A stretch of DNA of 64,000 bases, taken from NCBI GenBank assembly GCA_002189035.1, contig CM007990.1:2604001-2668000 (forward strand). The letters are read 5' to 3'. Within the stretch, counting starts at the first letter, position 1. The number at the start of each line of letters is the position of its first letter. Shown here piece after piece: positions 1 to 64,000 of the stretch. The DNA is from Utricularia gibba (Eukaryota; Plantae; Magnoliophyta). Position numbers and translations under genes: made by a program. Below the pieces are notes generated by a model, which did no database searches, was not told the DNA's origin, and saw nothing but the letters and a program-made list of their open reading frames with translations.

Positions 1-323
1 GTCCATGAGGCCGTTGGAATCGTGGTGTATGCCTTCTCCAATTGTACGATTTCATCATTTTGCATTGAAACTAGGGTTAGGGTTCTTGTGAATTTGCGTG
101 AAAAGGAATTAGCCAAAGTCAAATGCCCGAATATGGGATTTTACTTTATTGTAGTTGGTGACCCGATTTAATCGAATATTTCCAACTGATCAATTAGTTT
201 TTGGACCGAAAGTCCTAAAGTTTTCGAAATTGCTCAATAAAAGATTAAATTATCACCAAATTTAAAATGGGGACAAAAAAACTACAACATGTTTCAATTA
301 GGGATTAAATAATCAATTTCTCC
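1..323 (-). mobile_element. Probable Mutator-like (MULE) terminal region inserted into the gypsy pol gene
   Basis: Reverse complement of the end at about 323 reads GGGAGAAATTGATTATTTAATCCCT, resembling plant MULE TIR ends. Gypsy pol (PIIKAPNESLSFELMC) starts abruptly right after it. The partner TIR is outside the window. Confidence 0.45.
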
Positions 324-1141
324 CCTATTATCAAGGCCCCAAATGAGAGTCTCTCATTTGAACTAATGTGTTATGCAAATGATCTACTATGTGTCCAAGT
401 ATCTTGATAATGCCTAGAAGATATACACCATAATAGAAAAGAAGCTATTGGCCATTGTCTTTACCTTTGAGAAATTTCAATCATATTTTCTTGGAGCTAA
501 GGTCATAGGATATTCGGACCATGCCGCAATGAGATATCTTCTTACCAAGAAGGATTCAAAGCTTAGACTCATTTGATATATCTTATTGCTTCAAGAATAT
601 GATTTGGAGATTAATGACAAGAAGAGATGCAAGAATCTAGTGGAAAATCACCTTAGCCAAATCACTTAGAAAAATCAAGTCTTATCGATGATAATTTCCT
701 GTACAAACACTTATTCATGATCCATGAAGACAGTCCTTGGTACGCTGATATTATAAATTATTTGGTGACTAGGCAATTCCTTGAAGATTTCCATCACTAC
801 TAGAAGGAGAAACTAAAGAGTGACGGCTTGAATTTTATTTGGGACGATCCATATCTCTAGAAAATTGATATTGATTAGATTATTAGGAGATGCATCCCTC
901 AAGATGAAGTGCACTCTATTCTTTCCCATTGTGATAAGTTGCCTTGTAATGGACACTTTGGTACAAAAATAACTGCAAAGAAGTTCTTGGAAGCTGGATT
1001 TTATTGGCCTACAATATACAAGGATGTCTATCTTTATTGCAAAGCATGCCCAAATTGTCAAAGAGAAAGAAACTTGGAATACAAGAATCAAGTGCCCCTT
1101 CAACTCATTATCATGTGTGAGATTTTTCATACGTGGAGCAT

Positions 1142-2540
1142 TGATGACACACATTTTCTCTGAATTTTATAATAAAAAATAATTATATTTTATTGTGGTT
1201 TAGGTTAGATAAATGTGGTTTTTCATGTTTATGTGTGTTTAAGTTAATTTGTGTGTTTATATTAAAAAGTGGACTAAATCCTTTGATTTAGTCCACCACC
1301 TTTGTTACTAATGTTTGACTAAGTTCAGCAGGGAGATCAACCGAAAAATCAGACTTATAAATGTGTAGAACAAGTGAAAAATGGCGACATACCCGAAGAG
1401 AGACAAAGAGCATTGTTCTGCCGCCGCATGCAGTTTGCAAGTTCAAGTCGGGAACAGTGATGGGGTTAGGAACAGTGCAATGGAGTGAAGGAGGGGAGAT
1501 ATTTTTCGAAAAGGGGATAGAGCGGGAACAACAAAGAGCGGAGGAGCGCAGAACACATGCAAGGGGGTTTCTCCCCCAACGCGAAAAAAAATACCAATTA
1601 GAAGAGGAGAAGGAGGCCCTCATCGTCAAGAGCAGCACCAGAGCCCAGTCCAGCGCTACTATTCCGACCTGTAAATAGTAGCAACAGGGTGACAGAACAA
1701 TCTTTATTTCCTTTCAGTTTTATGAACGTTTCGAGTTTCTGTATCTGACTTGCTTATAATGTTCCTGTTATTTTCGCCACATTATTTGAATTGAATCGTG
1801 TTTTCTTTTCCAAGTATGAGTAGCTAAAGCCTTAGGGATTTCTTAAGGTGAAGTATGGTGGTGTGTGCTTAGGGTTAATAATGAAATTTATGTTTGTATC
1901 TTAGCTCTTGTTTCTATCAATCCATGGATAGACCTAAGGAGAGGAATAAGTAGCTTCACAACTTAGATGCTTGATTTAGAGGTAGACTAACAAATCAAGA
2001 TGGAAGAAGTAGGTATTAGTCTGGGGTAGAACCAGTAGAACCAAGTAAACCTAGTTCTATGTACTATGCATGCGGGTAGACCTAATTGCAATGTTGGTTA
2101 TGATATTGGGGACTAGCTTAGCCGAAAATATGACAAATGACCTGGGTAGACTTGGGTTATTTGAAGTTGTGAGTGTAGGAACATGGTAAATTAAATTAGG
2201 CACCTAAGCATCACACCACCTGTAGACCCTTAAGGCATCTTCGTATTATTCTGAGTTAGAACCAGTACTTGTTACCTTTAGCATTGAGACTTGATATTGT
2301 TTACTGATCTTGTTTACCGAACTTGTTTGCCACTGTTGGTCCGAGCTTAGACTAAGACCACTGTATTCCGAATTATACATGTACTAAAACACTTAGCAAG
2401 CACAAGCCTTTGTGATCGACCCCGACATCTACTATACAAGTTTTCTAAATTTGTATTTTGTGTAGATTAGGGCTTATAAATTTATTTGATATGTAGAGTT
2501 GCTTTATTTGCAACGACATTGCTAAAATTTCCATTTATCA
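1142..2540 (+). mobile_element. Athila-family solo LTR with 5-bp TSD AGCAT
   Basis: TGATGACAC...CATTTATCA; AGCAT at 1137-1141 and 2541-2545; splits the integrase WSID motif; homologous to the LTRs at 2945 and 50748. Confidence 0.9.
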
Positions 2541-2944
2541 AGCATCGACTATTATGGGACTGTTACCTCCCTGCCAAGGGAAACTCTACATTATGCTTGC
2601 TGTGATTATATCTCAAAATGGGTGAAAACCATTGCTTGTGAGAGAGACGATACAAAAATCACGGGATATTTCTTGATCACTATTTAATTCCCACGATTTG
2701 GACATCCCAAGATTATTATCTTTGATCGTGGGACCTATTTTGTGAATTGTGCCATCAAGTGTGCATTGGCCAAGTATGGAGTAAAACACCACTTTTCCAT
2801 AGCTAGACACCCTCAAACAAATGGCATGACGAAGATATCACATAGAGAATTGAAGAGGATCTTGAAGTAGACCGTGAGATTGGAGTGTAAGTCAATGATA
2901 CACTATGGGCACATCATAATACATACAAGAATCCCATCCAAATG

Positions 2945-3720
2945 TGATAACACACGAATTTTCCTATTATTAGAGTAAGAAAATTATGCTTTTGAATCAT
3001 GCATTAAGTGTTTATCTTATAGTTTTTAGTATTTTTACCAAATTTTAGGACATAATGTGATTTTATGTGTTAATGGGCTAAATCCTTTGATTTAGCCCAT
3101 CCCATGTTATTAACATTTTGTCTAGTCCAGCAGCAAAGTTGTAAAATCAGAGAGGAGACATGAATTTCGTGCAAGTAGAGATTTGGAAGAATGGACAGCA
3201 TTAAAAGAGGAGATATAATGCACTATTCAGTCGTCCACAGTCTGTAGGTTCAGGCCAGGAACAGTACAGATGTCAGGAACATTAAACTGATTTTGAAAAA
3301 TGGAAAAAAATGTGAAGATATTTTTGGAGAAGTGAGAAGTAAGAGAACGTGAGCAGACCCGACGAGGGGGCTTCTCCCCAAGAGGATGAGCACTAAACTA
3401 GGAGAGGAGAAGAAGAACTTCATCCTCAAGAATAGCATAAGAGCCCAGTCCAGTGCTACTGTTCCGGCTAGGGAACAGTAGCAGACGGAAACCAGAACTC
3501 TTACTGCTTTATTTTCGTTTGTTGATGTTTTCAGTTTCTGGAACTAACTCTTTCATGATGTTCTTAACATTTTCATTGCTTTATGTTAATGTTATCATGT
3601 TTTACCTTCAAATTTGTATTTTGTGTAGATTAGGGATTATAAATTTATTTGATACGGATTTTCTATTTTTATTGCAACAATATTAGGATTTTCGTTTATC
3701 AAATTGGTGCCGTTTCTGCA
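2945..3720 (+). mobile_element. Athila-family 5' LTR (internally deleted) plus PBS
   Basis: TGATAACAC...GTTTATCA (2945-3701) followed by AATTGGTGCCGTT, resembling the Athila tRNA-Asp PBS TGGCGCCGTTG. No TSD; a few host integrase codons are missing at the junction. Confidence 0.8.
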
Positions 3721-3985
3721 AGATTTCTGGTAAGGCATGTCATCTTCCCTTTGATCTTTATCATAAGGAATACTCGGTCATCAAGTCATGCAGCATGACT
3801 AGCAACCAGGTAGAGAGAACAGGTTTTTGGATTTGAATGAACTAAAGGAAATTCGATTCAATGCCTACACCAACCAACTCCTGCACAAGAAAAAGGTAAA
3901 AGGTTTTCATGATAGTAAGTTGCATGTGAAACAATTTTTAGTTGGTCAAAAAGTTCTTTTGTTTGATACTATATTGAAACTCCTT

Positions 3986-6900
3986 GTGGGAAAAAGAGTT
4001 TTTGGAGAAAGAGTTTCTCCTCAAAGAAGCAAGTGGGAGTCGTTTTGAACTTGAGGAGATGTTTGAGAACGAGCCAGTGACACCTATAGAGATGCCAGTG
4101 GGTGACTCAAAAGGTAATCTAGGCTCACCATCTCGAAATTGTGTCCCAGAAGCTTGTAATGTACCAGTGAGCAATCAACCTGAGCAATCTGACTTGCCAA
4201 ATGTACCAAGCACGTTTTCTGCCAGAAGATCAGTCCGACAACGTAACCCTATTGTGAGATATGGTTTCATTGTTGATGCCGAAGGCATGGGAGACCTCAT
4301 ATTAGATGAGGAACCTTGGACTTATGACGAAGCAATCAATAGTGCTGAGTCAAGTAAATGACTTGTTGCCATGAGGGCAGAAATGGATTCCATGTATGAG
4401 AACAATGTTTGGACATTGGTCAATGCTCCAAAGGGAGTAAATCCTATTGGATGCAAATGGGTATTCAAAAGGAAAACTGACATGGATGGAAATATATCTA
4501 CCTATAAGGCACGACTTGTGGCAAAAAGATATCGTCATAAACAAAGTGTTGATTCTGATGTAACCTTGTTGCCTATGGCTAAGTCTATTCGATTTTGCTT
4601 GCCATTGCTGCTCATTTTGATTATGAGATGTGGCAGATGGATATGAGAGGAAGTGTACATGACACAACCTGAAGGTTTTACACAAGATCCTAGTAAAGTG
4701 TGTAAACTGAACAAATCCATCTATGGGCTTTAGCAAGCTTCAAGAAGTGGGAACATCAAATTTGATGAGACAATCAAAGAGTTTGGTTTCTCTCAAAATG
4801 AAGATAAACCTTGTGTATACAAGAAGGTAGATGGCTTGACAATCGTATTTCTCATACTATATGTGGATGACATATTAGTAATGGGAAATGATGTTGCAAC
4901 AATGCAATCAGTAAAAATTTGGTTATCCAAGAGCTTTCCAATGAAAGATCTTGGAGGTGTGGCTTATATATAGGGCATAAAGATCTATAGGGATAGATCA
5001 AAGAAACTTATTGGATTATCACAATCGACCTACATCGATAAAGTGTTAAAGAGGTTTAACATGGTTGATTCCAAAAGAGGTTTATTGCCCATGACACCCA
5101 AGGCACTTTCAAAAGTGATGTGCCCCAAAATAGAAGAAGATAGGGATTATATGGCTCGAATTCCACATGCTTCTCCTATTAGGTCAACAATGTATACCAC
5201 TATGTGTACTAGACTAGATGTGTCATATGCTTTAAGTGTTGCAAGCAGATATCAATCGAACTCTAGAATGGATCATTGGACTGCATTCAAGAGCATTCTT
5301 AAGTACTTAAGAAGGACTAAAGACATGTTCCTGATTTATGGTGGTCAAGATCTCGAAATGGGAGAATATGTTTCCAATCTCATTTGACTTGACGTCTCAA
5401 TCAATATACATATTCACCCTAAATGGAGGTGCAGTCACTTAGAAAAGTTCTAAGCAAGATTGCTCATTCACAATGGAACTAGAACGTCCATGGAGTACAT
5501 GGAGTCCATTGGTATGAGATACATCAATGATTGGCTCTAGTACAAGTGGGAGATTGTTAGTGCATGTGTTCTAGAGACAATCAACTCATTGGCAAATCTT
5601 ATCTTATGATATTTACTTTGAATTGTGATCAAATTTATATCATTGATAAAATCCTCTACTTGATCTATGTGCTATAGAAATTATGATGAGATCATAATGT
5701 GAGATTCTTCAAGCACTTATGATCAAGTTAAAAACTCCCTAGCTAGAGTATTTGTGAAATGAGGATATCACAAATACGGATAAGTTGGCACACATTGAGT
5801 TCCCTAAATTGTTTAGGCAATGGTTCTCACAATTGATGTAATCAGATTACTAGAACCTATGTGTGGGTGTCGATTAGAGAATCGATTCACTGGATGACTC
5901 ATCTTCGAGATGCTACTATGGGAAGCTAACCAAGTGTCAGTAGCAAGATCTCGAATATGACAGCCGTGCAAGTAAGCTTAGACTTGAGGTCAACAAAGTT
6001 ATCTTGATCTTAAGCTCACATTTTCGCTCATTACTAATGGGAGCCTAACCATGGCTTGCCTAGTATGGATGAGTAGGGATGTGACTCCTTAAGGTTGGAG
6101 ATAGTTGATTGATCAATAAAGGATTCATCACTCATGTTAGCGATGAGATCATATCTCAAGTAATTGCATCAAAATCTAACAGTAAGTCCTGGGTCCAGGG
6201 TAATGACACTCGAATTGTTTGAGTAGATCATTGAGTGTTAGTGCTTGAATGCAATTATAAGTTCGATACATCAGAAAGACACACACCCATGTTCTGGTAC
6301 CGAATGAGATATAAGTATGATGAAAGCTGTTCATTGCATGGTGGCTGGTCATGAAAAGGCTCAATCAGTTCACCTGATTATTCTTTAATCTTGGGGATCA
6401 TGATATGTTGCTAGATATCACTCATGATCGATAATGATGGATTTGATTAATTAAGAGTTAATTAATAAATCCATTATTACGGCCTTGATTGAGGAAGCCT
6501 ATAGGGTCATACACAATAGTGGAGTCACTCATCGATATAAAATAAAATGACACAATTACATGAGATGTAATTGGTAAAGTGGATAAATTAAATAGAGAAT
6601 TATTTTGAGATTAATATTGATTAAACTCAAAATAAAAGATCTCATATAGATATGATTTGATATGTCACAAAATATCTATAAAAAGATTTAGATCTTGAGA
6701 TCTGCTTCAAGGGTCTTCGTGCTCTCAGAGACTAATCCACATGGAGGCGTTTTTCTCTACTAGCACCTGAGGAATTCGACTAGCATTCAAGAGCCTTGAG
6801 AAGGTTATCGACGGAGTGCTCCACGTGTGGACACCATAGAGGCCATCTCCTATTGGCGGTTGGTGAACAACGGAGTCATCTGAAAGGTATTTCAGCATCC

Positions 6901-7004
6901 CTTAGTCTGATGTATACCGTATTCCAAGATCTGCGGTGGGGGTTTCTCAAAATTTTAAAATTCCGCTGCTTTTGAGACATACGATGTCTACGAGAAACCC
7001 AACA
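3986..7004 (+). mobile_element. 5'-truncated Ty1/copia element (Angela-like): integrase C-terminus, RT, partial RNase H, PPT, 3' LTR
   Basis: FLEKEFLLKEASGS, EMDSMYENNVWTLV..GCKWVFKRK..YKARLVAK, YVDDI, YLRRTKD; PPT CAAGTGGGAGAT (5543-5554) followed by LTR TGTTAGTGCATG...GAAACCCAACA (5555-7004). Confidence 0.88.
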
Positions 7005-7800
7005 GCATGAGACTTGCAAGAGACAAAATACCGACATTTTGTGGCTTGTACGTGACTTAGATCCATTGTGGGCAAAAGACTAACACTATTTAGAGGCCCA
7101 TGACCTACGACTTCTCAAAGTCTGCAATAATGATTGATCGTTTAATTGAACGAATAGGAAAGTTGGCTGCATACAAAAGACAAAAAAAAAAAATATGAAA
7201 AGAAAATTTGAGACACTTGGAATCGAACTTTTTGACTCACTTTTTGCACTATCAATTTTGTTCTTCCTCTTTACTATAGGGAGGAACAAGATATTTAGCT
7301 TTCTGTTTTCATTTTCTATTTTTATGGCTATTCATGGATAGACTTTGTTAGTTTCTAAGAATTGATGAAGTTTACTTCAATATCTTGAGCAACAATCTTG
7401 ATTTTTTTCTGAATTTTTTCTGGATTTCACATATTTCCACGTGTCATGTTGCAATTTTTTCATAACGTTTCCTCGCAGATTTTGATGAAGAGTAAGGTGA
7501 AGAGCACCATCTTTGACTGTATTGGTTTGAGTAAGATAACGAATTGTTTGTAATTGGGAGACTTCAATGATGGATGGATAGTGACTTCGTACTCGTCATT
7601 AGTCATTGGCAACAACTAGACACATACACAAAATTTGATTTTGAGGGCAATCGACGACAATCATATTATCCTCTCAATTGTTCAAGAGAGAATCATATGA
7701 AATTATTCCCACGCCTCTTTGTAAAAGAGTGTAAGGGAGATTACACTATTACTTGCTCTTATAAGAACATCTTTAGTGGTTTCCATAAATGCTTATGTGG
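7005..7800 (+). mobile_element. LTR fragment, diverged paralog of 8310-9120
   Basis: Collinear similarity by eye (e.g. GAAGAGCACCA, GAGTGTAAG, ATGAAGTTTACTTC) to the LTR at 8055-9320 and to 28540-28700. Confidence 0.6.
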
Positions 7801-7964
7801 CTTTCTTTTATTGAGTTTCCTTTATGAAGTTTCTTAATTTACTTTTTTAATTTTCAGAAAGATTCTTTATTATTTAAAACATAAATTTCGTAATATTAAA
7901 ACATTTTGAACACAAAACATAATGCAAAATTAGTTGAATAACTACTAATCATAGAATACATCAA

Positions 7965-10500
7965 TTGAAATTTGTCCAAATATACTCGATCAAATCTGTT
8001 TTCAGGTGACGATGGATACTACTATCACGAAAATGCTCCACTCATCCTAGATAATGTTGCATATTCATTCCAACATCTTTGCAACTTTCTGGGGTGTGAA
8101 GTATCATTTTCTAGTTTATTATGAGGTATTATTATGTGTTAATCTAATGTTAAATCGTCTAATTAGGAATTATATTGACAAGTAATTGATTTTCCTAGAA
8201 AAATCCTATTTTACTATTTTGTATATACTTTCTTTATTTTTTTCATGCATTTTGACCAAGATATGTCAGGAGGTAGTCGTGGAGTATTGTAGGAGTATTG
8301 CAAGAGGTCAGACTTTGACTTTTCGAGTCTTGCACGCGACTTGGAAGTATTGAAGGCAAAAAATTGACGTTGGTCAAAGCTCTTGACTTATGGCATGTCA
8401 GAGTCTGCAGCAATGATTGGGCGCTAACTTGCACGCAAAGGAAAACTGGTGGTGCACACAAGACAAAAGGAATGATGGGAAGAGGACCAAAGTAGTTAAG
8501 GTACGTGAGGAGTGAGATAAAAACCAACTTGGAACACTTGTTTGAGAACTTTTTGACTTCCTTTTCACACTTATTTTTGTACTTAGAACTTTTGGGTTCT
8601 TCCTCCCCTCCAAGGAGGAAAAATACTTAGCTTCCATTTTTCGTTTCTGTTTTCATGGTCCTTTGTGACTAAAAACCCTTTAGTTTCTGGGAGTACATGA
8701 AGTTTACTTCCAAGCCCTGAGCAATACACTCGATTCTTTATTGAATTCATTTCGGATTTCGCAAACTTCCACGTATCTTGTTGCAGTCTCTCTATAACGA
8801 CTCCTAGTCAAGGTCCATGAGTAGCAGGCCACTCCTCGCGGATTTTGGTGAAGATCAAGGGGAAGAGCACCAACTCCAACCCTACCGATTCGTGGAAAGT
8901 AGCGGATTGTTTGTAGCCGAGGTACCGTGATAGTGGACAGGTAGTGACCTCGTGCCTGCCACTGGCCATGGGCAACAGTTGGGCACATGCACGCAATTCG
9001 GTTTTGAAGGCAATCCTCTTGTCTCCTCAATTGTCCAAGGAGGAACCACATGAGACTATTCCCGAACCTTCTTGTCAATTAGAGTGTAAGAGAGAGTAGG
9101 CTATTCCTGGCTCCTATAACCAGTTATTCAGAAGGAATTAGTGAAGACCAAGGTGAGGATAGACAAAGGAAGGAGACGGAATCTCATTCCTAGGAACTGC
9201 GTCTCGTAGTCAAGGCCAATCACTTAGGTTGTAACTTTTATTTCTGCATTTGAAAACCCTCTTTTGCAAAACCGTGACATTTTGTAAAAGTTTTCTATAA
9301 AACACTTTTCACGAAAAACAATTATCTGAGATCGATACTCGTACTATGCTCTTTTGTGTTTTATGTTTTATATATTTAAAATTTGTTGAGGAAAGGACAC
9401 ACAACAATGAGGGTTGGACTATCATAGATCGATCATACTCTTCTACAACAGTATCTTTAGGAATAGAATGTCCTTCACTTTCAACAATCATATTATGCAG
9501 TTTAATACCTACATACATGATATCCCATAAAGTTTTTCGATCTCAAGTTCTTGCTGGAGATGTTAGTGCCCCGAATTGACTTTGCAATATTCCAAAAGTA
9601 TGCTCTATGTCTTTTCTAGCACTCTTCTAGAATTGAGCAAAAAAACGTGCTTTTTGCCCTTGTGGAAGTATTATAATAGATTTTACGAACACAGCCCAAA
9701 CAAGATAAATGACATCAGTCAAATAATATCCCATATCATAAGTAGAACCATTTATAGTGAATTGCACTTGAGGGGCAACACCGTTACGTAACGCATTTAG
9801 TAATGAAGAATATTATAAAACATTGAGATCATTATTTGCACTTGACATTCCAAAAAAAGCCAAATGCATATATATGTAGAGGTTATTGCTTCTAACATAA
9901 GTGATGGTTTGCCTGGGAAGCCTCGAGATTCCTCTCAAGCAAGCAAACGTTCCAAATTTTCAATTGTGGGAGCTCTCAAATATTGTTCTGAAAAGCAAAT
10001 ATGAGTAGCGACAACAAAATGCTGAATACATTATATCAGTGTTGCCTCTTCAATTCGAATATATTCATCTACACTATTAGCACAAAAACCATAAGCTAAA
10101 ATATGTATAGAAACCGTGTACTTTTGCTAAAGCCTCAGCCCCACACGGCCCATGCAATCTATTTTTTCTTGAGAAAACAAATCTTGACTATGGATAATGT
10201 CAACTATTTTTTCAAATAAAGATCTTTTCATTTAAAATCTCCTGTGGAATTTTTCATTGGTGTAAATTGCATCATTGTAAAAATAATCAATCATGAACCT
10301 TTTATGTCCTAGTTCACGGTTACGCTCCATAGATTGGCATGGTTGTTGATGCCTTGAGGTTTTTTGTTGCTCCAGATATGTTTCATTGAGGATGAAATCA
10401 AATCCCTGTTGAATGACTACAATATAATCAACAACATCTTCTACAAAAAACTTCACTGTATGGCTCCCAAAGGGTTAATCCATGATTTGAATGGAATTCA
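7965..10500 (-). pseudogene. Pong-like PIF/Harbinger DDE transposase remnant
   Basis: ERNRELGHKRFMIDYF..DAIYTNEKFHRRF (10232-10330); ESRGFPG; PSLMLEAIT..IW.FFGMSSANNDLNVL (about 9820-9900); IKLHNMIVESE (about 9500); C-terminus FRDSSIHRHLKTDLIEYIWTNFN* (7965-8035). Internal deletion and stops. Confidence 0.85.
8055..9320 (+). mobile_element. Gypsy-type LTR inserted in the Pong transposase 3' end
   Basis: TGTTGCAT...GAAAAACA; transposase sequence is present on both sides; no clean TSD, boundaries approximate. Confidence 0.6.
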
Positions 10501-10979
10501 AATTACATTTAGGTTCTTAAATAGATAAAATTTTAAACTACCTTCTTTTATTATCATGTACCATTTTAAATTTTATCACTCTTTAATTTTATTTATCACT
10601 TTTATTTTAACCTACCATTTTTTAATTTTATTTGCCAGTTTAATTTTCATCTACCACCATTCAATTTTATCTACCACTTTTTATTTTATCTAACAATATA
10701 AGTTACACCTATCATTTTTATATTCACCTAACAATATTATTTGAACCTAATAATATTATTTATAGTTGTATAGTTTAAATAAAATCCAATGTCTATAAAA
10801 ATAAAATAACATACGTAGATCAAGCTGAATCCAAATATCAATAAAGTCAAGTAATCATCAATTTCAAAATAAACAAAATAATATTAAAAGACAAATCATT
10901 TCAAGTTCGAAAGATCATCGATACAATTCAAAATCCAATCAATCATCCGAAACAAAGAGATTAACACATGCATTATGCT

Positions 10980-11680
10980 CTTTACCTTTTCAAATGCCAT
11001 GAGCTATAGTTATGCTCTTAGCCTTTGCAAGACCATGAAATGCTATGCCATACACTCTATTTTATTCAAATAAATTCCTCATTAGTAGCACTAGTAGAAT
11101 CCATCAATTGTTTCTCTTGTGCTTTATAATTCGTAATCTTTTGTCTTATAGGCCTTTCTTCTTTTTCAACACTTGGAGAAGATTCTCAAGGTGTAATACG
11201 TTGTTCATTAGATCCAATTTTCAAGATTTCCTCCAAATCTTTTCCAATGGCATAATTTGTTATCTTGCGAAAAATACGTACACTTATACATGATGGAATT
11301 TCATATCCACAAAAAAATAAAAGTATATGTACCGACATCTATTTCGGCTCAAAACACAAAACTTCTTAACACTTAATATCAAAAAAATATGTCTTTTCTT
11401 CACTCTTGAATAGCTGTAAAGCTTGGAGTTCAAAATCATATTCCTTGTAACTATTTTCTCCTCTTGACATTACTCTATCCATACAACCTCCGAATTCGGT
11501 ACAATTACAATTTAGAGTATTCCACTTGTACCTTATTGTATCCATGATTTGAGGAATGACATGTGGAGCTTTATGGTAGCAATCAAAAACTTTCTTCCAA
11601 AAACTATTTCTTTTTTGTAAATTTCCATGTATTGGATTCTTACTATCATTATGCGGTAGGAAATCGGTCCTGTTGGACTC
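10980..11680 (-). pseudogene. Pong-like ORF1 (Myb/SANT-like, NAM-associated domain) remnant
   Basis: SKNPIHGNLQKRNSFWKKVFDCYHK (about 11570-11645), KWNTL..TEFGGC, ERPIRQK; same strand and upstream of the transposase, as in Pong elements. Confidence 0.75.
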
Positions 11681-11747
11681 GTACGATTTTCAGGTTGTAA
11701 ATCGGGTTTTAAAGAATCCAATTTGTAAAATACCGATTCTGGGTTAT

Positions 11748-12118
11748 TGTTGAGAGCAAAAGAAATAAAAGGATACAAGAGTTTTTACGTGAAAACTACC
11801 AAGAGACGGAAAAATCACGGAGCTATTTGAGGTTATAAGAGAAGTGGTTCACTAATGAAGGAGGAACGAAGAATACAAAGTAAAATGTCAAGCGTTCAAC
11901 CCTCTCGTCTCCGAATTCCATTATATTTATAGAGAGAGCCGATCCAACCGAAATCTGCAGGTGTCGACTACTTTCTACGCTTGTTAGTCGTATTGTGGTC
12001 CTGCTGACAGATAACCACCTACTGCTTTGACATCCTTATAATTTGGCTGCTTTTAAGACTGCCCAAAATGGTCGTTGTAGCCCAGTTCTGATACGTATCG
12101 ATCTATCTGCTCGCAACA
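11748..12118 (-). mobile_element. Short LTR related to the Tat-family LTR
   Basis: TG...CA ends; shares TTTTACGTG-AAAC-ACC..AGACGGAAAAA-CACGGAGCT with 36125-36623; no TSD (GTTAT vs AGGTG). Confidence 0.55.
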
Positions 12119-12149
12119 AGGTGTCAGGATGCTTTGTCAAGGTGACTAA

Positions 12150-13370
12150 AATTTAGTTGCAAAGAGGACAAGGAGCAAAACTAGGAAGCGAAAAGAATCA
12201 GAACCAGAAATAGAGGAACTAGAAGAAAATATTGATGAGGAAGAGATAGAAACAATGAGATATATTTTTGCCTAACTCAGTTCTATTGTTTTTAAGTTCA
12301 AATAGACATGCGGAGGAAGAGAAAGGAAAATCGCAATGGAAAATGACCACTAGGGGCATCCCCTACTTCAAGCACCATACACAGATGCTCAACCTCAAGT
12401 ACTTCTATATTAATAATGAAGAATTCACAGCTAGGTATAACGAGGTAAAAGGGGCAAAGGTGATGCCTTGTCGGATCATATATTTCAAAATATTGGTGGA
12501 ATTATGTATAGTTACTCATGTTTATTCAATTCTAGAAAATTCTGTGCTGCTGCTTACTTTTTATGATATGAACCATCCTTCTTATGTTGAGTTGATATAT
12601 GAGTTTGCTTCCACTTTCTATTATGAAAAGTTAGAAACTATGCTTACATCAGAGGCAATTACCTTCAGACTAGTAGGAAAGGATTTTTCATTTTCATTGC
12701 TGAATGGAATGTAGGTTTAAGTTTTTGTTTAGAATAGCATGTTGAATCACATGAGTTTGCTACTTCTTTGTTTGATTATCCTGATGATTTCAATAGTAAG
12801 GAGGTATATGAAATTTTGATTGATCAACATGTTATAGAATTTAAATCTAAGAGGACAAAAGTTGATTTATTGATAGACCGTGCTATGCAGTATGTTCACC
12901 GACTTATTTATGCTGCGCTTTTCAGAAGAACCTTAGGATTTAATTCTTTGTATAAACGTGAATTGCTTGTCATGTGACGCTTGCTACACAAGAAATTCTT
13001 GAATCTAAGAATGATTTTAGCAGAATAAATGAACAGGGATTATCGAAAGAATACGATAAACCACCTTGGGTTCGGTAATGTTATCATTCATATTGCCCAA
13101 AGGTTTTGCTTTGATAAAAAAAATTTGAGTTAGAGTTCTTTCATGTGGAAACGAAATTAGCTCCTTTGAATGCATACTTTCTTAAAATTGCTAGACTAAT
13201 TCAAGCTAGAGGTGGAGGTTTTATTTTTAAATCTCTAGCTGAACTTTTCATCATGTCATTGTTCCTCATAGATAAAGATTCCCTTATGATTCTTGTGTCA
13301 TTTGGGAATCACATAGCAATATTAGATTATTATTTTTATATGAATAGTAGTTTCAATATTGTTTAATTTT
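12150..13370 (+). pseudogene. Athila accessory ORF (env-like / plant transposon protein) remnant
   Basis: RGIPYFKHHTQMLNLKY...DMNHPSYVELIYEFASTF; collinear with the inverted copy at 62180-62900. Confidence 0.7.
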
Positions 13371-13599
13371 TATTTTTTTATTTCATTATATTTGTGTGCT
13401 ACTATTAGATAACTTATGTAACTTATTTCCAAATTTTGATTACTCGCATTTTTATCATATTTGGCTTTCTTAAAATTTAAGTTATGCTTCTAGTAATGTA
13501 TATAATTAAGATTCAATTCAATTATTACAACTTACATAAAATACAAATTTTGAAAGTTGAATATTGTAATCTTGCTATTATATTTGCAATCTTATAAAA

Positions 13600-14330
13600 T
13601 GATACCAATAGATCATATATTTTGTCTCTCATTCATTTTTGGTTGGGATCACTGGACAATTCTCAATACTATAATATAATGCAATAATTACAAGATTTTA
13701 CTTTAAAACAGTTTATATCACTAAACATGTTGAATTTCATTAGTTGATATATCTAAGTTCAAAAAACCTTTACTAACATCTTTCAAGTATTCATTCAAAA
13801 TACTTTTTCTCAAATTTTCTCATTTCTTTCATGAGATCTTACACATTTAATAAAATGTTTAATTTACGTTAAAATCTTTCAACCCTTCTTGAACAATCAA
13901 GTTTAAGATATGAACACATTTTACATGAAAAAATCATCACATAACAATTCATTTTGCATTTGATACCTTTAGTTTAAAATTTTGACCATGTTGTCATCAT
14001 ACATATCATTATTCAATATGATAGAAAAGATTTTAAAGCCTATTCTTAAATCTCTCAATGCTACATGTAATTTTTCAGCCTATAATTCTCTGGTATATGA
14101 AACATCCAATTCCAAAAATGCAAGTAAATTAGAATTGAAATCTCAATTCTCATCAACATAAAACTTGAATAACATACTATTCCAATTCTCTGGTTTTACT
14201 ATTCTTGCACATTGAATTTGAAATTTTATTTTATTTTTTTGTAATGTTTTCTTTGCTAACATACTTTTTAATATCATAAATCCTTAAGAGAATGTGCAAA
14301 AATTTCAAATCATTGATAAGATATATTTAA
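13600..14330 (-). pseudogene. hAT transposase fragment
   Basis: Minus strand YVDEN..NLLAFLELD, KIFSIILNN (TLDNA equivalent) and FHVKC.HILNLIVQEGLK. Confidence 0.7.
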
Positions 14331-15891
14331 TTTAATCTATCTACGAGTGAGTGAGCTATAGAAATTAAGATAAGATGTAAATAAAACATAAGTTATAATA
14401 AAAAATGAAATAGCTGTAATAATAAGATTGATTTTATAATCTCACAAAATAAGAAATGATACTATAACTAACATTTCTAGAACTTTACATAGACACACAA
14501 AGTCAACTTTTAGCAAAGTGGAACATTTTTTTAAACCCACTTTCTAGATTGATTTAAAACTTATCTTTTTGTTTTGTTTCAAGTTTTTTTTTCAAGTCGT
14601 CATTTTTAAGAAAAATAAAATATTCAATACTTTTGTGGAGGATGATTTATTTATTAGGTTGACCTTTCTATATACTTACAGAATTAATATTAATATAAGA
14701 TCACGTATGATAATTACTCTTGCTATTGAATTTTGAAATATATTTTGATCAAATTTCACTTTTATAATTGACATAGTTTGAACATTAAGTTAGATCATAA
14801 AATTTTAGAAATTTTAGACAACTTCAATAATGTATTAAAAATGAGACATACATGGTGTGCCACTACAACTTAATATTTTATATTTATATACCATTAAATT
14901 TATTTTTGATTCTTTCAAAATGATGTTATACTTCGAATTTGGGCTTTTCTGACCTTAATATTAGCAAATTGCAACTCTATTCTTCAAGATTTTTTATATT
15001 CATATTAATAAGTACACAAATAATTAATATAGTAATTTAAAGAACCACATTTAACATTTTGATTACAATCAAAACAATTAAATCACTAAATTAAATCATA
15101 TTCTTACTCCAATTATTATCAAACAGATATATAAATTAAAATTTTTGAGATATAAATATTAAAAAAAGTAAAAATGCTAGGGAGAAAAACAAATATTTTT
15201 TCAAAGCGTATAACGAGATAACTTAATTATACTTCTTTAGTTAAATTGAGAAACTTAAGATCATATATGAGTAAACTTCAAAAAATTATAATTTTTTCAC
15301 TAGGGTTTTAAAATTATAAAAATTTACAATAAATCTAAAAATACCTTTTTTGCTGAAAAATGTTTTAACTTTAAAGTTGAGAAATTGAGAAAAGTACATG
15401 CGTGAGTGATTGATTTAGATGAAATGAGAATGAGATTAAAGGATGGAGATCCCATTGGGCACAATCATGATAACGCAAGTGTGTTATGTGATGCCCACCT
15501 CAAGAATTGTGAGAATAATGAGGATTTGGGCATCTAACATCCTACTATTTAATTTTGGTCCTAAGCCCATTAGGGTTTCCATCGGACCTAAACTTTCATC
15601 TCTGGATTTCACACACAACACGTGTGTGCTATGCACGCACAAAGGATTTGGAAAAGTGGTAGATACTTCAAATTGGGGATTTGGAACAGTGGATGTTGGG
15701 TGTCGGTTGTAGCTCCTTTTGCTCTTTTCGATACCGTTGAGTAGATGGGTGTCTGATATCGTGATGGAATGGATTCCACGGATGCATTTGTGCTTCTGCT
15801 ACTAGAGACAGCAATGGAGGCGTCCACCCATTCTTGTATGATTTGGGGCACACAATTTGGACTCCTCGTAACTGCATCCGTTTTGCCTTAA

Positions 15892-18800
15892 ATGGAACAA
15901 GAGGGAGAGCCAGAGCGAAAGCGCCCACACCTTGACAACAACGATACTCCAATGGCTCGTCGCTCCCATTCTCCTCCACCGGATGACGACAAGCGTGTAC
16001 AGTCGAGCATGCTATTTATTGTGATCACTGGCTTTCTGCCAACCCATGAATTTGTTCACTTAGTTTTAACCAGTGTTGTGGCGTTCGTGGTTCATGCAAT
16101 CCTTTTCCTGGTTGGGTGTATAGTGAGGGTTTTTATTTTCTTATTTGTATCATCTATTTGCTAGTTCATGATTCAAAGCACTCATCTAGAAAGTAATATT
16201 TACATCGAAGCCGGGTTTATTAGGTTACAGTGGTCTCAAGATTATAACTTTGATTCTTAGGTGCTTATCACTGGATTGAATCTGAAAGGATTTTACTAAA
16301 TAAATGGGGAGTTTGTGATTTAGAAACGGAAACCAGAAGTTTTTTCGAATGAAGAGTTTCTTCTTTGTCAACTAGAGGTCTTGCTAACTTTGGGATAGTA
16401 GTCTTGCGTGTCTACTGATTTGTTGTGCAAAAGAAAGGATTTCAACAGATTCGAGGTGATTTGTGATTTTCCTGCTCTGTATGATACTTGTAGCAATGTG
16501 GAAAGTGAAATTACCCTAAACCTGTGCCTTGTTTTTTAAATCGTGTTATAAAAATTAGGTTTTCATAGAAACACTGTTTGAAGCTAGAATCTACATGTCA
16601 CTGGGGTTAAAATCGTTGGATAAACAATTAGCCACATATATTGGAATACCATAAGTGTTTTGGAAGCTTTATTTTTCTCACTCATTGTGTTACATGATTT
16701 GACTCTATTCTCGCAAGAATGCATGTTGCTGATCATAATGAACGGGGGTTTCACCCCAATAAAAGAGACTTTGTGTATCAACCATGTGTTTCATCCAATC
16801 AGCATATAAGTAATCATATTGCTTCTGGTAATCGGGATTATTATGAATATCTCATTGCATTTGTTATGTTTTTCATCCTATCAGAGTAATGAGATGATGT
16901 TGCTTATTGTAAAATAACCAAAGCTTCTCCTGATGTAGTATCAAAGCAATTATTATGTTTCCTCGTGTAACCAGCAATAACTTTTTTCTGTTTTTTTTTT
17001 TTCTGATAGGCTGATGCTACGCTTCTTCAGCACCAGAACCAGATGCTTGTGCAGCAGTTTGATGCTCAAAAGCAAGAGTTACATGATCTTGAATCCAAAA
17101 TCTTGGATTTGCAAGGGAAGCAAATGTCATATGATGGAGTACTTATTAGAATCAATAAAATGTGGACTGAGGTTACATGCTACATATACTTTTTTGTTTT
17201 AATTTTATTGCTGCCACATGCGTTTATTAATCATAACAAGTCAGTGTGTAAAATCTGTGTAGTTGATTGATGACATTATTCTATTTGCTGGTCAAGCGGG
17301 TGCTAGTCCAAGTCGTCTTCAATGCTTGGATAATGCTGAATCTTCTAGGGGTGATCTTTTAAAAACTTATATTGGCCTCTATTGCATTCACATAAACAGA
17401 TTTAAATACTTCTAGTCTTTTATGATGCTGACAACAATTTAGTATCGATTCCATTGTGTCCTGTGGAGGACATATTTCTATGTAGGTTACTTGAAGTTGA
17501 TAGTTTCAATGTCGGAAAGGAAAGTACGCTGATTTTACAAGTCAAAGAGGCTCTTGAATTACGTCATAATTCGACAAGGAAATTGGTGAAACTGCTTGAA
17601 GACGCTTTTCGTTCTCAAAGAACTAAATTTGATCAACTGGCTCAGATATTGCTGGAGAATCTATCTGCAGAAGGTTCTGAATTCCAGACATTTGCAGTAG
17701 AAACTTTGCATGGATTGTTCTTCCATCTCTGCTTATGCATTCCATTAATACCTTTTTCTCTATAATAAATTGGCTGGTTTTCCAGATGCTTCTCGCCAAT
17801 TGCATAATCTTGATCATTTGATGAAGGAGGAGATAAGACACCTGCATGATGTCATGCATATGATTTCTTCTAAATGCAAGCTATTTGCTGATGAGATTCA
17901 TCTCATCATCAGCAACCATTCTATTGATCAGTTAGAGATACAACGCCTCAGTGGTACTGGACGTCTTCCCTTGTGTGCTAAAGTATTGTTTGCTACATAA
18001 CCACAGCAGTTTTCTTACTTGACTCATTTCTCAGTATGTGTTTAATTTTAATTTCTGCTCTGGTTCTAGGAGAGCTTGAAGAAACATTAATGGATCTTGA
18101 AGAAAGTAGAAGAAAATTAGTGAACATGAAAATGCAAAAGGATGCAGCTCCTGGGATGCATGTTCCAATTCCTATTCCTATACTTCCTACTGCATCGAAT
18201 GGAACTGTCTCTCCTGAGAAGCCTGCAGAAAAGATGAAATGCTTACGAGAATTGAAGGAATCTGTTCAGGAGATGAAGGTTTCTATCCACTCAATTAGAT
18301 TTCCTTTCTTCAATATGATGCCTCCATAGTGCGAAGTGTGTTGGTTAGAATTATTATTTTAATTGAATATGATCTAGGCTTTGGCAGAAGATCGCCTTTC
18401 TGAACTTCAAGATTATCAGGAGGATAATGCAGTCCTGTCTAAGCAGCTACAGGACCTTCAGGTTGCAAAGTGCTGTTAATTAATTGTGGATTCGATATTA
18501 TTAATTAGTATATTCTGATTCTATATACAACAATTTAGAATGAGCTGAATGAAGACAAGTATGTCACTGCATCCCGCCCTTACTCCTTGCTGAATGATCA
18601 GCTTCGGCACTGGACTACAGAGTCCGAACGTCATAAAAATATAGCAGAATCTTTGCAGGTATACATATATCCTTTTTAGGATTTATTTAACTTAAATTTC
18701 AATTGTGAAGTCAATCAAAACTGTAGGCTGAAAGGCCTATCATCATGCGAAGAGAGAAAGATGTAATTCAGAAATTAGAAGGGGTGGATGCTGCAAAATC

Positions 18801-21424
18801 TGCAATTTGTAGCTCTGAGTTAAGGGTTGAAGAAATAAACAAGCTACTTCATGTCTGTGTTACTGAGAAAAATGAGATGGAGAGGATATTGGAAGAAACT
18901 GCACAGGATTCAGGTTGGTGGGCACTCATTAAATTTTCAAATTCCACATTGCTGCTGAAGTCCTTGTGGTGAGCGTTATGTCTTTTTCAGAGAGGAGAGA
19001 CATCAAAGAGGAGTTTCACGTGATGGCATCAGCTTTGTTGAAGGAGATGGGGATGATGGAAAGTCAGGTAACAAAGTGGAAAGGCAAAGCTGATGAGGCA
19101 ACTTCCTTGAAGGAGAAAGTCCAGTCACTGAAGGTCCTACTTGATGCAAAGGTAAGCTGAATGCAAATTAGTTTTCTTTTAATAAAAAATGAAAAAAAGT
19201 TCTCAAGTCTTTACGCTTCGTTGGGTGAAATATATTGCAAAAAGTAAAACTAGCTTGCAGAGGTTATTTAAGGTTTTCATCAGGAGAGTTACTGTTGTGC
19301 AGGCTCTCCAGTTTCTGTTTATTTTCTTTGGTGTTCTTTTTCTTTTAGCTGTGATGGTGCAGTTCAGTGGCTTTGATATTATCTTTTTCATTTCTATCTT
19401 GCTTGCATTTGTTGGTGTGCTGTTTCAATGATTTTCTTCTGAAATCATACCCTTTGTTGTCAGACCAAAGAATTGCTGACTTCAGCTGATGATTGTGCTC
19501 AGTTGATGGAGGAGATCAAGCGTATGACCAATATTGTATGTTTTGTTTAACATTTATATGTTTTTATTTAATTTTCTGAGATTTTGTATTATTCTCCACC
19601 TTTATGCATTTCATGCAGGCTGAGAAAATGCAGAAGGAAAAAAAAGAGCTAGAAATTTTCATGGATATGGTGAACATGGAAATATACAATAAAAGGTAGC
19701 TTCCAGACCTTTCTTCAAAACATTTCCTGATATCTTGGAACTAGCCAGTGTTATTTGTAGGTCCTCTTTGCTTTTAATTATATTGCTCAAATTGTGCAAC
19801 AGCGCATTTGGTTCCATTGATAAAAGTTGCAAAATTTTTGTGAGGGTAGAGATTTGGCAGTGATCAAAGAATCAGAAAGGCAAGCTCATGCGCAGGCTGA
19901 AACTTTGAGTACTGCTCTGGATGAGCATAGTTTAGAATTCAGAGTGAGGGCAGCTCATGAGGCTGAGGCAGTGTGCGAGCATCGGCTTTCTGTTGCTGAA
20001 GCTGAGATAGCAGAACTAAGGGCCCAGCTAGACACTTCAGATAGGTGAGTGTGTCCTTTCTCTTCTTGGCTCATTCATGCTCTATTTTCTTTGGTAGAAA
20101 TTCAAGATTTACAGAAGGTAATGTAGTACTTGTGCTTGTGCAGAGACGTTTTAGAGTTGGAGGAAGCAATCAAAATCAAAGAAGAGGAGGCAGAGTCATA
20201 TATATCTGAGATTGAGGTGATGACAACCTTGATATCTGATATATTAGATGCCATGTTGCATTTTTCTTATCATTTAAAGCAAAAAGTTCAGACTATTGGT
20301 CAAGCTTATGAAGACATGCTGACCCAGAACCAGCATTTACTCCAGCAAATGACTGAGAGGAACGAGCATAATATAAAGGTGATGCATGACAAGTTGTTTT
20401 GCTTCATCATATTCATATCACTTTATCTCACCTTGACTTATTTGATTCCATGCAGCTAGTTTCCGATAGCGTAAAAGCTAAGCAATCACAAAACAAATTA
20501 CTACTGGAGAAGCAAGGTTTAGAAGATCGTCTTCAACAGCTTAATGTATCTCTTGAAACTCTTAAGATAAGGATAGCTCAAAATGAGGAGCAGGTAGTTC
20601 ACTTTGGAATTCGTCCTTGTCAAATTTCAGCACTGAATCATGGTTAAACCTGCAGACGAAGCTCCATCACTTAGAACTACCTAGCTGCATCCAAGAAGAA
20701 AAGCACCTGGCATTGAAACTTGAATATGCAAAGTGGGAATTAGCAGATGCAGAGAAGGAACTTAAGATGTTAAAATCAGCTGTATCAGTTTCAGAGAAAG
20801 AGCATGAGCAGATACAACGAAAACTTGATGATATTAAAAGGGAACTAGAAAATGAAAGGTAGTATAATCCCAGGTTCTTTCAGGAGCGAACTGCATAAAA
20901 GATATATTGATGCTAACTGAAAATTGTGTGCAGAGTTGAGCGGATGAAGCTTGAAGATGAAGTGATGGAGATGAACAGAACGGTTGATGAACTGACTTCA
21001 AAAACTAACGAGGCTGCAGTGCAAAAGCTCCAGGATGAGATAAAAGATTGCAAAGCTGTACTCAAGTGTGGTGTCTGCTCTGATCGGCCCAAGGAGGTAT
21101 CTCGCTTTGAATGCCATCACATTTCCTTTCCATCTTCAAAAAATCAACAAGTTACTGCCTTTGCTAATATGAATTCAAGTTTTAAACCAAGGGTGCGTAT
21201 ATGGTGCAAGGGGATATTGTTTTTGCTGATTCAAATTTGGATTTGAGGGGGGATGAAGATCAGCCAGTCTAATGCTACTCTCTTGTTGGCAGGTTGTGAT
21301 AGTGAAATGCTTTCATCTCTTCTGCAACCAGTGCATACAGAGAAATCTAGAAACCCGCCGCCGCCGCTGTCCTGTTTGCGGTATGGCCTTTGGCCAGAAT
21401 GACGTTCGATTGGTAAAGATTTGA
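15892..21424 (+). CDS. HUB2: E3 ubiquitin-protein ligase BRE1-like 2 (histone H2B monoubiquitination), 884 aa, 19 exons
   Basis: Exons 15892-15996, 17010-17171, 17263-17350, 17443-17673, 17786-17953, 18070-18278, 18378-18461, 18539-18658, 18727-18913, 18991-19151, 19464-19535, 19619-19695, 19850-20044, 20144-20216, 20292-20378, 20456-20593, 20656-20858, 20934-21096, 21293-21424. All GT-AG with consistent phases, total 2655 nt. Coiled coils plus C3HC4 RING CGVCSDRPKEVVIVKCFHLFCNQC...CPVC. FLCRLL, TIGQAYED and QNQHLLQQ match HUB2 rather than HUB1. Confidence 0.93.
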
Positions 21425-22999
21425 GCGGAGCCGAGCTGATGTGCATGACATGTGTGCGGGAGAATCGCCTGAATGTGGATTCTCGAAACGTGAGGAATGT
21501 ACGTATGTACTATTTTGACTTGTGCCTTTTGGTTACTTGGTGGGCCTATTAGTGTACCATTGTGTTTGGTGGGTTGATTTGGTTTTGTTGTGGCATTTAG
21601 AGGTGCATGCTTACCATGATACTCCTTTTGAACCCATCATTACTGATTTTAATCGTAAAATTCAATTCTCGGAAAAAAATGAAAGGTTTTAAGAGAATGA
21701 GATGTTTCGAGATGGGGGTGGGTTGCTTTGATGACTAGAAATCTAGAGCAAGAAGCGCATTCAGAAAATGAGATGCTTAGAAAAGAGGCTGCTTTGCTTT
21801 GATGACAACAGCGTCAAACATATCAAAAACTCTTGACTATATCCAATTGAAGGCAAGAATCCTCATATGGACAAGGAAAGCCTGCTTTTGAAGAAAGAAA
21901 GGTGTGTCTTGATACCATGCAAGAGCTACACAGCTATCAAAATATTGTCGGTAGCATCCTGACAAGTGAAAAGTGCGTAATACTTGCAAAAGACAAAACC
22001 AGGACAAAAAGAAGAGTAGTCTACCGAGTAAGAAAAGGAAATATGTAGATATTGAGATGGGTTTAATGACCACTCATGAAAAAAAATAAAAATAAAGAGT
22101 GGCTTTGTAGAAATGCAATATCAAAAGTGTTATTGAGTCACGAAGCAATGGACATCGTTCAATTCCTAGGGGTCAAGGGCAAAGCCATGTTCCAGAACAC
22201 CAAGTGCAATAATAAGAGGGAAAGTTGGCTCGATGAGATTCATTATACCACCCAACCAATGCAGAAGCCTCCCTTGAGAGGAAATAGATTCACTGAGGCT
22301 ATTTACTTGCTCAACAATGGGAATGAGATATTATCTACCTAAAACACACTCCATGTCTCTAAAGGACCTTTTTGGAAGTAGGGTTGTATACCATACCATC
22401 ACCCCAAGAGAAAACGGTGAAAAGTATGCTATTAAAAAATAAGAAAGAATACAAGTAGATGAGGGACAAAGAAAAGAGGCTACGGATCTCCTTCTCATTG
22501 AAGATTCCACCAGAGTTCTTATAACATTTTTTTGAGCTTTTTCAAATTTTTAGTGGATTTGCTTTCATGGTATGTGAAGCACCCTCTATTTTTCACACTT
22601 TTTTAGATTACTATTTCTACATGTCATTTATTCGCTTTCTTCAACCATTAGTTTGATTTAATGTTACAAAAATCGACCAACCCATAATACTAGAAAGTAT
22701 TATTAGAGGAAAAATCCAACTAATAGTGAAAAATGACCTTTTACCTATTGGAAATGTGGGCCATGCTTCAAATGTGTCTCAAAATTTGATAAGGTGAGGC
22801 CAATTAAATCGGTTTTCTAGTCAACTACGTGATGATGGAGTTCAAGTGAAATTACTTGGAAAGAAGCAATCATTAATAGCTAAAATCGTGAACAGCATAT
22901 TTAAGATCAAAATCTCTAATCATCCCATGTGCCTCTGACAATTGATGGAGGAAGCTAGGTTTGAACAATACTATACTACAAAGTTCTATATAAACAACA

Positions 23000-23440
23000 A
23001 TGCTCTCACATTGTCACGTGGGAATGATATGATTTTTGGGTAGCATCGCATGAAGGCTAGAGCAAGATTGAACAAAGGGTTTACCACAAAGGCTAGAGAT
23101 ACCCCAAAGGGAGATGCTTAGCCCCCATTTGAGTGAGCTTCTTAGGCTCCTACGAAGGATTGACCTCACGGCTATGTCACGCAATGAACCACCTACTAGT
23201 GGAGTCGGGCTTGATAAGGAATTGAAGATGACAATGAGACCTTAACACCCGGGAAAAGGTGAGGTTGTCATCTCCATTATTCTTTCGAGATTCAAAGTGC
23301 TAAGAATACTAGTTTTCGATAATGGTACCCAATTCATTGATTCACAAGTTGAGGAATTTCTATGACTGAATAAGAATCTGCTATAGCTATTCCTTTGCCT
23401 CTCACCCTAAACAAACAGGCTAGTAGAGAATTCAAATAAA
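23000..23440 (+). mobile_element. Gypsy integrase fragment
   Basis: FRFKVLRILVFDNGTQFID and a degenerate HPQTN-like motif at 23280-23420. Confidence 0.6.
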
Positions 23441-23444
23441 AACT

Positions 23445-26400
23445 TGATGTGTTGCTGGGTTTTTGAACAGGTTACTGGTAGAGAAGAGTAAGAACAAGGG
23501 GGAAATTCATCTGGATTATCCATGATGGGAGGAGAAACAAGTCTCTTGATTTTCCTAAAGCTACTCTTATCATTCCAATGTCTTTCATGTATAAGATCCC
23601 TTTCAAAAGACAACATTAGATCCTATTTCGAGGTTGGTTGCTTCTTCCTCCTAGTGTAGACATTATCTTGTAAGGAGCGCTAGTTCATTATCTTGTCTAC
23701 TCTTGAAAAACGGACTAGTGGTAATAAATGGAGGATGCTGGTTAACTCATAATTTCCAATCACTAGTGGAACTTGTTCGCAAAGTCCAGGACAGTGGAGT
23801 GATTCCCCGTATGCTACCATAGCCCTCATCCTCTTTGTACGAGAGATGGGTAGCCTCAACTTCTACATTGATGAACAATAAATTTGTAAATGTCACGGTC
23901 TAGCATATTCAATGCATCAAAATAAATTTATAAACTTAGTTATTCTTCTACACAAATCATGAAAATCAATGTAGTGTGGTAAGCAATGGTCATATCAACA
24001 GGGAGTGATTGCAATTTCTTGATGTCCTTTACATTTACTAAAAATAAGGAGGATTTCTAGGAGTTCAGTTCTTACATGCATAAGACATCAAATGATTGTA
24101 AATATCTTGAACGTGTTGCAAGGCTAAAAGAGTGCAAGAAATGTCGTGAATGCTTATACAATGCAAAAGGGAAGTGATTTGGTTGTGTTTTATACCAACA
24201 TCTAGCTCTTGTGTCAATCAAAAGAGTCCTTAGGATTAAATCTAGCTTTTTCACACCTAGATGCAAAAGAAAGAGTTGTAGGAACAGTTGCCATATTAAA
24301 CTCAAAAAAACTAAAGATCGAAAAACTCAAAAAGAAACAGGTTCATAAGCTAACATAACGTTTATAGAAAGTTTCTCATTCATAACTAAACACTAGAATC
24401 TCAAGGAAAACATAAAAAACACAGAACCATGTTCATGGCCCTAAACAGTAAAGTGAAAAGAAAAATAAAGTGTTAATCGGTTACAAATGGTTGTAGATCT
24501 GTTGAATCTGAAATTTTGGGTGGTAAATCTACTTTGGAAATGTAGATCGGGAAATTGCTGGAGCTATTCGCATAAGAACCACTATTCTCTTGGCTTCTCT
24601 GTTCCTCCCGATGCTCACTTCTCTCTCCTCCTTCCTCTTTTCTTTTCCCACTCAAAGAAAGAGCATCCCCATCTTTTCCATGAGGTTTTAGAAAGAAAAT
24701 CTCTACTCTATATCTTCTCTTTTTAAAGATCGGCTGCTTTCAACTAAACGCCACTTTTCCTCAGTTTTTTGTTCCCTTTAAAATTTCAATGTAGAGAATG
24801 CACTTTGAATACTAACTCCTATCATATTAAGATTTAGACACGTATTAGAGGACATTAGAGTTTTCGGCTCAATTATTACCAATAGAGCCTATTTTTACAA
24901 TAAACACATTCATATCAATTAAATGTACAAAAAGAAACACTTAAGCATACTAAACGACATTTTACCATACTAAACATCCTTAAAAACATATAGGAAAATA
25001 CAATACAAATGGTGTTATTGTATGCCATGGCTTCCTACAAAAACCTATGAGAACTCCCTAAATCTACCAAGAACAAGAAGGGATGATCTCCCATACTATC
25101 TTCTATGAGCATCAGTTGTTCAGTGGAAGATCGTTTCAATTGTCCAGTGAGGGCATTGAGTGAACTCATTGTTCGTCTACCTCATTGTCATTTTCCGTGA
25201 ACTCAATTAAGAAAAGTTTCTTACATTAATCTCCTAGAACAAGAATTTCATCGCAATGACAATAGAGATTTTTAGACTTCCTTTCCTCAAACTCCTTTTG
25301 AGGTAGATGCTTAACAGGAGGGATAGACTCCTTATGGTCATAAGGTTGTTTTCCATCAGATTGATCCCTTTTAGCTTCCACATTTTCTCTTCATCTCCAC
25401 TATTGTCATTCATACTAAGTTGCTCATCTTGCTTTCACATAACATGGTTGTGAGACTAATGCCATCTATTGTGGTTAGGAGGTTTTGTAGTTTGACCAAC
25501 ATCGAGATTTGCAATGGTAGATCACTTAGACAGATTAGCATCTCATGTTCCATGTGTAGGTTCTCTATGCTAAGGGCAGTCTCCTCATTGCTGTCAAATG
25601 AGTCAATTGTTTGAGTGCTAAGCCTCGGTGTCACAGTCCAAATCTTAAGTTACATTGCTGTTTGAAGCTCATCCAAATTAAGCTCGGCTTGTCCCTTTTG
25701 AGCTTCATAAACCAGCTTTGTACAACACCTAGTTGCATTGCCACTACTCATAGCTTATCATCTTCCAATGTTTGATGGTACTCGAAGAAGTGTTCACAAT
25801 GATGAATCCATCCTAATGGGCTGGATGTTTCGTTGAACTTGAGAATTTCCAATTTCATTGTTTTAGCGGTCGTCTTTGTGGGTCTTGACGTTGTGACAAA
25901 ACAATGTATTGGCTGCTGCTTGGTTTTACTACTTGCAAATTCCTTAGTATTGTATTCTAGGTTTTCCAAGTGTTTTTCCATGTCTCTAGTGTGCTATTCC
26001 ATTTGTTGTTGCATTTGTTTCAGGTCAATCAGTAGTTCTTCCATCTGTAGAATTGAGAGTGGCTCTGATACCAAGTTGTTATGTTGCAGGATTTTTCAAC
26101 AGGTTATTGGTCGAGAAGAGTAAGAAAAAGGGGGAAATTCATTTAGATTATCCAAGATAGGAGGAGAACTTCCTAGCTTTCTCTTTCTACCTCTGTTGAA
26201 AGAAGAAAATAAGTATGTTAATTTTCCAAAAGCTATTCATTCCTACTATTCAGATGTCTTTCATATACAATATCACTTTCAAAAGATAACATTAGACCTT
26301 ACTTCGAGGTTGGTTGCTTCTTCCTCCTAGTGTAGACCTTGTCTTGTAGGCAGCTCTGGTTGCTTATTTTATCTACTCCCTCAAGTGTTATCAACTTTTC

Positions 26401-26504
26401 TAGGCTATGCCTTTGTCTCTCCTACTTCCTGCTCAGTGTGCATGATGTTTCTCGTTGGGGTTAGGATGATGTTGTTGCTATCGTGCTTTCTAGCATTCAT
26501 CACA
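23445..26504 (-). mobile_element. Internally deleted chromovirus-like gypsy element with TSD AAACT
   Basis: 5' LTR 26077-26504; tRNA-Met PBS TGGTATCAGAGC (26062-26073); gag MKLEILKFN..SPLGWIHHCEHFFEYH (25748-25981); protease FLVDLGSSH (about 25040-25080); partial 3' LTR from 23445; AAACT at 23440-23444 and 26505-26509. Confidence 0.8.
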
Positions 26505-26599
26505 AAACTTTCTTGAATGTTAAGAAAAAATTGGTGGACCTAGAAAGTAATTGGGTAGACTTGTTGCTACAAGTTTTGTAGAGATACAAAACTACCATG

Positions 26600-28934
26600 A
26601 GAAGCTCATCTCAAGACCATTCATGCTAACGTATGACACAAAAGCTCTCATGCTGATAGAGATACAATTAGAGCTATCAAGTTGAATGCTATTAGGAGGA
26701 AGCCAATGACGTGCTTTGCAAGTTAGAACTCTTATTACAAGAGAAGAGAGTGGATGAGGTGTACACAAGTGATGTGTGTTGTTTCCATAAAAAAATTTAA
26801 ATATTTTTTTAGAACTCATAAAACACAAAAAATGCATAATATGGGTGTTGAATACAACACAAAAAAACATAATTGCATGGAGGCATATGGAACCTGATCA
26901 AGTTCAAAGAAGAAATCAAGATTAACTAATGAAACATAAATCTAGGAGTCTCCCAACCCAGAAACAAAAGTTTCTAGCCACGAATGACCATATAAACTAA
27001 AAGAACGAAAAAAAAGTTTTAAAGAGAAGCTAGAGGAAAAAATCCTCTAAAGAGAGAAACTAAGTCTAAAAACTAAAATTTCAATTGAATGCTGAATGTC
27101 TAAACTGAACTGAACTTTTTTGTCTGAGTTTTCATGTTCTCGTTGTCTTGTTGGACTGAAGTGATTTGCAAGAAAACTTCTCCTCTGGCATTGGTACTCT
27201 AATGATTTCATTTGGCCAAAGACTTCCATGTACCACATGCCAAGGCTTTTCATTAGGCATTTGCACTCTTGTGGATATCAAAAAGATGTCAGTTCGGAAG
27301 ATCTATTTTGTTGCCAACTATTGGTTCCTTTCTCACACTTCTTGCCACGTGTTTGCCCCTAATAAAACTTAAACAAAACTAGTAAAAACATTAGATAAAA
27401 TACAAGATTTAGGACAATTACCCTAATCTAGATAAAAACTTAAATCTTATATTATAAACTCTTAACTAAAATACTTTAATCATATTTAGACATGAAAACA
27501 ACCTAAAATTTAATGAGAAAATGACATCTAACAACGAGAATCTTTTCATACCAAGAAAAGGAATAGAAACCATATAATCAATACATCCAATTGGTACTCG
27601 AGATCATCCTCGCCTCTCTAAAAGATCCATATATTGGAAAGATGCTAGGAAAGTCCCCATTGGGTAGCCAAAGTAGTAGCACATGAGGCTTATAAGTTTT
27701 GGAAAACCGATGCAATACTCGTCTACTTTGGTGTTGGAAAACCCATGGTGGGATGTGGGGTGAGTGTTACCAAACCATTTGTTAATAGATATAATTGCCC
27801 TCTTGCCCAATCTATTTCTCTTCAAATTCTATATTGAGTGTCATTTTTCTTACTATCTTTTAGGTCATTTTAGATGTTTAAATATAATCAGAATTGCCAA
27901 ATTATAGGTTTATAACATAATTTTTAGGCTTTATCTAGATTAGGGTAATAATCTTAATTTAAGTGTTTCATCTAATATTTTTATCTAGTTTCGTTTAAGT
28001 TTTATAAGGGGGCGAGCATGCAGTAGGAAGTGTGAGAAAGGGAGTATCACATGGTGAAAAAATAGATTTTCCCGATCTGACATTTCCTTAATTTTCGGAA
28101 GAATATAGATACCTAATGATTAGTCTTGACGTTCAATACACGGGAGCTTCTGATAGATGAAATCTTAGTATACCAGTGTCAAAGCAGAAGTTTCCTTGCA
28201 AGTCACTCCAGTCTAGTAGGATTAGAGGAACATGAAAACTCAGACAAAAGTAGTTCAATTTCAGTTCAGACATGGACTCGACTTTCAATTCCAATTTTAC
28301 TTTTTGACTATTAGTTTATCTTTCTAGAGGATTTTTCCTTTGGTTTCTCTCTAGAACTTGCTTTCGTTTTTCTTAGTTTGTATGGTCATTCGCGGCTAAA
28401 AAATTTTGTTTCTAGATTGGGAGACTCCCAATGCTATATTTCATTAGTTAATATCTATTTCTTCTTTTAATCTAATCGGGTTCCATATGTTTTTGCACGA
28501 TTATGTTTCAATCTTTCTGTAATAGCTTTCTTGTTCAAGATTCATGGTTAGCAGGACATCTTACTTCTGCGTTTTTCCAAAGAGGAGAACCATAAGACTA
28601 TTCCCGTGCCTTCTTGCAAGAGAGTGTAAGGGAGGGTAGGTAATTCCTTAGTTCTATAATCGAGTACTCAAGAAGATTAGAGAAGAGAAAAGACATGATG
28701 AACATAGTTGGACAGGATTCTAATCCCAAGAGCATTCTCTTTATTTAAGATTCATTGCTTAATTTTCTCGCACTTTTTATTTTACAAACCCATTTACAAA
28801 TCATGACAATTGTATGTGATATAACTTCACCTTTCACTGAAAAGCAACTTCCTATGTTCGACACCCGTACTACACATTTTCTATTTTATGAGTTTAAAAT
28901 TTTTTAAAATTTTTTGTGGAAGCGACATCCATCA
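26600..28934. repeat. Two related LTRs in inverted orientation (about 26800-27533 minus; about 27832-28934 plus)
   Basis: Mirror blocks, e.g. GAAAACTCAGACAAAA..GTTCA, GCAAGTCACT..AGTC and GGGAGACTCC, occur on opposite strands; spacer about 300 bp. Confidence 0.75.
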
Positions 28935-29149
28935 ATATATGTCGTAACCCAATTGAGGATCATCAAACAAGGTTTTGAGGTTTATTGTGATATATGGTTT
29001 CCTCAAATTATTTTTCTCCAATTCTTAGGCCCTTGTCCTATAGTTATGAGTTACTTAGGAAAATTCCTCTATGATTATCAAGGTTATCAGAACTCATTAT
29101 AGGTTATAAATTCACTTGTTTAGATGAGTTTAGAATAAGTAAAAAGGTC

Positions 29150-30606
29150 TTTGGAAAGTTGTGTATATTTTTGTAGGATTATTCAAGCTTATCAATATCA
29201 AAATATATGACAGTCTCGAAGATGGTTGCTATTTTCTTAGAGATAATGGCACACCTCCAAAAACAATATGCAATAAAAAATTAATTCAAATGTTCTACAT
29301 TGACAATCAATAAGATCTTCAAAATGGTGCTCATTGCAGCCCTCAAATTACATAACAAGCTGCTAGAAAAACCTTTAATCCATCAACGATGAAAATACCA
29401 ATCCATCTTTCAAATATTTATAAATAACATCATGATCTTTGGATGCATTTATTATTTGTTTATCATGAAAAACTTGTAATTACAGAATGCCTTAGGGGCT
29501 CTACTATGGACATTCAAGTCAAGCTAGAGGCACCAGTGAGATATCATAGTAGGAAGAACTGATAAACGAAAAATATTTGCAACGTCGTTAGAATTGCGAA
29601 TTTCTCCTATCAAATAAAATTTATAAACATAATTCACATCAAATCATATAAAAAAAATGAGCATAGTGGACTAGGGTCGAACACAAGGAGTTAGGTACTT
29701 GCTATGTGAAAGTCAATGTATGCAATCAGTGTCACGTTGATAGAGTTGTTCTTAACTAGGACTAAGGCAAAGTTACAATAAAATAAAGTAAAGAAAAGTA
29801 ACAAGCTTCTGAACTCGGTTGTTCCTAGAATGAAATAGGTGATTCCTTGGGACTCCTAGGGAATGTATGCTTATCACTAAACAAGCTCACATAAATCATA
29901 AATCAAATAATTAACACACAAAGTCTACGTCTACCCGGACTCTTGTTTTTCCCCAAATTTTTGGCCTACCTCTAGTTAGGGTTGTTAAGCTGGGTTTCAC
30001 TACTTCTCCCTCCTGAATCTATCCTAGTTTGTTAAGGAAGTGGCATGACTTATGGTTGATTAGGTCTAAAGATTGATTAGTACAAATCTCCCCTTTTCAC
30101 CCCAAGGCACCCCTAAATACTTAGCCACTCATAACGAGGGAAAGGAAGACACTTTCATAACCTAGAAACTAGAACATGTTTCTACGTGCTAAAATATAGA
30201 ACTAGGTAGTAAAGCTTAAGTTTTGTAACACAATATGAGTCATTTTCCTGTATTTAATTACTCAAAAATATGTGTTATCAAGAACAAAATAGCCATCATT
30301 GCTTTAGGTGTCTATATCCCAAACCTACACTTATCTATGTATTGAGTAGGTAAGATGGATCTGCAATTGATAGTCATGTGCTCCAAAGTGCTTTTTTGAG
30401 GCAGATGGCTAAGGGTTCAAAAAGATATGCAAATAACTTTTACTTTTATTATGTCTAATATGTGCATTGATGTGTGGAATACTACTATCTATGTGATAGT
30501 AGATATACAAATTGCAATGATTTTTTAACACCATACCATGACATCAAATACCACTTGGAGAAGTTTGGCACAAGTAGTAAAGCACCTCAAAATCCTAAGG
30601 AATATT
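29150..30606 (+). pseudogene. PIF/Harbinger transposase remnant split by a solo LTR and cut by a MULE
   Basis: KMVAIFLEIMAH, ALGAL, RYHSRKN|KIAIIALGV, DGSAIDSHVLQSA, YTNCNDFLTPYHDIKYHL, PQNPKEY. Confidence 0.75.
29560..30280 (-). mobile_element. Athila-family solo LTR with TSD AGAAC
   Basis: TGATAAACG...GTGTTATCA; AGAAC at 29555-29559 and 30281-30285; homologous to 43492-44370. Confidence 0.88.
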
Positions 30607-33600
30607 GGGGATAATTTCAAAAACTAGTCATAATATTGTCCTGTTTTTAAAAATGCATCATAATGTATAAAATGAGTTATAAACTAGTCACTATACTTTT
30701 CATCGATTGCAAAATTCGGTCACATGGCGTAATTAGTAACCGAAGATTATGGAAATTTACTAAAATACCCACCCCGATTGAGGGAACGCCAATAATTGGG
30801 GGAAAATACTTTTCACCTCATTTGGGTGCGATTCTAGGTGTCAGTTGAACACCAGGAAATGGGGGAAAATGGGGTTGGGTAATAGCGGTGGCTTGCGGAA
30901 TTGCACAAGTGAGTTGTACTTTGAAGGTAAGTTTTTCGATTTACACTATGGCAGAAAAAATATTTGCTGATTTGAGAGACAGAAGCATATTGATGGTAAG
31001 GATATCTACATTGATGTGTTAGATCCAAGAATTTTTTTCCTTGCAATACTTTCGTGAAATTGCTGCTTCCTATGGTTATCAAAATGCCCAATCGGTTAGT
31101 GTGTGGATGAAATGTTGCAATGATATTAAGGAAATATTTAGTGAGATTGAGGTTAATGAATGTGTTGATATACTAGAAAAAGATGGTCCCTTAGAAATAC
31201 TGCTGCTAGGAAATAGAAATTCCAGTGCAGTTGAGAAGCATGATGATCATTTGGTGCCAAAAATTAGGTAACTTATTGTTGTAGTTTAATGGCATTATAG
31301 TTAGTGAATTATGATTTAATGGCATTTGGAATAAACTTTGCAGGGAGCATATTTGATGAGGTTGGAGACATGTTAGAAGGCCACGAAAGGTTACCCAAAG
31401 AAAGAGGAAAGACAACCAAATCCATTATATAGCATACTTGCATTGAAGGTAATTTGTACATCCTTTAGTTGTTGATATTTTGCTATAATGTTACCCTGAA
31501 TTTTGTGATACATGTGGTGATTGAAGAGGTTAACACATTCATTGGAAGTAAACCACCATATGCATAAAAAAGTAAGGCTATGTAAGCTACGTTTTACATT
31601 TTCAGTGATGTTTACAAGTGAAAGAATAGTAATCAAAGATTCTAAATCCTTTAGCAAAGAGTTCTTGTTCAACTAAACCGAAGCATAAAAAGATAACTGC
31701 AAAAAGAAGCTCTAGAGGTATGAAAAAAGGTTAGCAATAGGGTAACTTTCTCGATTTCACATTATGAAATCACATAAGACTGTTCTTTTAGGTTGTATTG
31801 GAGAGGATAACACAGATCATGGCTAAGGCTGTAAGTTCACAGATAGTGCTATAAGGTGCCATGGTCGAAAAGGAAAACGCAAGTCAATAGGCAAAGATAA
31901 TGTTATAGCCGAAGAATATGAATATGAGCATATAGGGAAGAATGCACATGAAATTGATCATCAAAATGAGTCAAGTGGTTCAGATTTAGAATTTTGGAGG
32001 GATGAGTTAAATATGTTTGAGAAACATATTACAACAAGTGAGGCTCTCGTGGTTCAGATATAAATTGCTACAAAAAAAAGTATGCCTAATATTTTTGAAG
32101 ATAATGAGGTTGGTATGGTAACTGAAAATGAAGAGTTTGATAGTTTAGATAGTGAAAAAGATAAGTTACGACTAGGATGCCAAGCCAAGGTTAGAAGGTT
32201 CAACTTGAAGAGAGAAATGGCCAATTCTGTTCTACAAAAGGGCCTTATTTTTAGTAGTAAAAGGAAGCAAAGATGGCAATTGAAAACTACAACTTGGGAA
32301 GGACATCATTTTCTTGACCAACAATCGACAATGATTGGAAGTATACTGCAGGATAAAGGCATGTAGTGGATGATCAACATTTCACAGATGAAAAATGACA
32401 AAGTATGGACTGTGAAATCATATCATGAGAAGCACACTACTTGTGGTAAGTTGCAAAAGCGGATGTTAATGAAATCATGGTGGTTAGGTACATAGTATGC
32501 TAAGTTTGTGGCCGAACATCCCAAAGTGTCAATGCAAGATTTTAGGAAGCATGTTGTGGCAACCTTAAAAGTGGATATTTCTAAGACGCAGGCTCATTGT
32601 GGTAGAGCAGCACTTAGTGGGACAAAACGTGAGCAATGAAACAAACTTAGAAATTACTGAGGTGAGCAAAAAGTTGCCAATCCAGACTCCACTATTGTGT
32701 TGAAGACAAACAGTGAAACGAATGCTATAGACGAAAAATTCCAGGGAGTTTATATATGTTTTGGAGTCATCAAGAAGAACTTTAAAAATGGTTGTCATGA
32801 ATTCATTGGACAAGATGGGTGCTTCTTGAAAGGGCTGTTTGGTGGTCAATTACTTACTGCTGTTAGCCTAGATGCGAATAACTCTCTTTTTCCTTATGTT
32901 TTTACAGTAGTAGTGAAGGATAATTTTGTCAATTGGAGGTGGTTCATTGACCTTCTAAAAAAGGATTTGGAAGTTGGCAATGGGAAGTTTTGGACATTCA
33001 TGTCCGATAAACAAAAGGGATTAGTTGAATGCTTTGACTACCTAAAGCGGAAAACTGTTTTTGTGTTCAGCACTTGCACGGTAATATGAAAATGGCAAGG
33101 TTCATTGATATGCCAATTAAAAAACTAGTGTGGGCAGCTGCTAGATCATGATGGGTGGAAGTGTGGAAGCATCACATGGATGCTATGAAACAAAAATTTG
33201 ATGACGCATATGAATGGCTTCAGAAAAGGGATGTGGCAGAATGAAGTCTTTTTTTTCTCCATTTGGGAAGTGTGATGCTCTCCTAAAAAACTGCTGCGAG
33301 TGTTTCAATTCTATGTTACTTGAAGCACGTGAACTGCCTATCATCCAATTGTTAGAGGACATTAGCAATTTGCAGATGATTCGGATTGACAGCATAAGAA
33401 CTCAATGTTTAAAATGTGAATGCTAGTTATGTACCAAGATAAAATCTTGGTTGGACAAATTAGAGGATGATGCAATAGAATACTTTACAATGCAGAGCAA
33501 TGAGAACGACTATCAAATAGTTGGTCCATACATGACTAGAACTATCAATTTACTTGAAAAACATGTATTTGTGGGTCTTGGCAGTTAACTTCATTTCCAT

Positions 33601-34500
33601 GTTGTCATGCAGTGGCCGTAATATGGCATAAAGGTCATAAGGTTGAAAACTATATTGATGAGTGCTACAAGACAAGTGCTTGGGGTCAGCCAATATCAAC
33701 ATTCAATCGGATGTGTTTCTAGTGAAGACCTGTGGAAGCATTCTGTTATTCCTTCTCCATTACCCCAAATTACGCAAAAGGTGCTAGCAGGCCAAGAAAG
33801 GCGAGGAAACGCAATCCTGAAGAGCCTCCTCTAGTTAAATATCCGAATTGAGCATAGGGGCTAACAAGAGTGTCCAACCAATCTAGCTCATGCCAACAAG
33901 TTGGCCACAAAAAACGAACTTGCAAGAAGCTACAAGAAAACAAAGAGCATTCCGTAAGGTTTCTTCAGCATTTGTTACACACATTTTTTCTGTTACAATT
34001 TATTGCTAACATTGTTCTTCATTCATGCCATAGCAATTCAAGAAAACACTGTAAACCAACCAATTGGAGATGATGCTCTAGTTCCCATAGATGATCAAAC
34101 ACCACAAGTAGAAACTACCAACAAAATACTAGCATTGGGTTCTAGAGATCAGGTATGTTCTATTAAAACCAATGGGCAGCATCTCAACATCAGCCTGTAG
34201 AGCAACATAAGAAGAAAAAGAATTGTGGGTAACTAAACTTACTTTGCTTATTATACACTATTGAATAATGTTCGTAGCTAACAAATTTTGTTATATAGAA
34301 TACAAAGGCTGCCACTACACATGCATCTACACGGTAAACTTTTCTTGTTTCAGATAATATAAGAGCTGTGAATGCACCGGTGATTGTTAAAGATAACAAC
34401 AACTATGTCACTTTGTCTAACCTTAAAAATAGCTTGAAAAAAAAAATAGTTGCCCACCAGCCAAACCATCAACGTTGAGACAATGTTTCAAGGGCCATGT
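30607..34500 (+). mobile_element. MuDR/MULE element, degenerate transposase, left TIR only
   Basis: TIR-like GGGGATAATTTCAAAAACTAGTCA; WTVKSYHEKHT; GQDGCFLKGLFGGQLLTAVSLDANN..WRWF..SDKQKGL; SWIM-like C.CGSWQLTSFPCCHA; CCHC knuckle C..VGHKKRTC. Right TIR not found. Confidence 0.85.
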
Positions 34501-35292
34501 TTTTATGAAGATTTTGTTGTTGACATTTTAATGTATTTTATGTGAATGAGATTTGATCTTTGGCATTTTGACATATTGTAAGTTTACAATAATACAATGA
34601 TTCAATCTATAATAAATCCATAAACAAGTAGAATTCGATTTCAAAATAATATTCTCAGGATTAGCTCTCCATTGTATCTAAAATGGATTCTATTTAAAAT
34701 CATACACATATTCATTAAGTTATAACAACTTTGGTATGACAACAATGTGGGTTAGGGAAAAATAAGGTGAGAACAAGGTGCAATGTGGGTTAGGAAAAAA
34801 TAAGGTGCAAGGTGGTATCAATCAGAATATTATTTTTTTCAAAATCAGAGGCAAACAATTAAATATTTAAATCAGAGTTCATTCCCAAAAAGATTACCAC
34901 AAAATCTTTATAGGACAACAAAGTATGCAACATAATTAGAGTAGAATTCCACCTAGTTGACAAATCATATTTCAAACTTTGAAAAGGGATATTAATAGCT
35001 TGACACAAAAGTTTAAAAACATCTCTTTTTGGAGCTCTAACTTCAAAAGTGGAAACTAATCTACGAATATCAACAACTAAAACATTCAACATGGGAAGTT
35101 TCAAGAAATGTTGTATACACAAATCTAATATATGACAAATGCATCTAGAATGATAAAACACACTACTCATAATAGGATTCATAGAGGTTTTCAAAACACG
35201 TATAGCATTTGCATTCTTCAAAGCGTTATCAAGTGTAATAGTAAAAGTATGATAAAAAAAACACCATATTCATGACATACATCATCTATAAT

Positions 35293-35970
35293 TGATAACA
35301 CATAGTTTTCGTTATTTTAGAATTATACAATCATTTATATTATGTTATAAAATAAGGATTTTACTAAGTATTTCCATATTTTCATAATTAGCAATACTAT
35401 TTAGGTATTTTATTTCAGATTGGGACTAAATCCTAAAACTACACCTGATGTTGTTTTTCTTTAACATGAGCAACTGAGCACAAAGTGATGCCTTGGAACC
35501 AGAGGGGATAAACATGTTTATTATTCTTTAAACCATATTAATCACTTAATCACTCTAGTTTCTTAAAAAACTCGGGTATATCAAGGAAGGAAAATTAATA
35601 ATACATTGATTATATGCCAACCCTAATTGAGTAAACTTAATTTTTTGTTTGATTGGATGAATGATTTTTTATTGGAGTGGGATAAGGATAGTAATAAGCA
35701 TGTTGTCCCTAGAAGTCTCAAGGCATCACATTATTTTACTTTAGATAGGAATATAATTCACTTGTTTATTTCTTTACTGCATTTTACCAAAGACTTGCAT
35801 TATTCCTAGGTTAGATTTAATCTACCATCATGACAAGCACCAGCTCTTCCTGTTCGACCCTAATCCACTATACTCATATTTCTTGTATGATTAATTGTAA
35901 ATTAGGTTTATAAATTTATTTGGAAGGGGAATTTATGTTTTTATGACGTGGGCAAATTTTCCATTTATCA
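35293..35970 (+). mobile_element. Athila-family solo LTR (deleted) with TSD ATAAT
   Basis: TGATAACACA...CCATTTATCA; ATAAT at 35288-35292 and 35971-35975. Confidence 0.88.
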
Positions 35971-36124
35971 ATAATCATTACAATTTTTGGTCCATTTTGA
36001 GGACTATCCATGTCTTTAAAGGGAATGATCCTCTTCTCAATGGTTCAATTTCCATCAATCCATGTAAGAGTCATAGCAATATAATATTCACCATTAATAC
36101 CATGCTAACCATGACTAGTTATGG

Positions 36125-36623
36125 TGTTATGGGTGAAAATCGATGTTTGTGAAGGGATCGATTTTTGGGTGAAAGGTGTGACCGGGAAATTCCGTACCTT
36201 CCTATGTTTCTCACAATTTTTTTTCGGTTTGGTTAACGGGAACGGGGGGTAGGCAAAGATTTTTACGTGGAAACCACCGTAAGACGGAAAAAACCACGGA
36301 GCTGTCGGAGCTCGCCAGAGAAAGTTCTTACTAGAGGGATGTGGTGAAGAAAAGTACAGGTGGGAGGCTTGGGATCGAATCCTCTCTCCGTTATGATTTC
36401 TTCTATTTTATGAGCTTCGCAGGTGTCGGCTACCTTTCTGCACTTGTGCTATGATCTTGCTTTTCAGACAATCGCCGCCCATTCTGCCATGACTCGGTTA
36501 CTCTTTAGACTGAGCCACACCGCCCTTGTCAGATCCTCTGACACATATCGATCTGTTGACAGGCATTGTCTTATCAAAAACCGATTATCCTCAACCGATT
36601 TGTATCCTATCAGTATCCTATCA
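36125..36623 (-). mobile_element. Tat-family solo LTR with TSD TATGG
   Basis: Reverse-complement copy of the LTRs of the 38093-47678 element; TATGG at 36120-36124 and 36624-36628. Confidence 0.92.
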
Positions 36624-37649
36624 TATGGTAAATTCACAATCCAAAGATTCAAATAAAGAAACTTATTCTTTTTCTATTTCTCAAATTGATCAAATGCTAT
36701 TTTAACAGCCAATCTTCTAGAAAAAAGAAAAAAATTGAGGTTGCATTTTCTTTATAAAAAAATTCATCATATATAGATTTTGAAGATCATAAAGTGGTTT
36801 CTCACTTGTAATAAAAGCAAGCAAATAATTAACTTGATTAGATTTTTAATCAAATGAAAATTTTTTCAAAAGATTTTCACCTACTAAAGTCAATTTTTTT
36901 TTGTTTGGAACAAATACTATACTTATCAAAATGGTTTCTTTCAAGATGACATAAATTGTTAGAAGTGCTACCTCCCTTATCATGCTTGTAGTTAGAAGCA
37001 GAATAATTGCAATTAGCCCTTCCCATTTTTGGATCATTGGTGAATTGATCATGTCAATCTATTAATTTTCCTTTAGCCTTCCATTTAGTTGATGTCTTCA
37101 TCGATCCAGTAACTTCATTACAATTATCATCATCTTCAATTCATTGAAAAATATCATTGTTTATTTTCTCAGGCTGTTCAATAGAATGATTTGAAGTATA
37201 TTCATCTATAAAAAATTGAAATATATATAGCTTTGAACTCAATTTTTAAACCCATACAAAATAAAAAAAACTTCTTTGAAAAATACCTAAATACAGATAA
37301 AAGAACACAACTTTAGCCGGAAAAATACCATGATATTTTCATAGAAAACATGAAATACATCTTATCAAAGTGTTTGCCTTTGACTCGATTTTGAACATGA
37401 TACATCAAGCAACATTTGTGGACTTGAAAAGTACAAAACCAGACATAAATTAAAAGAGAAATAGGGAATGGAAATAAAAGTCATTGTATAATGAGAATAA
37501 TATAAGTAGAGATGGAGAATTGCAAAATGCACAAAGAATAGGTAATAGGGTTTGACATGTGAGGCTTGAAAGTATGCAGTAAGGAAATGATATGGGATCT
37601 CATATCTGACCATTGCGCAAAAGGAAATTCCCTTTTTCAATGCATCAAC

Positions 37650-37775
37650 TAGTAGGTCAACCCAAACCCATTCAGCCATGACCCGACTCGCAGCCGTATT
37701 TGATGGGTGCGAGTCAACAAACGAGTCGGTTAAGTTGATGGGTTGACTCGACTCACTGTCGAGGTTGAACTTCTC
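37650..37775. repeat. Probable hAT subterminal repeat cluster
   Basis: Clustered GACTCG/CGAGTC and ACCC motifs upstream of the hAT ORF; the TIR itself was not identified. Confidence 0.4.
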
Positions 37776-40700
37776 CTTATTCTAACTTCTTCCTTCTTCT
37801 AGAACATGACAAAAATAGACTGGTCACATTATTTGAATAATTAGCTAGTAAACAAGTACAAGTAGAATAACAAAACACATTTTAAAGGATAATAAATAAG
37901 TACATTGGAAGTCCCTTAGGCCATCTCTCTCATTTCTTACAATCCTTGGCATTTGGCTTGACCATGAGACTATAAATAATGAGTTATGATGCCTTTGCTC
38001 ATGAAACTAGATCAAGAGCCACCCACTCGCTGCAATTTTACAAAATCCAGCCTTACACTAGTAATACATGTCTTGCTAGCAACAATCCTATTTGATAGGA
38101 TACTGATAGGAAAAAAATCGGTTGAGGATAATCGGTTTTTTGAAAGGCTGCCAAGCAGGGTTTTTGTTGAGACAATGCATGTCGAGAGATCGATATGTGT
38201 CAGAAGATCTGACAAGGACAGTGTGGCTCAATCTGAAGAGTAACCGAGTCACGGCAAAATGGGTGGCGATTGTCTGAAAAGCAAGATCATAGCACAAGTG
38301 AAGAAAGGTAGTCGACACCTGCGAAGCTCATGATTCGGTCGGGTCGGCCTCCCCTATAAATAGAAGAAATCATAACAGAGAGAGGGTTCGATCCCAAGCC
38401 CCCCACCTGTACTTCTCTTCACCATATCCCTTTAGTAAGAACTTTCTTCGGCGAGCTCCGACAGCTCCATGGTTTTTTCCGTCTTACGGCGGTTTCTACG
38501 TAAAAATCTTCGCCTACCCCCGCTCTCGTTAACCAAACCAAAAAAAGTCGTGAAAAACATTGGAAGGTACGGAATTTCCCGGTCGCACCTTTCACCTGAA
38601 AATCGGTCCCTTCACAAATATCGATTTTCACCCATAACATTTTTTGCGCCTACCGTGGGGCCGATCTACTACCCCACTCGAGAAATCCAAAAGAGCCACT
38701 CACTAAGCACTGACCATGGCGGAAAATAGCGCAGCGACCAACCCGGCCCATGACGGAAGCGCCGACGTACAAGACCTTGGTCTTATGATCACCAGCAGGG
38801 AACAACTGAAGGCCCTACTAACGGAAATCCTCGCCGACTTCAGGGCACCTTCGGGTCTGAACTCCAATGCCCAGGAGGGGACACCTGAAACCGCACCACG
38901 AGCGGAGCAACCCCTGATTCCGGAATACTGAGTCTGAAACCGAGGAGGAGATACTGCGAAGGAAAAGGCGCAACCAAGTCATTTATGAGCCCGGAACGGA
39001 TAGGGAAAACATGACTAATGAAATCTAAGAAAAAAGGGAAGAAGAACTGAAGAGAGAATTGGATCAGATCCGGGAAAGACGAAAGCTCATCGCTGCGCAA
39101 ACGCTACCGAGAGAGAAAGAGAGTAGGGGCTTCAGGGACGCCTTCAACCAGAATGTCTACACCGGAAGAGGAGATGTTCTTGCCGACATTGATCTAGCCC
39201 TGAAGAATAGTGTTGAAGGAGCGGCGAGAACCCCAGCACTTTGCTTTGATCCCTTCTCGGATGAACTCATCCGAGAAGAGCCCGAAAGGGATTTAGAGTC
39301 CCCGATGGACTGCCCACATACGATGGAAAAGGAGACCCCATATCTCACGTGACTCATTTCGACATGAGGATGGCCATGGTCCGGCATTTGGAAGCTATGA
39401 AGTGTAAGCTTTTCGCTTGCTCACTCCAGAAGGGAGCCAAGATCTAGTTCAAGCAGTTAGAACCATGCAGCGTGGGATCCTATCGGGAGTTGGTGTTAAT
39501 CTTCACTACCCGATATGCTGTCAATATCGAAGCCCCACCATCAAAGGCAGCGTTGTATTCCATTCCGTACGATCACAGAAGAGAAAGCTTGAAGAAATTC
39601 ATCGACCGATTCAACTGCCTGGCGCAGGACGTCCAACTAGACTTGAAGGAAAGGGTAAAAATAATGAAGTGGGCCTTGGGAACATCAAAGTTTGTTCAGA
39701 GTCTATCTAAATCCCCACCGAAGAATCTCGGAGAATTGTTACAGAAAATCATGAAGTACATCCGAGTTGACGACGACCTGAGGACAGAGATGAAAAGCCG
39801 TGCAGAGATCTGCCCGGTTTCGCAGCAAGATGTGCAATCTATCTGGCCCCCTCGACCGAATAAGCATCGTGAAGTATATCAGGTGGAACCAACCAGAACC
39901 GAGGCCTATTGCGAAATACACAAAACCATGGGGCACGACACTGTCAACTGCTGAGTAATGAAGAGGATGATCGAGCAGTATCATGCTGGTGGCGGAATGA
40001 GCAACGCGACACGGAACCCCGCACAGATGACGGAACGAAAAAGGGGACGTAACGTACAGACGGGGAACGAGGGCAGCCGATACCCGAAGTTCCCCCCGAA
40101 ATCAATAGGAGGACTCCTGTGAGCTAGCAAAGTCTTGAACCACAAAGGGGATCGAGATAGACCGGAGAGTTCAAGAAACGCAGACTGAGCACAGGGTAGT
40201 CCCCCTATGTTCGGGAAATCCATATGGTATCCAGGGGGACCGAGATTGACGAATCCGGAAAATCACAAAAGAGATATTTGGAGGAGGCTAGAAAAAGAGA
40301 AATCTTTGAGATCGTGAAAGGACAGATTGAGAGAGTTGCGTGGGAGATGGAGGAGATCAATTTCTCTGAAAAAGACATTCCCACTGGCATAGCCGCACGA
40401 AACGAACCTTTGGTGGTAGCAGGGATATGCGGGAGCACCAACGTAAGAAGGATTCTCATCGATCAGGGATCTTCCTGCAACATTATGAAAAAGGATGTCA
40501 CAGAGTTTCTGGCGTCGTCCAAAGAGGGGGATATCCGACCGATCCGCATGGAGTTATATGCATTCGACCAGCGGGCTGTGCAAACTATTGGGAAGATAAC
40601 CCTGCCCGTGACATTCGGTGCGGCAGGGCAAAACTGGACCGAAACATTGGAATTCCTGATTCTGGATTCAGAGGTCTCGTATGACGTGATCCTCGGCCGA

Positions 40701-43491
40701 CCCGACATCAACCAATTCAGTATGCTTCCCTCAACTGTGCACCTAAAAGTTAAATTCCCAACACCAAGGGGAATATGCATGCTAGATATCGACCGACCAG
40801 CCGCCCGGTTTTGTTATGTATCCTCTTGCCGCGAACCCTTCGCGAAGAAACCGAGAGTAATGGTGGTGGAGAAGGAACCCCGGGAACCTCCCAGACAAGC
40901 CATGGAACCGACGGAGTACAAATCCTTACAGCTAATACCGGAAGATACACAGAAGACGACAGCATTGGCACCAACTTGAACGCCGAGTTTGAAAGAAGAT
41001 TGGCGGAACTCCTAAGGAATAATGCCGATATTTTTGCATGGACTGCTACAGACTTTGTAGGAATCGATCGATTTGTCGCTGAGCATCACATTGATACCTA
41101 TCCGGGGGCAAAGCCAATTCAGCAGAAGCAGCGGCACTTTTCCAAAGAAAAGTGCCGAATTATCAAGGAGAAAACAAAGGAGCTTCTGGAAGTGAGTTAC
41201 GTGAGGGAGATCCAAAACTCGGAGTGGGTAGCCAATTCGGTCGTCGTCCCGAAGCCCAGGGGAAAATGGAGAATGTGCGTCGACTTCACCGATCTCAACG
41301 TCTGTTGTGAAAGGGACCCCTAGCCCTTACCAAAGATAGACAAACTAGTGGACGCCATTGCCGGATCCCTTTTTCTGAGCACCATGGACGCATATTCTGG
41401 ATATCACCAAATCTTCGTCGCAAAAAAGGACCAGCCAAAAACAACCTTCTACACTAAAGCTGGGGTTTACTGCTATGTCGCGATGCCTTTCGGTCTGAGG
41501 AATGTTGGGGCGACTTATCAAAAATTGGTGAAAAAAATCTTTTCCTCTAAAATCGGAACTTCTATGGAGGTATATGTGGACGATATGATCGTTAAGTCAA
41601 TGAATGAAGAGGATCATTTGACGTATTTGGATTTCTTTTTCTCTCTATGTCGGTCATATAGATTAAAACTCAACCCATTGAATGGTTGCTTTGGAGTGCA
41701 GAGCGGAAAGTTCCTCGGACACTATGTATCGGAAAGAGGAATTGAAGCTGACCCCGAGAAGATCAAGGCAATATGCGAAATGCAACCCCTGAGGACGATA
41801 AAGGAATATCAGAGCCTCATAGGTAAACTAGCTGCCCTCAGCCGCTTCATATCTCGGTCTGCTGACAAGTTGGCGTCTTTCTTCAAGGCCTTGCGAAAGG
41901 GAAATGCATTAGAATGGAACGAAGATTGTCAGATCGCTTTCGAGAAGCTCAAAGAATATCTCTCCTCGCCACCGCTTCTAATGGCTCCCAGGGAAGGGGA
42001 GCCCCTAGGGCTTTACCTATCAATATCGCCCGTTGCGGTAAGTGCTGTCCTAACAACCATCTCGGGAGATAAGCACTTGCCGGTGTATTACGTGACCAAG
42101 GTCTTGCTGTCGGCTGAAACTCGATACACAGTAACAGAGAAGTTCATCTTGGCTCTGAAAATGGCTGCCACAAAGCTCCGATCATATTTCCAGGATCGAC
42201 ACATCGATCCCTTGAAGAATATCCTATCTCGACCTAAGATTCTGGAAGGGTTGCCAAACGGGCGGTCGAATTGAGTACGATGGATATTGAATTTAAATCG
42301 AGAACAGCAATCAAGGCCCAACCTCTTGCCGATTTCGTGGTAGAAATGACCCGGCGTATTGACCGTTTCATGGAAACTAATGACCGTTAGGCCATGTATG
42401 TTGACAGTTCAACATACATCCGGACTCTGGATAGGGAACACATTTATATCACAGTGAAATTCTTGTTCCCCGCCTCCAACAATGTGGCCGAATATGAAGC
42501 CCTAGTGGAAGGAATGAAAATTGCCAGGGAGCTCGAAGTCGCGGAACTCGACGCTTATATCGATTCACGGCTTGTGCAAGGACAATTTTCGGGTGAATAT
42601 GAAACTCATGACCCCCTCATGGCTCTATATTGTGTCAAGGTAATGGAGTTAGCAAAGACCTTCAAGGAGTTCACCTTATCCCATGTTACACGAGAGGAAA
42701 ACGGATTCGTGGATAATCTCGCCAAATTGGCCACAAGATTTCCGGAGTTAAAAGAGGGGAGTGTGACGATCCGATTGCGGATTCACCTTCAGTAACCTTG
42801 CGGGCAGTAAATCACATTACTCAGCAACCAGGGAACGACATCTTTTCGCAACTGAACCTTTTCGAGGATTGGAAATTACCCTATATCCGGTACCTACAAA
42901 GAGGAGAAACACCACTTGAAAAATTGGAAGCCCGACGGTTGGAGACTAGGGCGAAGAGATATACACTGGTGAATGGGAATCTTTATCGTAGATCCCTTGA
43001 CGGTCCCCTATTGAAGTGTATTGGGAAAGAGCACTCTCAAGAGCTTATAGCTGATTTGCATGAAGGAGAGTGTGGCGCTCACATCGGCTTACGATCTCTA
43101 TGCCGGAAGGTTTTGAGAAGCGGATATTATTGGCCGACCATGAGGCAGGATATTACTGAAATGGTGAGGAAATGTAAGGTGTGCCAATATCACGCCAACA
43201 TGCCGAGAAAACCGGTAAACGACCTGACCGTTCTTCCACTCTCATGCCCATTTGACCGATGGGGGGTAAATATTATGGGACCATTCCCCCAAACGTCAGG
43301 TCAGAAGAAGTTTATCGTCGTAGGAGTTGAGTATTTTTGCAAATGGGTAGAGGCCGAATCTTTAGCTAGGATATCAGAGGAGGTGGTTATCCGATTCCTA
43401 TGGAGAAACATCTTTATCAGATTCGGGATACCTCGGGAACTAGTGACCGACAATGGGACCCAATTTACTGGAGGAAGAATGGACGCATTCC

Positions 43492-44370
43492 TTATAAACG
43501 AAAAATGAGCAGAGTCATTAAATTGCAATTTTTCCTATCAAATAAATTATAACCTAATACACATTTTAGTATATAACAACTATGAGCATAGTGATTAGAG
43601 TCGAACACGAAGAGCAGGTGCTTGCTATGAGAAGCTTAACGCATGAAATCAGTGTCACGTTGGTAAAATTGGTTTTAGCTAGGACTAAGGTAGAACAAAA
43701 ACGAAATACAGTAAAGAAAAATAATAAGTTCTAGAGTTCGGTTGTTTCTGGAATGGAATGGGTGATGCCTTGGGACTCCTAGGGAATGTATGCTAATCAC
43801 TAAACAAACTCACACAAACCACAAATCATACAACTAACTCACAAGATCTAGGTCTACCCGGATTCTTGTTTTTCCCCCTAATCTTTGGTCTATCCTGGTT
43901 TGTTAAGGAAGTGACATGACTCATGGTTGTTTAGATCTAAAGATTGATTAGCATGTCTCTCCCCTTTTTACCCCAAGGCACCCCCCTAAGTACTTAGCCA
44001 CTCATGCTTAAGGTAAATGAAAGTGGAAAAGAAAACATCACCAACAGTGTGCTCATTTCACAGTCAAATACCAGAAAGCAAACAAGCAAGTAATGTGAAG
44101 TGTCAACAAAAAAACTGAAAAATGTCACTAGCTACTCCTAGCTAGGAGTGTTGTTCTTCGAAGACAGAAAATAATCTTGAACTTCAGCTTCATTCCTGTT
44201 TTTCTTCCTTCTCCTTCCTCCCCAGAAAACCTTCCCAGAAATTGTGTTCGTGAGTCTCCAAGGGGAGATCTACCTTCTCTCCCCACCTTTCTTTCCTTTT
44301 TGTCCAAAATCTCCCTTTTTTTTTCTTGGATTTTGTGTGTACCACTTTTCAGGCTTTTGGACTCATCTTC
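43492..44370 (-). mobile_element. Athila LTR fragment nested in the Tat integrase
   Basis: Homologous to 29560-30280. The integrase breaks after DNGTQFTGGRMDAF and resumes near RLGAYQRR, so its middle part is deleted; no TSD. Confidence 0.8.
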
Positions 44371-45449
44371 TGTCACTACACTATGCATATTCGGCTCCTT
44401 GGGATTTGTGTTGCAACCTGCACTACATTACTCGAACAAAACTATTAGCCGGCTAGGGGCTTATCAGAGAAGAACAGAAAGGAGTTACACTCGGTCCGTA
44501 TCCTTAAGGAAATTCTCGGAAGGATACTTGGTTCTCCAGAGCATCCAACCGCAAAGACATGTGGGAAAGTTAGATCGCAACTGGGAAGGCCCTTGCCGGG
44601 TTTCAAGGGTAATTGGAAAGGGGAGCAGTTAGACGCCGTGGAACTCCCAAGATCCTGGAACGCGATACATTTGAGGAAATTCTACGCCTAGTCGTCTCAA
44701 TTCCGATCCCTATCATAGATCCCCACTAGATTCGATATTTTCTTTGTCAAAACACATGGATGGTTATAAATTCCTCCAAACCGGAGAGGGGTTTGCAAGA
44801 CCATAAGCCCTGGCCAAGTCACATAAGCCCAAGCAAACCTTCTAAATCGGCGCCCCCTGTCGGGCACAACCAACCAATTCGGGGCCCTCCCAGAAGCATG
44901 TGATCTCCAAAGTCCACGCGCCAGTGATAAGGATAAGCCCTGGTACCGCTCAAGCACTGGTTCCCTAAAACCGTCCGCGTAAGCCCCAAAAAAGCCCTTA
45001 GGTTCAAACCTTACTGCCGAATCTCGAGACGGCAAGAGCACCCAAAGCAAATCCGCCCATGTTCAAAACAATGGGATTTCTTCCAGAAGAGGGCCCAATC
45101 GGATTGGGGGAGTCACTCAACCCATGAGAGGTCATAGTCTACTTCCCTAGCAGCGGTTCAGCTAGCGTAAGGAAATACTAAGCCAAACCAAAATCAAAAA
45201 GCCCAACCAAATGATTGGCAAGGGACATGCAACAAGTCGACTCGGGGCTCCCCGAAACAGATGACCTCTGAAATCCAGGCCCCTGTAACAAGGATAAGCC
45301 CCGACACGACTCGAGCACTGGATGCCTAAACCATTCGCATAAGCCCTGAAAAACCCCTCCAAAAAGCTCTAAGCAAGGTCCGTGCTTCTCAATTCGGATA
45401 TGGTAAACGCACTCGAAGCAGAGCCGAACATATCCCAAAAGCTTGAATC

Positions 45450-46665
45450 TTGCTCAAGAGGGTCTATCCATGTTGAGAAGATAACCCAACCCAGGTGAAG
45501 TTCTCGGTAAAAAAAAAATAGTCGGAATCAATCTGCAAAAGAAGGTAACAGTCGGAATCAGAGTCTCGTGATGATGGGTAAAAAAAAAAAAAAACCTACA
45601 TGAAGGGGGCTGCATCCGACTCTTGCACCCGACGCATCTCAGCCAAGAAGCGGGCCATGACCGAATCCTCCAAACCGCTTCTTCGGGCCATATCCTTAGC
45701 TGCAGATGAAAGTTAGAAAAACGGTGAAACAATGATGAAGAAATTACAAGCCGAAGATGCAGAACCTGGCTACTTCTTGTCTTTTTTGAAGGCTTCTGAG
45801 CACAAGCCTTAACCTTTTTCTTTTCTTTTGAGCCGGGGGCCGAGTAGAGGGCTCAAGAGCCGGATCAGAAGGAAAAGGGGTTATCGGATCAGGGCTGGAG
45901 AGTGCAGCCGAATCAGAAGGAACATTACGTGGAGACTGCAAAAGAAGCCGATATTTCAAATCGGAACCCGGAGGAATAAGAAAATCGGGTCACTGCCCAT
46001 CACGATTGCGGCCGACGATCCCGCACGCCAATAAGGAAGCTTGCAAAAGCATCAAGGCCCGAGACTCGAATCTAATAGAACACTCAGCCAGTCTCCGATA
46101 TACATCTCTACGAGAGTCATTAGAAGGGCGAAAGCGAGCGAACAGTTTCACTTTAAAAGGAGTGAGGGGTTTAATTAGAAAATTCCATCTAGTCCCAGAC
46201 GGAGGAGCGACCCAAACAAAGGAAGACCACCAATTGTGCTGAGTATCGGGAGCTTTTAGAATGAAATCGGGGTGATCCTCAAATCGGTGAAATTGAAAGT
46301 GAGAAAAACCGTGCATCAGGCACTTAGCTTTACGAACGGCGACCTTGAAAAGTTGGAAAAAATCCACCAGGGTCATATTCGGGTCCAAACCCACCCAATA
46401 GAAGAGAAAGGTGGTAGTTGGGGGAAAGAAAAAAAAGAGGAATAGCGAATATGTTCGAAAATTGGACGATAAGGGGATGAAGAGGAAAGCGGAGACCACT
46501 CTCCAGATAAGCTAGGGGGATTGGAAGGCTAAATCGGGGAAGGGGTCGTTTCCCCGTTCCCCACGGAATCTGGCAATCCCTAGCCTGGCTAACAATATAC
46601 TCATCGAGGATCGAGTATTTTGCCAGAATGGTTGAAATGCTCAACTCGCTAGATTTTCTACCCAT
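45450..46665 (-). pseudogene. Antisense accessory ORF of the Tat/Retand element (gypsy-type Transposase_28-like domain)
   Basis: ATG at 46665; YLESGLRFPLHPLIVQFSNIFAIPLFFLSPN matches the GLRxPLHPF...QLxPN motif of this domain; frameshifted. Confidence 0.7.
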
Positions 46666-48268
46666 CGAAACTGAAAGAATCGAAAAGCAGAAATAGGAAT
46701 GAACGGAAAGAGCCCTCAGAAACAGAAAACACAGATAGGTGACCCAAACCACCAAAACTGAGCGGAAAAAGAGGAGGAATAGACCGATACCATTGAAAAC
46801 CTTGAATTCTAATGAGGTTCGCGGCGGCGGAGCAGATGACGAGCAGGACAGGATTCAAAGAGCACTGGAATCTCGTGAGGGAACAATGGAAACAAAGGGG
46901 AGAAGTGACGGAAGGAGTGCGTATTTATAGAAAAGGTACTCGGGAGGTGAAACGACGCGACGTTTGAGGTGCCAAGGATGAGCGGGAAAAACGTGGCATG
47001 ACCTAGAGATGACACACGGCGAGGGAGTCGTACTAAATGGGCATGAGATTCAATCCCTGGGAAATCGGTACACTCAAAATCACTATGGTTGTGATTCTGA
47101 TTCACCGACTTGCCCCGGAAGGGTCCACATTGGCAAATCAGAGGGGCTGAATGATAGGATACTGATAGGATACAAATCGGTTGAGGATAATCGGTTTTTT
47201 GAAAGGCTGCCAAGCGGGGTTTTTGATGAGACAATGCATGTCGACAGATCGATATGTGTCAGAAGATCTGACAAGGACAGTGTGGCTCAATCTAAAGAGT
47301 AACCGAGTCACAGCAAAATGGGCGGCGATTGTCTGAAAAGCAAGATCATAGCACAAGTGAAGAAAGGTAGTCGACACCTGCGAAGCTCATGATTCGGTCG
47401 GGTCGGCCTCCCCTATAAATAGAAGAAATCATAACAGAGAGAGGGTTCGATCTCAAGCCTCCCACCTGTACTTCTCTTCACCACATCCCTCTAGTAAGAA
47501 CTTTTTTCGGTGAGCTCTGACAGCTCCGTGGTTTCCACGTAAAAATCTTTGTCTCCCCCCCGCTCCCGTTAACCAAACTGAAAAAATCGTGAACAACATA
47601 GGAAGGTACGGAATTTCCCGATCGCACCTTTCACCCGAAAATCGGTCCCTTCACAAACATTGTTTTTCACCCATAACACTATTGACTAGCCTTTTCTTGA
47701 CATGTCAAGTACCACATATATATTTGTTATTTTATTAGTCTTACTTCCTATGGACAAGCCATTATTGCTAGGGGTATGCGTCCACAATCCCATACATTTT
47801 CTAACCATACCACATATAGAACCAAGTTTTGGAACACTTGAAAAGTATTGCATGGATTCCTCTATTTGTCCTCGAAAGTCAAGCAACTTGCATCATCTAT
47901 ATGGTAACAAGGGTGGCTCTCTTATGCAAAAGGATGCAAGTTATAACAACTCTCTAAATAAAGATATGAACCTTCTTTTGGAAATCAAAATAGTTTGTAA
48001 GAGTTTAAAAGCTAGTATGAAACATGTAGAATAAAAAGTTTCCAAAGGATCTTAAAAGTTATAAAAAGTTAACTCACAGAAACAACACCTTTACAATACC
48101 ATAAAGTGAAGCAGCAAAGCATTCATCCCTATACTAAAAAATGTTCATCCTACTCACTGCCTCCACTACCTCCTCCCTATACTTGAGTGGTCTCTAATGC
48201 ATTATATAGCTTCCCGTGCACTTGTTTTTCCTTGTAACCCTTATGCCTATTTGAAAACTCCAAAATTG

Positions 48269-48291
48269 ATATATATATATATATATATATT
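48269..48291. repeat. (AT)n microsatellite
   Basis: About 11 AT units. Confidence 0.9.
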
Positions 48292-50747
48292 CGTGAACAC
48301 CTCAACCTATTTTCCTCCAAGTCATTATTAAAATGTGTATTTGGAGGGCATATGGTTATAGGAATTTCAAACAGTTGGCATTTTGCTACTAGTTCTACCA
48401 ATTCTTTTCCCCTTACCTCCCCTTTTGCAAAAGATCCAAGTAATTTTGATGATTGTAACACAAACTAGTGGCCTTGCTTTGTCTCACCAATTCAATTTGG
48501 AAATTTAGATTAAATAAGGAAACATGCTTTTTACTAAGTCTTCACAGCCCCCTCATGCTTCAATGCATAAAATAGAAATGACTTAAGAGGATCTACCTAA
48601 AAAATTCACAACATAGAAATAACCTGATGGAAGATAAGCGACGAACCCTATCAATAGAAATAAGCAAATGGAAATGAAGTTTACAATATACAATGATGAT
48701 CATTGAGAAAGAACTATCCATTACAGCAAAAATAGCCCGGATCAGGAAATTAGCTTATTATCAAAACATGTTCGCCTGGTCCCCTAAAGGCCACTAGGGA
48801 ATCAATCATAGAGTGGCCTTCCATGAGATTAATATCGATCCAAACGTGATCCTGATCAAGTGGAAAAGGAAAAGGTATGAAAGTTGACCTTGCTACCATT
48901 CTAAAAATTGAATGGTTGACAATACATAATAGTCTATGAATGAAATCTAAACAATCTGATCGTCCATAAACACATGATTTTGAAAATTTTGTCATGCTTT
49001 TTGAATTTTTCCACCTAAGAAAATGAAATACCAGGCCACATGGAAATTGGAAAATATATATCTGACTTCATTGATTTGAAAAAAAAACTTGTGAATGTGA
49101 TCCACATCCCCTTTTATAAATAGCTTGGTGGATGTACACTATGTAGAGCATGATAGATGTGGCTTAGTGGTACCACTTTTACCTGTGATGATCATGTATA
49201 TTGGTATGTGGTGAGACATTTTGGGTTGAAGAGTGTTAGGAACTGATCCACAGATGCTAAATAAGATCTTTCACCCCCTACATTTTGGTGTATGTGGTTG
49301 ATATGATTGTAAAATAGAAGGATAATGAAATTATGCTCATTTCGTACTTGTCCCAATGTTTCTACACTATCATAGGATATTAACTCAAGTTGAACCTTGA
49401 GAAATGTTGTTTTGGATTAAGTGACGAATGGAAAATTCTAAAGGTGTGTAGCCCAAAAGTTTTCCCCATTAAAAGATATTTATAAGGTGAACAAAGATTC
49501 TACATCTCATTCACAAAGAAAATAATGTAATAATTTAAATTTTTAGTCTTATGTGTAAGTGGGATTAAACATGGGGTTCTTTTCTAGAAATAGGTTTCTA
49601 TTCTAATGAAATTAGAAAAATCCAATCTGGCTTCTACACTAAATCAGCATTTTTAGAAATTTAAAAGTAAACATTTCACTTAATTCAAAAATTAACCATG
49701 CTTAAAAGAAAACTAAAAATCCTGAAGTTACTACTTTAATTCGCATGCAAAAACAGAAAAGAAAATCATGAAAAAAGCATGTTGAGCAGATGAAGGCATT
49801 CAAACATGGTTCATGTTCAAGCAAGAACTGTAAAACACTCACAAGTTCATGAAAGTAAGTGCAAAAAGAAAGTGTGCAGAAAATAAAAAAAGTCTTATAC
49901 TACTCTAGTTCAGTTCTCGCGTAAGCTTCTTCTTCTTCTTCTCAAGTAGGATATCTTTCGACTTCACTGTGGGAGTTCCTGGTTCTGCTACTATTCTAGA
50001 CGTTCAAGGTAGTTATGGTGCCAGGCTATAGCTTGCTTCCGTCGTCTTCTTCTCCTCAAACAACTGATTCTTAGACTTCTTGGGTGACAGTCTTGCTTCG
50101 TGTTGGGTCCTGGACGTTGAAGGTTGCTTTCAGTGTCACATTGGAACTGTTTCTCCTTCGTCTTCTTCCAGAAATCAACTCAAACTTGCCAGAAAAATGG
50201 CTTCTGGCGTCAAAATTCTTTCTTCCCTCTCTACTCAATCCTGCCTACCCATGTTGTGTGCCATGGGGATGCTCCCACGTCAGGTACTCTTATCTTATTG
50301 CACATGCATATATCTTTTTCTCTTTGCTTTTGGATGAATAATTACTGTGCAGAATTGTCAGAATATACAGCCTAGCCCAAATGAGCTGGTTGTTCCTAGG
50401 TTAGAATGAACAATAACCTCAGCCCAACCAACGGATCAAAACAAAATAAGCCCAAAACAGCCTTTTACCCAAAATAAATTTACTAACATTAATTTTGACC
50501 TTTTTCCCTACTCTAACTCACCCAATTCCTTACTCTAATGCTAAAATTACCACAAATATGATCAATTTTGATACAACATCACACTATCTTACAACGACAA
50601 TAGACTTGTCCTCAAGACTCATCATCCAAAGTATCATTAGAGTTGAAGCTTAAGGTCAATTGAAACATGTTCCTCAAGTATTGAGAAGATGGTTATCACC
50701 ATTGAAATAGTTGTGACCAAGTTGCGACCATGTTTTGAAGGGGAAGA

Positions 50748-51922
50748 TGATAAACGAAAATTCATAATGTCATTGCCAAAATAGAATTTTTGTATCAAAT
50801 AAATTTATAATCCCTAATTCTCATAAAATACAAATTAAACACAAAATGTAAAGTGAAATTCAAAATCAATCACAAGGAGCTGGTGCTTGCAAAGTGTTTT
50901 AGCAAATGGAGAATTGAGAAAAAACATTATTCTTAGTCTAAGTGCAAACTAATAATAGTATGTAAGTTTAGTAAACAATATCATTTCAATGCTGAAAATA
51001 ACAAGTACTAGTTCTAATACTAAGTAACACTAAGATCCCATAAGGGTATGTAGGTAATGTAGTGCAAAGGTTTCTAATTTCATCACAATGTTTCTATACT
51101 CACAACTCCAAATAATTTAAGTCTACCCCAGTCATTTGTCATGTTTTGTGTTAACATAGCCCCTAATTTCATCACCCATCCCACACTTAGGTCTACCCCT
51201 GTGCGAAATATGTAGAACTAGGTCTATCCGGCTCTACTGGTTCTACCTAGGACAAGCACCTACAATTCTCATATTGATTTGTTGCTCTATCTCTAAATCA
51301 AGCATCTGAATTGCAAAGTTATTCATTTTCCTCCTTAGGTTTACCCATGGAATGATAGAAAAAAAAAAGCTAAGAAAGAATGATTAAACATAGCTTGAAT
51401 CAATAGCGTTGAACTAGGTTTCGGTGCTTGTTCTTCACATTTGAAATTTTTCCTTTGGAAAATCGTCTCCTTCTTTCTTGCTTCATGTTCTTCCTCCCTC
51501 TCTTGGGGTCTGGTCTCGTCCTTCCGTCTTCTTCTCTCTTCAAAAATATCTTACTTCTTTTTTTTTCATTTTTCAAGGTCAGGACAATGTTCCTGACATC
51601 CATATTGTTCTTCGCATGAACTTGCAGACTGTAGTTTGCAGAATAGTGCATTTTGTCTTCTCTTTTACGCTACACGAGTCTACTAGGTGGCTGCCTACGT
51701 GAAATGTTTGTCTTTTCCTTGATTACAAAGCCTTGTTGCTGAACTAGACAAAAGTTTAATAACGTGGAATAGGCTAAATGCAAGAATTTTGCCCCTTAAC
51801 ATACAAAATCACACCATGCTCTAAATTCTAATAAAATACTAAAAACTATAAGAAAAATAATTGAAACATGATTAAAAAACATAATTTTCTAATCATAAAA
51901 GAGGAAAATTTGTGCGTTATCA
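50748..51922 (-). mobile_element. Athila-family solo LTR, TSD GAAGA/GAGGA (one mismatch)
   Basis: TGATAAACG...GCGTTATCA; reverse complement matches the 2945 LTR at both ends. Confidence 0.82.
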
Positions 51923-54900
51923 GAGGAGCATCAAGATATTCACTAATCTATCACTTTAAGCCAAGCTTTTCCAACCTGAAGTTGGATAGAAGAAGATGAA
52001 AGGTGGATAGTACAATTCAATACTTTTGACATAGAGATGATGCCGAGAATATTTATAAAGGCTCAAGTCATTCGAGATTTTGTAGTAGAAGTGGCACCTT
52101 GAGATGTATTCTTAGGTAATTAGATTTGTGGTGCCTACATATTGCTGGCTGCACTTCTTAATGGATTTCAATTCAACCACCAACTTCCTTGCCCTCTAGG
52201 CATCAAGGTCTTCTAGGTTCTTGTAAACTCATCGGGTGAACACTTGCGAGTAGAAAACAGGTCCTTGTCATTAGGTGGAAGCCTCTAGGTGTATCTCTTT
52301 GTCTTCTAGATAGTAAAGAGGATCCCATTTCTCTTATAGTTTTCTTAGGGAAAAGGTCTCCTAAAATTTGGGCCTTGTTAGTGAGTGCTAGATCCTTCTT
52401 AAGCTCCTTTTTAGATTAGACTCCTTTCAAATGAGTTGTACGTAATCCCAGATATTCCTTAGTGAGGTTCAAGAATGCTTCCATTATGGCCCTCAACTTC
52501 TAGAAGAAAATGATGGCATTGGCTTCAAGATAAGAGTTACATAAAGCAACTTATGAAGCATGAGTGAGAGGGTTGCATTATTTGAATCGATCCCATTATA
52601 TCTGATGTCCTATAATTTCTCCATCTACTTAAGAAGCAACTATACTTGAGGCCCATACTATGCACTAATAATAAACTTATAGAAATAGAGTTGTCTTTCT
52701 CTTGCTCAAGAGGAATTCTTAGAGGACTAGCCTCATCCCATAGAGGATGTCATCCCATAGAGGATGTCAAATATTATGGGTTTTACGGATTTTTAGTTGT
52801 TTTTACTAGAATTCATATAACATCAACATTATTTTAGGCTAGATTTGGAAAGCAAATTAATAATAAAGAGATGATAACCATGAAAACAAGAAAATTGGAG
52901 GTGCTCACATGCTAGAAGAAAAAGATTCAAAATTAATATGATAAGGTACATGAAGAATCAATGTTCCCAAAAAGTGATAATAATATTGGAGGATTTTTCA
53001 CCTTTCCTTGTATGCTGTCCTTTACTAAATGTCAATCCTTCTTTCTTCTTGGTTCTGATCTTATACCTGCAAAAACTTAAGTGATAAGTTGAGACTTTTG
53101 TTTTTTTTTTTTTTTTGTATCTTTCTATCCATATCTCTGGCACGAGGATATATTCCCCCATTTTACAAAAGAAGGTTGACTCCCGATACACAACAAAAGA
53201 GTAAGGGCAAAGATAGAAAAGGAGCTCGAAGAAATAGTGAGTATCAAGATTCCTTGTCATTCTTCAAAACTCTTATTATCTTGAGCTTTAAAGATTCCTT
53301 AGTCATCTCAATGGGACTCCCTTGAGTAACTCCTTTATTGAGCATCAAGCATTCATGATTTCAAGCCTTTTTTTATATCCCTCAAGCTCTATCGTTCCTT
53401 GGAATTGCGGCATTGTCCTCCTAGGGTTGAAGGGGATAATTTCCTTGTCAATATGCATACCTCGTCATTCTCTCATTACAATTCCAACATGTGGAAGATT
53501 CATGACATGCGTTCATTAATTAGGGATTGCAAGCATGGGATGTTTTTAATAAAGCTTGGATTGAGAGATTCAAAGATATAATCATAATTTCATATGTAGA
53601 ACTACTAAATACTTTTACTTTAAATCCTCATACCAAATGAAAAATAAAAATGAATAATGTTGCATGTCATTATTCAATAAATTTTAAACAAAAAAATGTA
53701 AATTCACTAAAGCATAATATGAGTGTTGATTACAAGGAGATGAAATTAATGAAAGATAAAATTTCTTCCAAATACAATTATCATGATTTGTTAATGGGTT
53801 TTGGAAGGTGTAATAAACAACAAACCAAACTAAAGTAATGGGACTTGAAAAGGGAAATGTTCTTTGGACTAGATTCCATTTCATTTCATATGTATCCTTA
53901 CGCTAGCTCTCTTTTTGGTTGTTTTGGGTAGATGGTTGTATGAGCAAGTAACTAATTACACTCCCTTACACTCTCATATAAAGAGGTATGAGAATTATTC
54001 AATATTACTACCCCTTAGAGGATCAAAAAGACGAGAGGAAATAATCTTCTACTATTCTTAAGATTGAATTCTACACCTATGCCCAATGTTGGCAATGACT
54101 GAATTGCCCAAATATGAGTACGTTATATATCCAGTAAGGTAGAGTACTATTACAAGCAAATCACTCTCCCTTCCAAAAGGATAGGAGGTGGCGTTTTTCA
54201 ATTTATACCTTATCAAAATTCATAAGCATTGATTAGTTATTCAGGAATTTTGACTAAAAGATGTTGTAAAAAGACTACAACATATGTGAGTAATATATGA
54301 AACCCAAAAGAAGCTTAGAAAGAACATAAGATTAGTTGCTCAAAAATATGAAAAAAGATTCATCCAAATCTAAAACAAAGTGCTCGACCATGAATGAAAT
54401 TAAAAAGTAGAAATCAAAAGTAAGGTTCAAAGTCATGTATTTCACATGTTATAACTCATCATTAAAAATCATGAAATAGCATTTTCAATAAAATCTGTTC
54501 TCCTTTACTATTAAACAATCATGGCACATTTTTAAACATCTATTCACCTACGTTCTTCAACCATATACTATCTTTAAATAGTTTAGAAAAAAGAAAAGCA
54601 AAAAATGGAAATAATAAAAAAAACTATACTCATCTAAGAATCTGTTCCAAGACCTTAATTAAACAATTCTATATAATTTAATATAGAAATTAACATTAAA
54701 AATAAAAATAAAATCCTAATTAACAAATCTGATCTACCTTTAAATCCACAATCCCCTTTTAAATATATTCAACATCTTAAAACTAAATAAACTAAACTCG
54801 AACTACATACAAACTCAAGTATCATATGGACCTACAAAGCATTTTTTGTTATACATTTAACATAAAACTCCCACCATTTCAATTGTTTTAAAATCTTCAA

Positions 54901-55048
54901 TCTTGAGATCCATTATCATTTATTAGTATGAAATATTGAGGCGTCCACCAACCAACAGCCTCAACTTCTACATGTTTTACACGGCATTCCATCAGCCCTC
55001 AAGCCCAAGGATGAAGCACGGACATACCAAGTAACTCCCATCGCACGA

Positions 55049-57050
55049 CTAATAGCGTACTGTAGCTTTGATGGCATCCAATACCTGGAAAGGAGGGAGA
55101 ACACATTGCTAATGAAATGGGGCAGACCCAAACACCTCACAGCGCCTACCTTGTTTCTTGTTGGGAGGTACAGTGACTCGAATACCAGAGGAAAAGGAGT
55201 ATCCAGCCCACAAACTCTGCACACCGGAGCCTCCAACTGCAACTCAAAATTCAGACTTTCAATGGCTTTCCGAAACAAAAACCCCAGTGATTAAAATCCA
55301 TACTCTCAAAAAGCAGCGTTCGATGATTGAAGCAGAAATCTCGGCACCAAATCCTCCGGTCACTGGGGCCTCATGACTAATCTGTAGACAACAAGCCAAG
55401 CATGTGACTGGAAAATGGCTCCCAGTTTCAACCAGTGACTGGGAATGGATTCTCACCAGAAGTCTTCCAGTTTTATTTACTGAAGCTTCGACAGTTTCCT
55501 TGTCCCATGGGATTAAAGTTCTCAAGTCTATCAATTCACATGAGATGCCATCCTACACTAATGCAGAAGCTAATCAACAGGAGACAATACTTCTACTATG
55601 AAATCAATAGCAATCAGAACTGGACTCACTTCGTTATTTAAAAAAAAAACCTACCTTTTCTGCTTCAATACAAGCCTGTTCCATGACTGCCAGCTGAGCA
55701 CCCCATCCAACAAGTGTTATGTCATTTCCTTCACGAATCACCTGACAATCAAAAGTTTTTTTTGCTTGCATCTCATCCATATTCAATCTCAGTTTCAAAA
55801 CACAATGGGCATACCTCAGCTTCTGATAAAGGCAGCATGTAATCTTTTTGTGGTATATCTTCCACAGCCAGCCGGTACAACCACTGGTATATTTTGGCAT
55901 CTTGGAAATGTTTAGTCCAACAGAATGAACTTTCCATTCTGCAAATAATAACTTGCCTTTGGCTCAAAAAATAAAGTTGGATTCGGATCTCTGATGCACG
56001 ATAACAGCAATCCTTTAGCTTGTCGTGGACTCCGAGGGATCACCACCTAGGAAAATGATGAAATAACCTTGAAAAAAAATGTAATCAAATTGATATTTAG
56101 CAGAAAAATGACAAGAAAAGGATGGATGAAAATGTGTACCTTGATACCAGGAACATGGCAAAAAAAGGCTTCTGGTGATTGTGAATGGTAGTGACCGCCA
56201 TGTCCAACAGCTCCGTAGGGTGATCTAATAGTTAAGCCTAAAACACGGAGCATGACAACAGGTGGAACTAGGAAGCCAAAAAAACGGCTTTAACTCTGTG
56301 ATTACATTACCTCCACAATTAAACTGATTACCGCTCCTGTATCTAAACTTGGCTGCTTCGTTGACAATCTAGTTATAGAAATTGAAAAATAAGAATTTCG
56401 TAGGAAAAGGCAGCTCAAAAAAGAGAGCAGTGGAAGGTTCTCACTTGGTCAAATGCTGGAAATATATAATCTGCAAATTGAATTTCACAGATAGCTCGAT
56501 TTCCCTGGAGGATGAGAAAAGAAATGCGCATTTCTGCAGTTTGATTAGAATTTCAAGAGGGCACTCAGCAGAAAGTTGGCAACTACCGACCATTGCTGCC
56601 AACCCAATAGCGAACCCAACAATGCCCTGAATGAAAGACAATGAAATGAGATAGCAGAAAGAGGAACTAGTGTTCACACATGCAATACGTATTTCTCAAA
56701 CGTACCTGCTCGCAGAGTGGTGTGTTGAAAACTCTGTGTTTGCCAAAATGGTCTGCCAATCCAGTGGTGCACCGGAAAACTCCACCAAAACCAACATCTT
56801 CCCCAAAGACGTAAGCCCTGGAAAGGAACATAAAAAAACAAAAGATGATTTCTTGTATGCGAAGTAGCGAAATCAGATGAAGGATTGAAGTAATCCCATA
56901 CCGGGGATCCGTCTCCAGGGCAATGTGCAGCGCTTGGTTGATTGCGGAGAAAAGATTGACAGGCTTCTCACACTGGGAGCTTATTCCCCGGGAACAACTG
57001 CGGATTGAAGTCGCGCTCATTCTCGCAAATCTCCTGAATGCAATTGCCAT
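55049..57050 (-). CDS. BCKDHB: 2-oxoisovalerate (branched-chain keto acid) dehydrogenase E1 beta, mitochondrial, 351 aa, 13 exons
   Basis: Exons 56902-57050, 56706-56817, 56591-56626, 56445-56504, 56311-56368, 56140-56237, 55957-56046, 55815-55883, 55655-55741, 55457-55552, 55304-55381, 55150-55236, 55049-55084 (1056 nt). Motifs [44 protein letters not shown]. Intron 7 has a GC donor. Confidence 0.93.
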
Positions 57051-57226
57051 CGCAACAGGCAACCAGCGAATGTGTCTTGGCACTTGGCAGTGTACTTACG
57101 AAATGAGCGAGCGAGACAGTTATCATTGATCTTATCCCACTAAAATATCTCAAAAAAAAAAAAAATTTATATGTGCTTTTTTGAGTGGATAAGCATCTTC
57201 CCGAGTTTAGTGCAGGGCTCCAGGAG
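57051..57226. promoter_or_regulatory. Bidirectional promoter / 5' UTR region
   Basis: 176 bp between divergent ATGs; CTTATCC (57131-57137), A14 (57152-57165), GGATAAG (57187-57193). Confidence 0.7.
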
Positions 57227-58935
57227 ATGGAGGCTGCCACTTCCTCTGCTTTCCTGTTGTATCCCAACTCTAAGAAGACCCGCTTCTGTTCCCTTTCCAA
57301 TTCTTCTTCCTCCAGGGCCGTAGGCTGTGTTTCCCTTGGCGCTAAATGTCCTCGCCTGGCTGCGTCTCTAGCAACCGTTGACACCTCCATTAACAGCGAT
57401 TCTAAGGATTTGATTCCCAGAGTGGATAAAACTGGCAAGTTCTTCAGGCCCAGAGCTGCTCGGGAGCTTGCACTGTACGCGCTTTCCCGTCTGTTTTACA
57501 ACGACAATGGCGAGGATTAGATTTTTTTTTCCGTTTTTCCTGTCCTCTGAGCTCAAGCGGCCGATAATTGTTTCAGGGTTATTCTGTATGCCGCGTGTTT
57601 AGATGGGTCAGACCCTGTCCGTCTCTTTGAGAAAAGGCTGAATGATACAAGAGGTGATGTTATGCATTCTGCTCGTCTTGTTCTTCTCTCCTCTCATGTA
57701 TGAGAGCCCTTTCAGTTTTAGCTCTGTTGCGATGCTTTGCCTGTCTTCAATTATCTCTTTCAGATGAACAAGGAAAATGCCATTCTTCTCATTTTCTGTT
57801 TCTCCAGAGTCGGAGTATGAATTGGATAAAGCATCTATGATGTCATATGATTACATGAGCTTTGGAGGCCCCCTGTAACTTTAACATCCTCTGCTGAAGC
57901 TGATGAAATTTTCCAAAATGATCGAAGGGAGTCTGAAATTGGTAACTTCTTTCATTTTTCATAGTGTATGATAGACGTGCTGGTGAATTATTACTGGTAG
58001 ACAACTCCATAGTATCTTTGTTGCAGAAGCAGAAATTCTTTCAGCTCCTCCAAAGTTGGTGTACAGCAAGATGGTTTTGCGGTAAGGGCTTGTGATGGAG
58101 CCATGTATATGTGTTTGGTAATGCATTATATTTATTCGATCTCTCCCACGGTTGAAATCTCTTCATATTTCAATCATCCTCTGTTGCAGGTTTACGCGTA
58201 AGCTTTTGGTCGCAGTTTCTGAGAACTGGAATAATAATGTGCAAGCCCTCGAAAAAGTTGTACCTCCTAATTGGATGGTTAGTTTCCATTTCAAATTCTC
58301 ATTACTAATGATCTGATTATTTGCTCAGTGTAGATGAATGCGTTAATCAATCTGTGTTTGAGGTTCCCATCTTTGTAATATAATGTGTTATTAACCATCC
58401 CTAACTTACAAAATTCTGAAAGGGGAATACATGGTGCTGGTGCACTGAGCTCGACATATGTATGTTGTAGTAGGTGCAGTTTTCAAACACATGAGGGAGA
58501 TGTGGTCATGTTAGTTGGAGTGAAAACCTAGTGATGGAACTAATTGTACAGGGATCTTGAAGTTGTTTTAGATTGGATTTTGGGTAATGCGAGACAGGGT
58601 TGTTGTATGATCATTTTAGTTGATGTGGAGTGTTTAAATAATAATGCAGAAGGAACCAGGTGGTAGAATCCTTGAGTTTTCGGTTCTTCATCTGGCAATG
58701 TCAGAGATAACCGTCCTGGGGACAAGGCAACAAATAGTTATCAACGAGGTTGGTGAAGTTCCAGTTTGCATCATTATGTAGATCCGTTCAATGATTTGAA
58801 ACCGTGAACATGCTGCACCTCACCATGCAGGCCGTGGACCTTGCAAAGCGCTTTTGCGATGGGGCAGCACCTCGCATAGTAAATGGCTGCCTGAGAAATT
58901 TTGTCTTACAACTCAACAACCAAAAAGATGAGTGA
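57227..58935 (+). CDS. Plastid NusB-domain (antitermination-like) protein, 7 exons, with a 1-bp frameshift in exon 3
   Basis: Exons 57227-57474, 57577-57653, 57808-57941, 58027-58081, 58190-58277, 58650-58748, 58831-58935. Motifs PRAARELAL, DPVRLFEKR, APPKLVYSK, AVDLAKRFCDGAAPRIVNGCLR. Sum is 806 nt, one short of a multiple of 3. Confidence 0.85.
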
Positions 58936-59102
58936 AGCAACAGTTGGTTCTTGGCTTGCATGATTTGTGTACCCTTCCCTTGCTTTAAAACTGTCATGAT
59001 TTATTCATTTTGGATCATGCTTCATCTTATGTGACTTGAAAGCACCACTGTTCCACAAAAATATGTATGGATCGCAGGTGTTTCTCAATACGGGAATGAG
59101 AT

Positions 59103-61276
59103 TCATAGATTCCACATATTGTTGAAACCCTCAGGGAAAGCATGATCATAGTCATGGTAATGGAAAGTTCGGTAGATGAAGTTGGAGAGCCATTTGGAGG
59201 CTGTGAAACACAGCAAAGCCGCACCGATGATGCCATACCGAACACCAGCAGACATGACTCCAGCACCACTCTGTTTTGCAGCTGCAACAATTCCAACCAA
59301 ACCAAGGGATGCTATCTGCAACAAGATTTTTGCTGCTTGCAGCACCTTGTACGCAGTGCTGCAGCTGCTACAGCTCACCGTGTGTGACCGATACCTGAAT
59401 CACATTAACATACTCAGTCAATTCATATTGTTGCTCACTCAGCAAACAATTCGAACACATGCAATCCCTGCACAATGTTTTCAGTTGTTTTACCTATCGA
59501 AGAGCTGCTCCCGGGGAGGAATAGGAGCTTGTGGTGAGAGTTGAGTGAACTTGGTTCTCCAGTCAACTTGAGTGCCACCGTACTTGTTTAGCCATCTCCG
59601 GAAACCTACAACCAGTGCATCTGCCTTTGTGGGAACATAGCAAGACTTGTGCCAATTCAAAGCACCAACTTCGATCAACTTTTTCTCCTGTGGCATTGTG
59701 AGGAAGAGCGGTTGATTGAATGCCAAAGTGCAGAGAGCAAATAGGTACGAAACTGTTCAGCTACCTCCACATGAAGAAGATAGAGATCTGAGTCCAAAAT
59801 TAGGTTCTGTCCGATATGAAATATCCAACGTGGGAAAATTCGATCTATCCAGACAGCAAAATTTCTTGGAGATGCAAATATCAATCTGCTATTTCCAGGA
59901 CTGACTGGAACACAGTAGAAGATAAGAAGTGCCTTTTTATTGGGAGGAAAAGGAAGGGTTGCTGATTCCTGCATCAGTAGCATAATTTAAATCACGTGAA
60001 ATTGCTGTGAGCACAAACATGGAATAGAATATGTAACCTCCTTAGATTTAGCGTTCGTTTGAGTGCTCCCGGGACTAAAATAGCCATAGTAAAGACACGG
60101 TGGAACGAAGAAGTTTTCCCCAAACACTTGTTTTGCAGTGAAACCATTTATACTCAGTTGCTGCACATTGATTTCCAGAGGTCTCCCTCCTTCCCTGTCG
60201 GCTTTCACAGTGCAGAACAATTACCATCCGTCAGCCATTACAGAGTGATACTGAGATTGGATCCTAAACAGGAGGAGTTGGAGGGATACTTATCTTTCTG
60301 GAGTTTTTGCCATCCTCATTATTCCATAATGAGCATATGGTACATGGGCAGGGTCCATTAGATTTTCGATCAGAACTTCGTAGCTGAAAAGGTGAGTTTT
60401 CTCATTGAACACAGAACTACACAAGTGCCTTTTTCTGCAAGAATTCAGGGAAACTTGGCAACTCGCAATATCTGCCTACCCGTAAGGTATGTCTCTGCAG
60501 ATCATCTGATTTGTAAATGACGGATCATCAAGTTCTGGAATATAATGAGGCTTCTGTTCTGAATAAATGTCCTTGTAAACAGGATCAGAGTTCGGCCAGA
60601 ACCAAAGAATGCCATTTTGGACGCAACTGGGATATACAGCGACACACGCTCTCTTGGAAGTATGGATCTGCAGAATGAAACGAAATTTTCTATGAAGAGA
60701 GTGTTTGGTTGATTCCAGTCAAACATCACGTGAGTGAGTGAAATGTATTGTATGTACGGGAGGGCCGTCTCTTGGAGCTTGAGGAATGAATTTGCAGTCA
60801 CCGGCGGCGCCGAAGCACCACCCATGATAGACACATTGGAGCCTCCCCCACTTATCAATCCTCCCTTCTGATAAGGGGGCCAGTCTGTGGGGACAAGCAT
60901 CATCAAACACCTTCCAGGAATTCTCATTCCTATCCCACCAAATCACGATGTCGATCCCCATCACCTTCCTGCCATGCGGCCTTCTTTTGTCGAGATCGCA
61001 AACTGGAAGAACAGGATACCAATGGGCATACCAGTCAAACAGATGGGACCCTTCCTCTCCAGTTTCTGATGATTCGAGGGGTGGGATCGGAGAAACTGCG
61101 GTGAAGACTGATTTGTTGGCCCTAGCCAGTGGGATATGTGTCTGTGTTACTGGATGAATCGGGGAACCCTCCTTGAGCTTCCGGAATATGGTGAGGGTGT
61201 TGGGGTACTTCCTGTTCGAGATGGGGGGGCGGTGAATAGAAGGAAAGGCTGAAGCTTTCAGCCGCAGAGGCTCCAT
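59103..61276 (-). CDS. PTC52: Protochlorophyllide-dependent translocon component 52 (Rieske/PaO-family oxygenase), about 552 aa, 7 exons
   Basis: Exons 60758-61276, 60480-60667, 60294-60383, 60038-60209, 59765-59968, 59494-59687, 59103-59394 (1659 nt, assuming an AT-AC intron 3). Rieske [11 protein letters not shown]...CVYHGWCF; iron motif [13 protein letters not shown]; CSSC; HYHDYDHAF. Confidence 0.88.
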
Positions 61277-62036
61277 GCGATATGATTCGCTTTGACAGAA
61301 GGGAATGGAGAAAATTCCCTCCTGCTTTGCTTCCCAGAGGAGGGAGTGGATAAGGTTAGTTGGTTGGGTTGGTATATATCATATCATCATCTATGTATTT
61401 GTACGGTACCGATCGCATGCCAATTGCCATGGAGTCGGAGGAGCGTTTCAGAGTTCATCCTGGCAAGCAGACTTTTTGCAGCAGTGTATGGACCAGGCCG
61501 GGCCTGCGGACCGAGTTTGGGCTTTTCCAACGCACAAAGTCGACATATGAGGTGAAGGAGGATCAACTAAAGTACAAGATTTAGGTCAATGATAACTGGG
61601 AAATTTTAGAGTTTAGAAAAATAATGAAAAAAAGTGTTATTGGTCAAACAAGGACTCGTCTATAAGACATATATGACTTGACTGAGGGAGCATGTAAACA
61701 CTGAAGCAGCGGAACAACTAGAGCTTCTTTTGTTACTAGGATTTGGATAAGGGTTTCTTTGCATGATAAATGATTTATAAATATTTTTTTAAGGCTTGAT
61801 CTGTGGTGCCAAAAATGTTTGAGTCAATTAAAAATGCACAATTAGACGTTTGACAGTAGACAAAAAATACAATTAAAATGCCATATTTCCCAATTTCTTC
61901 CATTAACCACCCACGACAAGCCGACAATGCAGCGGAGCAGCCACACTCATTTCATTTTCCAACAATGGATCGAATAGCCTCTCCTCATGTTTTAGTATTA
62001 TTTAGAATTCGAGTGTGATGAAAGAGAATGCTGCAT

Positions 62037-64000
62037 TGATAAATGAGAAATTTAAAATTTACGTATCAAATAAATTTAAAATTCTAATTTACACTCAATC
62101 ATAAAACAATATTAGGCCTAATATTGTGAAAACTAATGCTATGTGAAAAGCTAATAATGCATTCACATACCTAAAAAAACTATGTGAAAGATAATTTTGA
62201 CCATAACAAAAAGTAACAAGAAAATTCGTACATCAACTCAACATAAGAAGGATAATTCATATCGCACAAAGTAAGCAACATATATTTTTCTAGCATTGAA
62301 TAATAAAGGTATTTGAGGTTGAGCATCTTTGCATGTTGCTTGAAGTATGGGATACCCTTACTGGCTATTTTATGTTGTGATTTCCCTTTCTCTTCCTTTG
62401 CATATCTACCTAAACTCAAAAACAATGGAATCAAGTTAGGCAAAAAATTTCTCTTTTCGTTTGTACCTATTCCTCCTCATCTACACTTTTGTCTGAGTGT
62501 TTTGCTTGTAGTTCTGGCTCTTTTGCTTTCCTTGTTTTGCTCCATGTTCTCTTTGTGACAAGATGTATGTAATCATCCTCCTCCTCAATTGCTATTGTAG
62601 CAATTGAGGCTGGCTATCCTTCTCTTGCTAGAATTTGCTCTGGTTTACAAGATTCCACTTCCATTTCACCATTTTCCTCTTCTACATTTTCTCAGGGTTC
62701 CTCAGCCCTTGCTGCTGTCATCTCCACTTCAGGTTCAACACTCTCCCTATGTTTGGTACCACTTGATCGGTTGTAGGCATGTTGGAAGAGGTTTTTTTCT
62801 ACAATTCTGACAAACACACTGAAAGATTTGAACAAGGTGAACGACAAAAGGGCATTCATCCCCAAATTCACCAAGGGTTTAAGGGCAAATATGTAAAATC
62901 TCAATGCTTAATCAAGGATTCTAAACCTAACTCCTTTGTAACCACAACATAATTCCCCTATTTTTTTCAACAGGAACACTAAGCAATGCTCAAAATAACT
63001 CACAACTTGATCTAAAAGAGCAAAATCAAATGATATAAAATAAAATAAATAAAAACATAAAATTGAATAAAATTTCAAACTTGGGTTGCCTCTCAAGAGC
63101 ATCTTTGTTTCAAGTCTTGAACTCGAATTCTAGCATTTTCTATGTTGTTGTTGTATCCTTCAGGATAAGAACTTCAACTTCCTCCACAAACGTGTTCTAA
63201 GGATTTTTTCATAGAAAATCTTTAATATATGTCCATTCACATTAAATCGTTTTTCATTGTCTTCATCATAAATCTCTATGATCCCATTTGGAAAAAACTT
63301 CCTTCACTACAAAAGGTTCAATCTAGTGTGATTTGAGCTTTCCTAGACACAACTTTAGTCTTGATTGGAACAACAATACTTTCTAGTGAACTTCAAAAGA
63401 TCTTTTGGAAATGTGCTTGTAGTGATAATTTTTAGTCCTAGCCTTCAAATAACTTTGAGCTCTCGTAGTAATCATTTCGTAGTTCTTCCAACTTTAAAAG
63501 CTATAATTTGCTCTGACTTGGATAGAGACCTTCATCGAGATATAGGCTCTTCACAGCCCACGAGACTAACCTGAATGGTGAAGTTCCGACTGACAATTTA
63601 TATGTTGTCCATATTGCCCATAAAGCATCTCTTAGCCTCATTCTCCAGTCCTTCCTATTTAGGTTCACCACTTTCTCAAGGATCCATTTAATTTCTCTAT
63701 TTGATACTTCCGTTTGCCCATTAGTTTGTGGATGGCATGCGTTGAAGGGTTCTACAAAACATTGAACTACTTCAATACGCTCTTTAAGGCCTAATCATAG
63801 AAATGAGTACCTCTATCACTGATCAGCGCCTTAGGAGTCCCATAATAAACAAAAATTTTTTTATATAGGAAATTTTTTACTTTCTTTGCGTCGTCTATCC
63901 TTGTAGGGATAGCTTCAATCCACTCTGATACATAATCAACAACCACTAAAATGTAGTTGAACTCTGAAGAAGTGGGGAATGATCTCATAAAATCAATATC
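62037..64000 (-). mobile_element. 3' part of an Athila element (integrase, accessory ORF, truncated LTR)
   Basis: YILVVVDYVSEWIEAIP...GTPKALISDRGTHF (63791-63988); accessory ORF 62180-62900; LTR end TGATAAATG at 62037. Confidence 0.85.

Follow-up and report, generated by a model that had tools for sequence, protein, structure and literature searches.

An AT-AC intron, probably of the U2 type, in a PTC52/ACD1-like gene of Utricularia gibba and its angiosperm orthologues

In the genome, the third intron of a PTC52/ACD1-like gene of Utricularia gibba has AT as its first and AC as its last two bases, and the mRNA is joined exactly at these ends. The intron occupies positions 60210-60293 of the minus strand (84 nt, phase 2) in the window, the 64,000-nucleotide stretch of contig CM007990.1 that was analysed. 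From its splice signals, it is very probably a natural U2-type (class II) AT-AC intron. Few intron classes are as rare as the U2-type AT-AC introns: a cross-species survey from 2006 counted 24 altogether, with no case from Arabidopsis (PMC1557818). The one described here occurs natively in a well-known chloroplast gene family, is verified by RNA and has been conserved in different angiosperm lineages. Our literature search retrieved no paper linking PTC52 or ACD1-like genes to AT-AC or non-canonical splicing.

On the minus strand, exon 3 ended with ...CCA GAA AG, followed by ATAAGTATCC from 60293 downward. The 84-nt interval closed with TTGTTCTGCAC at 60210, and exon 4 started with T GTG AAA GCC GAC AGG. 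An unspliced reading gives AGA TAA (R, stop), with the in-frame TAA at 60290-60292 of the minus strand; joining 60294 to 60209 keeps the reading frame. In-frame AT..AC splicing had been proposed by the sequence-only reading, and the predicted joint between 60209 and 60294 was present in RNA contigs of runs X4, X9 and X13, which come from three separate studies; all of them skip the 84 nt. The removed ends were GT..AT on the plus strand, that is, AT..AC on the strand of the gene, and the cut could not be slid to another dinucleotide ('both' = 0 in X4, X9 and X13). In the same contigs, the remaining five introns were removed at CT..AC on the plus strand, corresponding to GT-AG on the strand of the gene. 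The assignment of these three runs as RNA was an automatic guess, backed by the removal of all six introns. A DNA contig from run X3, a separate study, spanned 59466-61450 without any splice joint. It had zero differences at 60210-60293, including both end bases, and nine single-base differences elsewhere. Because this independent run is identical over the intron, the AT and AC ends belong to the genome and did not arise by misassembly; and because its contig shows no joint, there is no DNA copy of the spliced form in X3. All four runs were examined as contigs, not as raw reads; contigs drop rare forms and give no splicing efficiency.

The nearby GT dinucleotides had been described as lying either within the AHVPYAH motif or 3′ of the TAA, and we saw the same on re-reading the sequence. 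Two other donors were considered and rejected. For a GC donor (ATG/GCAAAA, the slash marking the cut), none of the downstream AG acceptors was in frame when checked by hand, and the RNA contigs had no such joint. The GT at AGATAA/GTATCC, which has a U12-like look, is 3′ of the in-frame TAA, unused in the RNA contigs and not conserved.

The host gene lies on the minus strand and has seven exons, which stay in frame across 552 codons and encode Rieske and PaO domains. Exons were searched singly, and the three Pfam families PF00355, PF19112 and PF08417 matched on separate exons. The coding part of exon 1 (60758-61276, ATG at 61276) has 173 codons without a stop, comprising a transit-peptide-like N-terminus and the Rieske [2Fe-2S] domain (PF00355, E = 1.3e-24). 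On this side a transcript contig extended up to 61359. Intron 1 (60668-60757, 90 nt, phase 0) was removed by a joint between 60667 and 60758, found in X4 and X9. Exon 2 (60480-60667) was set by RNA joints and the reading frame, and it is followed by intron 2 (60384-60479, 96 nt). Exon 3 (60294-60383, 90 nt) carries the mononuclear-iron motif region, readable directly in the sequence (VanA_C, PF19112, E = 5.3e-5), and ends with AG, the first two bases of a Ser codon. Exon 4 (60038-60209, T plus 57 codons) is bounded by RNA joints and followed by intron 4 (59969-60037, 69 nt), exon 5 with the PaO domain (59765-59968; PF08417, E = 9.1e-23) and intron 5 (59688-59764, 77 nt). Exon 6 (59494-59687) was delimited by RNA joints and the reading frame, and intron 6 (59395-59493, 99 nt) separates it from the coding part of exon 7 (59103-59394), which the reading frame carries to a stop TGA at 59105-59103. 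Introns 1, 2, 4, 5 and 6 were all GT-AG and defined by RNA joints. Exon 7 also encodes C-terminal hydrophobic stretches, typical of PTC52/PAO proteins.

The exons were 74-76% identical to Sesamum, Paulownia and Erythranthe proteins named PTC52 by NCBI, these names being annotations and not functional tests. Full-length relatives were gathered via a single-ORF conifer transcript contig. Going by their names, Lamiaceae flavonoid 8-hydroxylases belong to the same clade. By its domains, the gene appears to encode a PTC52/ACD1-like Rieske non-haem oxygenase, the PTC52 label coming from annotation names.

The intron 3 donor (60286-60297, minus strand) reads AAAG/ATAAGTAT and agrees with the U1-complementary CAG/GTAAGTAT at 9/10 positions other than +1. 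Scored by consensus matches and not by the SpliceRack PWM, it fits this consensus better than all five GT donors of the gene (GTACAT, GTAGGC, GTTACA, GTAGCT, GTAAAA). The 3′ splice site (60210-60217, minus strand) reads TTCTGCAC/, and its YCAC/ ending is common to the orthologues. A candidate U2-type branch site, CTGAC, was recognized by motif only at 60230-60234 of the minus strand, with its A at 60231 and 21 nt between this A and the 3′ splice site. The polypyrimidine tract was weak (9/20 pyrimidines), as is common in plant introns. No U12 donor was found in the intron, with two of six matches to ATCCTT at +3 to +8 (0-2/6 including the orthologues). A U12 branch site was likewise absent from it: the best TCCTTAAC-like match, TCTGTAAT, reached 5/8 and lay 28 nt from the 3′ end. 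Over the window and the orthologues, the best TCCTTAAC matches were 4-6/8, at wrong distances and no better than in GT-AG control introns. None of the orthologues examined had a branch motif 10-15 nt from the 3′ end. These consensus counts agree with the original proposal of a U2-like intron without a U12 donor or branch site. In PMC1557818, an AT-AC intron is classed as U2-type when its 5′ splice site matches the GT-AG consensus except at +1.

Removal of the intron by the major spliceosome would proceed as follows. U1, and later U6, would recognize the donor AG/ATAAGTAT through its near-perfect match to the GT-AG consensus everywhere but at +1, and CTGAC would pair with U2, its A standing 21 nt from the 3′ end. 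For the second step, the first base (A) and the last base (C) of the intron would take the place of the two Gs that form a non-Watson-Crick contact in ordinary introns. In yeast and human U2-type introns, a G1-to-A change can be rescued by a G-to-C change of the last base. A U2-type AT-AC intron in a transgene is spliced by Arabidopsis (PMC5473141).

The same phase-2 intron, of the form AG/AT(A,G,T)(A,T)GT...CAC/, was found in Olea (AG/ATGAGT..TGCAC/), in three Thalictrum copies (AG/ATAAGT or ATTAGT..CAC/), in Cucumis melo (AG/ATGAGT..TTCAC/; this intron contains an N and its length is unreliable) and in Musa (AG/ATATGT..TTCAC/). All six distinct AT-AC donors had A at -2, G at -1, G at +5 and T at +6. 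The combination of G+5 and T+6 occurred in 2/17 GT/GC orthologues versus 6/6 AT-AC donors (Fisher p about 3e-4, uncorrected for relatedness). PMC1557818 describes this same pattern of compensation in GC-AG donors.

Legume-like and poplar-like contigs had at this site a GT-AG intron, one codon shorter. Brassicaceae had GC-AG (AAAAG/GCAAAT), with a 69-nt, in-frame intron in the Arabidopsis-like version, and Arabidopsis therefore cannot show the AT-AC intron. The GT-AG and GC-AG versions seen were confined to rosid lineages, and they lie one codon apart from the AT-AC intron (phase 1 vs phase 2). They look derived, not ancestral. Most likely, some rosid lineages replaced the AT-AC intron with a GT-AG one, so that their mRNA lost a codon, and Brassicaceae came to have GC-AG instead. 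The AT-AC intron probably predates the monocot/eudicot split. In Dendrobium, the sequence covered took in exon 1 only. The claim of deep conservation draws on DNA from five named species and on truncated gene models ending in R at the donor; an R-plus-stop ending is not proof of AT-AC, since read-through of a canonical AG/GTAAGT gives the same. The S/R codon before VKADREGG was used as a protein signature on the tree as a hint only, its labels being noisy. Models from Macleaya, Escallonia, Aquilegia, Spirodela, Nepenthes and Liquidambar had missing or altered junction residues; both were taken as forced canonical splicing. The read-through model of Cucumis sativus ('NRYLCQ...'), seen from the protein model alone, hints at a donor that starts with ATAT or ATAC, has a Leu codon after it and is possibly nearer to U12.

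Non-canonical junctions seen in one data set alone are frequently artefacts; misassembly of the intron ends, template switching by reverse transcriptase or an unspliced pseudogene could produce them. For intron 3 this is scarcely credible, and as far as contigs allow, it is already refuted. The independent DNA run matches at every intron base, one joint recurs in three RNA studies, the frame is intact over all seven exons, and four other genomes have the same AT..AC ends. Since the joint has no shared letters ('both' = 0), there is no microhomology for template switching. A minor-spliceosome (U12-type) AT-AC intron whose signals have degenerated is an unlikely reading. About one in four plant U12-type introns has AT-AC termini (PMC7367187, Table 2), GTATCC stands 4 nt inside the intron of the window, and the Musa intron has TCACTAAC, 6/8 to TCCTTAAC, 18 nt from the 3′ end. 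However, the donor of the window departs from ATATCCTT at +4 to +7, and where a U12 donor has C+5 and C+6, each of the six orthologous donors carries G+5 and T+6. Cleavage does not occur at the internal GTATCC, which is unconserved (GTATAT in Olea, GTATTT in C. melo, GTCATA in Thalictrum). The branch motif is missing at 10-15 nt throughout the orthologues, and CTAAC in Musa and Olea is just as well the plant U2 branch consensus.

A U2-type AT-AC intron might also be kept because its inefficient splicing or retention tunes PTC52 expression, which may hold alongside the explanation given above but which we consider improbable. Plant RNA-seq shows less complete use of AT-AC splice sites than of GT-AG or GC-AG sites (PMC6310983), the U2-type AT-AC intron of the Arabidopsis transgene responds to splicing-factor mutations (PMC5473141), and a suboptimal site conserved over a long time invites a functional reading. 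Against this, none of the three RNA runs X4, X9 and X13 had a contig retaining intron 3, though contigs drop rare forms. The in-frame TAA is a by-product of the donor sequence, because AG/ATAAGT or AG/ATGAGT standing in phase 2 places a stop right after the donor. With the ATATGT donor of Musa there is no immediate stop and the read-through model continues for 12 codons, and the Arabidopsis-like 69-nt GC-AG version has no stop. Persistence is explained without function by the 'trapped' model (PMC2831892), and GT-AG replaced the intron in several rosid lineages with no obvious consequence. The suggestion that retention acts as a regulatory switch thus found no support, with no retained form in the RNA contigs and a stop forced by the donor in phase 2.

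As to its origin, the sequence-only reading took the U2-type AT-AC state for a double change from GT-AG, one end compensating the other, datable by aligning orthologues. The orthologues lend no support to a recent change of this kind in the lineage of the window: because the AT-AC state is common to Olea, Thalictrum, Cucumis and Musa, it is old. Its precursor may have been a GT-AG intron or a U12-type AT-AC intron; conversion of U12-type into U2-type AT-AC was proposed in PMC2831892. Our tentative overall picture, which we put at somewhat below even chances, is that intron 3 is to plants what the sodium-channel AT-AC II introns are to animals: a U2-type AT-AC intron fixed before the monocot/eudicot divergence and kept for well over 100 million years. 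Rosid lineages would then show natural escapes from the AT-AC 'trap', by a GT-AG intron displaced by one codon and then GC-AG in Brassicaceae. Should gymnosperms or ferns have a U12-type form (ATATCC... plus TCCTTAAC) in this position, the family would record stepwise a rare U12-to-U2 AT-AC conversion, running from ATATCC to ATATGT to ATAAGT.

In many genome annotations, the PTC52-like gene is truncated or split exactly at the AT-AC intron by gene predictors that allow only GT/GC-AG. Direct inspection showed split models in Olea, Thalictrum and Cucumis melo, and a truncated one in Musa. Broken models are inferred also for Salvia, Coffea, Helianthus, Lonicera, Pistacia, Amaranthus and others. 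The affected gene models can now be corrected. With GT-AG and GC-AG at the same site in related lineages, the family offers a comparative series on how the major spliceosome tolerates A..C ends, and on their persistence and replacement.

Known U2-type AT-AC class II introns include those of the vertebrate sodium-channel genes SCN4A and SCN5A and a TAF2 intron common to human and fly (PMC1557818). Like these, intron 3 has AT/AC termini, a donor that otherwise follows the GT-AG consensus, with G at +5, and neither a U12 donor nor a U12 branch motif, and it is kept between distant orthologues. Unlike them, it resides in a plant gene; for SCN4A and SCN5A the spliceosome dependence was established by experiment, whereas the type of intron 3 is read from its sequence. 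With U12-type AT-AC introns it shares the identical terminal dinucleotides, but those introns combine an ATATCCTT donor with TCCTTAAC as the branch site, placed 10-15 nt before the 3′ end, and neither was found in the window or in five orthologous genomes. It resembles compensated GC-AG introns in that a lone deviation of the donor dinucleotide is offset by a stronger U1 match elsewhere (PMC1557818); GC-AG introns need no change at the 3′ end, whereas AT-AC introns need C as the last base. A plant parallel comes from a GFP splicing reporter in Arabidopsis (PMC5473141), whose U2-type AT-AC intron shows that the plant machinery removes such introns. The reporter intron is fortuitous, transgenic and in competition with a nested GT-AG intron, whereas intron 3 is native, constitutive and conserved.

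The AT-AC intron under study, intron 3 of a minus-strand PTC52/ACD1-like Rieske oxygenase gene, spans 84 nt (60293-60210). Exon 3 ends ...CCA GAA AG at 60294 and is followed by ATAAGTATCC; the 3' end of the intron is TTGTTCTGCAC, and exon 4 starts T GTG AAA GCC GAC AGG. When the window was re-read, every element of the sequence-only description was found in place. An exon-by-exon reading of the gene gave 552 codons spread over seven exons; its ATG lies at 61276 and its stop codon, TGA, at 59105-59103. On the minus strand, exon 1 carried the Rieske [2Fe-2S] domain (PF00355, E = 1.3e-24), exon 3 the start of the catalytic domain (PF19112) and exon 5 the PaO domain (PF08417, E = 9.1e-23). Exon identity reached 76% with Paulownia and Sesamum, 74% with Erythranthe and 81% with Genlisea (partial model), and on this basis the gene groups with Lamiales.

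One search found 19 public runs containing the stretch. Four of them, from four different studies, were aligned as contigs to 58900-61450: X4, X9 and X13, guessed to be RNA, and X3, which was DNA. The contigs of all three RNA runs joined 60209 to 60294, skipping exactly 84 nt, as the sequence-only reading had expected. The ends of this joint read GT..AT on the plus strand, i.e., AT..AC on the gene's strand. No base was common to its two sides (“both” = 0), which leaves no other dinucleotide at which the cut could be placed; with this value in three RNA studies, a reverse-transcription artefact driven by microhomology was ruled out. In the same contigs the other five introns were removed at CT..AC (GT-AG on the gene's strand), signifying that these are spliced transcripts and ruling out an unspliced pseudogene. 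In other parts of the gene, the X3 DNA departed from the window by nine single-base differences and a 10-nt insertion. Over the entire intron 3, including 60293 and 60210, this independent contig was identical to the window and had no joint, which rules out an assembly error at the intron ends.

The 10-nt insertion in X3 (CCACATATGA, at window 59988, intron 4) was an ordinary intron indel between accessions. The intron 6 joint of X13 aligned at 59397/59497, not 59391/59491 (window 59395-59497); alternative splicing was ruled out here, because a single A/G difference at 59496 shifts the aligner's cut. In the last exon (minus strand), one extra C after 59134 was present in X9, X13 and X3, and absent from the window and X4. 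With the extra C the protein C-terminus resembles other PTC52 proteins (e.g., ...HDYNHAHR in L006, a metatranscriptome contig), and that of the window differs. This is either an accession polymorphism or a frameshift in the reference lineage, located 11 codons (10 residues) ahead of the normal stop.

Intron 3 is best read as a U2-type (class II) AT-AC intron, as first proposed, judging from its donor and branch-site sequence. The donor AAG/ATAAGTAT matched the complement of the U1 5' end, CAG/GTAAGTAT, at 9 of 10 positions with +1 left out, better than all five GT donors in the gene (GTACAT, GTAGGC, GTTACA, GTAGCT, GTAAAA). Its agreement with the U12 donor core ATCCTT (+3 to +8) was 2/6. Within the last 40 nt, the best TCCTTAAC-like string of a U12 branch site matched at 5/8, 28 nt from the 3' end, no better than in GT-AG control introns. 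The plant U2 branch consensus is CTRAY, and a candidate site, CTGAC, places the branch A at 60231, separated from the 3' splice site by 21 nt. A GTATCC starting 4 nt into the intron, similar to a U12 GT donor, was rejected, as it lies after the in-frame TAA, was not cleaved in the RNA contigs and is not conserved in orthologues. The U2-type reading draws also on published work: in yeast and human U2-type introns, G-to-C at the last base rescues a G-to-A change of the first, and a U2-type AT-AC intron of a reporter transgene was spliced out in Arabidopsis (PMC5473141).

A regulatory switch by intron retention, also suggested from the sequence, found no backing: no retained form was present among the RNA contigs of X4, X9 and X13 (assembled contigs, in which rare forms are not resolvable). 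The phase-2 donor sequence itself generates the stop as a by-product. In Musa the read-through stop is not immediate, lying 12 codons on, and it is absent in an Arabidopsis-like version, where the 69-nt intron is in frame.

A search with exon 1 alone yielded numerous annotated plant proteins, about 260-285 residues long. Among the 23 models reaching exon 3, 20 ended in “...R” exactly at the donor position, the product of reading through AG/ATAA or AG/ATGA. They include Salvia, Olea, Lonicera, Helianthus, Cucumis, Citrullus, Coffea, Pistacia and Thalictrum, further Kingdonia, Smallanthus, Mikania, Lithospermum and Ambrosia. An Amaranthus model adds to these. Wherever DNA of truncated models was obtained, intron 3 was AT-AC: AGAG/ATGAGT...CTGCAC/T in Olea europaea (L001), CAAG/ATAAGT or ATTAGT...CAC/ in three tandem copies of Thalictrum thalictroides (L002), ACAG/ATGAGT...TTTCAC/A in Cucumis melo (L005, with N inside the intron and thus an unreliable length) and GCAG/ATATGT...CTTTCAC/A in Musa balbisiana (L057, truncated model). 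All were phase 2 after AG and ended YCAC. The PTC52-like models were split exactly at the AT-AC intron in L001 (5001-9754; a Rieske-only, then a PaO-only model), L002 (4136-9289) and L005 (4001-9015). Models of Genlisea, Anisodus and Coffea arabica, and contig L006, were spliced as in the window, giving ...S/VKADREGG or ...S/LKVDREGG.

The three Thalictrum copies lay within 7 kb (63-7300), two of them near-identical with an N run in between, which may reflect either tandem duplication in the recent past or duplication by the assembly. Two protein models, from Oryza glumipatula (P0218, ...DPGR-YNIHLLSTV-EFDQERGG across the junction) and Cucumis sativus (P0069, ...NR-YLCQFYLLNSCI and a stop), look like read-through into an intron starting ATA; in cucumber, the string would allow a donor closer to ATATC.

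When the exon 3 peptide was used to scan metagenome contigs, plant contigs with a canonical intron at this site were recognized. Fabaceae-like contigs (exon 4 80-92% identical to Cicer or Gastrolobium) and Populus-like contigs from the same samples had CCAAAAG/GT...AG/TGAAAGC, a phase-1 GT-AG intron, with an mRNA one codon shorter. Microthlaspi (L003, 535-residue model) and an Arabidopsis-like contig (L022) had the GC-AG intron AAAAG/GCAAAT...TTGCAG/. In L022 it spans about 1585-1653 (69 nt), in frame if retained, adding GKYIICISNSCFNPFTNLQILLA; one deposited Arabidopsis PTC52 isoform carries an insert of this kind. Having GC-AG at this site in Brassicaceae, Arabidopsis-based surveys could not see the AT-AC intron, and no AT-AC II intron is reported for A. 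thaliana (PMC1557818).

A FastTree of 94 full-length relatives, with a gymnosperm root, roughly tracked the plant phylogeny. The “PK-[E/V]-KADREGG” form was restricted to rosid groups. At the junction, a codon for S or R, which indicates a phase-2 intron after AG and not the intron termini, was found in monocots, magnoliids, Ranunculales, Proteales, Caryophyllales, asterids, Cucurbitales and Fagales; several models were visibly forced near the junction. The DNA-verified tips were AT-AC in Musa, Thalictrum, Olea, the window and Cucumis, and GT-AG or GC-AG in legume-like, poplar-like and Brassicaceae sequences. The orthologues, to which the sequence-only reading had looked for a date, point to an old intron: by parsimony on the DNA-verified tips only and the accepted species tree, AT-AC would be the older state for monocots and eudicots, and GT-AG derived within rosids. 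Monocots and eudicots split well over 100 million years ago. The supposed compensated double change from GT-AG gained no support, its direction being unreadable from this genome and the visible GT-AG versions being the younger ones. Compared with AT-AC, these have the acceptor 2 nt downstream and an exon 3 frame differing by 1 nt, so that the rosid GT-AG is not a simple reversal. Alternatively, a U12-type AT-AC intron could have been converted by C-to-G at +5, followed by “trapping”, as proposed for animal AT-AC II introns (PMC2831892). ATATGT in Musa and ATAAGT or ATGAGT in eudicots would fit such a U12-to-U2 series, as a pattern.

The AT-AC II class is known, with 15 introns in human, 6 in mouse, 3 in fly and 0 in worm and Arabidopsis (PMC1557818). 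Genome-wide classifiers, leaving individual introns unnamed, place AT-AC at about 0.01-0.05% of plant U2-type introns (PMC7367187, Table 2). AT-AC of all kinds makes up about 0.06% of plant introns (PMC6310983). Our literature search turned up no paper in which AT-AC or non-canonical splicing was connected with PTC52 or ACD1-like genes. Some database models, e.g., a C. sativus RefSeq isoform, splice the AT-AC intron correctly, and thus it is already implicit in databases. PTC52 intron 3 is a new, well-supported example of the class, with unusually deep conservation and a practical consequence for gene annotation. G at +5 and T at +6 were found in 6/6 distinct AT-AC donors versus 2/17 GT or GC versions (p about 3e-4, relatedness ignored). 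In this the AT-AC donors are like GC-AG donors, for which the same compensation pattern is known (PMC1557818).
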